From contig OZ220706.1 in assembly GCA_965116695.1 (NCBI GenBank), forward strand, positions 770,415-834,414: DNA of 64,000 nt. The letters run 5' to 3'. This stretch comes from Acidobacteriota bacterium (lineage in GTDB: Bacteria > Acidobacteriota > UBA6911 > RPQK01 > JAJDTT01). The notes beneath the pieces were generated by a model. It was given only the letters and a program-made list of their open reading frames with translations. It did no database searches and was not told where the DNA came from. Positions 1 to 64,000 of this stretch are shown piece by piece. Numbering within the stretch: the first letter of the stretch is position 1; the number at the start of each line of letters is the position of its first letter. The position numbers were made by a program, and so were the translations under genes.

Positions 1-1175
1 AGCTGAACGAGCTGCATGGCAAGCCCTCCGGCGACGGAATCCGCACCTATCAGGGTTGTCACTGGAGCTTCAAGAAATACGGGAAATCGGGGATCCCCGT
101 GAGCGAGCTCTTTCCTCACATCGCCACCTGCGTGGACGAACTGGCCATCGTTCGCTCCATGGTCTCCAACTTCCCGCTGCACCCGCGCGGCAACATCCTG
201 TTCCACACCGGCCGCAACGTCGGGGGTTACCCGAGTCTGGGATCCTGGATCACCTACGCTCTGGGGAGCGAGAACAAGAACCTGCCCGGGTACGTCCTTC
301 TCCACCCGGAAGCCACGTCGATCCCGCCGGGAGGGTTGGAGAACTTCTCCAACGGCTTCCTCCCCGCAACCCACCAGGCGTTGCCCGTGAAGGCGGAGGG
401 GACACCCATCGAAAACCTGGTCCCGGCCGACAAGAGTGCCATCCAGAACACCAAGTTGTCGGCGCTGCTGGACCAGGATCGGCAGTTTCTGGCCGACGCC
501 GGCAGAAACGACGCCATCGAGTCGGCCATCCGAAACTACGAAATGGCGTACCGGATGCAGTCCCTGGTTCCGGACGTGCTGGACCTGTCCCGCGAGACGG
601 AGGCCACCAAGAGGCTCTACGGGCTGGATACCTCCAACAAGGACCAGCGAAACTATGCCCTGCAATGCCTCCGGGCGCGGCGCCTCATCGAGTCGGGCGT
701 CCGTTTCGTGGAGGTGACTCCGCCGGTCCTGTTCGGCGCCACCAACGGCACCTGGGACCAGCACTCCAACTTGAAGAAAGGACATGAGGGGAACGCCCTG
801 GTGGCGGATCAGTCGGTGGCCGCCCTGATCAAAGACCTCAAGTCCAGGGGAATGTTGGACGAGACGCTGGTCATCTGGGGCACCGAATTCGGCCGCACGG
901 TGGACACCGGAACCAACGGAGACGGGCGCGACCACCTGGAGACGGCCTTCACCATCTGGATGGCGGGAGGCGGGGTCAAGGGCGGGACCGTGTATGGCCA
1001 AACCGACGACATCGGCAAGACGGTGGTGGAAAACAAGACCACCGTCCATGACCTGCACGCCACCATCCTGCACTTGCTGGGGCTGGACCACGAACGCCTG
1101 GTCTACCGTTTCGGGGGCCGCGACGAGAGTCTGACCGACGTCCACGGCCGCGTCGTCCACGATATTCTGGCCTGA
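1..1175 (+). CDS. DUF1501 family protein (sulfatase-like fold), 5'-partial; reading frame open to window start
   Basis: Frame 3 is open from nt 3, with no upstream stop. The C-terminal GGGVKGG motif and the RDH/DGRDHL region are typical of DUF1501 (Planctomycetes/Verrucomicrobia/Acidobacteria). TGA stop at 1173-1175. Confidence 0.7.
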   Translation, partial: LNELHGKPSGDGIRTYQGCHWSFKKYGKSGIPVSELFPHIATCVDELAIVRSMVSNFPLHPRGNILFHTGRNVGGYPSLGSWITYALGSENKNLPGYVLLHPEATSIPPGGLENFSNGFLPATHQALPVKAEGTPIENLVPADKSAIQNTKLSALLDQDRQFLADAGRNDAIESAIRNYEMAYRMQSLVPDVLDLSRETEATKRLYGLDTSNKDQRNYALQCLRARRLIESGVRFVEVTPPVLFGATNGTWDQHSNLKKGHEGNALVADQSVAALIKDLKSRGMLDETLVIWGTEFGRTVDTGTNGDGRDHLETAFTIWMAGGGVKGGTVYGQTDDIGKTVVENKTTVHDLHATILHLLGLDHERLVYRFGGRDESLTDVHGRVVHDILA

Positions 1176-1214
1176 AATCGGGGCTGGCCGGTCGGCCGTC
1201 ATCCAACGTCACAC

Positions 1215-2153
1215 ATGCCCCGTCACCGCCCCCTGCTGGCCGACAACATCCTGGAACTGATCGGCAACACGCCGCTGGTTCGGATTCAGCGCCTGACCCG
1301 CTCCGGCTCGGCCGAGCTCCTGTTGAAGCTGGAGTCCCTGAACCCCTCCTTCAGCGTCAAGGACCGGATCGCCTACGCCATGCTGAAGCAGGCCCAGGAC
1401 AAAGGCAGGATTCAACCGGGAAAGACCGTCATCGTCGAACCCACCAGCGGCAACACCGGGATCGGCCTGGCCATGGCCGCGGCCGTCATGGGGTACCGGT
1501 TGATCCTGACCATGCCCGACACCATGTCCATGGAACGCAGGCGGGTCCTTCAGGCCATGGGCGCCGAACTGGTCCTGACCCCCGAGGTCCGAGGGATGAC
1601 CGCCGCCATCGACAAGGCGGAAGAACTGGTGAGCCGGCTTCCCGACGCCTACATGCCGCAACAGTTCAACAACCCGGCCAATCCCCGGGTTCACCGCCGC
1701 ACGACCGCCCAGGAGATTCTGGAGGCGACGGACGGGAGGTTGGATGCGTTCGTTGCCGGCGTCGGAACGGGGGGCACCATCACGGGAGTGGGCGAGGTCC
1801 TGAAACAGGAATTGGGAGACGTGCTGATCGTCGCCGTCGAGCCGGCGGACTCCCCCGTGCTGGCGGGAGGAGAACCGGGTCCCCACGAGATCCAGGGAAT
1901 CGGCGCGGGATTCGTCCCGTCGGTCCTGAATCGCGACGTCATCGACGAGATCATCCACGTCGACTTCGAGGACGCCCGGATCGTCACCCGGGACCTGGCC
2001 CGCAAGGAAGGGATCTTCGCGGGCATCTCATCCGGCTCCAACTGCTGGGCCGGGCTCCAGATCGCCCGAAGGCTGGGAAAAGGCGCCCGCGTCGTCGCCA
2101 TGGTCTGCGACCTGGGAGAACGCTACCTGAGCCACCCCGTGTATGCCGAGTAG
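1215..2153 (+). CDS. cysK: Cysteine synthase A (O-acetylserine sulfhydrylase), PLP-dependent
   Basis: 312 aa. PLP-lysine motif SVKDR, glycine-rich TSGNTG loop, and full-length similarity to CysK/CysM family. Confidence 0.9.
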   Translation: MPRHRPLLADNILELIGNTPLVRIQRLTRSGSAELLLKLESLNPSFSVKDRIAYAMLKQAQDKGRIQPGKTVIVEPTSGNTGIGLAMAAAVMGYRLILTMPDTMSMERRRVLQAMGAELVLTPEVRGMTAAIDKAEELVSRLPDAYMPQQFNNPANPRVHRRTTAQEILEATDGRLDAFVAGVGTGGTITGVGEVLKQELGDVLIVAVEPADSPVLAGGEPGPHEIQGIGAGFVPSVLNRDVIDEIIHVDFEDARIVTRDLARKEGIFAGISSGSNCWAGLQIARRLGKGARVVAMVCDLGERYLSHPVYAE

Positions 2154-2228
2154 TCGTTATTCCCCAAGATCCTCCGCGCGAGTAGGCAACACAACGAAAC
2201 CTGACCTGCCCCATTCCAGAAGAAACCG

Positions 2229-5126
2229 GTGAAGACAGGCCTGCCGGATCGGTTCACTGTAGAGAGTTCGTGGTTCCATCGGGTTTTCTTTTCGGGATAT
2301 TCGCGCCTGACCGTCGTGGATGGGGCCCTTCGTTTACACAATTCCCGGACGCGCAAGGGAGTCGAGATCAACCTCGCCCACATTGATCATATTGCGAAAG
2401 TTTCGGGCTGGTTTGGCCGTTGCCGACTCAGGATTCGCTCGAATGCCAGAGACAAATTTTCGATTGGAGGGTTGGATGCGATTTCCGCAGACCGGGTAGT
2501 CAAAGCCGTTCAATTCGTAGCAGCTCAACGGGCTTCGGAACTGGCCCCGAGATTGTTGGAATTCGACCAGCGAATTCAGGCAAATTTGCGTGGCCGGGAA
2601 TATTTTCGTTGCTCTTCCGCAGATGCGCTTCATGCACAAATCGAAACCTTGGTGCAGGAAGGAAACCGGGAACTCGTCCGCCTCCACTTGCCGATACCAG
2701 CAATTCACGCCTTGGTTCGTCTCCGTGAATTTAGGCGTCGAGATCGATTGGAAACGGCTCGCGAGCGCGGGAACTCGAAGTTTGTCAGGGCGCAGGCAGG
2801 CGCTGTTCGGACCGCGGCCTCCGGAGTATTGGAGCACAAACTGACGGACGAACAGGCACACGCGATTGCCGCGGACGAGGATGTTACTCTCGTATTGGCC
2901 GGCGCCGGAACCGGAAAGACTGCGGTAATCGCCGGAAAAATCGCCTATCTCGTCCGCCACCAAGAAATCGATCCCAAGGAAATCCTCGTATTGGCCTTCA
3001 ACCGGAAAGCCGCCGCCGAGATCCGGGACCGCCTGCCAAGTGATCTCCAAGGTGCATGCGTCAGCACGTTTCATGCCTTCGGGATGCGCATTCTGGGGGA
3101 GGCATCAGGCAGGAAGCCGCACGTCTCGATTCTGGCCACCGACGGCGCGAAACTGGCTCAGACCATAGACGGGATTCTTAAGGATTTGCTGACGTCGAAG
3201 CAGCACGGAGATCAGGTGACGGAACTCCTGACCCTGCATAGAAACCCCTACAGATCCCCGTTCGATTTCAAGACAGCTAATGACTATTTCGAGTATGTCC
3301 GCGTTTGTGAGCATCGAACCTTAAGCGGAGACTTGGTCAATAGTCACGAAGAGGTCCAGATTGCCAACTTCCTCTCCATGAATGACATCAAGTTCCAGTA
3401 TGAAAGACCGTACCCGGTAAACACGGCCGACAAACGGCACCGGCGATACATGCCCGATTTCTACCTTCCCGACTACAAGATCTACATCGAACACTTCGCG
3501 CTCAACGAGGAAGGTGACGCTCCGCCTTTCTTCCGCAACTATCAGGACAGTGTCGAATGGAAGCGCAATATTCACAGGCGCTATGGCACCAGGTTGATTG
3601 AGACCTATAGTTGGCAGGCCCGCCGTGGAATTCTACTCCGGGAACTCAAGAAACTTCTTGAACACAACGGTGTAGATTTCCGCCCGGTTTCCATCGACCG
3701 CCTGCTTGACCAGCTCAGATCGATCCTGGAGTCATGGCTGTCCAGATTGATTCTCTCCTTTCTCAAGCACGTCAAAACGAGCATTCTGTCAGCGGATGAC
3801 CTGATCCGCCGCGCAATGAAATCCTCCGACAAGTTTCGGAGTTTAGCTTTCCTGAAAGTATTCGAAGCCGTTCGGGTGCGTTATGAGAAGAGACTCACCA
3901 AAGAAGGCGCCGTCGACTTCGAAGACCTGATCAACGAGGCCGCCCGGCAAATTCGCGATCTTCGCTCCTTTGCGCAGTATCGCTATATCCTCGTCGACGA
4001 GTTTCAAGACATCTCCACCAGCCGAATGGCGCTGCTGACAGCCCTCAATAAACCCGAAACCGCTTACTTTCTGGTCGGTGACGATTGGCAATCAATCTAC
4101 CGTTTTGCAGGCAGCGACGTGGGCCTGGTTCGTGGCTGTGGAGAGTACCTTGGCCACGTCCGTGAACATTGTCTGAGCAGGACCTTCAGATATGGCAGTC
4201 GCGTGGCCGATCCCACGTCGGAATTCGTGCAGCGGAACCCCGAACAAACCCAGAGAAGCCTTCGTGCCAATAGCGATGAACTCGATATGGGTATCACGGT
4301 GGTTGCATCCAAGGAACCGTCTCAGGGTGTCGAGCGCGCACTCGATGACATCCTGGAACAGGTACGAACTCGGGACCAAGGTCGCAGTCCGGGACACGGC
4401 AGGAATGATTCGTCCGTACTGGCACTCGGTCGTTACAGAAGCAGCGTGAATGCCATAAGAGAAGTTGCCAAGTCCAGACGCATGAGCGTCGACTTCAGCA
4501 CGGTCCACAGCGCGAAAGGGCGCGAAGCCGATTTTGCTCTCGTGCTCGATCTTAAGGACGACAAGATGGGTTTTCCTTCACAAATCGACGACGATCCTTT
4601 ACTCAATCTTGCATTGCCCCCGATGCGAGGGCATCCCTTCCCCCATGCGGAAGAACGCCGCTTGTTTTACGTTGCGGCAACCCGGGCCAAGCGAGCCGTC
4701 TACTTGATTGCTGATCAGATCGATACTTCAAGTTTCGTTCGGGAACTGGTCGAGGACTACGAGGGTATTCGTCGAATTGGTAATCTGGCCCGGTACTCAG
4801 CACCAGACTGTCCTCGCTGTGGGGGGTATCTCGTCGAATCAAGGACTGGCAAGACTCTTCGTTGTGTCAACCATCCGATTTGCAAAAATCAGGCGCCACG
4901 GTGCGAGATCTGTAAACAAGGATATTCCCTATCCGACGGACAAAGAGCCAAGTGCTCCAACCAACATTGCGAATCCTCGCCAAGGGCGTGTCCCAGTTGT
5001 AAATTCGGGATTCTCGTCTTGCGAAGTGGCCCATATGGACAATTCCTGGGATGTAGCGCGTACTGGAATGAACCCCCATGTACATATAAAGAAAGGCTGC
5101 CACCGAATCGTTTTTCTGGAAGGTGA
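2229..5126 (+). CDS. UvrD/Rep-family SF1 helicase (HelD/helicase IV-like) with embedded PD-(D/E)xK / Vsr-like endonuclease-like module and C-terminal tandem C4 zinc ribbons
   Basis: 965 aa, GTG start. Walker A LAGAGTGKT, motif II VDEFQD, motif VI-like VHSAKGREADF. Internal segment YMPDFYLPDYKIYIEHF resembles a restriction-endonuclease-like fold. C-terminal CPRCGG...C...C and CPSC...C clusters resemble topoisomerase-type zinc ribbons. Local GC (~52%) is clearly below flanking DNA. Confidence 0.8.
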   Translation: MKTGLPDRFTVESSWFHRVFFSGYSRLTVVDGALRLHNSRTRKGVEINLAHIDHIAKVSGWFGRCRLRIRSNARDKFSIGGLDAISADRVVKAVQFVAAQRASELAPRLLEFDQRIQANLRGREYFRCSSADALHAQIETLVQEGNRELVRLHLPIPAIHALVRLREFRRRDRLETARERGNSKFVRAQAGAVRTAASGVLEHKLTDEQAHAIAADEDVTLVLAGAGTGKTAVIAGKIAYLVRHQEIDPKEILVLAFNRKAAAEIRDRLPSDLQGACVSTFHAFGMRILGEASGRKPHVSILATDGAKLAQTIDGILKDLLTSKQHGDQVTELLTLHRNPYRSPFDFKTANDYFEYVRVCEHRTLSGDLVNSHEEVQIANFLSMNDIKFQYERPYPVNTADKRHRRYMPDFYLPDYKIYIEHFALNEEGDAPPFFRNYQDSVEWKRNIHRRYGTRLIETYSWQARRGILLRELKKLLEHNGVDFRPVSIDRLLDQLRSILESWLSRLILSFLKHVKTSILSADDLIRRAMKSSDKFRSLAFLKVFEAVRVRYEKRLTKEGAVDFEDLINEAARQIRDLRSFAQYRYILVDEFQDISTSRMALLTALNKPETAYFLVGDDWQSIYRFAGSDVGLVRGCGEYLGHVREHCLSRTFRYGSRVADPTSEFVQRNPEQTQRSLRANSDELDMGITVVASKEPSQGVERALDDILEQVRTRDQGRSPGHGRNDSSVLALGRYRSSVNAIREVAKSRRMSVDFSTVHSAKGREADFALVLDLKDDKMGFPSQIDDDPLLNLALPPMRGHPFPHAEERRLFYVAATRAKRAVYLIADQIDTSSFVRELVEDYEGIRRIGNLARYSAPDCPRCGGYLVESRTGKTLRCVNHPICKNQAPRCEICKQGYSLSDGQRAKCSNQHCESSPRACPSCKFGILVLRSGPYGQFLGCSAYWNEPPCTYKERLPPNRFSGR

Positions 5127-5179
5127 TCGAATCAGGCCTGCACTGACACGGTTGCCGCACGACCATTACCGCGATTAGA

Positions 5180-6540
5180 TCAATTGCGATTCTCTGCTTC
5201 GCGAGTCTCCAACCTGGACAGGACCCGCTTCCGAACCCAGGCCGGGTCCCACCACTCGATGGGGTTCACCTGGGTTCCATGCAGAACCATGGTGAAGTGC
5301 AGGTGATCGCCACCCGCCAACCCGGTCTGACCGGTCCGGCCCAGGGATTGCCCCTTCCGAACCTCATCTCCCACTCCCACGTCGAAACGGCTCAGGTGAG
5401 CATACAGCGACTGCAGTCCCAGACCATGGTCCACGACCACGGTGTTGCCGTAGATTCCCAGGTAGTCGGCAAAGATGACGACGCCGTCGTTGGAGCACTC
5501 CACCGGGGCCATAGCCAGGGAGGCCAGATCGAAGCCCAGGTGGGTCTGCTCGTCCACCTTCTTCCCCCCGTAGAAGTAGGAGCGGAAATCCGCGAAGGAC
5601 GATTCGACCTGCGAGTTGGTCAACTGTAGAAACTCTTCGGTCCAAAGAGGGACGGCGGCGGTCTGGGAAGCCATCTCTGCAATCTGCCGGTTGTTGGCCC
5701 GGCGCAACGATCCATTCACCTCCAGAAAGGTCTCCAAGAGATCGGAGGTTTCCCGGACCTGCTCGCTGCGCTCCAGGATGGCCGGCAGGACCCGCTCCAT
5801 GAAGCGGTCCGAAATATTAAGGTTTCGTTCTCGGAAACGCCCCGGAAACACCTTCTTCCAAAAGTTCTCCCGGCCTCGGTTTCCGGCTGGATCCTGGGCC
5901 CAGACCGTCATGGCGGTGTCTCTGTCCTGGTCGTGCCCCAGAGCGAAAAGACAGATGTAGACGCCTTCTTCCCGGGAGGGAGCGGGATATCCGGCGTAGA
6001 TCCGGTCTCCCACCTGGATTCCGCTGGAGTCGACCGGTTCGGACACCCGGTAGCGGACGGCGGCGGATCCGCCCTGCCGGATGTAGTGCTGATTGGAGAG
6101 AACCTCGATTCGAGGAGGCGTCCGGTCCAGACGGAAGTCCTGCTCCTCCACCGTTTCCCGTGACCAGAGTCCCAGACTCGCGTGGTCCTCCACCTGCATC
6201 TCCAGCGTGAATGGACCTTCCTTCACGTCTTCACGCGGCGCCACATCCGAAAGACGGACCGCAAGACGCCGCTCGAGAGTCCCGTCCGACCAGAGGAATC
6301 CCGCCTCGTCGAAACTCTCTTCGTGCACCACGAGCTCTCTTCCCTGCTGGCGGAGCCGCAGCCGCAGGGACCTGAGCCCCCGGCCCTGGTCTCTGATCTC
6401 GACCTGGATTTCCGTCTTGGGTCCCACGATTCGGGGCGGATCGATCCAATGAACTTCGGGAGGCGACGAGTCCCAAGTGGCGACGGCCCAACCGGCCGCA
6501 ACAGCCACCAGCAGAACCAAGATCAACGCCAACGGTTTCA
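5180..6540 (-). CDS. M23 family metallopeptidase (LytM domain) with N-terminal signal/TM anchor
   Basis: C-terminal HxxxD...GxTGxxxGxHLHF (LHF-type) M23 signature. Start trimmed to internal Met (MKPLALILVLLVAV hydrophobic N-terminus); the longer ORF to 6607 is also possible. Confidence 0.8.
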
Positions 6541-6671
6541 TGCCCGAATCCTCGCCGTCATCATCCCATAGAAGCCTTACAGAAGCCCTCTTGCGGGTCA
6601 ACGCCATCCGGCTCGATTATGGCCGTCTGGTCCAATTGACACCGTCTGACCCCCCGACTAAACTCCCCGCC

Positions 6672-7874
6672 ATGAGTGCTCAGGAACGATCAGGATTGAA
6701 GATTTCACAGCGGCTCATGCAGCTTCAGGAGTCGGCGACCATCGCCGTCAGCAACCGGGCGGCCGAGTTGCGCCGGGCGGGAGTCGACGTGGTGAGTCTG
6801 GGAGCCGGAGAACCCGATTTCCCCACTCCCGCTCACATCCGGAAACACGCGCTGGATTGCATTGAAGCGGGAGAGACCAAGTACGCGAAACCCGCGTCGG
6901 GAGTTCCCGAAGCCAAGGCGGCCGCGGTCGAGAAACTTCGCCGGGAGAACGGGTTGGAATATTCTCCTTCCCAAATTCTGGTCACCGTTGGCGGCAAGGA
7001 AGGCCTCTGGCTCGCCTTCGCCACCCTCCTGGACCCTGGAGACGAGGTCATCATCCCCGCGCCCTACTGGGTTTCGTACCCGGAACAGGTGAAGATCGCC
7101 GGCGGAGTGCCCGTCTTCGTGAGCGCGACGGTGGATGCGGACTTCAAGATCACGCCCCAGCAGCTCCGGGACGCGCTGACACCTCGAACCGCGGCGGTCA
7201 TCTTCAACTCTCCCAGCAATCCCAGCGGGACCGTCTACAGTCCGGAGGAGACGGACGCGTTGGCCGAGGTGCTGGCCGATCGGGACGACGTGGCGGTCAT
7301 CAGCGACGAGATCTACGACCGGCTCCTCTACGGCGGCCGGACCTACAAGAGCTTCGCGGCCACGTCCGCCCACGCCTATGAGCGGACCCTGACCTTCAAC
7401 TCCATGTCCAAGACCTATTCCATGACCGGATGGCGCATCGGTTACGTGGCGGGGCCCCAGGAGCTGATCCGCAACCTGGGCAAGCTCCAGTCCCAGACCA
7501 CCAGCGGCGCCGCAACGTTCACCATGCACGCCATGGCCGCGGCCCTCACCGGCAATCAGGACTGCGTCGAAGAGATGCGGTCCGAGTTCGAGCGGCGCGC
7601 CAAGGTTTTGCACGCCCGGCTCAATGCCATTCCCGGAGTGGTCTGTCCCGAACCGGCCGGGGCCTTCTACGTGTTTCCCGACGTTTCGGCGACCTATTCC
7701 CGCCTCGGGGTCTCCGGTTCGGTGGAGTGGACCACGCGGCTGCTGGGGGAAGCGCACCTGGCCGTGGTGCCCGGCGCCGCTTTCGGGCTGGACAGTTGCG
7801 TCCGGCTCAGCTTCGCCACCGGCATGGACGTGATCGAGGAGGGCCTGGACCGATTGGAACGGTTCCTGGGCTGA
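6672..7874 (+). CDS. aspC: Aspartate/aromatic aminotransferase, class I/II PLP-dependent
   Basis: About 400 aa from the internal ATG at 6672; the longer ORF would overlap the convergent peptidase gene. Motifs NPSGTVY and SKTYSMTGWRIGY (PLP-Lys) are typical of AAT-like aminotransferases. Confidence 0.85.
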   Translation: MSAQERSGLKISQRLMQLQESATIAVSNRAAELRRAGVDVVSLGAGEPDFPTPAHIRKHALDCIEAGETKYAKPASGVPEAKAAAVEKLRRENGLEYSPSQILVTVGGKEGLWLAFATLLDPGDEVIIPAPYWVSYPEQVKIAGGVPVFVSATVDADFKITPQQLRDALTPRTAAVIFNSPSNPSGTVYSPEETDALAEVLADRDDVAVISDEIYDRLLYGGRTYKSFAATSAHAYERTLTFNSMSKTYSMTGWRIGYVAGPQELIRNLGKLQSQTTSGAATFTMHAMAAALTGNQDCVEEMRSEFERRAKVLHARLNAIPGVVCPEPAGAFYVFPDVSATYSRLGVSGSVEWTTRLLGEAHLAVVPGAAFGLDSCVRLSFATGMDVIEEGLDRLERFLG

Positions 7875-7915
7875 ACGGTTCCGGAGTTTCCGGAACGATC
7901 CCCCGGACGTGGAGC

Positions 7916-8230
7916 TCAGCCGTCCCAGTCCTCGTCCGCCGGAAACACCGACACAGCCTGCTCCACTACTACCTCGCCGTCGAACCAGTTTCGGGTCGCG
8001 TGCTTCCAGCGCAGAAAGTGGGGCGCCCGGCGGTGAGCTTCCAGGGCCGCCTCGTTCCGGTAGACTTCATAGAGAAAGATCCGGTTCGGGTCGTGCGGAT
8101 CCTCCAGCACGTCGAATCTCAGGCAACCCGGCTCGTCCTGGACCGAGTGAAGGGCATCGTCTAGCATGGCTTCCATGAAAGCCTCCCGATGCGGAGGCTG
8201 AATCCGGATCGTGACCAGAAGAGCGATCAT
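7916..8230 (-). CDS. Antibiotic-biosynthesis-monooxygenase (ABM) domain protein
   Basis: About 104 aa from internal Met (MIALLVTIRIQP...). ABM/ferredoxin-like dimeric alpha+beta barrel pattern; the upstream extension looks non-coding. Confidence 0.6.
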   Translation of the reverse strand: MIALLVTIRIQPPHREAFMEAMLDDALHSVQDEPGCLRFDVLEDPHDPNRIFLYEVYRNEAALEAHRRAPHFLRWKHATRNWFDGEVVVEQAVSVFPADEDWDG

Positions 8231-8288
8231 TGCATGTACTCCTTTTTCAATTCTCCAGTCTGCGATTGTCCGTAGCGAGAGCCGTAAA

Positions 8289-9863
8289 ATGACCAACCCG
8301 ATCGCCGTTTTCAACGTCCTGCTTCTTTTGGCCGCGCCTCTCACCCAGCCCCTGGCGGCTCAGGCGCTGGTGGTGGGAGACCAGAAACAGTTGTTCATCG
8401 ACCACCGCTTCATCGAATCCAGCGACGGAATCACCCTCCGCATGAACCCTCCGTACCAGACGGGTGAACCTCTGGTCGTGGTGGACCAACCCTGGGAAGA
8501 GGGTGCGAATATCCACGTCTATTGCAGCGTGATGAAGGAAGAGGGTCCCGAGGGGGTCCGTATCCGCCTCTGGTACGACCTGTATACCGGGGCCGGCCGG
8601 CCCGGGCAGGGCTTTCGGGCCCTGTGCTACGCCGAGTCGAAGGACGGCATCCGATTCCGAAAGCCGATCCTGGGGCTGGTGGACAAGGACGGATCGCGGG
8701 AGAACAACCTGGTCATGCCCACCGACCTTTCGGTGATGACCGTCGGCGGCGGATCAGTCGCCAGAGACGACAATCCTGCAACGCCGCCCGAGAAGCGGTA
8801 CCGGTCCTGGTCCAAGCTCTACACCATCCCCGGAACGCGCAAGGGGGGGAACGCCTTCTGGTACTCGGAGGACGGGCTCCGCTGGCACCTGGAGGAAACG
8901 CTCCCCACGGGACTGCGGGCCGCCGACACACAGCCGAACTGGTTCTGGGATCCCACCATCGGACGCTATCGCGGCTACAGCCGGGAAGTCCATCCCCGCA
9001 TGGTGGGGTACAACGAGTCGGACGACATGACCCACTGGGAGAACTTCGAGATCGTCCTCCTGCCCGATGCCCGGGACCTGGCGCCCCTGGTCGATTTTCT
9101 GCCCCGGCGCCAGCAGTCGCGCGCCTCCGAGAAGGCCCACCAGGTCGAGACCGTCTTCGGACCCGGCTACACCGTCGTCGGTCCGTTGGCGTTGGATTTC
9201 TACGGAACGGGCGTCTTCCGCTACGCCGAGGCCCAGGACGCCTACTTCGCCATGCTCCCTATCTACTATCACTACCGGCCTATGCATCCGACGACGGCGG
9301 ACGTTCAATTGGCGGCGAGCCGCGACGGCCGGAATTTCCTACGCCTGGGCGAGCGCCAGTCGTTCCTGCGCCTGGGTCACGCCGGCAGCTTCGGGTCCAA
9401 GTGGGTCTGGGGAATGCCGCGCCCCATCCGGATGGGCAACGAGATCTGGATCTACTACGTGGGGATCAACTGGGACCACGCCAGCCGCGTCGACCCCGAT
9501 CCCGGCGGGCGCCGGTCCGCCGTTTCCAGAGCCGTCCTCCGGCTCGATGGGTTCGTCTCTGCCGACGCCGGCTACCGGGGCGGCTGGCTGGCCACGCCTC
9601 TCATCCGTTTTGCCGGCAGCAGGCTGGAGTTGAACCTGGATACCAGCGCCGGCGGCGAAGCACTGGTGGAGATCCAGGACCCTCAGGGCCGGCCCGTTCC
9701 AGGGTTCGCATTGGAGGACGCCGACCCCATGAACGGAAACAACGTCGCCTTCCCCGTTTCGTGGCAGGGACGAAGCGACGTGTCGGCGCTGGCGGGCCGG
9801 GAAGTCCGGCTTCACATCAAGCTCAGGAATTCCAAGCTCTACGCCTTTCAATTCGTCCGCTAG
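8289..9863 (+). CDS. Secreted BNR/Asp-box repeat beta-propeller protein (sialidase/glycosidase-like) with C-terminal beta-sandwich; paralog of 20690-22348
   Basis: Signal peptide MTNPIAVFNVLLLLAAPLTQPLAAQA. Asp-box motifs SKDGIRF, SEDGLRW, SRDGRNF. The QLFIDHRFIE N-terminal block and ...KLYAFQF C-terminal block are shared with the 20690 gene. Confidence 0.7.
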   Translation: MTNPIAVFNVLLLLAAPLTQPLAAQALVVGDQKQLFIDHRFIESSDGITLRMNPPYQTGEPLVVVDQPWEEGANIHVYCSVMKEEGPEGVRIRLWYDLYTGAGRPGQGFRALCYAESKDGIRFRKPILGLVDKDGSRENNLVMPTDLSVMTVGGGSVARDDNPATPPEKRYRSWSKLYTIPGTRKGGNAFWYSEDGLRWHLEETLPTGLRAADTQPNWFWDPTIGRYRGYSREVHPRMVGYNESDDMTHWENFEIVLLPDARDLAPLVDFLPRRQQSRASEKAHQVETVFGPGYTVVGPLALDFYGTGVFRYAEAQDAYFAMLPIYYHYRPMHPTTADVQLAASRDGRNFLRLGERQSFLRLGHAGSFGSKWVWGMPRPIRMGNEIWIYYVGINWDHASRVDPDPGGRRSAVSRAVLRLDGFVSADAGYRGGWLATPLIRFAGSRLELNLDTSAGGEALVEIQDPQGRPVPGFALEDADPMNGNNVAFPVSWQGRSDVSALAGREVRLHIKLRNSKLYAFQFVR

Positions 9864-9961
9864 CGTGGTGGTATGAAAATGCGGTCGGGAGTGATATATC
9901 AGGGAGGACAGGGCCGGCCCGGATTCGGGGCCGGAGCCGCCGTTCGGAAGGGAGTTCCAGG

Positions 9962-18203: not shown

Positions 18204-19471
18204 AGAGCGGGGCCGGCCCGGAGGAAGCGCCGACGGGCTATTGGGAGCTGGTTCGGGGCAACGCCAGTTTCCGGTATCTCTGGTTCGGGCAGATCGCGAG
18301 CCTGCTGGGCGACTGGTTCAACCTGATCGCCTCCGCCGCCCTCCTGGCCCAGCTCACCGGTTCCGGATTCGCTGTCGGGGGCCTGTTTGCGGTACGGATG
18401 CTCGCCCCGTTTCTCATCAGCCCGCTGGCGGGCGTCATCGCCGACCGTTGCAACCGCAAGCACATTCTCATCCTCAGCGACCTGTTTCGGGCCGTCACCG
18501 TCTGCGGCTTCCTGCTGGTCCGGGACCCGCAGGACGTCTGGCTGCTGTATACGCTCACCGCCGTCCAGTTGGCCCTGGGAGGTTTCTTCTTCCCCGCCCG
18601 CAACGCGATACTCCCCGACATCGTTTCTCCGCGGGAACTGGGAACGGCCAACGCCATCAACGCCGCCACCTGGTCGGTGATGCTGGCGTTCGGGGCAGCG
18701 CTGGGAGGACTCGTCGCCGGGACCTGGGGGATCTATCCGGCCTTCATCATCGATGCTTTCAGCTTCGTGGTTTCGGCGGTCATCCTCTTGGGGGTGCAGT
18801 ACCGGAAGCCCCCCGAGACCGGCGCCGCGTCCGGCCGGGGCCTGTTCGAGACAGCCGTAGTCCAATATCTCGAGGGTCTCGGCTACCTCCGGAACAACCG
18901 GGACATCCTGGTGACGGCCCTCCACAAGGGAGTGACCGCCCTGGTCTTTTCCCAGGGGTACCAGGTCGTCAAGGTGGTCATCGGCCGCAGTCTCTTTCCC
19001 TTGGGCCAAGCGGGGGGAATCAGCCTCGGACTGCTCTTCTCCGCTGCCGGATTGGGAACCGGTATCGGTCCCATCGCCGCCCGCCTGTGGACCGCGGACC
19101 GGCCCGACAGGCTCCGCCGGGCCCTGTTCGCCGGATATTTCCTGAGCGCTCTGGGCCTGGGGATCTCGTCCCTTCTCATCAACCTGGAAACCGTGCTTCT
19201 GGGAAGCCTGTGGGCCGGGGTCGGCGGCGGAATCATCTGGGTCTTTTCCACTCAGCTCCTGCTCCAATCGGTGCCGGGAAAGGTGCGGGGACGAGTCTTC
19301 GCCACCGAGTACGCCATCTTCACCCTGCTGTCCACATTCGGCGTGACGGCGACAGGGTTCGCGCTGGACTCGTCTCTGAAGGTGTCGGAAATCCTGGCGG
19401 GGATGTGCGCCCTGACGCTGGTTCCCGGCAGCCTGTGGCGTATCTGGCTCTGGCGCCGGGCGAGCCGGTAG
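18188..19471 (+). CDS. MFS transporter
   Basis: 427 aa, about 12 predicted TM segments. ATG at 18188 overlaps the upstream gene's end by 16 nt. The MFS signature-like loop GVIADRCNRK lies between TM2 and TM3. Confidence 0.8.
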   Translation: MPERLKSGAGPEEAPTGYWELVRGNASFRYLWFGQIASLLGDWFNLIASAALLAQLTGSGFAVGGLFAVRMLAPFLISPLAGVIADRCNRKHILILSDLFRAVTVCGFLLVRDPQDVWLLYTLTAVQLALGGFFFPARNAILPDIVSPRELGTANAINAATWSVMLAFGAALGGLVAGTWGIYPAFIIDAFSFVVSAVILLGVQYRKPPETGAASGRGLFETAVVQYLEGLGYLRNNRDILVTALHKGVTALVFSQGYQVVKVVIGRSLFPLGQAGGISLGLLFSAAGLGTGIGPIAARLWTADRPDRLRRALFAGYFLSALGLGISSLLINLETVLLGSLWAGVGGGIIWVFSTQLLLQSVPGKVRGRVFATEYAIFTLLSTFGVTATGFALDSSLKVSEILAGMCALTLVPGSLWRIWLWRRASR

Positions 19472-19494
19472 GGGCGACCCTTGTGGTCGCCCTC
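19468..19494 (+). repeat. REP-like 27-nt palindromic element (GTAGGGGCGACCCTTGTGGTCGCCCTC)
   Basis: Hairpin-forming. Overlaps the MFS stop codon. Member of a family with 5 copies in this window. Confidence 0.6.
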
Positions 19495-19525
19495 TTCCTG
19501 GCGGCATGAACCGGTTTGAAACGAA

Positions 19526-19549
19526 GAGGGCACCAAGGGGTGCCCCTAC
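19526..19549 (-). repeat. REP-like palindromic element, inverted copy (GAGGGCACCAAGGGGTGCCCCTAC)
   Basis: Reverse-complement orientation of the 27-nt unit. With the 19468 copy it forms an inverted pair, reminiscent of a BIME pair. Confidence 0.6.
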
Positions 19550-19702
19550 ATCCCTGGTTCTCCCGAACCAGGTGAAAAATGGGAAAGTCCTGGCTCACAG
19601 CCACCTTGAAGAACGGCTCCGGCTTCAGTAGCCTCCCGGAGACCGTTCGCGGCGAACGCAGCCACGCGGCCATCGCATACGGCTTGTCCAGAGGCACGCA
19701 CG

Positions 19703-20662
19703 GTGCAGATTTCCGAGATCATTCGTTCAGTCCATTTTGCGGAGCGGGATCCGGGGCGCAACTGGGTCAAGGATGCGCACATCGCCGTGGACCAGGACAC
19801 TCCGTTGGATTCCACCAAGATCCTCACGCCCAACGTCATTCGTCTTGCGGATCGGTCCTACCGCATGTACTACACGGGACTCGGCCTCGGGCGTCCCGTG
19901 GTCGAGTCGGAAGGGTACGTTCTGAGCGCCCGGTCCGATGACGCCGTGGCGTGGGTCAAGGATCCGGGGATTCGATTGGACGTCCATGCCCCCAATGCGA
20001 ACCGCAGGGTGCTCTGTCCGGACGTCATCCCGCTTCCCGACGGACGGTACCGCATGTACTATGAAGCCAGGACAGAGTCGGGTCCCACCAGCGTCCTGAG
20101 CGCCGTCTCGGAAGATGGACTCGACTGGGAGCCGGAGCCCGGGATTCGGGTGGCCGACGGCCGGTGGTCCTACGGATCGCCCCGGTGCCTCTATTTCCGG
20201 GGCTCGAGCGGCGGACTCCGGTACCGGATCTACTGCCACCACTACTCCTATCCTCTGAAGCCGGGTCTGACGTCGCAGAACCATATCGTGAGCGCCGCCT
20301 CGAAAGACGGGCTCCGCTTCGAACTGGAACCGGGAGTGCGCATTCCCCAGGAGACCGGTTACGAGGACTATGCCGTCTATGCGCCGGAAGTGATCCGCTT
20401 GGGCGAAGGCGGCTATCGCATGTACTACGCCGCCTGGACCCACGATCCCATGCACGGACGGATCTTTACGGCGGTCTCCCGCGACGGACTGGGCTGGAGG
20501 AAGGATCCCGAGCCCTGTCTTGACATCGGCGGTCCCTGGGACCAGACCCACGCCTCCGAACCGTGTGTCATCGACTTGGACGATGGCCGCTTCCGCCTCT
20601 TCTACGAGGCCTGCGATGCAAACGGCCGCTGGCGCATCCTGAGCGCCACCTCGTCGAACTGA
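19703..20662 (+). CDS. BNR/Asp-box repeat beta-propeller protein (sialidase/glycosidase-like), no signal peptide seen
   Basis: 319 aa. Four or five blades, each with a YRMYY-type strand and Asp-box SxDGxxW (SEDGLDW, SKDGLRF, SRDGLGW). Confidence 0.7.
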   Translation: MQISEIIRSVHFAERDPGRNWVKDAHIAVDQDTPLDSTKILTPNVIRLADRSYRMYYTGLGLGRPVVESEGYVLSARSDDAVAWVKDPGIRLDVHAPNANRRVLCPDVIPLPDGRYRMYYEARTESGPTSVLSAVSEDGLDWEPEPGIRVADGRWSYGSPRCLYFRGSSGGLRYRIYCHHYSYPLKPGLTSQNHIVSAASKDGLRFELEPGVRIPQETGYEDYAVYAPEVIRLGEGGYRMYYAAWTHDPMHGRIFTAVSRDGLGWRKDPEPCLDIGGPWDQTHASEPCVIDLDDGRFRLFYEACDANGRWRILSATSSN

Positions 20663-20689
20663 TCCGCGGGTCCGCCGGAAAGGACCCCT

Positions 20690-22348
20690 ATGACAAGCTT
20701 CGAGCGTCTACCGACATCCGCTCCGCGGCGCCCGCTCGCCAGCCTGGCGTTGTTCCTCGTCATGCTGCCGCCGGCTTGGGGGGAGTCCGCATCCCCGCTC
20801 GACGTCGGTGACCGCCGCCAAGTCTTTATCGACAACCGGTTCCTGGAATTCTCCCGGGGAGTCCGGTTGCACGTTCATCCTCCTCGCAAGACGGGCGAGT
20901 TGAGCATCGCCCAGGAACACCCGTGGGAGAGCCGGAGGGTGGGCCTGTACGGGACGGTGCTGAAAGTGGGCGAGACCTACCACATGTGGTACGAGTCCCT
21001 GGCCAATTTCGACCGCGACGACGCGGGGAACCACACCCTGAAGGTGGAGAGGGACCGGAGCGGCTGGCAGCGCTTCATGTGCTATGCACGATCCCGCGAC
21101 GGGATCACCTGGGAGAAGCCGAACCTGGGGCTGGTCGAGTTCGAAGGCAGCCGGAAGAACAACATCGTGGCCGGCCATGGCGCCGCCGGAATCGAGAAGC
21201 AGGCTTACGGGATGGTCTTCCTGGACCCCAATGCTCCGCCCGCGGAACGGTTTCGCCTGGTGGTCCGGCTGCGTGGCGGCGGGCGCAACCAGCTCAACCT
21301 CTACTCGGCCCCCGATGGGATCCACTTTCGGCCGACCTACGAGCGGGTCCTGAGCTACCGGGACGACCGCAGGCACCATTTGGACACCTACAACATCATC
21401 TTCTGGGACGATCGAATCCGAAAGTACGTCGCCTATGTCAGACGGAACGCCCCGGGGCCTGGCCAACACCGGACCAACGCCCGGAGCGAATCCCTCCGCC
21501 TCGACCGGTTTCCCGACATCGAAGATTCGGCCCTCTCGCTGTCTCCCGACCGGCTGGATCTGCACCACTTCGACCCCGTCTCCAGGACCCGGGTCCCGGT
21601 GGCGGATTTCTACACCAGCATCGTCGTGAAATACCCTTGGGCACAGGACGCCTACTACGCCTTCCCTTCCCTCTACTATCACTACGACGGCCGATTCCTG
21701 CACGAGTTCAGGGAGGAAACCCCGCACAACACCGGGGCCAACGACATCCGCTTTGCCGCCAGCCGGGACGGGATCGCCTGGAATCGTTACGACCGGCGTC
21801 CTTTCGTGGAGCTGGGAATGGACGGAGAGTTCGACACGCGGGACAGCTACATGGTCCACGGCGTCGTGCCGGCGCTCAACGGCCGGGAGATGTACCTGTA
21901 TTACTCGGGCAAGGACATGCTGCATGCCTGGGGTTGGGGCGACCGGAGGAATCGTCTGATCCGTGAGGCGGGTCTGGCCCCCGATCGCGAGATGGCCGCC
22001 ATCAGCCGGCTGGTGTTGCGCCGGGATGGGTTCATCTCGGTCCGGGCCGATTACTTGGGAGGCGAATTCACGACGCCGTTGCTGAGTTTCCGGGGCAGCG
22101 AGCTGGTCCTGAACGTGAACACATCTGCCGGCGGCATCGCGCGCGTGGCGGTCCTCGATTCGGACTTCAGGCCCCTGGACGGGTACTCCCTGGAGGACTG
22201 CGACCGGATCCACACCACCAACCGGATCGAAAGGCGGGTTTCCTGGAACGGAAAATCGGACCTGAGTTCGCTCGCCGGACGTCCGGTCCGGCTCCATTTC
22301 GAGCTGCGCGACCTGGATCTCTACGGCTTCCGGTTTCGGAACCGGTGA
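20690..22348 (+). CDS. Secreted BNR/Asp-box beta-propeller protein with C-terminal beta-sandwich; paralog of 8289-9863
   Basis: 552 aa. Signal LASLALFLVMLPPAWG. Asp-boxes SRDGITW, APDGIHF, SRDGIAW. Conserved blocks QVFIDNRF, YYAFPSLYYHY and ...DLYGFRF are shared with the 8289 gene. Confidence 0.7.
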   Translation: MTSFERLPTSAPRRPLASLALFLVMLPPAWGESASPLDVGDRRQVFIDNRFLEFSRGVRLHVHPPRKTGELSIAQEHPWESRRVGLYGTVLKVGETYHMWYESLANFDRDDAGNHTLKVERDRSGWQRFMCYARSRDGITWEKPNLGLVEFEGSRKNNIVAGHGAAGIEKQAYGMVFLDPNAPPAERFRLVVRLRGGGRNQLNLYSAPDGIHFRPTYERVLSYRDDRRHHLDTYNIIFWDDRIRKYVAYVRRNAPGPGQHRTNARSESLRLDRFPDIEDSALSLSPDRLDLHHFDPVSRTRVPVADFYTSIVVKYPWAQDAYYAFPSLYYHYDGRFLHEFREETPHNTGANDIRFAASRDGIAWNRYDRRPFVELGMDGEFDTRDSYMVHGVVPALNGREMYLYYSGKDMLHAWGWGDRRNRLIREAGLAPDREMAAISRLVLRRDGFISVRADYLGGEFTTPLLSFRGSELVLNVNTSAGGIARVAVLDSDFRPLDGYSLEDCDRIHTTNRIERRVSWNGKSDLSSLAGRPVRLHFELRDLDLYGFRFRNR

Positions 22349-22377
22349 CCACGGGGAAGGCTCAGGCAATGCCCACG

Positions 22378-23403
22378 TCACGGCTCGGGACTGACCGAGA
22401 GATAGGCGATGATATTGGCCAGGTGCATGACGAACTCGGCCGTGATCATGATCTTGTCGCCCAGCGTCGGCTTCGGAGTCCAGAACTTGGTGTTCTCCCA
22501 GTGACCGTCGTCGAACTGGTGCTCCACGAACCAGTCCCCCATGCGCCGGGTCCAGGCCCGGTACGCTTCCTCCCGCGTCGCGACGTACAACAAGCCTGAA
22601 CCCCAGCCCGACTTGCACACCTGCTTGGACCGGAACTGGATGTCGTCCGTGCTCATGGAGAATCGTTCGTACTCCCGGGCCAGCCGCAGCCAGCGGTCCT
22701 CTCCCGTGGCCTCGTGGACGTGGAGCAGCCCTGCCGCGGCGATTCCGCCGTTGAAGTGATGTTGCCAGGGCTCGTCCTTGAGGGTGACATAGAACGCCGC
22801 CTCCTGGGGGTCGTAGTCGCGAACCAGACCCTGGGAACGCCGGTAGACGGCGTAGAGACGGTGCTCGGGATCGGTCTGGAGTTCCCAGAGGCGCTGGAGC
22901 CAGCGGCCGGCCCGGACCGCTTCGGGAACGCGGCCCACCAGGGAGAGAGTCATGGCGGCTTGGGCCGTGGGGAACAGCTCCTGGTCCCCTTCGACGCCCT
23001 CGTGCGAGTTGGCGTAGAAGCCCCCGGTCTCCGGGTCCTGCCAGGTGAGCAGGCTCCGGGTGCAACGCCGCACCAGGTCCAACCGGCCCAACAGGCTGGC
23101 GCCGTAGATCAGGCACGCCAGAGGGTACGAGCCGTAGCGGAGCTGCGGTCCCGCCGTGGTGGCGCTCTCGTCCAGGGCGCCGTCGGGGGCGATCCGGTTG
23201 CGATCGACCCAATCCAGCAACCGGTGGCCCGCCTCCGTTTCACCCATGAGGGCGAAGGCCCAGGGAACGCGATAGTAGTAGTTTCGCTCCGTTACATTCC
23301 CCAGAGACCCGTCCGGATTGATCTGTTCCAACATCCAGTCGGCGCCCTTCCGGCAGGAACGCCGGTAACTCTCCAGCTTCGTTTCCACATCGACGACTTG
23401 CAT
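22378..23403 (-). CDS. Hypothetical protein, (alpha/alpha)6-barrel / six-hairpin glycosidase-like fold (family uncertain)
   Basis: 341 aa. Repeated W/Y-rich helical hairpin pattern. No specific family motif recognised. Convergent with the upstream BNR gene. Confidence 0.4.
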   Translation of the reverse strand: MQVVDVETKLESYRRSCRKGADWMLEQINPDGSLGNVTERNYYYRVPWAFALMGETEAGHRLLDWVDRNRIAPDGALDESATTAGPQLRYGSYPLACLIYGASLLGRLDLVRRCTRSLLTWQDPETGGFYANSHEGVEGDQELFPTAQAAMTLSLVGRVPEAVRAGRWLQRLWELQTDPEHRLYAVYRRSQGLVRDYDPQEAAFYVTLKDEPWQHHFNGGIAAAGLLHVHEATGEDRWLRLAREYERFSMSTDDIQFRSKQVCKSGWGSGLLYVATREEAYRAWTRRMGDWFVEHQFDDGHWENTKFWTPKPTLGDKIMITAEFVMHLANIIAYLSVSPEP

Positions 23404-23440
23404 TGGTGCTTCTCCTCGCGTCGCGCCTGACAGGTTTCCG

Positions 23441-24226
23441 TCAGCGCGCAGTGAACCCCCCGTCCACCGGAAGCAGGACGCCGGTGACCCAACGGGCCTC
23501 GTCCGAAGCCAGGTAGACGGCGGCGGCGGCGATGTCTTGCGGTTCGCCCAGCCGTCCCAGCGGGTGGTTCCGTATCATTTCGGTCCACGCGTCCGGATCC
23601 TCCTTGAGACGGCGAAACATCTCCCGGTTGATGTCGGTGATCACGAAGGAGGGATTGATGGCATTCACCCGGATGTTGTGCTTGCCGAAGTCGACGGCCA
23701 TTTGCCGGGTCAGGATGGACACGGCTCCCTTGGAGGCTCCGTAGGCCGGTCGAATCGGCAGACCGACCAAGCCGGCCACCGACGACATGTTGACGATGGC
23801 GCCCCCACCCTGGCGGATCATTCCGGGAATCACGGCCCGGCTCATGAGGAAGACGCCCTTGGCATTGACGCGGAGGGTCTGGTCCCAATCCTCCTCCCGG
23901 GTGTCGAGTACGGTTTCGCGGGACGGGATGACACCGGCATTGTTGACCAGGATGTCGATGCCCTCCAGCAGAGTGTGGGCCGTGGACACGATGCGCTCCA
24001 CCTGGCGCGAGCATCCCACGTCTCCCGCCACGAAGTGAGCTTCCCCGCCCGCTTGACGAATCGATTCGACGACCTGGTGCGAAGCCCGCTCCTGGATATC
24101 CACGACGGCGACCCGCGCTCCCTCATCGGCGAAACGGCGGGCGATGGCCTCTCCGAGACCGGCGGCGGCGCCGGTGACCAACGCCCGCTTCCCTGCCAGC
24201 CGTGCCGACGGCAATCGGCGTGTCAC
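23441..24226 (-). CDS. SDR family NAD(P)-dependent oxidoreductase
   Basis: TGAAAGLG cofactor motif, NNAG motif, and catalytic YGASK. Confidence 0.9.
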   Translation of the reverse strand: MTRRLPSARLAGKRALVTGAAAGLGEAIARRFADEGARVAVVDIQERASHQVVESIRQAGGEAHFVAGDVGCSRQVERIVSTAHTLLEGIDILVNNAGVIPSRETVLDTREEDWDQTLRVNAKGVFLMSRAVIPGMIRQGGGAIVNMSSVAGLVGLPIRPAYGASKGAVSILTRQMAVDFGKHNIRVNAINPSFVITDINREMFRRLKEDPDAWTEMIRNHPLGRLGEPQDIAAAAVYLASDEARWVTGVLLPVDGGFTAR

Positions 24227-24309
24227 GCGGACGTCCTCCGTCCGGAATTTGCGCGGCCCGCTTGGCGCTTCATCGATCCCACCCTACCAGCATCCATCCT
24301 CCGGGGACG

Positions 24310-25038
24310 TCACCGTTTCCAAAAGTCCTCGAATCCGAAGGTCGGCCGCCAGCCAAAGACCCGTTTGACCTTCTCATTGGAGAACTGGCCGTGAGGAAAG
24401 TCGGCAGAGACGAAGTAGGCTTCGTAGCGCGAGGGCAATTGCTCCAATGGAACCTCCAGGGCCAATGGAAACAGAGCCGCCGCATCCTGCCAAGTGACGG
24501 TGAACGGAACGAACGTGGGTTCGTCGTCCGGGCGCGGCCGAGTGTCCCGGAAGTGGTAGAAGAGGAAGGAGGTGACGTAGAGATCGTGATTGCGAGTGAA
24601 GATCCGGCAGACCTCCTCGGCCAGCCCCTTGGTCAGGGCATACAGATGAGTTCCCGGCCGGGGCGTGACATCCGGATGCATGGCGAAGTCATAGGGTTCA
24701 CAGGTGGCGGGTCCCGTGACGGCATAGAAGGGACCGGTCTGGATGAACCGTTGGATCCCGTGCCTGCAGGCCGCCGTCAACGCATTGCAGGCGCCTCGGG
24801 TGTTGACGTCGAAAGCCAGTCGCCGGTCATGCCGCAACACGGACAGGTTGATGATGGTGTCCATCCCCTCCGCGGCGTCCACCACCTGCTCCAAGTCGGC
24901 GACGTCGACCCGCCGGTACTCGTGAGGCCCCTCGGCGGATACCTTGACGTCGGTCAGCCGCAGCTCGTGCCGGCCCTCGAGCGCCCGGACGACGTGAGGT
25001 CCCAGGTATCCGGCAGCGCCCAGAATCAGGACCTTCAA
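24310..25038 (-). CDS. NAD-dependent epimerase/dehydratase family protein
   Basis: Proposed TTG start (LKVLILGAAGYLG Rossmann motif), with GGAGG 5 nt upstream. It overlaps the TGA stop of the upstream gene as TTGA, suggesting translational coupling. The ORF-track start at 25227 is an unlikely 5' extension. Confidence 0.65.
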   Translation of the reverse strand: MKVLILGAAGYLGPHVVRALEGRHELRLTDVKVSAEGPHEYRRVDVADLEQVVDAAEGMDTIINLSVLRHDRRLAFDVNTRGACNALTAACRHGIQRFIQTGPFYAVTGPATCEPYDFAMHPDVTPRPGTHLYALTKGLAEEVCRIFTRNHDLYVTSFLFYHFRDTRPRPDDEPTFVPFTVTWQDAAALFPLALEVPLEQLPSRYEAYFVSADFPHGQFSNEKVKRVFGWRPTFGFEDFWKR

Positions 25039-25709
25039 GCCGGCCTCCAGGTCGATTCGAATCCCAGGATCCGTTGTGCCCGTTCCGTACCGTATCGCTG
25101 TCCGGGCAGTCCGGACTGGATGTGGAACACCGAATACGCGGGCAGCTCGGCCGTCAAGGACCGTCCGACTGCTTCGACAGCGTCCCGGGCGGTGACCCCG
25201 TCGGCACAGGATTGCTCCCTGCTCCACAGGATCGACCCCAGCCTGAGACAGATGGTCTGGAGTTTTCCCTCTCTCGCGTATTCACGACATACGATCTCTC
25301 CCAGGCGGTAGGCGAGGGTCGGCGGTTCCGCGTCCGGCCAGGGCAACCATCGCTCGGTGACCCGGAGACCGGCAGGATACCGGTCCATGACACCGAGGGA
25401 ACTCAATTGAACCACCCGGGGAACACCGGCCTCCCACGCCGCCCGGAGCAGGTTGTACAGACAGCGCGTCTGTCGATCCAGTCGAACGGAAGCATCCTCG
25501 GAAGGGTCGGTCCACCCGGTCCAGATGATGGCGTCCATTCCCTCGACCAACAGCCGGGTTTCGGAGTCGTGATTCAATTCGCACGGAACGAAAGCGTGAC
25601 GGCTCCCGACCGGCAGAGTGTCGGTGAGAACGACCCGGTGCCGCCCGGCCAGAGCCTGGGCCAGATGTTGGACCAGCCGATTCCTGGCGGTTGTGAGCAG
25701 CAGCTTCAT
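25035..25709 (-). CDS. Atypical NAD-dependent epimerase/dehydratase-like protein (degenerate Rossmann motif)
   Basis: Start at the internal ATG (MKLLLTTARNRLV...). The first gene of an epimerase-epimerase-SDR minus-strand operon. Confidence 0.55.
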   Translation of the reverse strand: MKLLLTTARNRLVQHLAQALAGRHRVVLTDTLPVGSRHAFVPCELNHDSETRLLVEGMDAIIWTGWTDPSEDASVRLDRQTRCLYNLLRAAWEAGVPRVVQLSSLGVMDRYPAGLRVTERWLPWPDAEPPTLAYRLGEIVCREYAREGKLQTICLRLGSILWSREQSCADGVTARDAVEAVGRSLTAELPAYSVFHIQSGLPGQRYGTERAQRILGFESTWRPA

Positions 25710-25867
25710 AGGTTGATCCGGCCGCCGACTCGAGACTGCCCCGCATCGGCTCGAATCGAGCGGCGCCGCCATCGACGTCGCGGAATGCAAAATTACAGGG
25801 GACTTACATAGATTAACCCGATCTTACGTGGTCAGGAGTATCACAAATCGGGAGGACTTAAGCAAAA

Positions 25868-26794
25868 TCAATTCGGAACGCTCCAATTCCCGAATGCCAA
25901 GTAAGTCGCAGCCGACGTTCGACGACGGAAGCGAGATAAATTTCGGACTACGCAAGAGGGCCTGAGACAGGTTCTCTGGTTAATGATCTTGCCCATCATC
26001 GGATTGATCGTCGAGAAATTGAAGCCATCGAGACTCGACGGAGAGATCGAATTGTCGAGGCTGAACGCCAGCGACCTGGCCGGACGATCCCGCACCCACA
26101 AGCAGATGATCATTGGCTGAAAACAGCTGACTCTGGTGGTAGTCTTTCGGATAGGCCTTGAATTGCGGGGGCATCCAACATTCTTCTGATGATCAGATGC
26201 CCTGATTTTAAGCGCTTCGGTGACAGCTCCGTATTCCGACAGGCTCCTAGTCGAGAAATTCATCGATTTTTCTCGCCAACTATCCATTTTATCGGCCAAA
26301 TCGTCGGCAATCTTGTCGGACTCGTACCACGCTTCAAATATGAAATCCGGCCCTTCCCAATCTGCGCGATTGCCTTCCAAACCACAATATACATAGGACC
26401 CTCTGATCCGTGACGTGCCTATATTCTGCTTGTCACATATCTGTTGGATTTCAATGGGTTTCACGTTCTCAAACCCGCTGACCGTAATATTCTCGCCGTC
26501 CCAGTTGCGGTCAAGACGGACACCTTCCCAACCTGTTACACCACCACACTGCCAAGAGCGTTTCCTTATCCGTACCGCGTGTGGTTGATTTTGTGACGTC
26601 ACAAAATCCACTGTCCACTCTCGGTTGCAGAACCGCTGCCTAAGATGTTCGTCAACACGTCTAAGAATTCTCTTGACCGCACTATTCCTGATTTTCAGTG
26701 CTGCCTTTTCGACGAGGAGTGCCAGCTTCACGTACTTTTTGTCTCGAAGAATGAAATCTCTTGTCGTGCGAACCGCGTCATCATCGTTTGTCAT
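25868..26794 (-). CDS. Hypothetical protein (no recognisable family) in AT-rich islet
   Basis: Start proposed at the internal ATG (MTNDDDAV...), with GGAG 9 nt upstream; this removes the overlap with the upstream nuclease gene. Local GC is ~45-48%. Confidence 0.45.
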   Translation of the reverse strand: MTNDDDAVRTTRDFILRDKKYVKLALLVEKAALKIRNSAVKRILRRVDEHLRQRFCNREWTVDFVTSQNQPHAVRIRKRSWQCGGVTGWEGVRLDRNWDGENITVSGFENVKPIEIQQICDKQNIGTSRIRGSYVYCGLEGNRADWEGPDFIFEAWYESDKIADDLADKMDSWREKSMNFSTRSLSEYGAVTEALKIRASDHQKNVGCPRNSRPIRKTTTRVSCFQPMIICLWVRDRPARSLAFSLDNSISPSSLDGFNFSTINPMMGKIINQRTCLRPSCVVRNLSRFRRRTSAATYLAFGNWSVPN

Positions 26795-26862
26795 GACCAA
26801 ATCTCCTAGGTGTCGGACACGTCGTTTGCCCGGAATTCGAATTCCCGCCTGATGAACTTTAG

Positions 26863-27468
26863 TTAATCTTTCAAAAACCAACGGACGACTTCGGCCTCAC
26901 ATTTCCTCCTGCATTCTTCAATCCAGTGCTCGACTGACGGAATCCTGTCGTTGCCCCAGCGGTAAGGAACTGTCAGGCAGCAATCTTGTGCTTCACGATC
27001 GAGGTTCGGCCACTCGGTTGGGTGTCTTCCATCATTGCTAAAGTACAGCATGCGTCCTATTCCACGATTTTTTAAGTCTCTCAGATAGAACTCAATCTGC
27101 CGATCCTGATCATTGGCCCATGGCTTGTTCTCGATCCCGATCCAGAGATCGTCGGGCATCTCCAGCACAATATCGATCTTCCCTGGCGCATTTTCCCTGT
27201 ACTCTTGCGTCTTAAATTCACGATGCACCTCGCATTTGCGAAGATTGTGATTCGAGAGACTACTAATTTCCCTCGAAAACCGATCCGTTTTCTTCAACAT
27301 ATCCAGGAACAATCGAAGAAAACCGTCGCCCTGCCCATGGCTCCCCGACGGACAGAGAAGATCAACAAAAATGCGGGATAGAGCGTTCTCTACGGGCTTG
27401 AAGTAGGAAAAAATAGAAAACTGGGTTGCAGCGATTCGGTCCAGTTCCTCCCTTGCACACTTGGCCAT
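26863..27468 (-). CDS. PD-(D/E)xK nuclease superfamily protein
   Basis: 201 aa. Core GKIDIVLEMPDDLWIGIENK carries the D...(D/E)xK catalytic-like triad. Within the AT-rich islet. Confidence 0.55.
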   Translation of the reverse strand: MAKCAREELDRIAATQFSIFSYFKPVENALSRIFVDLLCPSGSHGQGDGFLRLFLDMLKKTDRFSREISSLSNHNLRKCEVHREFKTQEYRENAPGKIDIVLEMPDDLWIGIENKPWANDQDRQIEFYLRDLKNRGIGRMLYFSNDGRHPTEWPNLDREAQDCCLTVPYRWGNDRIPSVEHWIEECRRKCEAEVVRWFLKD

Positions 27469-27765
27469 ATCGACGGCGGCACCAAGACCGGAAAAAATCC
27501 TGTCAGTTCAGCATCGAACTCACAATTTTGATCGTAGGTGTCAATCATAAGAAAAAATTCCGACTATTCGTTCGTCTGCTACTCAACCTTCTCGGTAAGC
27601 GAAACAACCTACCCTATCGCATAGACTTCACTAATTCCGCATGGTTGTTGAAGTGAAAGTTAATTAAGGCATAACAGAAAACATATGCCCTCTCCAGATC
27701 CGTGCAACTCCTGCGAAAGGGCGGTGAATCGGATGCCGCGCCCGGATGGAACGGGCCGCTCCCCC

Positions 27766-28755
27766 TCACCGGGGCCGCGCCGTTTCGGACGGCGGATCGG
27801 TGTCGATTCTGGGATACAGCCAGGAGTGGGTCAGCCCCGGGTGACGCTTGCCGTACCGGGAAGGCACATCCTGGGTCCAGTTGCTGGGGATGGTCAGGCA
27901 GAAGAGCAACAGGCAGGCGAAGACAACCTTCTGGGCGGCCAGAGGCCTTTTCGGGGCCGGCGCCCGGGGAGCGGGCGCCGGATCGTTCCGGAGACGTCCC
28001 TGCCTCCGCAGGCGGGAGCGATAGAGCAGGATCGCACCCAGCAGGGCCATCAGGATGTTCAGGGTCTGACCTGTCCCGATGGGAAGGCGGTGGGTCGGAT
28101 AGTCGCGGAAGATATCGATGACGAGGCGGGGAAGGGCGTACCAGAAGACGAAGCGGGCCGCGACGGCCCCGGGGGTCCGGTTGGTCCGCCTGAAGCGGAG
28201 CAGGTAACCCATCAACAGCAGATTCTTGGCCCCGTCGTAGAGCACGACCGGATGGCGAAAACCCTCCGCGTCGGGGAACTTCACGCCCCACCAGGCATCG
28301 GTGACGCTGCCGACGATCTGGCCGTCGATGAAGTTCCCGATCCGCGCGGTACCCAGGAGAAGCGCCGCCGGAATCGCCAGCGTGTCGGCAAGGGGCAGGA
28401 ATGGTTTCCGGTACAGGTACGTAAATAGCAGCAGGCCGAGTCCGGCGCCCAACATGACGCCGTGGGTCGCCATGCCCCCAAGCCAGAAGGCCGGGATCAA
28501 CCCTGGATTCCGGCTGTAGAAGGGCCATTCGTCGAAAGCGATCTCTACGGCGCGGCCTCCGGCCAGAACTCCGATGACGATGAACAGGCTCAGGCTCCAG
28601 ACCTCGCGGTCCGACAACCCCAACTGCCGCCTGGATCTCCGGGCCGAGAGGTGAAGATGCAGGAAACCGAGAGCGAAGCCGAGTCCGTACCACCAGAGGT
28701 GCACTCCGGCGACGTCGAAGAGGATCGGATCGATCTGGTGGGTGTAGGGTCCCAT
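27766..28755 (-). CDS. lgt: Prolipoprotein diacylglyceryl transferase
   Basis: 329 aa polytopic membrane protein. Lgt signature-like GARIGNFIDGQ and HPVVLYDG blocks; N-terminus WWYGLGFALGF. Confidence 0.85.
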   Translation of the reverse strand: MGPYTHQIDPILFDVAGVHLWWYGLGFALGFLHLHLSARRSRRQLGLSDREVWSLSLFIVIGVLAGGRAVEIAFDEWPFYSRNPGLIPAFWLGGMATHGVMLGAGLGLLLFTYLYRKPFLPLADTLAIPAALLLGTARIGNFIDGQIVGSVTDAWWGVKFPDAEGFRHPVVLYDGAKNLLLMGYLLRFRRTNRTPGAVAARFVFWYALPRLVIDIFRDYPTHRLPIGTGQTLNILMALLGAILLYRSRLRRQGRLRNDPAPAPRAPAPKRPLAAQKVVFACLLLFCLTIPSNWTQDVPSRYGKRHPGLTHSWLYPRIDTDPPSETARPR

Positions 28756-28919
28756 CGCCGGTGAGTCCTACGGCGGAGTTCAGTTTGCGGCTGGGAATCG
28801 ATGAGTTGCGGACTTCAGGAATTGGACAAGCGCGGCCGTTTGCCTATCTGAAAGAGCCCGCAGCCTCGATGACCTGACTTCAAACTCCCGGACGGGAGAG
28901 ATTTGAGCCGTGAAGGCGG

Positions 28920-30206
28920 TCAGACCGCGGAACCGGGGGGAATCATGGTCGCGCCTTCACCCCGGCCATACGCGTCTTCGCCATGCTCCAGGATGTCCAA
29001 GCCGGTCCTTTCGTCAACTTGAGTCGGCCTCAGGGTCCCGAACAGAGATATGACCTTCAGCAGGACCCAGGTGACGACGCCGCAATAGGCGATGGTGGCA
29101 AGGACGCCCACAGCCTGGATGACGACCTGCATCGGGTTCCCATTCAGCAGGCCATCGGTTCCACCCCAGGCCGCGTGAGCGAAGACTCCCGTCAGCACCG
29201 CACCGCTCAAGCCACCCATGCCGTGGGCAGCCGCCACGTCCAGGGAATCATCCAATCCGGACCGGGACCGAAAGAGGATGGCGTAGTAGCAGGGAAACGT
29301 GGCGATGGCGCCGATGGCAATGGCTCCCATGGGACTGACGAAACCGGCCGCCGGCGTCACGGCCACGAGGCCGACGACGATGCCGGTGGCGGCGCCCACT
29401 GCCGTCGCCATCCGGTCCCGGACGGCATCCAGGATCATCCAGACGGTCAATGCGGCTGCAGGGGCCAGCAGGGTGTTGACGAAGGCCAGAGTCGCCGTAC
29501 CGTCGGCCGCCAGGGCGCTGCCCCCATTGAATCCGAACCAGCCGAACCAGAGCAGTCCGGCGCCCAAGAGGACGAACGGCACATTGTGGGGAATGATCGC
29601 CTGGCGCCCGTAGTCGCTCCGGGGTCCCACCTGCCAGGCGGCCACGACGGCCGCCGTTCCCGCGGTGACGTGGACCACGGTGCCTCCAGCAAAGTCCAGG
29701 GCACCCATCTCCCCCAGCCATCCGCCGCCCCAGACCCAATGGCAAACCGGCCCATATACGAACACCACCCAGCAGGCGATAAAGACCAGGTAAGGCCCGA
29801 AGCGGACCCGCTCGACCACGGCTCCGGAAATGAGGGCGGCCGTAATGATGGCGAAGGCTCCCTGATACGCGGCGAAAAGGAGGTGGGGAATGCTGCCGTT
29901 GGCCTCCAGGTTCACGCCCTGAAAGAAGAGATGTCCCAAGCCGCCCAACCAGGGGAGCATGCCCTCGCTGCTCGGGGCGAAGGCCAGGCTGTAACCGGCC
30001 ACGAACCAGACCAAGGCGGTCACGCCCAGGGAGGCAAAGCTCATCATCATGGTGTTGAGGATGTTCTTGGACCGGACCAGGCCGCCGTAGAAGAAGGCGA
30101 GTCCCGGTGTCATGAGGAGGACCAGAGCACAAGAAACCAGCAGCCATGCCGTATCCGCAGCCGAGATCGTCGCAGTGGCGGCAGTGGTCATTTCGGTTTC
30201 TGCCAT
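28920..30206 (-). CDS. amt: Ammonium transporter (Amt/MEP family)
   Basis: Start at internal Met (MAETEM...), with GGAGGGG SD. 11 TM segments. Amt signature DFAGGTVVH. Confidence 0.9.
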   Translation of the reverse strand: MAETEMTTAATATISAADTAWLLVSCALVLLMTPGLAFFYGGLVRSKNILNTMMMSFASLGVTALVWFVAGYSLAFAPSSEGMLPWLGGLGHLFFQGVNLEANGSIPHLLFAAYQGAFAIITAALISGAVVERVRFGPYLVFIACWVVFVYGPVCHWVWGGGWLGEMGALDFAGGTVVHVTAGTAAVVAAWQVGPRSDYGRQAIIPHNVPFVLLGAGLLWFGWFGFNGGSALAADGTATLAFVNTLLAPAAALTVWMILDAVRDRMATAVGAATGIVVGLVAVTPAAGFVSPMGAIAIGAIATFPCYYAILFRSRSGLDDSLDVAAAHGMGGLSGAVLTGVFAHAAWGGTDGLLNGNPMQVVIQAVGVLATIAYCGVVTWVLLKVISLFGTLRPTQVDERTGLDILEHGEDAYGRGEGATMIPPGSAV

Positions 30207-30238
30207 GATCGGTTCCCCTCCCGGTTCAGGAAACTGCT

Positions 30239-31558
30239 TTAAGCAGGAGTGATCGTCCGCTTGTCGGGGTCGAAGATCATCTTGCGGCCGCTCCACAAGG
30301 AGTCCGTAGCCATGATGCAGGCGATGGAGTGTCCGTAGCCTGCTTCGACCGGGCAGGAGATGCCGTCGACGTCGCGGCGCCGGACGCAGTCGAGCCAGTT
30401 GGCCATGTGAGGAAAGCGATGGTTGGGCATGGCTCCCGGCTCGCCGGCGATGTACTCGCCCTGCATCTGCTTCGCCCCTGGTTTCAGAGCTTCATCGCCG
30501 CGAATGCCGTCTCCTGAAACCCGCCAGGGCACTTCGTTGAAGAGGGGCGATTTTTCGAAGGAAAGCGTTCCCTTGGTTCCCTGAAAAGTGTAGCCGGTCC
30601 CGGCGCCGTTGATCAGGCAACAGCCGTAGCTGGCCAGGAATTTCTTGTCTCCCGTCCCGTATTCGAAAACGGCTTCGGTGGTGTCGGGATTCTCCCGGTA
30701 GTCCTTGTAGCGGTAGATTCCGCCTTCGGCCCGGGCGCTCAGGGGATACGGTTCCCCGGTGAGATAGTGGAGAGTGTCGATGTCGTGGCTCATCCACTGG
30801 TCGTAGATCCCGCTCGAGAAATCCTTGAACAGCCGAAAGGAGCGGTAGATCCTGGGGTCGAAGGGACGGTCGGGCTTACCCAGCAGAAATTCCTTCCAGT
30901 TCAGATCCTCTTCCCGGCACTCGGCCAGTTGTTCCGGTGAGCGGCGCCAACGGTAAGGACTGTATTCGTTCTCCACCAGGCTGACTCGAACCACGTCGCC
31001 GATGAGTTGGTCCTCCATGATCCGGCGAGCGGCGATGCACTTGGGATGGCTTCTTCCCTGGGTGCCGATCTGAACCACGATGCCGGCCTTCTTGCAGGCA
31101 TCCAGGGCGTCGTTGGCCTCGGAAAGAACGTTGGCCATGGGCTTCTCGCAATAAGCGTCCTTGCCCGCTTCCGCGACCATCTTCAGCATCTTGCCGTGCT
31201 GGTGGTCGGCCGTGGCGATGATGACCGCATCGATCCCGTCGTCGGCCAGAAGGTCGTCGATATGGTGATAGAGCGTGGGCTCGCTGCCATAGTGCTCGCG
31301 GAGGTGATTGGTGGCGATTTTCTGGTTCCGCTTCCAGATTTCGCAGACCGCGGTGATCCGTGCGTTGTACGCATCGGCATGTTCCAGGCACTTCCTCAAC
31401 AGGTACATGCCCCGGCCGCCGGGACCCAGCACTGCGACCTGGAGGGTGTCGTTGAGGCTGCGGCCCTTGGCCAGGAGGGACCCCGACAGTCCGGTCATGA
31501 CCGCGCCCGCCCCGGCGGTGGCCCCCATGAAGCTGCGACGATTCAATTCTTTGGTCAT
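30239..31558 (-). CDS. Gfo/Idh/MocA family oxidoreductase, TAT-exported
   Basis: Twin-arginine signal RRSFMGATAGAGA. N-terminal Rossmann VAVLGPGGRG. C-terminal GFO_IDH_MocA_C region. Confidence 0.85.
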   Translation of the reverse strand: MTKELNRRSFMGATAGAGAVMTGLSGSLLAKGRSLNDTLQVAVLGPGGRGMYLLRKCLEHADAYNARITAVCEIWKRNQKIATNHLREHYGSEPTLYHHIDDLLADDGIDAVIIATADHQHGKMLKMVAEAGKDAYCEKPMANVLSEANDALDACKKAGIVVQIGTQGRSHPKCIAARRIMEDQLIGDVVRVSLVENEYSPYRWRRSPEQLAECREEDLNWKEFLLGKPDRPFDPRIYRSFRLFKDFSSGIYDQWMSHDIDTLHYLTGEPYPLSARAEGGIYRYKDYRENPDTTEAVFEYGTGDKKFLASYGCCLINGAGTGYTFQGTKGTLSFEKSPLFNEVPWRVSGDGIRGDEALKPGAKQMQGEYIAGEPGAMPNHRFPHMANWLDCVRRRDVDGISCPVEAGYGHSIACIMATDSLWSGRKMIFDPDKRTITPA

Positions 31559-31625
31559 TTCCTGATCTCCTTACGTTTTGGTCGCTCCGAACAGGTTCCG
31601 TTATCCGGGCCGGCCTCCAGAGAGT

Positions 31626-32600
31626 TCAACCTCTGGGAACACCCGCCATTTCAAAAGCCCGGGACATCTGCCGATAGCAATGCCTGGCGGCAGCCAACGG
31701 GTCGTAACCCGGTTTCCTGTGAATCTGACCGCTGACCTCGAGAACGATGGATCCCCGGTAACCCTGGGCCTGAAGCTCCTTGAGATAGGTCACATAATCC
31801 GTATCGCCATCTCCCGGCATCAGGAACTGCGTCTTCCCCTGGTCGTTGGTCGTCGCGTCCTTGGCGTGTGCGAAGACCGCATGAGAACCAAGAAGGCGAA
31901 TCGAGTCCACCATGTCGAAATTCATGGCTCTGAAATGACTGTAGTCATACGTCACCCGAACCCACGGACTGTCGGCCTGCCGCATCAACCACAGAGCTCC
32001 ATCGGGACTGTGCAGAGCGCTCCCCACGTGCGGTTTGATGGCCAACAGGATCTCATGGGATCGGCCCACCTCCGCCCATTCCCGGAGCTTCTCGGCCATG
32101 GGTTCCTTCGCCTGATCCCACTCGGAGGTCTTCCCTCCCAGCGTCAGGACCAGCACGGGACGCCGGTGCCGCCGCCCGGGTGTCCGCACGTTGAAGGGAT
32201 AGATGTCGCGCCAGAGTTGAGCCGCCCGTTTGATCCGCTCCAGGTTCTCCCGGTGGGCCTCGGGACCCACCAGCAGTCTCAGGTCCTCGTCCAATCCGCT
32301 GAGCCCCAATCCCAACTCGCCGAACAGATCGGCCAGCTCACGCCGGGCCGACCGGGTGAGGATCTTGGGATCGTCCTGCCAACCGGGATAGATGGCCGGT
32401 TCCACATCGTCGTACCCCACTTCGCTGGCCATGCGCATGGCGTCTGGAGTGCGGAGGGTTCGATTGTTGTAGAGACTCCAGCCCAGGCCGATGGCCAGTT
32501 TCGGTTTGTGCCCGGAAGCGGCGGCCAGACCCGTGGGCATCAGCGTGGCGGCTCCGGCTGGGATGGACTTGAGAAACGCTCGCCGATGGAGCTGGGACAT
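31626..32600 (-). CDS. Sugar phosphate isomerase/epimerase (xylose-isomerase-like TIM barrel), TAT signal
   Basis: RRAFLKS twin-arginine motif. AP-endonuclease-2/xylose-isomerase-like barrel blocks. Often paired with Gfo/Idh/MocA genes. Confidence 0.8.
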   Translation of the reverse strand: MSQLHRRAFLKSIPAGAATLMPTGLAAASGHKPKLAIGLGWSLYNNRTLRTPDAMRMASEVGYDDVEPAIYPGWQDDPKILTRSARRELADLFGELGLGLSGLDEDLRLLVGPEAHRENLERIKRAAQLWRDIYPFNVRTPGRRHRRPVLVLTLGGKTSEWDQAKEPMAEKLREWAEVGRSHEILLAIKPHVGSALHSPDGALWLMRQADSPWVRVTYDYSHFRAMNFDMVDSIRLLGSHAVFAHAKDATTNDQGKTQFLMPGDGDTDYVTYLKELQAQGYRGSIVLEVSGQIHRKPGYDPLAAARHCYRQMSRAFEMAGVPRG

Positions 32601-32695
32601 TCGGAATTCCCCTTCTATGCGACGCGGCAAAGTCTAACCTACCGCCCCGGATAAAACAAACTTCCGACCCCCGTCGAAACGACGCCCCGGAGCGA

Positions 32696-32722
32696 GTAGG
32701 GGCACGCCTTGTAGGCGCCTGC
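32696..32722 (+). repeat. REP-like palindromic element variant (GTAGGGGCACGCCTTGTAGGCGCCTGC)
   Basis: Same family as 19468-19494. Upstream of tRNA-Leu. Confidence 0.55.
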
Positions 32723-32748
32723 TGTCACCGCTCGCTGATCGGCCCGGG

Positions 32749-32775
32749 GAGGGCACCCACAAGGGGTGCCCCTAC
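32749..32775 (-). repeat. REP-like palindromic element, inverted copy (GAGGGCACCCACAAGGGGTGCCCCTAC)
   Basis: Exact reverse complement of the GTAGGGGCACCCCTTGTGGGTGCCCTC consensus. Confidence 0.6.
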
Positions 32776-32826
32776 TCCCGTTCGCTGCACCAGCCACCGG
32801 TTGTGGTGTAAACTCACCGGCAGGTC

Positions 32827-32914
32827 GCCGGAGTGGTGGAATTGGCAGACGCGCTGCGTTCAGGACGCAGTGGGCTAGACGCCCGTGGGAGTTCGAGTCT
32901 CCCCTCCGGCACCA
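32827..32914 (+). tRNA. tRNA-Leu (anticodon CAG), type II with long variable arm, CCA encoded
   Basis: Acceptor stem GCCGGAG/CTCCGGC. D-arm GTGGTGGAATTGGCAGAC. Anticodon stem-loop CTGCG-TTCAGGA-CGCAG. Long variable arm TGGGCTAGACGCCCG. T-arm GGGAGTTCGAGTCTCCC. Discriminator A plus CCA. Confidence 0.85.
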
Positions 32915-32933
32915 ATTCCATTTTCCAATGTCC

Positions 32934-32968
32934 GTAGGGGCACCCCTTGTGGGTTTGTGGGTGCCCTT
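32934..32968 (+). repeat. REP-like palindromic element with 8-nt internal duplication (GTAGGGGCACCCCTTGTGGGTTTGTGGGTGCCCTT)
   Basis: Immediately downstream of the tRNA. Same 27-nt family. Confidence 0.6.
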
Positions 32969-32993
32969 CCATGTGGGTGCCTTCTTCGGCGTC

Positions 32994-33398
32994 TCACTTC
33001 GCCTTCGGAATGAATTGGTCCAACTTTTCCCGTAGTTCCACCATGCTGTAAGGCTTGATCACCACCTCCTGCGCCCCCGCAGTCAGGATTTCTTCGGGAC
33101 TTCCCTGCATGGCTGCGGCGCCGATGGCCAGGATCGGCACCCGATCCAGGTTTGCGGCCCTGCGAATCTGGCGGATGACCCGGTATGCTCCTCCACCGGC
33201 GATCATCATGTCCACGATGATCAAGTCGGGACCGAAGCCCATCAGGTCGGCCATGGAGGACCGGGGCGAGAACGACCGCGTGCGAAAGCCGAGGCTCTGC
33301 AAGACGAATTGAATCGAGTAGATGTCGTCCGTCGTCTCCTCGATCACGGCCAACCGCTTCGACTCGGCAGTCGGGGCACGGGGACGGCGGCGCCTCAC
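32994..33398 (-). CDS. Response regulator receiver domain protein (single-domain, CheY-like)
   Basis: Phospho-acceptor Asp in the LIIVDMMI block. Conserved REC-domain fold. 4-nt overlap with the gatB stop. Confidence 0.75.
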   Translation of the reverse strand: MRRRRPRAPTAESKRLAVIEETTDDIYSIQFVLQSLGFRTRSFSPRSSMADLMGFGPDLIIVDMMIAGGGAYRVIRQIRRAANLDRVPILAIGAAAMQGSPEEILTAGAQEVVIKPYSMVELREKLDQFIPKAK

Positions 33399-34852
33399 CG
33401 GTCCAACATCCTTCTGAGCAGTTGGTTGACCATTTTCGGGTTGGCTTGTCCGCGGGTCTGCCGCATCACCTGTCCTACAAAGAATCCCAGCAGGCCCCGT
33501 TTCCCTTGCCTATAACGCTCGACGGCGTCGGCATGCGACTCCAGAATCCCGGAAACGACAGTCTCCAATTCGCTCCGGTCACTGATCTGGGCCAGGTTCT
33601 GCTCCCTGACGATCTTCCCTGGAGGCTTGCCCGTCTCATACATCTGATCGAAGACACCCTTGGCCATCTTTCCGCTGATGGTTCCGTCGTCCAGGAGACG
33701 GATCAACTCGCCGAGATCCGCAGCCTGGACCGGAGAATCTTCCAGGCCGCGCCCGTCCTTCCTCAGCCGGTGGGCCACATCTCCCACCATCCAGTTCAGA
33801 ACCGACTTGGGATTTCCGGCGCTCTTGGCGGATGCTTCAAAGTAATCGGCGAACTCGGGGGTCCGGGTGGCCGCGAGGGCGTCAACGGGATCGAAGCCGT
33901 ACTGGGAACCGAACCGGCGCGCGCGGTCTGCGGGAAGCTCCGGCATCTGTTTTCCGATCTCGTCCAACCGCTCCGCCGAGATCACGACGGGAAGCAGATC
34001 CGGATCGGGAAAATACCGGTAGTCGTGGGCCTCTTCCTTGCTTCTCATGGGGCGCGTCACTTCCAGGTCCTCTTCCCACAACCGCGTCTCCTGAACCACT
34101 TGCCGCCCCGACTCCAAGACTCGAATCTGCCTCCGGATCTCGTAGTCAAGTGCCTTGTTCAAAAATCGGAAGGAGTTCAGATTCTTGATTTCAGTCTTGG
34201 TCCCCAGTGAAGTCTCCCCCCGCGGGCGGACCGAAACGTTGGCATCGCAGCGCAGACTCCCTTCCTCCATGTTCCCGTCGCACAGCGACAAAAAAAGCAG
34301 GACTCGTCTCAGGTAGTCCAGGAAATCGCTGGCCTCCTTGCCCGACCTTAGATCGGGCTGGGTGACGATCTCCATCAACGGGACCCCGCATCGATTCAGG
34401 TTGACCAGCGTGTCCTGCCTCGCGGCATGAATCGACTTGCCGGCGTCCTCCTCCAGGTGGACTCGAATGATCCCCACGGTGAGTTCGCGCAAGGTTCCGG
34501 GTTTCCTCCGGGACCCGCGACCCAGGGTCGGAAGACGCACCCGCCCGTCAACCGCCAGGGGCTCTTCAAACTGGGAGATCTGGTAGCCCTTGGGAAGATC
34601 AGGGTAGAAATAGTTCTTTCGAGCGAGAAGCGAACGCCGGTTGATGCGGCACTCCAGGGCCAGTCCGGCGCTGGCCGCCATCTCCACGGCTTGGACGTTG
34701 ACCACCGGAAGCGACCCGGGAAGACCGAGGCAGACCGGACAGGTCTGGGAATTCGGGGGAGCTCCGAACCGGGTGCTGCAACCGCAGAACACCTTGCTGC
34801 GGGTGCGCAGTTGAGCGTGAACCTCCAGGCCGATTACCGGCTCGTACTGCAT
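33395..34852 (-). CDS. gatB: Asp-tRNA(Asn)/Glu-tRNA(Gln) amidotransferase subunit B
   Basis: Start at internal ATG (MQYEPVIGLEVHAQL). GatB/YqeY C-terminal domain. Conserved CPVCLGLPGSLP motif. Confidence 0.9.
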   Translation of the reverse strand: MQYEPVIGLEVHAQLRTRSKVFCGCSTRFGAPPNSQTCPVCLGLPGSLPVVNVQAVEMAASAGLALECRINRRSLLARKNYFYPDLPKGYQISQFEEPLAVDGRVRLPTLGRGSRRKPGTLRELTVGIIRVHLEEDAGKSIHAARQDTLVNLNRCGVPLMEIVTQPDLRSGKEASDFLDYLRRVLLFLSLCDGNMEEGSLRCDANVSVRPRGETSLGTKTEIKNLNSFRFLNKALDYEIRRQIRVLESGRQVVQETRLWEEDLEVTRPMRSKEEAHDYRYFPDPDLLPVVISAERLDEIGKQMPELPADRARRFGSQYGFDPVDALAATRTPEFADYFEASAKSAGNPKSVLNWMVGDVAHRLRKDGRGLEDSPVQAADLGELIRLLDDGTISGKMAKGVFDQMYETGKPPGKIVREQNLAQISDRSELETVVSGILESHADAVERYRQGKRGLLGFFVGQVMRQTRGQANPKMVNQLLRRMLDR

Positions 34853-35799
34853 CGGACCAACTCCAACAGCTGCTTCAATGCCGGCTCCGACTCCCCCGGC
34901 GATTCGATCCACTGCATGCCCTCCTCCCGGCGAAACCAAGTCATCTGCCGTTTGGCGTAGCGACGCGTGTCCCGGCTCGTCAGCTCGATGGCGTCCTCCA
35001 TGCTCAACTCACCCCGAAGGGCCTGCAAGGCGTACCGGTAACCCAACGCCTCGAAGGCTTTGCATCGCTCATCGTACCCCTTCCGCAGTAGTCGATCCAC
35101 TTCGTCCAGCAGGCCGCTCCGGAACATTTCCCGGGCGCGGGAATCGATCCTCCGATAGAGAAGGGGCCGGGGCAGGCTCAGGCCGATCTTCAGAATTCGG
35201 AATCCGGCGAGCGGTTTTCGCTGCTCCTGAAGCCGGCTGATGGGAGTCCCTGTCAGGAAGTAGACCTCCAGCGCCCGTATCAGGCGCCGCCGGTCCCCCG
35301 CGCCGATCTTCCGGGCGGTAGCGGGATCCTTGCGGGACAGCAGGCGATGCAATCTCTCCTGACCGCGGCGTTGCACCATCTTCTCCAAGCGGTCGCGAAC
35401 GGCTTCACACCGTGAAGGTCCTTCGAAGACTCCCGCCAGCAGAGCCCGGAGATAAAGTCCGGTGCCTCCCACCACAAAGGGGATCTTTCCCCGATTCCGG
35501 ACCTGTCGACAGACTCTCCTGGCTTCCGCCATGTATCGTCCTGCGCTGTAGAACTGGTCCGGATCCAGGAAGTCGTAAAGGTGATGCGGCACGGATCCGG
35601 TTTCGCGGGCCGACGGCTTCCCGGTCCCGATCCGGAGTTCCCGGTACAGTTGGAGCGAATCGCAGTTGATGATCTCCCCGTCCAGCCGGAGGGCTGCCTC
35701 GACCGCCAGCGCGCTCTTGCCCGAGGCCGTTGGGCCGGCGACGGCGATCAGAAGGGGATCTTCGGGCGGTGAAGGCGTCTTCAACGCAAACGTTCCCAC
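34834..35799 (-). CDS. miaA: tRNA dimethylallyltransferase
   Basis: P-loop GPTASGKS. DSLQLYR motif. C-terminal YAKRQMTWFR block. Confidence 0.9.
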   Translation of the reverse strand: MGTFALKTPSPPEDPLLIAVAGPTASGKSALAVEAALRLDGEIINCDSLQLYRELRIGTGKPSARETGSVPHHLYDFLDPDQFYSAGRYMAEARRVCRQVRNRGKIPFVVGGTGLYLRALLAGVFEGPSRCEAVRDRLEKMVQRRGQERLHRLLSRKDPATARKIGAGDRRRLIRALEVYFLTGTPISRLQEQRKPLAGFRILKIGLSLPRPLLYRRIDSRAREMFRSGLLDEVDRLLRKGYDERCKAFEALGYRYALQALRGELSMEDAIELTSRDTRRYAKRQMTWFRREEGMQWIESPGESEPALKQLLELVRCSTSR

Positions 35800-35809
35800 T
35801 CGGCGGAGG

Positions 35810-36796
35810 TCACCTGGTTGGTCTGGAGATGGACGACCCGTGCTGACCGGCCACGGTCATCCGGTCCAGAATCTCCAGGGCAAGATCCAAGACCCGGACG
35901 CCCTCCCCGCCGCTGCACCCGCGCCGGAATGGCCGCTCCTGGCCGTGCCGGCCCGCGATTTCTTCCAGAAACGCCATGATCTCCATTTTCAAGGGTTCTT
36001 CGTGCGCCACCTGTGGAGACCGGTTGACGATTCGTTTGGACCCATTCACCTCCACCATGCTCGAGACTTCCGCCACCTGGCGGTCCAGGTCGAGGGAGAT
36101 GTAGTCGTCCGCCTGGAAGAACCTCAACTTCCTCATCTTCTGTTTCGAGACCCGGCTCGAGGTGAGATTGGCGACACATCCGTCCTCGAATTCCAGACGG
36201 GCGTTGGCGATGTCGATCCGTGGAGTCAGCACCGGAATCCCTACAGCGCGAATCTCCCGGATGGGACTCCGGACCATCTGCGTGACGAGATCCAGGTCAT
36301 GAATCATCAGGTCCAACACCACGTCCACGTCCAGGCTGCGCGGCGTCAGCACGCTGAGCCGGTGGACCTCGAAGAAACGGGGCGTCTTGACGAGGGACCG
36401 AATTGCCAGCACCGCGGGGTTGAAGCGCTCGGAATGACCCACGTGGAGAACGGCTCCCCGGGCCTCATCCACCATGCGCGTCGCGGATTCCAGGTCTTCG
36501 GCGATGGGTTTCTCCACCAGGACGTGGATTCCACGCCTCAGGAACGGAAGGGCGACCTCGGCATGCAGCGAGGTGGGAACGGCCACGCTGACGGCGTCGA
36601 CCCGGTCCAACAGGGGGCCGTCGTCGGGCCAGGACCGGCAGCCGTACCGGGAAGCCAGCTCCCGACGCTTCTCCGGAACCGGGTCCACGATTCCAACGAG
36701 CTTCGCCTGCGGGAGGCTGCTGTAGATACGGGTATGGTGACTCCCCAAAACCCCGACGCCGATGACTCCCACCCGGATCCGGTCTTGGGCGCTCAC
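35810..36796 (-). CDS. Gfo/Idh/MocA family oxidoreductase (cytoplasmic; GnnA-like placement in the lipid A cluster)
   Basis: Proposed GTG start overlaps the lpxI TGA as GTGA. Rossmann IRVGVIGVGVLG. EKP motif of the family. Confidence 0.65.
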   Translation of the reverse strand: MSAQDRIRVGVIGVGVLGSHHTRIYSSLPQAKLVGIVDPVPEKRRELASRYGCRSWPDDGPLLDRVDAVSVAVPTSLHAEVALPFLRRGIHVLVEKPIAEDLESATRMVDEARGAVLHVGHSERFNPAVLAIRSLVKTPRFFEVHRLSVLTPRSLDVDVVLDLMIHDLDLVTQMVRSPIREIRAVGIPVLTPRIDIANARLEFEDGCVANLTSSRVSKQKMRKLRFFQADDYISLDLDRQVAEVSSMVEVNGSKRIVNRSPQVAHEEPLKMEIMAFLEEIAGRHGQERPFRRGCSGGEGVRVLDLALEILDRMTVAGQHGSSISRPTR

Positions 36797-37650
36797 TGGC
36801 AGACCACCGCTATTCCCGACTCGTCTGCGCCCCGGACGAACTGGCCGCGGTCCAGGATCAGGGTTCGCCCGGAATCGATGGAGAGGGCCGAGACGTGACA
36901 CTCTCTCAAGACCTTCAGTGTCTCCGATCCGATGACGGGAACGTCGAATCTCATTTCATTGCGGGCACGCCCGGCCTTGACCACTGTGAGACGGCTCCCT
37001 GCAACCAGTTCAGCCGCTCTCCGAATGGTCGCATCCGTCCCCTCCATGGCCTCCACCGCCACCACGGCCCGATCCTTGACGACCACGGTCTGACCCAGGT
37101 CGAGCCTGGACAACTCCCTGGCCACCTCCCGGCCATATTCCATGTCCCGCTTTTCCCGGTCGTTGGGCTTGCGGCGGGTCAGCACCCCCGGATCCGGAAT
37201 GAGGCCGGCCAGCAGCCACGTGGAGTCCAGGATCTCGATCCCCTCGTCCCGCAGGACTTGGATGACGCCCTCGATCAACGACCGCGTATTGCGCCGCCGC
37301 AGGGAGGCCAGCATGCGCAACATCCTGCCATCGGGCAACGCGGACAGGATTCCCGCCGGCGTCCGAAAGCCGGATGCGAATATCCGGACATGTTTCACCT
37401 GGCCGGCCATGACGGCGTGCCGAATGCCCTGGCGCTTGAACACGCGGATCAACTTCCCCAACTGGCCCAATCCGATCCAGTGAAACGACGATCCGTTGGC
37501 GAGTTGGCCCGTTTCCATCTCCAACCGGGGATCCGCTTCTTCCCGAATGGCCGCCACCACCACCGGCAACCGCCGATTCCGGGCTTCGTCCAGCACCAGG
37601 AACGGGAACCGTCCGTTCCCCGCGATCAGTCCGAGATTTTTCAGTTCCAA
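36793..37650 (-). CDS. lpxI: UDP-2,3-diacylglucosamine hydrolase LpxI (DUF1009 family)
   Basis: N-terminal LGLIAGNGRFP block typical of LpxI. Located between lpxA and downstream genes, as in alphaproteobacterial lipid A clusters. Confidence 0.7.
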   Translation of the reverse strand: MELKNLGLIAGNGRFPFLVLDEARNRRLPVVVAAIREEADPRLEMETGQLANGSSFHWIGLGQLGKLIRVFKRQGIRHAVMAGQVKHVRIFASGFRTPAGILSALPDGRMLRMLASLRRRNTRSLIEGVIQVLRDEGIEILDSTWLLAGLIPDPGVLTRRKPNDREKRDMEYGREVARELSRLDLGQTVVVKDRAVVAVEAMEGTDATIRRAAELVAGSRLTVVKAGRARNEMRFDVPVIGSETLKVLRECHVSALSIDSGRTLILDRGQFVRGADESGIAVVCQ

Positions 37651-37751
37651 CGATGACCCTCCCCGTTCCCAAGGAGCGCGCGAGGAGAAACCCGAGCAGG
37701 TTTCTCACAATCCATCCTGCGACCGCTTCCGTCGCACCCGGTCAAGGGCGG

Positions 37752-38549
37752 CTAACGCACGAAACCCCGCGTCGAGGCCTCCAGGAACTGCAGCAGTGTT
37801 TCGACGTCGGGCGTCTCCAACTCCTCCTGCCGGATGCCTTCGCGAGCGTCGGGCAGGGTGAGACCCTTTCGAAAGATCCACCGGTAGGCTCTTCTCAGGG
37901 AAAGAATCCGTTCCTCCGAGAATCCTTTGCGGGAGAGGCCGATACCGTTGATCCCGTAGGTCCGGGCCTGATTGCGATGTCCCACGACCTTGATGAAAGG
38001 CGGCGCGTTCCGGGTGATCACGGAGTAGCCGCCGATGAAGGCGTGCTGCCCCACCCGGCAAAACTGGTGAACCCCGGTGAACGCACCGACCGTTGCCCCG
38101 TTCTCGATCTCCACATGGCCCGCCAACGTTGCCGCGTTGGCAAGAATGCCGTCGTCCCCCAGGTGGCAATCGTGCGCCACATGCACTCCCGTCATGAACA
38201 GGTTGCGGCTCCCGATGGTGGTCTTGCCTCCACCCTGCGCCGTGCCCCGGTTGATGGTGACGAACTCGCGGATGATGTTGTCGTCTCCCATCTGCAGCGA
38301 GGTCTTCTCTCCCCCGTACTTCAGATCCTGGGGATCGGTCCCGACGGCGGATTGCCCCACGATTCGATTCCGCTTGCCCAAGCAGGCGGGGCCCTTCAGG
38401 ACGGTGTGGGGACCGACCGAGGTCTCGTCGCCGATGACGACGCCGTCTCCGACGACGGCGAAGGGACCGACGGTCACTCCACGCCCCAGTTCAGCGCCGG
38501 AGGACACCTGTGCCGTGGGATGGATCCGGGCGGTATCGGCGGCGGGCAT
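37752..38549 (-). CDS. lpxA: Acyl-ACP--UDP-N-acetylglucosamine O-acyltransferase
   Basis: Start at internal ATG (MPAADTARIHPTAQV). Left-handed beta-helix hexapeptide repeats. C-terminal GINGIGLSRKGFSEE...LRRAYRWIF helical domain, diagnostic of LpxA. Confidence 0.85.
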   Translation of the reverse strand: MPAADTARIHPTAQVSSGAELGRGVTVGPFAVVGDGVVIGDETSVGPHTVLKGPACLGKRNRIVGQSAVGTDPQDLKYGGEKTSLQMGDDNIIREFVTINRGTAQGGGKTTIGSRNLFMTGVHVAHDCHLGDDGILANAATLAGHVEIENGATVGAFTGVHQFCRVGQHAFIGGYSVITRNAPPFIKVVGHRNQARTYGINGIGLSRKGFSEERILSLRRAYRWIFRKGLTLPDAREGIRQEELETPDVETLLQFLEASTRGFVR

Positions 38550-38559
38550 GGCGTCGACC

Positions 38560-39033
38560 TCAGCCGGAAACGACCGAGGCGCGGTCCACCAGGGAGAACA
38601 GGATCTCCGCTTCCGCCGCACGCTGGTCTCCGACAAAAGCCCGGCCCCGCAGCTTGCCCGCCCGGCCCCTGACCCGGACGACCTCCATTTCGAGCCTGAG
38701 CTGATCTCCCGGCCTGACCGGGCGGCGAAACCGGGCCTTCTCGATACCCATGAGAAAAACCAGCTTCGTTTCCCGATTCGGGAGGGATTTGAACACCAGA
38801 AAGCCACCGGCTTGCGCCATGGATTCGATGATCAGGACTCCCGGCATGATGGGCGCTCCGGAGAAGTGACCCTGAAAGAACGGTTCGTTGAAGGTGACGT
38901 TCTTGATGGCCACGATCCGTTCGCCCTCGTGGAACTCGACGACCCGGTCCACCAGGAGCATGGGATAGCGATGAGGGAGGAGATCCATGATCTCCTGGAT
39001 GTCGAACATGCCGGTTTCCTGCCCTTCTTTCAA
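38560..39033 (-). CDS. fabZ: 3-hydroxyacyl-ACP dehydratase
   Basis: Hotdog fold. Motifs LPHRYPMLLVDRV and EPFFQGHFSGAPIMPGVL. Confidence 0.9.
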   Translation of the reverse strand: MKEGQETGMFDIQEIMDLLPHRYPMLLVDRVVEFHEGERIVAIKNVTFNEPFFQGHFSGAPIMPGVLIIESMAQAGGFLVFKSLPNRETKLVFLMGIEKARFRRPVRPGDQLRLEMEVVRVRGRAGKLRGRAFVGDQRAAEAEILFSLVDRASVVSG

Positions 39034-39229
39034 GAGCAGTATCTTACCAGCCCGTGGTAAAAGTCGTCACGGCATTCGACCGTCCCTGCACAGGCGCGCA
39101 CGGCGTTGCTATGGGCTCACATACTTCCGGTATGCGCGCCGAATCGCGCCTTGTCCGGCGGGCGCAGGAACGGTCTTGGTGCTCGCGGGACTTTCACCGC
39201 GGACTGGCACCCGCCACCGGAAAGGGGTT

Positions 39230-40243
39230 TCAAGACTCGGTGCGCCCCTTCCTCCAGGAACGCCATTCCTTCATGAGTTGGGGGAGCCGCCGCGTCAGGG
39301 CCTGAATCTTCACCGTCGTCCGGTGGTCCCTGGCCGGCTGGCCGGACACGGTCATCCCGTCCGGGATGTCCTTGGTCACCGCCGTCTTGGCCAGAACCTT
39401 GACGCCGTCGCCGATCCGGACGTGGTCCACGACCCCCGAATGTCCCGCCAGAATGCAGTTGCGGCCGATGGTGACACTGCCTGAGACACCCACCTGGCCC
39501 ACGATGACCGTGTTCTCGCCGACGGTGCAGTTGTGCCCGATGTGGACGTGATCGTCCAACTTGACGCCTCGGCAAATGGTGGTCTGACCGAAGGTGGCCC
39601 GATCCACGCAACTGTTGGCGCCGATCTCCACGTCGTCCTCGATCACGACGGTTCCCTGCTGGGGAATCTTGACCTGACGTTCCCCGTCGAAAACATAGCC
39701 GAAGCCATCGGCTCCGATCACGGTTCCGCCGTGCAGGATCACGCGCGCGCCGATGCGAATCCCATCGTAGATGGTCACATTCGGGTGCAGCACACTGCCC
39801 GGACCGATGGAGCAGCCGTTCCCGACGTGAACTCCGGGATGGAGGGTCACCTCTTCGCCCAGAGTGACACCGTCCCCGACGTGGACATGGGGATAGATGG
39901 ACACCCTTTCGGGGATGGAGCAGGCCCGGCCCACGGTGGCGCCGGGAGATACGCCGGCGGGTACAAAGGGCGCCCGGTGGATGAATTGCAGAAGCCGTGC
40001 GAAGGCCAGCTTCGGGTTGTCGACCCGGAGCAGCGGACGGTCGTGAAACGGCACCGTCCTGGAAACGATGACGGCCGACGCGCCGGTCTCGGGAATCCGC
40101 TCCTCGTACCGTTTCCGGGCCGCCAGGGTCAGATCCCCCGGACCAGCCGTCTCGAAGGGTCTCAAGCGCCTGATGGGAGTGTCCGGGTCTCCCGCGACCT
40201 CTCCACCCACGTGTTCCGCCAACCGTCGCAGACGATAGAGCAA
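39230..40243 (-). CDS. lpxD: UDP-3-O-acylglucosamine N-acyltransferase
   Basis: 337 aa. N-terminal LpxD uridine-binding domain plus hexapeptide-repeat beta-helix. Confidence 0.9.
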   Translation of the reverse strand: MLYRLRRLAEHVGGEVAGDPDTPIRRLRPFETAGPGDLTLAARKRYEERIPETGASAVIVSRTVPFHDRPLLRVDNPKLAFARLLQFIHRAPFVPAGVSPGATVGRACSIPERVSIYPHVHVGDGVTLGEEVTLHPGVHVGNGCSIGPGSVLHPNVTIYDGIRIGARVILHGGTVIGADGFGYVFDGERQVKIPQQGTVVIEDDVEIGANSCVDRATFGQTTICRGVKLDDHVHIGHNCTVGENTVIVGQVGVSGSVTIGRNCILAGHSGVVDHVRIGDGVKVLAKTAVTKDIPDGMTVSGQPARDHRTTVKIQALTRRLPQLMKEWRSWRKGRTES

Positions 40244-40376
40244 GGTCGTTCCCTTACGGGCATCGACGCGCCTGCGGCGACCCTATCGCCGGGCGCATCA
40301 TCGGACTCGGAGGGAAGCAGGACTCAGACCGGCAATCCGGCCTCTATCCTGCCGCGGCGGGATTCCCGGTCGGGCG

Positions 40377-40961
40377 CTACGGCTGCGCCGGAGCGGACGA
40401 AGCCTGGGCGGAAGCCACCGGATGACGTTGATTGTAGATGGCGACGAGTTCCTTGGTGATGTCCAAGGAGGGATCTACATAGCTCTGGCTCTCATTGCGC
40501 AGGAAGATGACCGAATAACCGTTCTGCTGAGCGTACTCGTTGATGATGGTCTGAATCTTGGTACCAATCTGTTCCAGCATCTGACGGTTTCTGGACTCGG
40601 ACTCCAACTGGCTGTCTTCCTGCTTCCGGCGCAGCCTCCGGTCCCGGTCCTCGATGGTCCTCATCATTTCGGTTCGGGTATCCGGATTCAGCGTCCGTTC
40701 CTGGGCGGCAAACTGTTCGCGCAACCGATCCAATTCGGTCTTGTCCTGCTGCAGTTCCGTTTGTCTGGACTCGGCCCACTGCTGAAACTCTGCCAGTTTT
40801 TGCCTGCCCTCGTCGGTCCCTTGCAGCACTTCAACCGAATTGACAAATCCAAACTTGAGACCGGCGCCGGTCAGACCCTGTGACAGGCCCCAGGGCATCG
40901 CGACCGCCAAGCCGGCAAGGCCGGCAAACAAGACAATACTGGTTCGAATCCTCGTGAACAT
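40377..40961 (-). CDS. skp: OmpH/Skp family periplasmic chaperone
   Basis: Signal peptide plus coiled-coil rich in Q/E/R. Position between bamA and lpxD. Start possibly 40973. Confidence 0.8.
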   Translation of the reverse strand: MFTRIRTSIVLFAGLAGLAVAMPWGLSQGLTGAGLKFGFVNSVEVLQGTDEGRQKLAEFQQWAESRQTELQQDKTELDRLREQFAAQERTLNPDTRTEMMRTIEDRDRRLRRKQEDSQLESESRNRQMLEQIGTKIQTIINEYAQQNGYSVIFLRNESQSYVDPSLDITKELVAIYNQRHPVASAQASSAPAQP

Positions 40962-40979
40962 GATCCCCCCCACTTCTTG

Positions 40980-43628
40980 CTAGAAGGTATATCCTACCGT
41001 AAATCGGATGTTCCTGCGACGTTCCTGCATCGGATAGCGGATGCCGTTCACCGTTACCGTGGTATCCATGACCATGGGATTGTAGGCGAATATGAGGCGA
41101 AACGGCTGGTTGAGCATAGGCATGACGAACTGAAACTCCATCCCCGTCGACAACCGCCAAACGTCGTTGGTGTTCTCCAGCAGGTCAATGGCCGTGTTCG
41201 GCCCGAATAGAACCAACTTGTTCCTGTTCAGCACCGTGTTGATCCCGAAATCAGCGAATGCGGCCAAATGGATGGGACCGGCCACGGGAATTCGATACTC
41301 GGCCGTGAGGAGCAACGACGTGTCGCCACCGGCCGGAACCAGGTTCTCGCTCAGCGCCGGAAGTCCCGTACTTTTGTCGATGATGGGATTGCCCGACTCG
41401 TCCCTCAGAGGCGAACGGGTCTTGGCCCAGGGCGTCACCGACCTCAGGTCGAAGCCACGGAAGTCGAACTCCCCGCCCCGGTAGATCCGCTCGAAAAAGG
41501 GCACCGTCATGGGCCCGCCATTGGGCAACTCTCCGTACGGATACAGGTGCAGGATCTGGGCCCGGAAACCAATACTGTTGCGGCCTCCGCTCAACCAGCG
41601 GTCTTCCATGAATTTCTGATACTCGATGATGGGAGAGATGACGTTGTAAGTCCCCCCCAAGGGACCGCCGGCAAAGGGAACCTGAAGCCGCAGCATGGTT
41701 CCCCGGGTGGCGCCGAAAAATGCGTTCTTGCTGTTGTAGGTCCAACTGGGCGTGATCTCGCTCCGGATGATGCCTTCCTGCGCATCTTCCCGGCTGCCTC
41801 CGGGAGTGAATCCGGTCAACTGGCTCAGGGCGAAATCGCTGAAGTTGTCCGCCACGTCGGTGATGCTGATCCTTTGGAGCTGGTACGACAGTCCTATTCG
41901 CACCCACCGCCAGAGAGGATAGGCGGTCTGCACGCTGAACCCGGTGCTGTTGCGGGTAAAGAGGTTGACGTTGTTCTCCGGCAGGAACAGGCCCCAGAAC
42001 GCCGTGAAGGTGTCGTAGCGGAAGCGCTGGCTGAAGACGGAGAAACCCAGGGACAGGCGGGTGTCCAGAAAATAGGGCTCCTGGAAGGAGAAATTGTACT
42101 GCTGGGTTCGAGTTCCGGTGACCGCCTGGACGTAGATCTGCTGGCCCAATCCCCGAAAGTTGTTGGTCGAATAACTGATCCCGATGAACTTGCCGCTGAT
42201 GCCGCTCACGCCCCCGGTCAGGCCGATGGACTGCTGACTCTGCTCCTTGACCGTGACCAGGACGTCCACCTCGGCCAGGTCCGGACGCTTGACGACCTCG
42301 TAATGCTCCTCCTCGATCTTGTCGAAGAACCCCAACTGATTGAGACGAATGACCGAGATGTCCAACAGGTCGCCGTTGAACTGACGCTGCTCCTCCAGCA
42401 GAAACTCGCGCCGGAGAACCTTGTCCCGGGTCTTGGTATTTCCCAGGAAGTTGATCCGCTTCACCAGGTACTGCTTTCCCTCCTCGATGCGGATCGCGAC
42501 GTTCATGACATTTTCGTTTTCGGCCTTGTCGATTTCGGGAATCGCCTCCATGTCCAGGTAGCCGTACCGGGCGTAGAGCTTTTTCAGGTCCTCATTGGCC
42601 TTCTGCAGTTGGACCCAATTGAAGATTTTGCCCTTCTCGATGTTGTAGGCGCGGGTCAGGACCTCGGAGTCGAAGTTCTTGATGCCCTCCAGCTTGAACT
42701 CGCCGAACCGGAACTGAGGGCCTTCGTCGATGGGCACGGTGATGAAGTACTGTTGCTTGGTCTTGCGGAAGCCGAACAGAATGCCCCTTCCGGCTTCTAC
42801 GATCTCCACCTTGGGCTCTCCGAGCCGGGCCTCCATGTACCCCCGCTCCCGGTACTTGTCCATCATGTTGACGTGGAGGTCGTGCTCCACCTTCTCCTTG
42901 ATGTACTTGTCGAGACCCTTGAAAAGGGTGATGGGCCCCCGCTCCTTGGTCAGCTCCAGGCCTCCGCGCAATTCCTTGTCGGAAAAGACGGTGTTGCCCT
43001 CGAACTGAATCTTGCCGATCCTCACCTTGGGGCCCTCGTCGATGTTGAAGACCACCTTGACGGCCGAGGAGGTGATCGGCTCGACGGTGACCTCGACCCG
43101 GCCCAGCGGGCGCCCGTTGGTGTCCAGCAAGGTCCGCAGGGCCCGCCGCGCCTTGGGCAGCTTGGCGCCGTCGAAGGGGTTGTCGACGGTCATGCCCACC
43201 TTGAGCTCCCGGAACTGCTCCAGCACGTCCGATTCCTTGAAGGACTTCATCCCCTTGTATTCGATGGTCCGAATCAGGGGGCGTTCCTTGACCGTGAACA
43301 GGACGATGGTTCCCGTCTCTCCCTCCAGCGTATGCACCTTGGCATCGACGAAGAAGTTGGTGTTGAGGAGACTCCGGTAATCGCGGTGGACCTGCCCTTC
43401 GTTGTAGACGTCCCCCTCCCGGCTCTGGATGTAGAAACGAATGGTGTCCTCGCTGATGCGCCGGTTCCCGATGATGCGCACTTCCTCCAGGCGGCCGGCG
43501 GACTGGCGCGCCTGAGCGTCGAGGAGGCCGGAGCCTCCCCAGAAAAGCGCCATCAGCAGAAGCAGGCTCCGGGAGACCCGGGCGGCGTTCAGCCTGTGAG
43601 CGGCACGATACGGTTTACCCATCATCAA
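40980..43628 (-). CDS. bamA: Outer membrane protein assembly factor BamA (POTRA domains + Omp85 beta-barrel)
   Basis: 882 aa. Signal peptide. Repeated POTRA-like modules. C-terminal 16-strand barrel ending ...RFTVGYTF. Confidence 0.9.
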   Translation of the reverse strand: MMMGKPYRAAHRLNAARVSRSLLLLMALFWGGSGLLDAQARQSAGRLEEVRIIGNRRISEDTIRFYIQSREGDVYNEGQVHRDYRSLLNTNFFVDAKVHTLEGETGTIVLFTVKERPLIRTIEYKGMKSFKESDVLEQFRELKVGMTVDNPFDGAKLPKARRALRTLLDTNGRPLGRVEVTVEPITSSAVKVVFNIDEGPKVRIGKIQFEGNTVFSDKELRGGLELTKERGPITLFKGLDKYIKEKVEHDLHVNMMDKYRERGYMEARLGEPKVEIVEAGRGILFGFRKTKQQYFITVPIDEGPQFRFGEFKLEGIKNFDSEVLTRAYNIEKGKIFNWVQLQKANEDLKKLYARYGYLDMEAIPEIDKAENENVMNVAIRIEEGKQYLVKRINFLGNTKTRDKVLRREFLLEEQRQFNGDLLDISVIRLNQLGFFDKIEEEHYEVVKRPDLAEVDVLVTVKEQSQQSIGLTGGVSGISGKFIGISYSTNNFRGLGQQIYVQAVTGTRTQQYNFSFQEPYFLDTRLSLGFSVFSQRFRYDTFTAFWGLFLPENNVNLFTRNSTGFSVQTAYPLWRWVRIGLSYQLQRISITDVADNFSDFALSQLTGFTPGGSREDAQEGIIRSEITPSWTYNSKNAFFGATRGTMLRLQVPFAGGPLGGTYNVISPIIEYQKFMEDRWLSGGRNSIGFRAQILHLYPYGELPNGGPMTVPFFERIYRGGEFDFRGFDLRSVTPWAKTRSPLRDESGNPIIDKSTGLPALSENLVPAGGDTSLLLTAEYRIPVAGPIHLAAFADFGINTVLNRNKLVLFGPNTAIDLLENTNDVWRLSTGMEFQFVMPMLNQPFRLIFAYNPMVMDTTVTVNGIRYPMQERRRNIRFTVGYTF

Positions 43629-43875
43629 GATTCTATCCAGATGCCCTCCGGCAGAACAATTCTGGCTCGACGAAGCAACCCGGCCTCTGACCTGGACTGG
43701 AAGACTGGTGAATCAACAGCCCGCAGCATAAGTCTTCGTGACATCCGGCCAGAGTCGACTCCCGGCCGAAGATGTTGCTCCTCGGTCACATACTCCCCGT
43801 ATGCTTCCTCGTCACGCCTTTCCCGGCGAACCGTTCGCCGCTTCAGGTCCTCCGCAGGACTTACACCCCGGGCCG

Positions 43876-46317
43876 TTACGCGATCCCGAATGACAGGGGA
43901 ACGCCTGCACTCTTGGATCCCTTGGCCCGATAGTACAATGCTCCATCCTTGATAAAGATGGAGAGAGTTTCCTTTTCTTTCAATTTCCCCTGAATAATCA
44001 ACTCCGAGACCGGATCTTCAATATGTTTCTGGATGGCCCGCCTCAGGGGACGGGCGCCATAGGAACGGTCCCGGCAAGTCTTGTTGATGATCCATTTCTT
44101 CGCGCTCTTGCCCAACGATATCCGGATCTGCTTCTGGGAGAGGTTCTCGTTGCCCTTTTCGATGAGCAGGTCGACGATCTTTCCCAGGTCCTCTTCGGTG
44201 AGGGAATCGAACAGGATGAGGTCGTCCACCCGATTCAGGAACTCGGGATTGAAGACCCGCTTCACCTCTTCCATGATGACCTCTTCCACCTTATCCCTTC
44301 CCTGGTCCGTTCCGCTGGCAAACCCCATCTGGGGTTTGTTCATCAGGTACCGGGCTCCGATGTTGGAGGTCATGATGATGATGCTGTTCTTGAAGTCGAC
44401 CGTGTTCCCGTGGGAGTCGGTCAACTGGCCGTCCTCGAAGACCTGCAGCAACAAGTTGAAGATGTCGAAGTGGGCTTTTTCGACTTCATCGAGAAGGACC
44501 ACGCAATAGGGATTGCGCCGGACCCGTTCCGTCAACTGACCACCCTCTTCGTGCCCCACGTATCCGGGCGGCGAACCGATGAGCTTTGAGATCGAGTGTT
44601 TCTCCATGTACTCGGACATGTCGAATCGGATCAGGGACTTCTCGCTTCCGAACAGGAACTCGGCCAACGACTTGGCCAACTCGGTCTTGCCCACTCCCGT
44701 GGGCCCCAGGAACAGGAACGATCCCACGGGCCGGTTGGGATGCTTCATCCCGGCCCGGCTCCGGCGAATGGCGCGGGCGAGCGCGGAGACCGCCGTGTCC
44801 TGGCTGATGACGCGGCGGTGCAGGTCGGTCTCCATGCGCAGCAGCTTCTGCGTCTCTTCCTCGCGCAGGGCGCTCACCGGAATTCCGGTCCAGCGGGAGA
44901 TGACCTCTTCGACATGTTTTCGGGCCACCACCGGGGTCACGCGATTCTTGAGCTTCCAGCGATCCTTGACGATCTTCAGGTTCTCGCGCTCCACCACCTC
45001 CCGGTCCTTGAGCTGGGCCGCCCGGTCGAATTCCTTGGCGGAAATGGCGTCGTCCACTTCCCGGACGGTCACCCGGATCTTCTGTTGGAGAACCGTCACC
45101 TCGTCGGGAAACGAGGTGTAGTTGAGCTTCACCCGGGCTCCGGCCTCATCCAGGACGTCGATGGCCTTGTCCGGCAGAAATCGATCGGGAATATAGCGAT
45201 TGGAATGGCTGACCGCAGCCTTGATGGAATCGTCGTCGTACTTGACCCGGTGGAAGCTCTCGTAACGTTCCTTGATGCCGTGGATGATCCGGATCGTCTC
45301 TTCTTCGTTTGTCGCCGCCACCTTGACCGACTGGAACCGGCGTTCCAATGCCCGGTCCTTCTCGATGAAACGGCGGTATTCGTATGGGGTCGTCGCCCCC
45401 ACGCACTGGAGGTCCCCGCGTGACAGGGCCGGTTTCAGGATATTGGCCGCGTCCAGGGAGCCCTCCGCCGACCCGGCGCCCACCAGCGTGTGCAGTTCGT
45501 CGACGAAGATCACGAACTGAGGGTTCTCGATGATCTCCTTCATGATGGACTTCAGCCGTTCCTCGAACTGCCCCCGGTACTTGGTGCCGGCCACGATCAG
45601 GGAGATGTCCAGAGCCAGGATTCGTTTGTCCAGGAGCATGGCGGGAGCGTCGCCGTTGACGATTCTCTGGGCCAGGCCCTCCACGATCGCCGTCTTGCCC
45701 ACTCCCGGCTCACCGATCAGAGCCGGATTGTTCTTGGTCCGGCGGCAGAGAATCTGGGTGACGCGCTCGATCTCCGCCTCACGGCCGATGAGGGGGTCCA
45801 ATTCGCCGCGCATGGCCGCTTCGGTCAGATCCCGGCTGAACTCGGTCAGGATCAGCGACTCCTTCACCTTGTGCGGGGTCGGACGTCCCGGATTTCCGGA
45901 GAGCTCATCCCGAACCCGCGCCAGGTGCAGCCCTTTTTCGCTCAGGATAGCGGAGGCCGCCGACTTCTCTTCCCGGAGCAGGCCCAGCAGAATGTGCTCG
46001 GTCCCGATATAGCTGCAAAGCAGGCGTTCCGCCTCCTCGGCGGCAAACGTGAGCACTCGCTTCGACTCATCGCTGAGAGGGAGTTCGACCGAAGTCGAAA
46101 CCTTCTCCCGAACCCCCGAACGCCCCTCGATTTCCTTGCGAATCGCCTCCAGCGTGGCTTCGCTCCTGCGGAAGAAGCGGCTGGTGAGCCCCTTGTCCTC
46201 CCGGAGCAGTCCCAGCAGGATATGTTCCGTTTCGATGGAACGGGAACCGAGCTGGCTGGCCTCGTACCGGGCAAAGAAAATGACCCGCCTCGCCTTTTCC
46301 GTGTACTTCTCAAACAT
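43876..46317 (-). CDS. clpC: ATP-dependent Clp protease ATP-binding subunit ClpC (two AAA+ modules, Clp_N repeats, UVR-like linker)
   Basis: 813 aa. Double Clp_N repeats ([11 protein letters not shown] twice). Walker A GEPGVGKT and GPTGVGKT. ClpB/ClpC signature regions. Confidence 0.9.
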
Positions 46318-46643
46318 GAGGCGATTTCCGCCTAATATTTAGCAAACCGAAAATGCTCGGGCAAACGGCTTGCCGAACCCGTCGATTATACACACGCGTT
46401 GTGAACAAGCGGAGAAACGGAGTCGGCAAAACCACTCCGGGATCACGCCCGCTGACGATTGGATTCCCGGAAACAGGCGAAACCGTGGACCTAGCCCGCA
46501 TTTCTCACCAGGCCGCTTTGCGTATGATGAAAAAGAGTGTGTGTTTGCGCAATTGCGAGATTGTTGCCAAGTTATCTCCGGGACACACTGCGCTGGGCGC
46601 GCGCTCGCTGGTCTTTTCACCCTCAGCACGCACATGCTCCCTC

Positions 46644-46666
46644 AAACGTAGTCACCACTACGTTTT
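46644..46666 (+). terminator. Plus-strand intrinsic-terminator-like hairpin (AAACGTAGT-cacc-ACTACGTTTT) inside the clpC-lolD intergenic region
   Basis: Perfect 8-bp stem, 4-nt loop, followed by TTTT. Both flanking genes are on the minus strand, so it would terminate an unannotated plus-strand transcript. Confidence 0.3.
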
Positions 46667-46767
46667 CAGTCGCGAGCACGCGGGGATGATGAAGAGTCGG
46701 CGGCTAAAAGCCGCCGCTCCGGCGAAAATCCTGCGCGATCGTCACGCCCCCTGGTGAGATATGCGGG

Positions 46768-47439
46768 CTAGACGAGTTTCCCCTGAACGACCTCCTTGCG
46801 GACCCCGCAAAGATCCGCCAGGGAGGCATTGTGGGTCGCGATGAGTGAAGTGAGCCGGTGGCTTCGATGCACCTGATCCAGCAGTTCGTAGATTCGCTCG
46901 GAGGTCGCCGGATCCAGATTGCCCGTGGGTTCGTCGGCCAACAGCAGCCGGGGCTCGCCCGCCAGGGCGCGCGCGATTGCGACTCGCTGCTGCTCTCCGC
47001 CGGAGAGCTCGCCCGGCCGGTGGTGCATCCGGTCCCCCAATCCCACCTCTTCCAGGAGGTTTTCAGCCCGCTCGGAGGCTTCCTGATGGGAGGTCCCCCG
47101 GAGCAGCAGGGGAAACATTGCGTTCTCCCGGGCGTTGAACTCGGGCAGAAGATAGTGGAACTGAAACACGAATCCCACGGTCCGGTTCCGGTACGCGGCC
47201 AGCTCCCTCCCCTGCAATCCGGTGATCTCAAGATCCCGGAAGCGAATGCTCCCCGAATCCGGTCTCTCCATTCCCCCCACCAGGTGCAGGAAGGTGCTTT
47301 TTCCCGAGCCGCTGGCCCCCGTGATGGCCACCATTTGCCCCGGCCGAACAGACAGGTTCAGATCCACCAGAATGCGCAGCCGCTCCCGCCCCGAACGATA
47401 GGACTTGGACAGTCCGCGAATCTCGAGAAGCTCACTCAT
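46768..47439 (-). CDS. lolD: Lipoprotein-releasing system ATP-binding protein (ABC ATPase)
   Basis: Start at internal ATG ([14 protein letters not shown]). Walker [13 protein letters not shown] signature [15 protein letters not shown]. 8-nt overlap with the upstream permease gene. Confidence 0.85.
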
Positions 47440-48661
47440 GACGGAGCCCCTCCACCGGATCCAAACGAGAAGCGGCGCGCGCCGGATACAGGGTGGCGGC
47501 AAAACTGATGAGAACGGCCAGCAGCGAAACCACCACCAGATCCCACGGATTCAACTGGAAGGGGACGTACGGAATCGAATAGACGCGAGGTTCCAGCGCG
47601 ATGACCTGCCAGGTGTCCAGGTACCAGGCGGTGACCGCTCCCAGGATGCCTCCCAGACTCGTGCCGGCCAACCCGATGATGAGGCCCTGGAGCATGAACA
47701 CCGCGGTGACCGTTCGGGGAGTCCCTCCCATGGCGGTGATGATCGAAATATCCCGATTCTTGTCCATGACCATGAGGGTCAAGGTGCTGACGATGTTCAG
47801 GGCCGCGACCAGAACGATGAGTCCGATGGCGACGAACAGGGCCAGTTTCTCCAACTCCAGAGCGGCGAACAGCGGCCGGTTCAGTTCGATCCAGGTGTTC
47901 GTGGCAAACTCGCCGCCCAGCGCCTCCTGCACGGTCCTGGCCTGGCTCTCGACGGCGTAGATGTCCTCGACACGCATTTCCAACGCCGACGCCTGGTCCT
48001 TCTCAAGGCCGAAAAAGGACTGCGCGGCGGCCAGCGGCACCAGCGCCCAATTGGAGTCGTATTCCCACAATCCGGACTCGAAGAGAGCCACGACCCGGAA
48101 ACTTCCGATCCGCAGATTGGGGCCGAAGGGTCTGAGCTCACCCTTCAGTCCGTAGGCCCGAACCGGTTCTCCAACCAGCGCTCCCAGGGATCCCGCCAGG
48201 TCCTTCCCGAGGATGATGGGAAAGGGCTTGCCGCCGTCATGGAATCCCGCCGTGGTCCCCTCGATGATGGAAACGCTCGTAGCGGAAGGCCGGCCCGGAT
48301 CGCCTCCGATCCCCTTCAGGATTGCCCCCTTCTGTCTCGAGCCGGACTGCAACATGGTCTGACCGTAGACCGTCGGCACGACGCTCTTGATTCCAGGCAT
48401 CCGGCTCAGGGCGCCGGCGATCCCCTGATAGTCCGGGATGGCCCGCTCCCGGGCCGGCAGGAGATTGAGATGCGAGGTGGCGCCCAGAATCCGGGCCTGG
48501 AATTCCCGCTGCAGGCCGTTGTTCAGAGCCAGGGCGATGGTGAGGGCCATCACGCCGGCCGCCACCCCGACCACCGAGATGATGCTGATGACCGAGATGA
48601 CCGCCTGTTTGCGCCGTGCTCGAAGATAGCGGAGGGCGACAAACAGCTCGAAACGCAACAC
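47432..48661 (-). CDS. lolC: Lipoprotein-releasing system permease LolC/E (FtsX/MacB-type)
   Basis: 409 aa. N-terminal TM, large periplasmic domain, C-terminal 3-TM FtsX domain. Confidence 0.85.
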   Translation of the reverse strand: MLRFELFVALRYLRARRKQAVISVISIISVVGVAAGVMALTIALALNNGLQREFQARILGATSHLNLLPARERAIPDYQGIAGALSRMPGIKSVVPTVYGQTMLQSGSRQKGAILKGIGGDPGRPSATSVSIIEGTTAGFHDGGKPFPIILGKDLAGSLGALVGEPVRAYGLKGELRPFGPNLRIGSFRVVALFESGLWEYDSNWALVPLAAAQSFFGLEKDQASALEMRVEDIYAVESQARTVQEALGGEFATNTWIELNRPLFAALELEKLALFVAIGLIVLVAALNIVSTLTLMVMDKNRDISIITAMGGTPRTVTAVFMLQGLIIGLAGTSLGGILGAVTAWYLDTWQVIALEPRVYSIPYVPFQLNPWDLVVVSLLAVLISFAATLYPARAASRLDPVEGLRHE

Positions 48662-48726
48662 CGTCCCTCATTTCGCCGCCCGGGCGCCGCCTCCGAATGC
48701 GGCCAACCCGGGCGAATCCTTGCCGT

Positions 48727-50244
48727 TCACTCCGTGTTCCGCGAGTCCCTTTCCCGCCGTGACGGGCGGAGATGGGGAAAGAGAATCACTTCCCGGATGG
48801 AAGGAGAGTTGGTCAGCAGCATGGCGAGGCGATCGATGCCGATTCCCTCGCCGGCCACCGGCGGCATTCCGTACTCGAGGGCCCGAACGTAGTCCTCGTC
48901 CATCTCGTGGGCTTCTTCGTTTCCCTGCTCCCGGTCGATGAGCTGCTCCCGGAATCGCTCCCTCTGCTCTTCCGGGTCGTTCAGCTCGCTGTAGGCGTTG
49001 GCCAGCTCCAGACCTCCGGCGAAGAGCTCGAACCGCTCGGTGAACCGGGGGTCGCCGGCTTTCCGCTTGGACAGCGGGGACAACTGCGCCGGAAAATCAT
49101 AGATGAAGGTGGGCTGAATCAAGTGTTTCTCGGCCACCGTTTCGAACAGCAGTCCAAGCATCCGATCCCAACTCGTTCCCGGAGGCACCCCCACGTTCCG
49201 GTCCCGAAGCAGGGTTTCGAGCGCCGCCGGGTCCATCAGGCTTCCGGACGAAGGGATCCGGGGACCGGGCCAGAATTCCCGAATCGACTCCACCATGCTG
49301 TAGCGCCGAAACGAGGAGAAGTCGATGGTCGACGGCCCGAACTCCACCTCCAGCCCTTGGCAGACCTCGCGGACCAGCCCCTTCAACATCTCTTCCGTCA
49401 GATCCATCAGGTCGCCGTAGTCGCTGTAGGCCTGGTAGAACTCCAACATGGTGAACTCGGGATTGTGCCGGGTGGACACGCCCTCGTTTCGAAAATTCCG
49501 GTTGATCTCGTACACCCGATCCAACCCGCCCACGACCAGGCGTTTGAGGTAGAGCTCCGGCGCGATCCTCAGGAACAAGGGGATTCCCAGCGCTTCGTGA
49601 TAAGTCTTGAACGGCCGCGCCGTCGCACCCCCCGCCAGCGTCTGCATCATGGGAGTTTCCACTTCCAGGAACCCCCTGTCCTCCAGAAAGCGGCGGAGGA
49701 ACGAGATGATCCGGTTGCGGCGGACGAATACGGACCGCACGCGCGGGTTGGCCATCAGGTCCAGATAGCGTTGGCGGTATCGCACCTCGACGTCGGCCAG
49801 GCCGTGCCACTTCTCGGGAAGGGGCCGCATCGACTTGGACAACAACTGAACCGAATCGGCGAAGACCGTCAGTTCACCCGTGCGGGTCCGCAGCAACTCG
49901 CCCTCCGCTCCCAGAAAATCCCCGATGTCCAGCAACCGGAACAGATCGTGTTCCTCCGGTCCCACCCGGTCGCGGCGCACGTAGATCTGGAGCCGGCCTC
50001 CGCCCTGGCTCAGGTGGGCGAAGCTGACCTTGCCGTGGCCGCGGATCGAAACGATGCGGCCCGCGGTTCGAACCTTGTGCCGCGCGGACTCCAGCTCCGG
50101 CGCCTCCAGGTGGGAGTAGTTCTCCAGAATCCGGGGAATCTCGTGGGTCAGGTCGTAGTTGGCGGGATAGGGATCATGGCCGCCGGCCCGTATGCGCCGC
50201 AGTTTCTCCAACCGCCGGCCGATCAGCTCGTTTCCGGAAGTCAT
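48727..50244 (-). CDS. lysS: Lysine--tRNA ligase (class II)
   Basis: N-terminal OB anticodon-binding domain. Class II motifs including FELFAGGLELANAYSELNDP and GMPPVAGEGIGIDRL. Confidence 0.95.
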   Translation of the reverse strand: MTSGNELIGRRLEKLRRIRAGGHDPYPANYDLTHEIPRILENYSHLEAPELESARHKVRTAGRIVSIRGHGKVSFAHLSQGGGRLQIYVRRDRVGPEEHDLFRLLDIGDFLGAEGELLRTRTGELTVFADSVQLLSKSMRPLPEKWHGLADVEVRYRQRYLDLMANPRVRSVFVRRNRIISFLRRFLEDRGFLEVETPMMQTLAGGATARPFKTYHEALGIPLFLRIAPELYLKRLVVGGLDRVYEINRNFRNEGVSTRHNPEFTMLEFYQAYSDYGDLMDLTEEMLKGLVREVCQGLEVEFGPSTIDFSSFRRYSMVESIREFWPGPRIPSSGSLMDPAALETLLRDRNVGVPPGTSWDRMLGLLFETVAEKHLIQPTFIYDFPAQLSPLSKRKAGDPRFTERFELFAGGLELANAYSELNDPEEQRERFREQLIDREQGNEEAHEMDEDYVRALEYGMPPVAGEGIGIDRLAMLLTNSPSIREVILFPHLRPSRRERDSRNTE

Positions 50245-50307
50245 GGTTCCGATCCCTGCCGCCGGGTCCTCCCTGCCTGGCGTCCGGCGCCCGTCATGCC
50301 GCTTGAC

Positions 50308-50724
50308 TCAACCGGTCTCCCGTTCGGCATCCAGTTCCTTGCGGATGGCGTCCAGAATACCGTTGACGAAGTCCGCCGACCGCTCGGTGCCATATTTTCG
50401 CGCGATCTCGATGGCCTCGTCGATGACCACCACCTTGGGCGTGTCCAGAAAGAGGAACTCCGCGACTCCCAGGCGCAGCACGTTTCGATCGACCGCCGAA
50501 ATTCTCCTCAATTTCCAGTTGTCGCAATGACGTTGGATCAGGTCGTCGATCCTGCTCCTGTCTTGCAGTGACTTCCCGAACAAGCGGCCGGTGAAGCTGC
50601 GGGTCTCTACGGCCGCGGCATGGCGGTCCCAGAAGGACCGTTCTACGACGGCGCCGGGGTCCCGGGTCACTTCCTGCTGATAGAGCATCTGCAGGGCATA
50701 TTCGCGCGCCCTCCTTCGGCTCAT
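50308..50724 (-). CDS. nusB: Transcription antitermination factor NusB
   Basis: 138 aa all-helical. Conserved RRRAREYALQMLYQ N-terminus. Downstream of ribH, as in the canonical ribH-nusB operon. Confidence 0.9.
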   Translation of the reverse strand: MSRRRAREYALQMLYQQEVTRDPGAVVERSFWDRHAAAVETRSFTGRLFGKSLQDRSRIDDLIQRHCDNWKLRRISAVDRNVLRLGVAEFLFLDTPKVVVIDEAIEIARKYGTERSADFVNGILDAIRKELDAERETG

Positions 50725-50863
50725 AGCGAACTACTGAACCCGCAGAAGGGTCCCTCCAGCCGGTGGGATCGATGGTCTTGCACCCGGAAGGAGGTCATTC
50801 CCGGTCTGAACACCGGCACGGGAGGCCAGGGAGTGCATCCCTTCCGCCCATCCAGCCGGCCCA

Positions 50864-51337
50864 TCAGCCGTCCGCCAGCTTCTGACGGGCCAAGTCGGCC
50901 ATTTCCACCGCGGCGGACGCTGCTTCCGCCCCTTTGTTGCCATGTTTCAAGCCGGCGCGATTGATGGCTTGTTCGGTGGTATCCGCCGTGATCAGGCCGT
51001 AGGTGATGGGGACGTCCTGTTCCAATGCCAATCGCGACAGGGCCCCCGTCACATGCGTAGCCAGGTATTCGTAATGGTCGGTCTCTCCCCGAATCAGGGT
51101 TCCGAGACAGACCACCGCATCGCAGATCCCGGCCGTAGCCAGTTTTCGGGCGGCAAACGGGATTTCGAAGCTCCCGGGCACATGAACGACGGTCACTCCG
51201 TCATCCGGGACTCCGAGCCGGTGGAGCACGCCCAACGCGCCCGTCAGAAGCCGATCGGTGACCAACTCGTTGAACCGGCTGACCACCACGCCGATCCTGA
51301 GGTCCGCGCCATTCATGCGTCCTGTGATTTCCTTCAC
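50864..51337 (-). CDS. ribH: 6,7-dimethyl-8-ribityllumazine synthase
   Basis: Motifs RIGVVVSRFNE, VPGSFEIP and GETDHYEY. Confidence 0.95.
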   Translation of the reverse strand: MKEITGRMNGADLRIGVVVSRFNELVTDRLLTGALGVLHRLGVPDDGVTVVHVPGSFEIPFAARKLATAGICDAVVCLGTLIRGETDHYEYLATHVTGALSRLALEQDVPITYGLITADTTEQAINRAGLKHGNKGAEAASAAVEMADLARQKLADG

Positions 51338-51416
51338 GTCCGTCTCTCCCGGACCCCAGTCTACTACGACTTGCCGTCCGCAGTGACTTTTGTCACGGGT
51401 TGCCGGGCCTTCGGCG

Positions 51417-52199
51417 TCATCGGCCCTTGAAACGGGGCCGTCTCTTCTCCATGAAGGCCCGGGTCCCCTCCTTCATGTCATCCGTGCCGGAAGCCAGCCC
51501 GAAGAGGGCCGTCTCCAGGTCGAGCCCGGCTTGCAGGGACAGGTCGTAACCTCGATTGACCGCCTCGAAACAGTACCTGACGGCCAAGGGGGCCTGCCCG
51601 GCGATCCGGGACGCCAGTTCGCGGCAGGTGGACAGAAGGTCCTCCGGATTTACGACGCGGCTCACCAGACCGGCCTCCAGAGCCTCCCGGGCGGTCATGG
51701 TCCTGCCGCAAAGCAACAACTCGAGAGCCTTGGAGCGTCCCACGATCCGGGCCAGGCGTTGGGTGCCTCCGTAGCCGGGAATGATGCCCAGCTTCACTTC
51801 AGGCAACCCGATTCGAGCATCCGTTCCGGCAATCCGGAGGTGGCACGCCAATGCCAGCTCGCAGCCCCCGCCGAGACAGAAGCCCCGCACCGCAGCCAGA
51901 ACCGGCTTGGACCCGCGCTCGATACGATTCAGGACAGCATGGCCACGCCGCGAGAACGCCTGGGAGGTCTCGGCGTTCAGCCGGTGGACCTCAGGGATGT
52001 CGGCTCCGGCGGAAAACGCCTTCCCGGCACCTGAGAGGAGCACGATACGGACCCTCTCATCCCGTTCCAGGGACCGGAAGGCCGCATCCAACTCCCGAAT
52101 CGTTTCCTCGTTCAAGGCGTTCAGGACCTCCGGCCGTTCCAGGGTGAGCTCTGCCACCCCACCCGAATCGATCTCCAGCCTCAGGTTCCTGAATTTCAT
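51417..52199 (-). CDS. Enoyl-CoA hydratase/isomerase (crotonase) family protein
   Basis: GAGKAFSAGADI oxyanion-hole motif and GGGCELAL motif. Confidence 0.9.
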   Translation of the reverse strand: MKFRNLRLEIDSGGVAELTLERPEVLNALNEETIRELDAAFRSLERDERVRIVLLSGAGKAFSAGADIPEVHRLNAETSQAFSRRGHAVLNRIERGSKPVLAAVRGFCLGGGCELALACHLRIAGTDARIGLPEVKLGIIPGYGGTQRLARIVGRSKALELLLCGRTMTAREALEAGLVSRVVNPEDLLSTCRELASRIAGQAPLAVRYCFEAVNRGYDLSLQAGLDLETALFGLASGTDDMKEGTRAFMEKRRPRFKGR

Positions 52200-52234
52200 G
52201 ACTTGGCTGACTCAGCTCCCCAAATGCAGGCGAT

Positions 52235-52792
52235 TCACCCCCGGTTGCAGGCCAGGACACGAACGCCGCGGACCAGGTACTGGACGCCGCTGCCCACCGT
52301 CACAAGGGCCGTCAGACCGAAGAGACCGGCGTGAAACGGTATTCGCCACGGGATCGCGTTGTCCACGAGGACCACCAGGATGGTTGTGAACTGGGAAAGG
52401 GTGGACAACTTCCCCAGCATGGACGGCGGAAACGCCCTGGTGCCGGACAAGACGTAGGCCGAGAGGGCGCCGATTCCAAGAATCAGGTCCCGCGCCACCA
52501 CCGACAGAGTCAACCAATGCGGAATCCGGACCTCCAGTGCCGGGTTCTCCAGGGAGAGCACGACCAGAGCGCCGACCATCAGGAGCTTGTCGGCCAAGGG
52601 ATCCAGAAATCTGCCCAGGGCGGTCCGCTGGCCGTATTTCCGGGCGATGTGTCCGTCCAGCAGATCCGTAGCCCCGGACAGAAGGAACACCGCCAGAGCC
52701 GTCCCGACCGACCCGGAAGCGACCAGTCCCACCAATAGCGGAACCGAAAGGATACGAAGCAACGTGAGCTGGTTCGCTGCGGTCATGGCCAC
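52235..52792 (-). CDS. pgsA: CDP-diacylglycerol--glycerol-3-phosphate 3-phosphatidyltransferase (CDP-alcohol phosphatidyltransferase family)
   Basis: Motif DLLDGHIARKYGQRTALGRFLDPLADK (D-G-x2-A-R-x8-G-x3-D-x3-D). Confidence 0.85.
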   Translation of the reverse strand: MAMTAANQLTLLRILSVPLLVGLVASGSVGTALAVFLLSGATDLLDGHIARKYGQRTALGRFLDPLADKLLMVGALVVLSLENPALEVRIPHWLTLSVVARDLILGIGALSAYVLSGTRAFPPSMLGKLSTLSQFTTILVVLVDNAIPWRIPFHAGLFGLTALVTVGSGVQYLVRGVRVLACNRG

Positions 52793-52844
52793 CCACCGCC
52801 AATTCGTTCCATTACCCCCCGGCGCCGGTCAAGATCTCAAGGGG

Positions 52845-54644
52845 TCAACTCTTGACGAACCGGGAACCCGATCCCTGACCGACCGTCTCCCACGACGGCA
52901 TCTCATGTTGCACGTACTGTTCGACTTCCTGAATCGTGGAGAACCGCAACAATTCCCGGATCCTCTCCCGGGCTTCCTCGTAGACCATCTCTCGAATTCT
53001 CTTTTTCACCGCCGGAATGGCGAACGGGTTCATGGAAAGCCGCTGGAAACCCATACCGATGAGCAGATACGCGTAGAGCGGCTGCGCGGCCACTTCTCCG
53101 CAGACGTAGGCGGGAATGCGATTCTCGGACGCGACTCTGGCCACCCGTTCCAGGCTCTGCAGGATGGCCGGGTGGAGAGGGTTGAAGAGGGAGGACAGGA
53201 GGTCGCTGGACCGGTCGACCGCCAGCGTGAACTGGATCAGATCATTGCTGCCCACCGACACGAAATCGGCATGCCGGCAGATACCGTCCAGCACCAGTAC
53301 GGCTGAAGGGACCTCGATCATGGCGCCCACCTGGATCGGTGATTCCGGTTCGAATCCGGTTTCTTCGGACACCTCCCGCTCCACCTGCCGAATCAACCCG
53401 CGGGCGGTGACCAGTTCATCCGCGCTTGAGATCATGGGGAGCAGAATTCGCAGGTTCCCCTCTCTGCGGGCACTGACGATGGCTCTCGCCTGATCCCGAA
53501 ACAGTTGGGGACGGTCCAGGCTCAATCGAATCCCCCGGAGGCCCAGCACGGGTCCCTCGCCGGCCAGCCGGGTGAAGTACGGGTGATCTTCCGTACCCAT
53601 GTCCAGCGTTCGGATGACGGCAGGGCGCCGCCCCGTCAGCCGGGCCAACCGCCGATAGATACCCAACTGCTCCTCGTACCGGACGGGACCACTCATTTCG
53701 CCCATGTAAACGAATTCGGAACGAAACAGTCCGATTCCTTCCGCACCCAAGCCGAATGCCACCGTGGCTTCGTCCTCCATGTCGGTGTTTGCAAGCACGG
53801 AGACGACCCTCCCGTCAGCCGTGGACGACGGTCTGAAGTCCCCTTCCAACTCGGAACTGCGGCGTTGCTCCTCCCGCAGCAACACCTGGAAATCCCGGCG
53901 CTCGCCCGCCGACGGTTGCACCAGCACCACACCCTCGGAACCGTCGACGATCAATTCGTCGCCGGTGCGAACGTTCCCTTCCACTTCCCGGACGCCGGAA
54001 ACGGCCGGAATGCGGTGCACGCGGGCGATGATGGTGATATGCGAGGTCTGTCCCCCACGCGTCGAAACCAGTCCCTTGACCTGGGCCAGCGGGAAACTGG
54101 CCAGATCCGAGAGTCCGATTTCCGGTCCCACCAGGATCAGGTCTTCGGAGGATTGTTCCTTCTGGCGGGGTGGTCCGGACTCGCCCAGGTTGGCAACGAT
54201 TCGCCTCGCCACCTCTTCCAGGTCCGATCCCCGGTCCCGGAAAAAGGGATCGGTCAGAGTGCGGTACAAGGCCAGCCACTCCTCAGTGGCCTCCCAGACG
54301 GCCCGCTCGGGACCGTACAGGTGATCCCTGATCTTGGATCGGATCTGGTCCAGGAAGTCCTGATCTTCAAGGATCAGGCGATGGGCATCGATGATGTAGG
54401 AGTGTTCCTTGCCCAGTTGCTGCTCGAATCGTTCCTTGATCCGGACCAGTTGCTCCCGGGACTTGGCCAGCGCTTCCTGCAGCCTCTCGAGCTCCCGGGG
54501 CGCTTCAGCCGGAGAAAGGTACAGCCGATGGAATTCCGGCGCGTGTTGCTCGATCCGATAGGCTCTTCCGGCTCCGATTCCCGGAGAAAGGGGTGTGCCC
54601 ACCAATCTCCGGCTGGATTCGTCGCGTTGCACCTGCTCCACCAT
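52845..54644 (-). CDS. ptsI: Phosphoenolpyruvate-protein phosphotransferase (PTS enzyme I)
   Basis: 599 aa. PEP-utilising phospho-His domain GGQTSHITIIAR. C-terminal PEP-binding TIM barrel. Confidence 0.9.
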   Translation of the reverse strand: MVEQVQRDESSRRLVGTPLSPGIGAGRAYRIEQHAPEFHRLYLSPAEAPRELERLQEALAKSREQLVRIKERFEQQLGKEHSYIIDAHRLILEDQDFLDQIRSKIRDHLYGPERAVWEATEEWLALYRTLTDPFFRDRGSDLEEVARRIVANLGESGPPRQKEQSSEDLILVGPEIGLSDLASFPLAQVKGLVSTRGGQTSHITIIARVHRIPAVSGVREVEGNVRTGDELIVDGSEGVVLVQPSAGERRDFQVLLREEQRRSSELEGDFRPSSTADGRVVSVLANTDMEDEATVAFGLGAEGIGLFRSEFVYMGEMSGPVRYEEQLGIYRRLARLTGRRPAVIRTLDMGTEDHPYFTRLAGEGPVLGLRGIRLSLDRPQLFRDQARAIVSARREGNLRILLPMISSADELVTARGLIRQVEREVSEETGFEPESPIQVGAMIEVPSAVLVLDGICRHADFVSVGSNDLIQFTLAVDRSSDLLSSLFNPLHPAILQSLERVARVASENRIPAYVCGEVAAQPLYAYLLIGMGFQRLSMNPFAIPAVKKRIREMVYEEARERIRELLRFSTIQEVEQYVQHEMPSWETVGQGSGSRFVKS

Positions 54645-54727
54645 TTCCCTCGAAAATATAGCAAAGACCCGGGTCTGCCCATCGGGAGCGAATCGTCCCG
54701 CTCACGCCGGGCGTCAAGCCCGCCGAT

Positions 54728-55003
54728 TCACTTCTCCTCTCCAAACCGGTTCCTGACCAGAGTCTCAATGGCCTCGGCCGCCTCGATCTCGTCGGACCCG
54801 CGAACCGTAATTTCGAGCTCGGTTCCCCAGGACGCGGCCAACAGGAGAATCCCCAGAATGCTCTTGCCGTCGATCTCCTGGGACCCGCCGGCTCGGGAAA
54901 GCTTGACGTCGCTGTCGAAACGGGATGCCGTCCTGACCAGCTTGGCTGCCGCGCGGGCGTGCAACCCCAGACGATTCCGGATCGGCAAGACGCGCCGGAT
55001 CAT
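54728..55003 (-). CDS. ptsH: Phosphocarrier protein HPr
   Basis: 91 aa. His15-region GLHARAAA. Ser46-region GKSILGIL, which would be the HprK target. Confidence 0.9.
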   Translation of the reverse strand: MIRRVLPIRNRLGLHARAAAKLVRTASRFDSDVKLSRAGGSQEIDGKSILGILLLAASWGTELEITVRGSDEIEAAEAIETLVRNRFGEEK

Positions 55004-55416
55004 TCCCCCAGCAACCCGCTGGCCAGGGCGATGTGTTTCTGCCCCTGTTCCAGGACCCGTTGCGCGAGCTCGCTCACGTCCTCGTTGCCCGTCTGGTTGG
55101 CCAGCTTGATGATCATGGGAAGGTTCACTCCGGTGACGATTTCCACCTCTCCCTTTTTCAACAGCGCGAGAGTCAGGTTGGATGGGGTCCCTCCGAACAT
55201 GTCCGTCAGGATGATGACGCCGCCGCCGCGGTCGAGGGTGCTGATGGCTTCTTCGATCCCCTGCCGCGACCGCTCGACATCGTCATGCCATCCGATGGAG
55301 ACCGGCAGCACGTGGGGAATCTTGCCGACGATCATCTCCGCGGCGGCGACCAGCTCATGGCCCAGTCTCCCGTGGGTGACGACAAGCCCGCCGATTTGGA
55401 TCCGTTGTCGATTCAT
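55000..55416 (-). CDS. PTS EIIA component, mannose/fructose family (EIIA-Man type)
   Basis: 138 aa. The VVTHG...G motif carries the phospho-His; PTS_EIIA_4 fold. 4-nt overlaps on both sides. Confidence 0.8.
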   Translation of the reverse strand: MNRQRIQIGGLVVTHGRLGHELVAAAEMIVGKIPHVLPVSIGWHDDVERSRQGIEEAISTLDRGGGVIILTDMFGGTPSNLTLALLKKGEVEIVTGVNLPMIIKLANQTGNEDVSELAQRVLEQGQKHIALASGLLGE

Positions 55417-56405
55417 TCATTGTCTCCATCCCCCGCTCGGGGTTGTTCTCCTTGCCCCCACGGTACTCGAATCCGCCGTTCCAGCAGGCGAATCGACTCC
55501 AGCGCGGGATTATAGCCCTGCATCTTCAGTTTCTGGATTCTGACGGCCACCTCCACCAGGGTCGCCAGGGTTCGTCCCGGCGCCACCGGAATGGTGATCA
55601 GCGGAAGATCGACTCCCAGGACGCGATAATTCTCCTCTTCCAGTCCCAATCGGTCCCGGGTATCCCGCTCCGGCCATTTTTCCAGCTTGATCACCAGATC
55701 GACGGGCCGGGCGGGACTCAGCACGGAGATCCCGAACAGATCCCTGACGTTGATGATGCCCAACCCCCGCAGCTCCATGTGAAAGGGCGCATCGGGAAGG
55801 CCCGAACCCACCAGGCTCTCGCCCGAAACCCTCTTCAATACCACCAGATCGTCGCTCACCAGGCGGTGGCCCCTCACGATCAGGTCCAGTGCGCACTCGC
55901 TCTTGCCGATGCCCGACTCCCCCACCAGCAGGACCCCAAGTCCCAGGAGCTCCACCAGGACTCCATGGATGGTCCGGGTGAGAGCCAGATGTTCCTGCAG
56001 ATTGGACGTGACCTCGACGATGGCCTGGGAACTGAGCGCCGTCGTCGTGAGGACCGGAGTTGCAGCCCTCTCCGCCTCGGCCAGAAAATCGGGCGGCGGC
56101 GCCAAACCGGTCGTTACCAGAATGCAACAGAGTCCAACGTCGAAGGCATCGGAGAAAACCTTGCGGCGACGCTCCGGCGACAACTCCTCCATGTAGTAGT
56201 TCTCGGTGCGGCCGACGAACTGCACCCGGCCCCGGTGCAGATAGCGCGTGTACCCGGAAAGGGCCAGGCCCAACTTCTGAATTCTGGGAGAGGTGATGGA
56301 GTTGTCCAGACCCGCCCGGCCGGAGGCCAGCGCCAGGTTCAGGGCCGGGTCCATGGACTCGTAGAACTGCCGGACGGTCACCGAGGGGATGGAATGATGC
56401 TGCAT
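55413..56405 (-). CDS. hprK: HPr kinase/phosphorylase
   Basis: Walker A GESGIGKSE. HprK C-terminal catalytic domain signature LVSDD. Confidence 0.9.
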   Translation of the reverse strand: MQHHSIPSVTVRQFYESMDPALNLALASGRAGLDNSITSPRIQKLGLALSGYTRYLHRGRVQFVGRTENYYMEELSPERRRKVFSDAFDVGLCCILVTTGLAPPPDFLAEAERAATPVLTTTALSSQAIVEVTSNLQEHLALTRTIHGVLVELLGLGVLLVGESGIGKSECALDLIVRGHRLVSDDLVVLKRVSGESLVGSGLPDAPFHMELRGLGIINVRDLFGISVLSPARPVDLVIKLEKWPERDTRDRLGLEEENYRVLGVDLPLITIPVAPGRTLATLVEVAVRIQKLKMQGYNPALESIRLLERRIRVPWGQGEQPRAGDGDNE

Positions 56406-56451
56406 GGTTCACGCCTCGCCTGCGGCCCTCAGGGTAGGAAATGAACGAGGG

Positions 56452-57897
56452 CTACAACAAGTTCGCCTTCTTTCTGGCAAGCGACCCGGGAATTCTCATC
56501 TGATCCCGATATTTGGCGACGGTGCGGCGGGTGATCCTGATCCCGTCCCGGTTCAACCGGTTGGTGAGTTTCTGGTCGGAGAAGGGTTTTTTGGGATCCT
56601 CGCCCCCGATCAGGGTCTTGAGCCTGTCCTTCACCTGCATGGTGGAGACGTTCTCTCCATTGGCGTGCTCCACGCCCACCGAGAAGAATCGCCGCAACTC
56701 CATCACGCCCTGCGGGGTGTGAGCGTACTTGTTGGCGACGACGCGGCTGATGGTGGACGGATGGACGCCCAGTTCATCGGCTACATCCTTGATCAACAAT
56801 GGCTTCAGCTTCCGGATGCCCGATTCCATGAAGTTTTGCTGGTGCCGGACGATGACGCGACAGACTCGAAAGATGGTCGCCTGCCGTTGATCCACCCCTC
56901 GCAGCAATTCGATGGCCGAACGAAATCGCTCCCGGATGAAGCTCTTCGTGTCCTTGGAGACGCCATTCTTGCGAAGCAGCTTCCGGTAGGCACGGTTGAT
57001 TCTCAGCTTGGGGAGACCATCGTCATTGAGGCTGACCTGGTATTCGCCTTCGACCTTTCGAATGTGCACGTCCGGCCGGACGTAGACTGGTTGGGAGGAG
57101 GAAAATTTCTGTCCCGGGCGCGGCGAAAAGCCGCGAATCAGTTCGAGAGCGCGGGACAGATCCTTGGCATCGCAGTCCAGGCGATTCAGAATGCTGGAAT
57201 ATTTCCTGCCTTCGAACAATGGCAGGCAGTCCCGGATCAGCGCGCCGACCAGAGAGTCCTCCAGCCCTGCGGCTTTCGCCTGCAGCAAAAGGCACTCGCG
57301 CAGGTCCCGGCAGCCGACGCCCACCGGATCGAGGGTCTGAACCGCCGCCAGCGCGGCGTCGACACGGCCCGAAGGAACCTGCAACTGCCGGCAGATCTCC
57401 TCCGGGGTGAGGGTCAGGTAGCCGTCCTCATCCAGATTCCCCACGATGAAATAGGCGATCTCCCGCAGGTCCGAATCGAGGCCGCTCAGATTCAACTGCC
57501 AATTCAGGTAATCCCACAAGGAATCGGCGGATGGGAGGAACTGCTCGAACGAAACCTTCTGTTCCACCGGTTCGAATTCCTGGCGCTCGTAACTCGATCC
57601 CAGGTAGTCTCCGAAGAAATATTCGAAGTCCAGGTCCTCCAGACGACCTTCTTCCTCCAGCGGATCCGCGTCCTCCTCCGATTCCCGGGCCGTTTCCGAA
57701 ACCTCCGGGCCGGCTTCGAAATGATCTGAAACGTCGTCCAGCAAGGGGTTCTCCTCCAACTCCTGTTGGAGAATCTCCGAGAGTTCCAACTGGTTTACGG
57801 AGAGGAGCTCGATCTTCTGGAGGAGTGAGGGAGTGATGGCCAGCCGTTGCGACAGGCCAATTACCAGGGAGGGTTTCAATTGAGCGCGTCGACTCAT
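56452..57897 (-). CDS. rpoN: RNA polymerase sigma-54 factor
   Basis: 481 aa. Q/acidic-rich N-terminal region. C-terminal RpoN box ARRTVAKYR. Helix-turn-helix region. Confidence 0.95.
   Translation of the reverse strand: MSRRAQLKPSLVIGLSQRLAITPSLLQKIELLSVNQLELSEILQQELEENPLLDDVSDHFEAGPEVSETARESEEDADPLEEEGRLEDLDFEYFFGDYLGSSYERQEFEPVEQKVSFEQFLPSADSLWDYLNWQLNLSGLDSDLREIAYFIVGNLDEDGYLTLTPEEICRQLQVPSGRVDAALAAVQTLDPVGVGCRDLRECLLLQAKAAGLEDSLVGALIRDCLPLFEGRKYSSILNRLDCDAKDLSRALELIRGFSPRPGQKFSSSQPVYVRPDVHIRKVEGEYQVSLNDDGLPKLRINRAYRKLLRKNGVSKDTKSFIRERFRSAIELLRGVDQRQATIFRVCRVIVRHQQNFMESGIRKLKPLLIKDVADELGVHPSTISRVVANKYAHTPQGVMELRRFFSVGVEHANGENVSTMQVKDRLKTLIGGEDPKKPFSDQKLTNRLNRDGIRITRRTVAKYRDQMRIPGSLARKKANLL

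Positions 57898-64000: not shown

Follow-up and report, generated by a model that had tools for sequence, protein, structure and literature searches.

A candidate stand-alone helicase-nuclease of the helicase IV lineage, acquired between cysK and an M23 peptidase gene in Acidobacteriota

A single gene in a window of 64,000 nucleotides from an Acidobacteriota genome encodes a protein of 965 residues that is most likely, as predicted from its domains, a self-contained, ATP-driven 3′→5′ helicase-nuclease. One polypeptide joins four parts, i.e., a PH-like N-terminal domain of the helicase IV type, an SF1A ATPase motor, a restriction-endonuclease-fold domain nested in that motor and three Cys4 zinc ribbons at the C-terminus. 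The gene is foreign and dispensable: it is a single-gene indel polymorphism at an insertion hotspot, present in some of the closely related Acidobacteriota and missing from others. The reading preferred here, which is held tentatively at a probability of roughly 0.45, is that of a dispensable helicase-nuclease from the helicase IV lineage, gained by horizontal transfer, which works on its own and destroys invading or aberrant DNA rather than taking part in core chromosomal repair. The features of the locus are listed in Table 1. A protein identical to the 965-residue product is present in the public databases (P0001).

Table 1. Features of the helicase-nuclease gene and its junctions (window coordinates).
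Feature	Residues	Position	Strand	Basis
Left cassette junction, from the cysK stop codon up to the helicase gene		2154..2228	.	
Whole gene, helicase IV-family helicase-nuclease (965 aa)		2229..5126	+	ORF list; GTG start and stop codon included
PH-like beta-sandwich of the helicase IV N-terminal domain, predicted	~9-100	2253..2528	+	AF2 model, Foldseek
Helical part of the helicase IV N-terminal region, predicted	~101-203	2529..2837	+	AF2, Pfam, hhalign, BLASTP
Walker A / helicase motif I, AGAGTGKT	224-231	2898..2921	+	Translation; invariant in 54 homologues
Expanded domain 1B with insert	~308-575	3150..3953	+	BLASTP versus HelD; Pfam UvrD-helicase span
Nested PD-(D/E)xK core, Vsr / T7 endonuclease I-like, predicted	~365-470	3321..3638	+	Profile, AF2, Foldseek, conservation
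Rest of SF1A motor, motifs II-VI, domains 1A and 2A, short 2B	~576-845	3954..4763	+	
Helicase motif II, DEFQD	590-594	3996..4010	+	Translation; invariant in homologues
Three Cys4 zinc ribbons	861-885, 892-914, 921-951	4809..5081	+	Pfam Zn_ribbon_Top1; conserved Cys
Right junction, spacer and altered 3′ end of the convergent M23 peptidase gene		5127..5200	.	

Domain Organization

The motor is that of an SF1 helicase of the UvrD family, as the initial annotation had proposed from the motifs AGAGTGKT and DEFQD. Both motifs were located, Pfam assigns UvrD-helicase to residues 205–632 and UvrD_C to residues 747–828, and UvrD and PcrA are the PDB matches of the motor. From the NCBIfam collection, the model of E. 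coli helicase IV (NF008276) is the best match with 339.8 bits, below its equivalog cutoff of 543, and the term "helicase IV-like" that had been applied to the protein thus named the correct comparator. E. coli HelD (b0962) indeed shares a homologous N-terminal domain and a colinear SF1A core, including the short 2B, at 33–34% identity; in BLASTP, residues 542–840 align with HelD 389–673 at 34% identity (E = 2e-49). By homology, the 3′→5′ polarity is probably common to both proteins. The UvrD-helicase match spans 428 residues yet uses just 261 model positions, which points to a large insert in the motor. This is in line with the BLASTP alignment, in which HelD 302–388 stands opposite residues 308–541, leaving approximately 147 extra residues in the window protein. 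The two proteins therefore differ in that the window protein has an additional nuclease fold of this size in domain 1B, together with a tail of approximately 125 residues that carries the three zinc ribbons. HelD has neither, and a remnant is not detectable in it (hhalign E = 0.19).

The N-terminal domain had been described as of unknown type. Instead, profile comparisons and the structural model indicate that residues 1–203 are a divergent Helicase_IV_N domain, predicted to consist of a PH-like sandwich followed by helices. The AF2 model, with a pLDDT of 90.5, shows seven strands and a capping helix, and helices are found at residues 84–202. A Foldseek search of the PDB matches the sandwich to the PH domains of Rtt106, SSRP1 and TFIIH-p62 (probability 1.0, E = 5e-4). 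The Pfam family Helicase_IV_N (PF12462) is not matched at E ≤ 1 by the window protein's own sequence; it is matched by 9 of 15 aligned family members (best E = 1.4e-6), and a precomputed match exists for 15 of the 120 homologues listed. Moreover, the N-terminus of the family is colinear with E. coli HelD 1–210 over 161 columns (hhalign E = 0.0067), and residues 137–307 align with HelD 124–301 in BLASTP.

At the other end of the protein, twelve cysteines form three clusters (861, 864, 879, 885; 892, 895, 909, 914; 921, 924, 942, 951), and all of them are invariant or near-invariant in 54 homologues. Zn_ribbon_Top1 (cutoff 32) matches two stretches of this tail, scoring 38.4 bits in the complete protein and 44.6 bits when the tail is searched alone. 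The first reading of the sequence had recognized the topoisomerase-like type of these Cys4 clusters correctly, but had counted two where three are present. The first cluster also bears a weak resemblance to the Pfam family DNA_ligase_ZBD.

A Nuclease Fold Nested in Domain 1B

Judging from profile searches and the predicted structure, the insert in domain 1B adopts a restriction-endonuclease-like fold akin to those of Vsr and T7 endonuclease I and carries a putative E/D/E metal-binding triad. A fold of Vsr/DUF559 type had been suspected around YMPDFYLPDYKIYIEHF (nucleotides 3447–3497, residues 407–423), and this segment does lie inside the nested nuclease fold. Searched against the PDB, the insert profile finds T7 endonuclease I at E = 7e-4, and E375, D410 and E421 align with E20, D55 and E65 of that enzyme. 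The core is modelled with a pLDDT above 90 and has the alpha-beta-beta-beta-alpha-beta order expected for the fold. The top Foldseek matches in the PDB are Vsr (1cw0, probability 0.99) and I-Bth0305I (0.98), with weak E-values, the best being 8e-3. Among the viral structures of BFVD, 59 matches at E ≤ 1e-3 are labelled as restriction, homing, VSR, DUF559 or DUF2726 endonucleases. Endonuclease I proteins also occur among the viral structural matches of the insert, and a Holliday junction resolvase family is found among the PHROG hits.

Pfam had been expected to recover UvrD-helicase, UvrD_C and a topoisomerase ribbon, all of which were found, and also Vsr, DUF559 or NERD, none of which is called on the window protein. 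Phage_endo_I falls short of its cutoff (15.3 versus 29.1 bits), and none of the Pfam nuclease families scores above threshold. In the PADLOC collection, three models are homologous to the insert, i.e., PDC-S68, PDC-S69 and HEAT_CxxC_PDDEXK (E = 1.6e-13, 1.8e-11 and 7e-7). What these proteins have in common with the window protein is the nuclease module only, which is C-terminal in models of approximately 1200 and 290 residues, and they are candidate defence proteins rather than validated systems.

Acquisition at the cysK–M23 Site

The low GC content of the gene, taken by the initial annotation as a sign of acquisition, contrasts with its neighbours as described, although the GC content is 54.3% (GC3 59.7%) and not the reported value of approximately 52%. 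The rest of the window has a GC content of 62.2%, and the neighbouring genes have a GC3 of 0.75–0.87. The same difference is seen in all four orthologous loci measured, with a GC3 of approximately 0.59 for the helicase versus 0.74–0.87 for the flanks. In five genomes, i.e., that of the window, L001, L002, L003 and L009, the helicase gene is flanked by cysK and the M23 peptidase gene. In six others, cysK abuts the M23 gene and the helicase is absent (L005, L007, L008, L010 and the more distant L012 and L054). The absence of the gene from the site in these six relatives, together with the low GC3 kept in the orthologues, argues for an acquired gene, as had been suggested. The M23 neighbour proteins are 85–89% identical among species in which the helicase is patchily present. 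The site is used by other elements as well, as illustrated by an IS element in L004 and an integrase and a transposase in L006.

The junctions can be followed on both sides of the gene. On the left, the sequence departs from the REP-like spacer of the empty site from the first base past the cysK stop codon. On the right, the M23 protein ends in ETREAENRN in the window, L001 and L003, and in ETPGE at the empty sites and in L009, which retains the REP-like spacer. No flanking repeats were found around the inserted cassette.

Comparison with Known Helicase-Nucleases

AddA, RecB and AdnAB also combine a UvrD-like SF1A motor with a PD-(D/E)xK nuclease in one polypeptide, and a similar logic, in which the motor feeds the nuclease, would be expected for the window protein. 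In these enzymes, however, the nuclease is a C-terminal domain of the RecB family on a tether, whereas that of the window protein is Vsr/T7 endonuclease I-like and nested in domain 1B. The NCBIfam models of AddA and RecB score 56–80 bits versus cutoffs of 696–861, the C-terminus of the window protein consists of zinc ribbons and has no nuclease, and no partner gene for AddB, RecC or RecD is adjacent.

A second group consists of Nhi, Hna, HmaA and Hhe, which resemble the window protein as single-gene, accessory fusions of a helicase and a nuclease of the restriction-endonuclease superfamily, associated with mobile elements or genomic islands (PMC11232893). Nhi, Hna and HmaA are solitary proteins that have been validated experimentally as defences (PMC11232893). 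Nhi has approximately 610 residues and combines an HsdR-like nuclease at its N-terminus with an SF1 helicase of the DUF2075 type; the SF2 helicases Hna (~840 aa) and HmaA (~1150 aa) carry their nucleases at the C-terminus, and the annotation of Hhe is that of a DUF4011 domain-containing protein (PMC11232893). The hallmark Pfam domains of these four proteins were not found in the window protein. For Nhi, there is no DUF2075 match, Viral_helicase1 reaches 16.8 bits (cutoff 21), and the window protein, at 965 residues, has its nuclease nested rather than N-terminal; the proposed Nhi likeness is rejected because both the helicase family and the position of the nuclease differ. Hhe was likewise rejected, as DUF4011 is not matched and AAA_11 (15.3 bits) and AAA_12 (18 bits) both remain below cutoffs of 27 bits. 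Hhe has an Upf1-like AAA_11/AAA_12 helicase and a C-terminal Vsr-like nuclease. The helicase IV core, the nested nuclease and the topoisomerase-type zinc ribbons are found in the window protein and in none of Nhi, Hna, HmaA and Hhe.

Family Neighbourhoods and Biological Role

The nuclease-bearing helicase IV family is large, unnamed and unstudied. It numbers 914 clusters, counted at 50% identity with a score of E ≤ 1e-30 against the insert profile; its members come from bacteria and haloarchaea and are frequently plasmid-borne, and none of the models in Pfam, NCBIfam and PADLOC is dedicated to it. Across the family loci compared, there is no conserved partner gene. A methyltransferase or other partner for distinguishing self from non-self is absent. 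The cysK and M23 neighbours are also conserved in genomes without the helicase. Near plasmid relatives, DUF262/GmrSD-like genes, a second UvrD helicase with an AAA ATPase, an Abi protein, a ubiquitin-like cluster (multiubiquitin/ThiF/DUF6527), toxin-antitoxin pairs and a type I restriction-modification system are present. These plasmid relatives amid defence genes, the nuclease matches to PDC-S68 and PDC-S69 and the existence of validated solitary systems such as Nhi, Hna and HmaA lead us to lean slightly towards a role in defence against phages or plasmids over one in DNA repair.

Possible, at about the weight of one reading in three, is that the protein is an accessory repair or recombination helicase with a structure-specific nuclease, acting on the cell's own stalled forks, gaps and broken ends as a one-protein analogue of AddAB/RecBCD or of fork- and junction-cleaving enzymes. 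The closest characterized relative, E. coli helicase IV, is a weakly processive 3′→5′ helicase (PMC12448304), and T7 endonuclease I, to which the insert is closest in sequence, is a branched-DNA resolvase, to which the resolvase family among the PHROG hits can be added. Genes for RNase T/DnaQ-like exonucleases and UmuD/UmuC-like proteins lie near relatives on a Rhizobium plasmid, a Methylotuvimicrobium plasmid and the IMG/VR contig L117, and such neighbourhoods fit repair as well as defence. In the high-GC genomes L057 and L058, the GC of homologues of approximately 51% identity is native and their neighbours are housekeeping genes, among them uvrC, enolase and GAPDH, and the lack of a self/non-self partner fits repair too. 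However, the gene is dispensable, and species whose M23 neighbour proteins are 85–89% identical differ in whether they carry it; its site is a hotspot where IS elements and an integrase are found as well, its GC is foreign in the lineage of the window, and several plasmid relatives reside among recognizable defence genes.

A further explanation is considered rather improbable: the nested fold may be catalytically dead and serve as a DNA-binding or structure-recognition module that enlarges domain 1B, leaving a plain helicase or translocase with extra DNA-binding domains. T7 endonuclease I is a free-standing enzyme with a lysine at position 67, whereas in the window protein the equivalent, canonical (D/E)xK lysine position is taken by F423, so that the nested nuclease could be inactive. 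F423 is nearly invariant and is replaced by tyrosine in the Vibrio and Acinetobacter plasmid copies; the adjacent H422 is a tyrosine in one of three aligned plasmid relatives. Inactivated PD-(D/E)xK domains that serve in binding are well known, and the silence of the Pfam nuclease models is consistent with such a domain. Against this stands the conservation of the acids equivalent to those that bind metal in T7 endonuclease I. E375 (helix 1), D410 (strand 2) and E421 (strand 3) are invariant in 54 homologues and are retained in plasmid relatives at 31–35% identity, which argues for selection on catalysis. Moreover, K445 and H449, in the next helix, are invariant in the 54 close homologues, and K445 is also retained in three plasmid relatives. 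Migration of the lysine to another structural element has been documented in active members of the superfamily, and K445, R446 or H449 may stand in for the missing residue.

Two other assignments carry hardly any weight. That the protein would be a GajB-type Gabija helicase, or a component of another known multi-gene defence system with partners nearby, is very improbable: many PADLOC GajB models and a model of a DRT-associated helicase do match (E ~1e-38), but the "GajB-like" character proposed earlier probably comes down to generic UvrD similarity, as the GajB models score at most 129.6 bits, spread over three segments with helicase motifs, versus 339.8 bits for helicase IV, and the full protein has no PADLOC match beyond such generic helicase similarity. 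With cysK and M23 as neighbours that persist where the helicase is missing, no adjacent GajA/OLD-family gene and no conserved neighbour, membership of Gabija at this locus is refuted in practice. Least credible of all is an RNA-polymerase-recycling motor of the HelD/HelR type known from Bacillus and Actinobacteria; the zinc ribbons of topoisomerase I are able to contact RNA polymerase and weak NCBIfam matches exist (HelD_BACSU 33.4 bits, HelR 17.5 bits), but these scores are an order of magnitude under the curated cutoffs (419 and 750, respectively; 419–1100 overall) and the N-terminal domain belongs to the helicase IV type and not to the HelD type that inserts into the RNA polymerase channel.

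Proposed Mechanism and Implications

For the preferred reading, a stand-alone helicase-nuclease that destroys invading or aberrant DNA, the following course of events can be proposed by analogy with characterized proteins. The zinc ribbons would bind single-stranded DNA, like the homologous ribbons of topoisomerase I, and help to load the protein on single-stranded tails, gaps or forks. The motor would then translocate 3′→5′ at the expense of ATP, as E. coli helicase IV does. The nuclease in domain 1B, placed beside the DNA path according to the known SF1A layout, would cut the DNA that is threaded or unwound by the motor, and the PH-like N-terminal domain would likely be a regulatory or partner-binding module. 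The likely targets would be replication intermediates and ends of phages or plasmids. The outcome would be a one-protein counterpart of the helicase-nucleases of the AddA/RecB type or the Nhi/Hna type.

A wider proposal, which is speculative and on present evidence doubtful, is that the whole family forms a widespread and unrecognized system for immunity or against mobile elements, which consists of a single protein, occurs in both bacteria and haloarchaea and is often carried on plasmids and at insertion hotspots. In such a system, the ribbons and the PH-like domain would sense the replication intermediates of invaders, which are rich in single-stranded DNA, and the motor would drive the nested nuclease. 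If this were true, E. coli helicase IV, whose function in the cell has been obscure for decades, would be related to an enzyme of defence or genome policing but lack its nuclease.

Domain architecture of the helicase

The helicase gene starts with GTG, and a protein identical to its product is already held in public collections (P0001). The Walker A and DEFQD motifs and the segment YMPDFYLPDYKIYIEHF, quoted in the initial annotation, are all found in place in the translation. The best curated match is the DNA helicase IV family (NF008276, 339.8 bits), in agreement with the earlier comparison to helicase IV; the PcrA, Rep and UvrD models score about 125–146 bits. As the equivalog cutoff of 543 bits is not reached, the protein is, judged by sequence, a homologue of helicase IV and not an equivalog. 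Pfam calls UvrD-helicase, although merely 261 model positions are used over its span, as well as UvrD_C and, over its cutoff, Zn_ribbon_Top1. In a BLASTP alignment with HelD from E. coli, residues 137–307 pair with HelD 124–301 and residues 542–840 with HelD 389–673. The intervening 234 residues face 87 in HelD, giving an insert of about 147 residues in domain 1B of the SF1A motor. The C-terminal ~125 residues have no counterpart in HelD.

The approximately 200 N-terminal residues, initially described as a domain of unknown type, are related to Helicase_IV_N (PF12462). This model is matched by 9 of 15 family members (best E = 1.4e-6), and hhalign places the N-terminus colinear with that of HelD over 161 columns (E = 0.0067). 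The AF2 model of the domain (pLDDT 90.5) has a seven-stranded sandwich with a long capping helix, followed by more helices, and its top PDB matches are PH domains (probability 1.0, E = 5e-4). Helicase_IV_N is predicted with high confidence to begin with a PH-like β-sandwich, resembling the PH domains of Rtt106, SSRP1 (FACT) and TFIIH p62; no description of its fold was found in the literature examined. At the C-terminus, three Cys4 units are present instead of the two counted originally, with all 12 cysteines fully or almost fully conserved across 54 homologues. A search of PDB sequences with this tail gave no significant match.

Coordinates of features in the window and in related loci
Locus	Feature	Nucleotides	Residues	Remark
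Window	Helicase ORF	2229–5126 (+)		965 aa
Window	Helicase_IV_N	2253–2837	9–203	predicted to begin with PH-like sandwich
Window	UvrD-helicase (Pfam)		205–632	
Window	Walker A, AGAGTGKT		224–231	translation
Window	YMPDFYLPDYKIYIEHF		407–423	translation
Window	DEFQD		590–594	translation
Window	UvrD_C (Pfam)		747–828	
Window	Insertion hotspot	2154–2228 and 5127–5200		cysK–M23 spacer
L004	Insertion hotspot	9400–11620		cysK–M23 spacer
L005	Insertion hotspot	9398–9585		cysK–M23 spacer
L006	Insertion hotspot	9350–13100		cysK–M23 spacer
Window	M23 C-terminus	5180–5200 (−)		ends in ETREAENRN
Window	Second lower-GC patch	11250–12450		about 0.56
Window	284-aa ORF	11559–12413		
L147	Long haloarchaeal helicase gene and neighbours	6235–10848		Halorhabdus tiamatea plasmid pHTIA
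L061	Second UvrD-type helicase nearby	2572–7308		Acinetobacter plasmid
L150	Second UvrD-type helicase nearby	961–5839		V. parahaemolyticus plasmid
L148	RNase T/DnaQ-like exonuclease nearby	5286–10611		Rhizobium sp. AB2/73 plasmid
L060	RNase T/DnaQ-like exonuclease nearby	5078–10391		Methylotuvimicrobium plasmid
L117	RNase T/DnaQ-like exonuclease nearby	3819–10550		IMG/VR
L066	Relative adjoining GTA cluster	252–10697		IMG/VR

A nuclease-fold domain nested in the motor

A profile of the insert, for which 17 family members were used, hits T7 endonuclease I in the PDB (3cae, 2pfj, 1m0d; E = 7e-4 to 2e-3). The catalytic residues E20, D55 and E65 of this enzyme align with E375, D410 and E421, and K67 with F423. 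In the AF2 model of residues 328–505, the core has a pLDDT above 90 and an alpha-beta-beta-beta-alpha-beta order. Foldseek ranks Vsr (1cw0, probability 0.99) first among PDB structures; further hits are the Vsr-like homing endonuclease I-Bth0305I (probability 0.98), Toxoplasma mitoribosomal proteins and other PD-(D/E)xK enzymes, with weak E-values (best 8e-3). Predicted viral structures yield 59 matches at E ≤ 1e-3 (best 2.9e-6), labeled restriction enzyme, homing endonuclease, Endonuclease I, VSR endonuclease, DUF559, DUF2726 or Holliday junction resolvase. The segment is additionally matched by PHROG endonuclease and resolvase families and by the PADLOC candidate models PDC-S69, PDC-S68 and HEAT_CxxC_PD-DEXK.

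Across 54 homologues with about 50% identity, residues E375, D410, E421, H422, W444, K445 and H449 never vary; in plasmid relatives of 31–35% identity, the acidic triad and K445 are kept, while H422 can be Y. The nuclease-like insert proposed earlier therefore stands as a Vsr/T7-endonuclease-I-like fold by profile and structure searches, but no Pfam nuclease model passes its threshold on the protein sequence. We regard the insert as a true domain of the restriction-endonuclease fold, of the Vsr/T7 endonuclease I kind, whose metal-binding triad is intact and whose lysine arrangement is non-canonical. From sequence and model, it is likely to be catalytically competent. A multiple alignment hinted that HelD residues ~302–388 are a degenerate remnant of the insert; this was rejected (hhalign E = 0.19, 14 columns).

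This helicase joins in a single chain an SF1A motor of the helicase IV type, an endonuclease fold nested within it that carries a conserved acidic triad, three zinc ribbons of the ssDNA type and an N-terminal PH-like domain; it has no obligatory partner gene. What is established for SF1A helicases, for the zinc ribbons of topoisomerase I and for PD-(D/E)xK enzymes suggests how it may work. The zinc ribbons would bind ssDNA and load the enzyme onto tails, gaps or forks, upon which the motor would run 3′→5′ on ATP. The nuclease in domain 1B would lie beside the DNA path and cut threaded or unwound DNA, and the N-terminal domain may regulate the enzyme or recruit partners. We consider it fairly probable that the nuclease is active and coupled to the motor.

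The cysK–M23 site

The gene has a GC content of 0.543 and a GC3 of 0.597, compared to a GC of 0.622 for the remaining window and a GC3 of 0.75–0.87 for neighboring genes. The contrast noted initially is real, with a GC content of 54% rather than about 52%. Relatives of the M23 peptidase were sought in one genome per species, after which the flanking genes were placed by tblastn. In the window, L001, L002, L003 and L009, the helicase lies at the site where cysK and M23 converge; the L003 contig ends inside the helicase, leaving cysK out of view. The site is empty in L005, L007, L008 and L010, with the cysK stop about 160–190 bp from the M23 stop, as well as in the more distant L012 and L054, where cysK is about 70–100 bp from M23. 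In L004 it contains a DDE transposase, and in L006 a tyrosine integrase and, behind it, a DruA-N/DDE_Tnp_1 transposase adjoin M23. Helicase presence does not track M23 similarity to the window, as the positive L009 has 85% M23 identity and the negative L004, L006 and L010 have 88–89%. Helicase GC3 is 0.585–0.597 in all four orthologous loci measured, with flanks of 0.74–0.87, and none of these is a syntenic copy with native GC. The absence of the gene from the site in relatives and the low GC3 kept in its orthologues bear out the acquisition proposed earlier.

GC-rich REP-like palindromes fill the empty spacers in L005, L007, L008 and L010; an example of these arrays is GGCGACAAGAAAGTCGCC. Two junction types occur. 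The cassette takes the place of the spacer and of the final M23 codons in the window, L001 and L003, where M23 ends in ETREAENRN. L009, which has the helicase and a REP-like spacer, keeps the ETPGE terminus of the empty sites. As the M23 ends differ, there are two right-hand junctions for one cargo gene. Neither notable direct or inverted repeats nor a target-site duplication was found at the junctions, and promoter-like and terminator-like sites were not above chance.

Within this uncultured Acidobacteriota lineage, the cysK–M23 spacer is a hotspot for insertions; its cargo here is a single accessory gene, the helicase, acquired by horizontal transfer. The locus represents a clean natural case of one-gene cargo insertion between two convergent housekeeping genes. 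Elsewhere in the window, the 284-aa ORF in a second lower-GC patch matches in length and relative place an ankyrin-repeat gene called in the syntenic L001, and may be another acquired gene.

Distribution of the family

At E ≤ 1e-10, searching with the full-length protein gives 2622 database matches. More than 100 show about 50% identity, about 98% coverage and an identical Pfam set; these relatives come from Acidobacteria and Chloroflexi MAGs and are named solely 'UvrD-helicase domain-containing protein'. Among cluster representatives at 50% identity, the insert profile alone finds 3629 with E ≤ 1e-3, of which 914 reach E ≤ 1e-30, and most of the best 150 are ~940–970 aa long with the insert at residues ~320–500. 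Moreover, 85 plasmid records contain the insert, spanning Proteobacteria, Bacteroidota and haloarchaea; all features annotated under these matches are UvrD/HelD-type helicases. In the high-GC genomes L057 and L058 the gene has native GC and housekeeping neighbors, and in L063, a further Acidobacteriota MAG, its GC once more lies below that of its flanks. No dedicated model for the whole architecture exists in Pfam, NCBIfam, PADLOC 2.0 or PHROGs, and a full-text literature search found no description of a helicase IV core with nested nuclease and ribbons. The family is abundant and uncharacterized, and the window gene is an ordinary member rather than a unique oddity.

Haloarchaeal megaplasmids encode longer UvrD-type proteins (1537 aa) with the same nuclease insert. 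On pHTIA, the gene adjoins DEAD/DEAH and SNF2 helicase genes and TnpB; other long proteins of this type are found on Halalkaliarchaeum and Natribaculum plasmids.

Biological role

Defense-gene surroundings were judged from about 15 inspected neighborhoods. Alongside a V. parahaemolyticus plasmid relative lie two DUF262 genes, a second UvrD helicase and an AAA ATPase, alongside a Vibrio sp. plasmid relative an abortive-infection protein, an endonuclease and a 1491-aa ATPase, and alongside an Acinetobacter plasmid relative a multiubiquitin/ThiF/DUF6527 cluster. Toxin–antitoxin pairs and a type I restriction subunit also occur next to plasmid relatives. Around the ~50%-identity relatives inspected, there is no conserved partner gene. 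Because of the indel polymorphism at the hotspot, the plasmid relatives beside defense genes, the homology of the nuclease to PADLOC candidate models and the existence of validated solitary helicase-nucleases, i.e., Nhi, Hna and HmaA (PMC11232893), our main reading is a role in defense against invading or aberrant DNA, with a probability of about 0.4–0.45.

Two plasmids carry a second UvrD-type helicase within a few kb of their family copy: a different, 1130-aa protein with a sigma-70 factor gene in L061, and a 652-aa protein with an AAA ATPase gene in L150, which may form a Gabija-like pair.

Alternatively, the protein could serve in accessory repair or recombination, which we hold to be possible on several grounds. 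It descends from helicase IV, whose 3′→5′ unwinding is weakly processive (PMC12448304), the nearest sequence relative of its nuclease is a branched-DNA resolvase, and in L057 and L058 it is a resident gene of native GC. In addition, an RNase T/DnaQ-like 3′-5′ exonuclease lies 1–3 kb from relatives of roughly 31–37% identity in three unrelated replicons (L148, L060 and L117), two of which have UmuD/UmuC-like genes nearby; dnaQ and helD have been grouped as DNA-metabolism genes on a plasmid (PMC8554961). These loci may represent a module of several genes that the window lacks; no RNase T-like exonuclease is found near the helicase there. A ~460-aa protein is encoded directly upstream in two of the three replicons, with Endonuclea_NS_2 in L117.

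A phage-encoded gene, as the 253 IMG/VR relatives (up to 38% identity) could imply, is not convincing: on IMG/VR contigs of at least 20 kb, 45% of relatives lie within 5 kb of a contig end, compared to 26% expected, in the sole case near an end that was inspected (L066), a host gene borders a gene-transfer-agent (GTA) cluster, and the GenBank phage matches are short, unannotated 'Bacteriophage sp.' contigs. The end bias and the GTA flank suggest that the IMG/VR relatives are boundary or host genes. In L066, and likewise in L068, L070 and L113 from IMG/VR, relatives of 37% identity directly adjoin GTA clusters (GTA_TIM, Phage-tail_3, Rcc01698_C). These relatives are probably alphaproteobacterial, and GTA adjacency probably explains many 'viral contig' matches at contig ends.

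Relation to known helicase-nucleases

Helicase-nuclease fusions are central to double-strand-break repair, as in RecBCD and AddAB, and to recently validated anti-phage systems, i.e., Nhi, Hna, HmaA, Hachiman and Gabija. The window protein resembles AddA/RecB in working logic, as a one-protein version, and Nhi/Hna as a one-protein helicase-nuclease, without being a member of either group. On hallmark domains and curated cutoffs, membership of Gabija, Nhi, Hhe, AddA and HelD(Bsu) was rejected, and the earlier labels 'GajB-like' and 'Nhi-like' are not supported. Unlike in the known fusions, the nuclease is nested in a helicase IV-type domain 1B and accompanied by topoisomerase-type ribbons and a PH-like N-terminal domain. 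The protein thus represents a different way to build a helicase-nuclease fusion. As the family is large and phylogenetically broad and has no model of its own, a single study combining biochemistry with phage challenge could give function to thousands of genes, and perhaps shed light on the helicase IV lineage, which is poorly understood.

Follow-up and report, generated by a model that had tools for sequence, protein, structure and literature searches.

A low-GC islet located between the lgt gene and an NAD-dependent epimerase-family gene in a 64-kb stretch of Acidobacteriota DNA (hereafter 'the window') is a lineage-specific segment of foreign DNA that was acquired horizontally. We consider it probable that this islet carries the effector portion of a candidate anti-phage cassette, in the form of a split version of the candidate defence nuclease PDC-S26, and that this portion is now in early decay. 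The module is most likely non-functional because the AAA ATPase and WYL regulator genes are absent, and because both genes that remain carry disabling lesions. The coordinates of all relevant features are listed in Table 1.

Table 1. Features of the islet and of the host genes that flank it (window coordinates).
Feature	Coordinates	Strand	Description
Whole inserted segment	25805..27718	-	~1,914 bp; ~26 nt of the ancestral spacer between lgt and the epimerase gene are replaced
Tail, co-inserted with the core	25805..26245		441 bp; GC 0.508
Cassette-derived core (leader, nuclease gene, small gene)	26246..27718	-	~80% DNA identity to intact cassettes
Conserved non-coding leader 5' of the nuclease gene	27549..27718	-	aligns with L003 and L005, partly with L007 and L008
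ORF1 as called	26863..27468	-	201 aa; internal fragment with the whole catalytic core (D99, E113, K115)
Full PDDEXK_4 nuclease pseudogene	26806..27548	-	true ATG 27548-27546, natural stop TAG 26808-26806; ~247 aa
Lesion 1: 1-nt deletion at or after T-run (GGATTTTTT-CCGG)	27491..27497	-	frameshift; first ~19 codons disconnected
Lesion 2: premature stop TAA (TTA Leu > TAA)	26863..26865	-	conserved last 19 residues removed
Genuine small partner gene	26247..26794	-	ATG at 26794, natural stop TAG 26249-26247; ~183 aa
Lesion 3: 1-nt deletion (ATGGATA-GTTGG)	26280..26281	-	last 11 codons frameshifted, stop abolished
Out-of-frame read-through part of the '309-aa' ORF	25868..26246	-	~125 aa; covered by no homologue
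Flanking host gene lgt	27766..28755	-	intact; PF01790; full-length, 84-94% identity to orthologues
Flanking host gene, first NAD-dependent epimerase-family	25035..25709	-	224 aa; ATG at 25709 supported by orthologues

The foreign origin of the segment is evident from its composition and from its distribution among related genomes. Mean GC over positions 25805-27718 is 0.489 (range 0.463-0.510) versus 0.62 ± 0.037 for 400-nt windows lying outside the islet (z = -3.6), making this interval the deepest and longest GC trough of the whole 64 kb. A preliminary description of this DNA had reported a GC drop over ~2 kb and had proposed an insertion, and both claims are borne out. The gene order amt-lgt-epi-epi-SDR-GH88 is retained in six related Acidobacteriota species, all of which lack the islet at the lgt-epi site and have an lgt-epimerase gap of 165-260 bp, versus 2,056 bp here. 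Ancestral-type sequence from loci L011 and L012 aligns up to window positions 27718-27725 on the lgt side and from position 25804 downwards on the epimerase side. The gene call in locus L001, the alignment of orthologues and the position of the junction all indicate that ~95 bp of the upstream region belonging to the first epimerase gene are still present. An ancestral housekeeping function for this low-GC feature of the lgt-epimerase region therefore has practically no chance of being correct, since the islet is missing from the site in 6 of 6 related species and its proteins belong to a sporadically distributed family of defence islands; only the co-orientation with the flanking genes agrees with such an origin.

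The means by which this segment entered the site left no recognizable signature of a mobile element. As had been stated previously, neither an integrase gene nor a tRNA is associated with the islet: ORF and family searches revealed no integrase or transposase gene within it, and no tRNA was found in or beside it, the nearest being tRNA-Leu at 32827-32914, 5 kb away. Direct repeats or a target-site duplication are likewise lacking at the islet borders, including short direct repeats at ~25.79 kb and ~27.75 kb, for which a search had been suggested. Transposon-like terminal inverted repeats (22 nt, 77%; 25833-25854 and 27692-27713) were considered and rejected, as they occur at chance level. The repeat was matched or bettered in 491 of 1000 shuffles and by 130 of 190 natural window pairs, and one of its arms falls in the region homologous to the cassette leader. 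The islet does not have the attributes of a transposon, an integron cassette or a tRNA-linked island, and the segment probably landed by illegitimate, non-site-specific recombination. No RNA family in Rfam was matched in the islet, tail included. Promoter and terminator scans of the islet gave results at background level, with no promoter-like site in the leader above chance.

The first of the two co-oriented minus-strand ORFs noted previously, both of which exist, had been assigned to the PD-(D/E)xK nucleases from its IDIVLE...IGIENK core. This assignment is sustained by a match of residues 19-190 of ORF1 to profile positions 3-167 (of 183) of PF14281 (PDDEXK_4), with an E-value of 3.5e-18 and a score of 66.6 bits versus a gathering cutoff of 22.3. 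The PD-(D/E)XK signature is present as IDIVLE ... GIENK, in which the three catalytic residues are invariant in the family alignment, and at 60 columns that are otherwise invariant in the family ORF1 has 0 deviations. Constraint on the nuclease core thus does not look relaxed, which counts against decay. A PDB sequence search yielded no relatives of the nuclease or of the small protein encoded next to it; the nuclease model has McrC as one of its weak fold neighbours, and these fold matches are non-significant (E >= 0.06).

ORF1 had been listed as a gene, and is instead a truncated internal piece of a longer one. When the intact homologue P0002 was used as a tblastn query, its residues 1-23 matched the window in frame -2 (27548-27480), and its residues 19-249 matched in frame -1 (27495-26809) by passing through an internal stop. 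Consequently, the 5' flank that had been described as AT-rich non-coding DNA holds the true N-terminal coding part of the nuclease as well as the conserved leader. At the site of the frameshift (lesion 1), the DNA alignment has GGATTTTTTGCCGG in L003, L005 and L007, GGATTTTTTTCCGG in L008, and a gap in the window. At the nonsense codon (lesion 2), GATTTACT is found in 5 of 5 aligned homologues versus GATTAACT in the window, and the tblastn reading across this site is 'FLKD*LKFIRREFEFR', with LKFIRREFEFRANDVSDT still readable in frame beyond it. The segment lost to this stop includes L, L, I and F columns that hardly vary, and corresponds to the segment that leads into the partner domain in a natural fusion.

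The second ORF, previously presented as a real protein of 309 aa, proved to be a mechanical ORF that joins a genuine gene to an out-of-frame read-through. Residues 1-173 of the homologue P0123 match window positions 26794-26279 by tblastn, only the first ~173 codons of the ORF are homologous to anything, and intact homologues are all 183-196 aa in length. The ~125-aa read-through exists because a 1-nt deletion (lesion 3), seen in a DNA alignment with six intact copies, lies 11 codons ahead of the small-gene stop. Restoring the frame at this site yields LARKIDEFLD*, which agrees with the family C-terminus LA(K/R)KIDDVL, and the natural stop then lines up with that of the homologues. No protein homologue of the read-through part was found by tblastn or tblastx searches that covered every neighbouring gene and every locus. 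The ORF (ORF2) deviates at 5 otherwise-invariant positions, which is the top of the family range. Relatives of the small protein are sparse: a profile search of 1.84e9 proteins returned only 31 representatives, a metagenome scan with the small-protein alignment gave no match, and no relatives were found in the viral contigs searched. However rare, 4 of the 31 representatives are fusions of 404-460 aa in which the small domain is C-terminal.

These fusions make it possible to give the partner, for which no type had been assignable, a family. PDC-S26 is defined in PADLOC as a single-gene candidate of ~350-450 aa (PDLC04969-04983), and a PADLOC check of the kind proposed earlier does match the nuclease to it. 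ORF1 covers only profile positions ~20-199 of 389-413, ORF2 has no direct match, and full-length matches occur only in the fused relatives P0152, P0153 and P0157. The small-protein profile in turn matches residues 239-424 of P0152 and 229-428 of P0157 (library-wide E-values of 2.3e-5 and 3.4e-4), and the C-terminal halves of these two proteins alone match the C-terminal part of the PDC-S26 profile (E-values of 7.2e-5 and 1.4e-6). The small partner is thus homologous to the C-terminal half of PDC-S26 transitively, via the fused proteins; a direct comparison of its profile with a distant, plasmid-borne 414-aa PDC-S26-like protein gave no detectable similarity. Because natural fusions bridge the nuclease and the small protein, we interpret the window pair as a split PDC-S26.

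The nuclease and its partner correspond to only the middle of a cassette that recurs in other soil Acidobacteria. This cassette comprises a double-AAA ATPase gene upstream of the nuclease pair and a WYL/WCX regulator gene downstream of it, and the four genes occur together in L003/4, L005/6, L008/9, L091, L093 and L096. A version with a fused nuclease has the order AAA-WYL-fused (L094), and degraded cassettes are represented by L007 (fragmented nuclease) and L010 (fragmented ATPase). The cassette is a candidate for a role in defence, as suggested by its surroundings: it often lies in defence islands, and intact copies neighbour type I R-M, GmrSD-SLFN, Fic, PLD-SNF2, resolvase and transposase genes. 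In such a system, the double-AAA ATPase would serve as sensor or motor, the nuclease with its accessory subunit would degrade nucleic acid, and the WYL protein would control expression of the cassette. The window islet has no ATPase neighbour, no WYL neighbour and no intact frames. Searches by tblastn with five ATPase queries found no AAA ATPase gene in the 64-kb window (E <= 0.01), and a WYL/WCX gene was likewise not matched across the window (E <= 0.01) or in the tail.

Window positions 27718-26246 align by blastn at 80% identity with L003 9074-10553 and L005 7074-8559, and the GC of this cassette-derived core is 0.479. The leader (170 bp) corresponds to the AAA-nuclease intergenic region of intact cassettes. 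The adjoining tail has no DNA or protein match in the ~100 loci fetched or elsewhere in the window. Its derivation from a WYL, ATPase, MazE/PIN, Fic or other neighbour gene was also considered, and tblastn, tblastx and blastn were all negative.

The borders of the core bear on the question of whether a complete AAA-nuclease-small-WYL island once occupied this same site and later shrank to the present islet by deletion of its outer genes. Degraded cassettes are indeed common, as L007 and L010 attest, and in the related species represented by L016, AAA and WYL genes lie within the same neighbourhood at a distance of only ~5 kb. However, the L016 island occupies a different site there and has different cargo from the window islet. 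Furthermore, homology to the cassette (in L003 terms) sets in 24 nt past the stop codon of the AAA gene and runs precisely to that of the small gene, the core directly abuts the ancestral spacer on the left, and tblastn picks up no piece of an AAA or WYL gene, whether across the window (E <= 0.01) or, even at E = 10, within the islet. We therefore judge later deletion of the outer genes to be unlikely.

All three disruptive lesions, of which two are 1-nt deletions and one is a nonsense codon, fall within 1.4 kb of the islet, and the window pair has most likely lost its function. The earlier proposal of a remnant or integrated module accordingly stands with regard to a remnant, and fails with regard to an intact pair. 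An unlikely alternative, in line with the earlier proposal, is that the two genes still work by themselves as a defence or addiction module, in which the internal ATG at 27468 serves as the nuclease start and an altered C-terminus is tolerated by the partner. Residual nuclease activity is possible because this ATG yields a 201-aa ORF that spans the whole Pfam domain, the catalytic core is fully conserved, and all lesions lie near gene termini. The absence of AAA and WYL genes alone is also no proof of function loss, because the pair exists without either gene in L092, where it adjoins Fic and MazE-PIN genes. Against this, the three independent lesions contrast with none in the ~21 kb of flanking genes, which show no frame breaks relative to their L012 orthologues, and the 19 C-terminal residues lost from the nuclease include nearly invariant positions. 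Moreover, the partner lacks the end of its C-terminal helix and carries ~125 aa of junk together with its 5 substitutions at otherwise-invariant sites, and the pair has no match to a toxin-antitoxin family.

We find it very unlikely that the module is intact in the organism and that the lesions are sequencing or assembly errors of a low-coverage, long-read metagenome assembly. Lesion 1 does lie in or beside a T6/T7 homopolymer, a type of site that is error-prone in long-read assemblies, and the names of the contigs point to low coverage (6x for L001). The same three lesions are present in L002, which is identical in sequence to the window and may share its reads, so possibly is not independent. 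However, they also recur in L001, which derives from another assembly or sample and is distinguished from the window by SNPs elsewhere. In addition, homopolymer error does not typically produce a base substitution such as lesion 2 or a deletion in a 2-base run such as lesion 3, and the ~21 kb of neighbouring genes are free of frame breaks. These findings suggest that the damage is real and that an effector portion in early decay remains the best description of the islet.

For the host genome, this small and probably dead piece of foreign DNA carries little weight, and annotation as two pseudogenes is preferable to a 201-aa nuclease plus a hypothetical protein of 308 aa. Taken alone, the islet is unremarkable; of more interest, as a by-product, are the undescribed cassette and the nuclease module within it, whose GC is consistently low. 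The nuclease module has a GC content 10-17 points under that of its own cassette neighbours in every host, and this difference, along with a cassette frame that can carry other cargo, as in L016, hints at modular exchange of effectors. We tentatively raise the possibility that the ATPase, split or fused PDC-S26 and WYL regulator form an undescribed multi-component anti-phage system, in which a GC-rich ATPase/WYL 'chassis' accepts an exchangeable low-GC effector and of which the islet is a displaced effector module. If true, this would be direct evidence for movement of the cargo as a single unit whose ends are precisely defined.

Among known systems, PDC-S26 is the closest counterpart, as the PF14281 domain of ORF1 matches its profile at positions ~20-200 with an E-value of 1.5e-25. 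The window copy differs in that the two halves are separate genes and that it is broken by three lesions, and in Acidobacteriota the family shares its cassette with a double-AAA ATPase and a WYL regulator, which lie outside the single-gene definition. Linking the partner family to the C-terminal half of PDC-S26 indicates that this candidate exists in split and fused forms, and the position of the Acidobacteriota nuclease between ATPase and regulator suggests a larger, undescribed and testable defence system. In the searchable literature, PDC-S26 and the cassette are without an experimental anti-phage report and appear only as census mentions. The function of PF14281 PDDEXK_4 itself is listed as unknown (Steczkiewicz et al. 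2012, PMC3424549), and a PDB search found no solved structure for this family. ORF1 is significant over the whole of this domain and conserves its D...ExK core, whereas the window copy lacks the native N- and C-termini.

By pairing an AAA+ ATPase with a PD-(D/E)XK nuclease, the intact cassette resembles McrBC-type and other AAA+-coupled PD-(D/E)XK restriction systems. However, its ATPase has two AAA modules and falls in the classical Cdc48/VCP-like clade, and is not a McrB-type GTPase, and the window has neither an ATPase nor a specificity domain. The second AAA domain of the cassette ATPase also matches the IetA models of IetAS (Gao_Iet), with an E-value of 1e-23. This likeness is confined to a generic AAA domain, the ATPase scores 81 with the NCBIfam IteA model versus a cutoff of 510, and there is no IetS protease; membership in IetA or TRIP13 was therefore rejected. 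BrxR/CapW-type WYL regulators adjoin diverse defence systems (bioRxiv 10.1101/2021.12.19.473356), and intact cassettes similarly have an HTH-WYL-WCX protein beside the nuclease pair. The window differs from such loci in lacking a WYL gene, and the WYL protein of the cassette would presumably regulate it. Finally, the defence or addiction content proposed in the preliminary description holds for content of the defence-island type, given the PDC-S26 match and the neighbours of the relatives, and finds no support for addiction: there are no toxin-antitoxin matches in Pfam, NCBIfam or PADLOC that would indicate a type II toxin-antitoxin pair. Because the nuclease and the small protein are naturally fused in P0131, P0152 and P0157, they are better viewed as two domains of one enzyme than as a toxin and its antidote.

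GC content in 400-nt windows averages 0.489 (0.463-0.510) across 25805-27718, compared with 0.622 ± 0.037 outside the islet, and this is the longest and deepest GC trough within the 64-kb window. The preliminary description was thus correct in reporting a drop in GC over ~2 kb, and the two co-oriented minus-strand ORFs that it placed there are present (Table). Species-representative genomes scanned with Lgt provided a comparison set of six related species whose Lgt proteins are 84-94% identical. The gene order amt-lgt-epimerase-epimerase-SDR-GH88 is kept in all six, where lgt is separated from the first epimerase gene by only 165-260 bp, versus 2,056 bp in the window genome. The absence of the segment from every one of these species indicates that the islet is an insertion, as had been proposed.

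In the junction alignment, ancestral-type sequence reaches 27718-27725 on the lgt side and resumes at 25804 downwards on the epimerase side, with ~26 nt of the ancestral spacer missing at the insert. The first epimerase-family gene can be opened mechanically at TTG 25790 (251 aa), but orthologues and the public gene call back ATG 25709 (224 aa), a start that separates the host gene from the insert by ~95 bp of its native upstream region. No integrase or transposase was found in the islet and no tRNA gene adjoins it, in agreement with the earlier reading of the islet and its immediate flanks. The direct repeats envisaged at the islet ends were not found, nor was a target-site duplication, and a 22-nt inverted repeat at the two ends was dismissed as being at chance level. 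The simplest reading is that the insert arose by illegitimate recombination. Shallower low-GC patches occur elsewhere in the window. One (~0.51-0.53 at 3.1-4.9 kb) holds a 965-aa ORF (2229-5126, plus strand) that by eye resembles a UvrD/Rep-type helicase whose C-terminus bears Cys-rich zinc-ribbon repeats. This gene could likewise be foreign or linked to defence. GC also dips in patches at ~12.3-13.6 kb and ~43.9 kb.

Coordinates (window positions) and character of islet features, a nearby tRNA gene and the genes of the related cassette
Feature	Position	Strand	Description
ORF1	26863-27468	-	201 aa, PD-(D/E)XK protein, PF14281 match
ORF2	25868-26794	-	'309-aa' ORF: small partner gene plus read-through
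Lesion 1	T-run 27492-27497	-	1-nt deletion in or just past the run; frameshift in nuclease gene
Lesion 2	26865-26863	-	TAA in window; TTA (Leu) in 5/5 aligned homologues
Lesion 3	between 26281 and 26280	-	1-nt deletion; frameshift 11 codons ahead of natural TAG (26249-26247)
Tail	25805-26245		441 bp, GC 0.508, co-inserted with cassette core
tRNA-Leu (CAG)	32827-32914		~5 kb from islet site
Cassette gene 1			ATPase, 680-702 aa, two classical AAA modules; closest solved relatives VCP/Cdc48/Afg2
Cassette gene 2			PF14281 nuclease
Cassette gene 3			small protein
Cassette gene 4			HTH-WYL-WCX regulator

The assignment of ORF1 to the PD-(D/E)xK nucleases on its IDIVLE...IGIENK core is confirmed by a PF14281 match above the curated cutoff (E 3.5e-18). 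Structure prediction yields a confident nuclease domain (pLDDT 85-97) and a C-terminal domain modelled without confidence. The fold neighbours of this model are all PD-(D/E)XK enzymes (NucS/EndoMS, Card1, Can2, McrC, Shedu SduA and LmuA), none with a significant E-value, and no relative by sequence was found among solved structures for the nuclease or small-protein families. Searches of Pfam, NCBIfam and PADLOC place ORF2 in no family, so the description of a partner lacking an assignable motif holds for direct searches. However, its homologues are only 183-196 aa long, and a profile of this small protein retrieved just 31 proteins from 1.84 billion representatives. Four of these are 404-460 aa long, carry the small domain C-terminal to a PF14281 domain, and match the PADLOC profiles of the single-gene phage-defence candidate PDC-S26 end to end; for example, residues 27-426 of fusion P0157 correspond to profile positions 27-406 of 413. 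The C-terminal halves of the fusions scanned alone match the C-terminal part of the profiles (E 1.4e-6 and 7.2e-5).

These fusions indicate that the nuclease and its partner constitute a split, two-gene form of PDC-S26. Compared directly, the small-protein profile gave no match to a distant plasmid-borne 414-aa member, and therefore the link depends on bridging sequences. In P0131, close relatives of both window genes are naturally fused, and the nuclease tail ...VRWFLKDLLKYIRMEF leads directly into the partner N-terminus. An antitoxin-like antagonist, as in the addiction or toxin-antitoxin-like pair first suggested, was dismissed because the partner and nuclease are naturally joined in one protein; the partner is instead an accessory domain of the enzyme. 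Among distant PF14281-type nucleases, a Sphingomonas plasmid (L108) carries the full 414-aa single-gene form, and Acinetobacter plasmid pRYU24 (L107, 4064-4774) a 'PD-(D/E)XK nuclease family protein' truncated by an IS66 insertion and adjoining Doc toxin and macro-domain genes.

Protein alignments, tblastn and DNA alignments against intact copies revealed three lesions. ORF1 homologues are 240-290 aa long, and the true nuclease start is ATG 27548 (MIDTYDQNCEFDAELTGFF...), upstream of lesion 1, where the window reads GGATTTTTT-CCGG versus GGATTTTTT(G/T)CCGG in intact copies. Behind lesion 2, the conserved tail LKFIRREFEFRANDVSDT and natural TAG (26808-26806) remain readable in frame. Restoring lesion 3 gives LARKIDEFLD*, agreeing with the C-terminus of the family. 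Given this lesion and the homologue lengths, the final ~125 codons of the '309-aa' ORF come from reading on, out of frame, into unrelated DNA, and the real protein has ~183 aa.

Lesion 1 sits at a homopolymer, a kind of site that is error-prone in long-read assemblies. The ~21 kb of flanking genes yield full-length, single-frame alignments to orthologues in a related genome (L012), and the lesion-bearing sequence recurs in L002, which is identical to the window, as well as in L001 (another assembly, with SNPs elsewhere), which argues that the lesions are not general assembly noise. In a leave-one-out test, none of the 60 otherwise-invariant positions of the nuclease is changed. At such positions the small protein has 5 genuine changes, at the top of the family range and level with P0125 from another degraded locus. 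These counts indicate that decay is recent, and more apparent in the partner gene than in the nuclease. Some residual nuclease activity may persist from an internal ATG of ORF1. Nevertheless, with both effector genes damaged and the ATPase and WYL genes absent, we consider the islet to be most likely a non-functional, recently decayed remnant; two 1-nt deletions, one premature stop and the missing chassis genes bear out the earlier suggestion of a remnant.

Window 27718-26246 shares ~80% DNA identity with metagenomic Acidobacteriota contigs (L003, L005 and others), in which intact nuclease and small genes belong to a recurrent four-gene cassette (Table). Homology starts 24 nt past the stop codon of the ATPase gene and runs precisely to that of the small gene, and tblastn found no ATPase or WYL remnant anywhere in the 64-kb window. 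The co-inserted tail matches no fetched locus and no Rfam family; it carries short ORF fragments only (a 64-aa ORF at 25980-26174, minus strand, and, on the plus strand, a frame of ~45-70 aa that includes a hydrophobic stretch). The cassette is found at L003/4, L005/6, L008/9, L091, L093 and L096. It is degraded at L007, where the nuclease gene is fragmented (1582-2387), and at L010, where the ATPase gene is broken into 137-aa and 106-aa pieces (2560-3294), and its loss thus seems to be recurrent. The fused nuclease keeps the association (order AAA-WYL-fused at L094), and in at least one genome (L092) the nuclease-partner pair stands alone, adjoining Fic and MazE-PIN genes. The surroundings of the cassette at L003 and L005/6 are those of a classic defence island or mobile region: type I R-M, GmrSD-SLFN, Fic, PLD-SNF2, resolvases, a group II intron RT and transposases. 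The defence-type content proposed for the islet is thus borne out by its intact relatives, which lie among R-M, GmrSD and Fic genes, although the window pair itself is damaged and lacks ATPase and WYL genes.

In all hosts the effector module is intrinsically low in GC. Nuclease and small genes have a GC of 0.44-0.53 (fused gene, 0.47), 10-17 points below the adjacent ATPase (0.61-0.63) and WYL (0.64-0.67) genes, which equal or exceed host flanks (L003, L005, L008, L010, L091, L093 and L094). A related species (L016, OZ246889.1, 1-6094) has the same ATPase/WYL frame, made up of a divergent WYL gene and the same double-AAA ATPase (82% identical to that of L003), with other cargo: 326-aa and 186-aa proteins, and an rve transposase. 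By eye, the 186-aa cargo (4203-4763) has a D...E.E-like pattern (LYDVTW...VAECEW) that recalls restriction-endonuclease-fold proteins. This island lies exactly at the synteny break with the window (~32668), ~160 bp from the window tRNA-Leu, and integration there, 5 kb from the islet, probably reflects a tRNA-linked hotspot. The low effector GC and alternative cargo would fit a scheme in which effector modules are exchangeable, and the islet might, quite tentatively, be a displaced module of this kind.

Taken by itself, the window feature is ordinary: a short stretch of horizontally acquired DNA that has become pseudogenised. What is new is the split PDC-S26 architecture, the placing of PDC-S26 within an ATPase/WYL cassette in Acidobacteriota, and the pattern in base composition. 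The function of PF14281 has been entered as 'unknown' (PMC3424549), and PDC-S26 has only census mentions in the searchable literature. Judging from domain content and by analogy with WYL regulators (BrxR/CapW) and AAA+-coupled nucleases, the WYL protein of an intact cassette would control transcription, the double-AAA ATPase would serve as sensor, motor or unfoldase, and the nuclease with its accessory subunit would be the effector that cuts nucleic acid.
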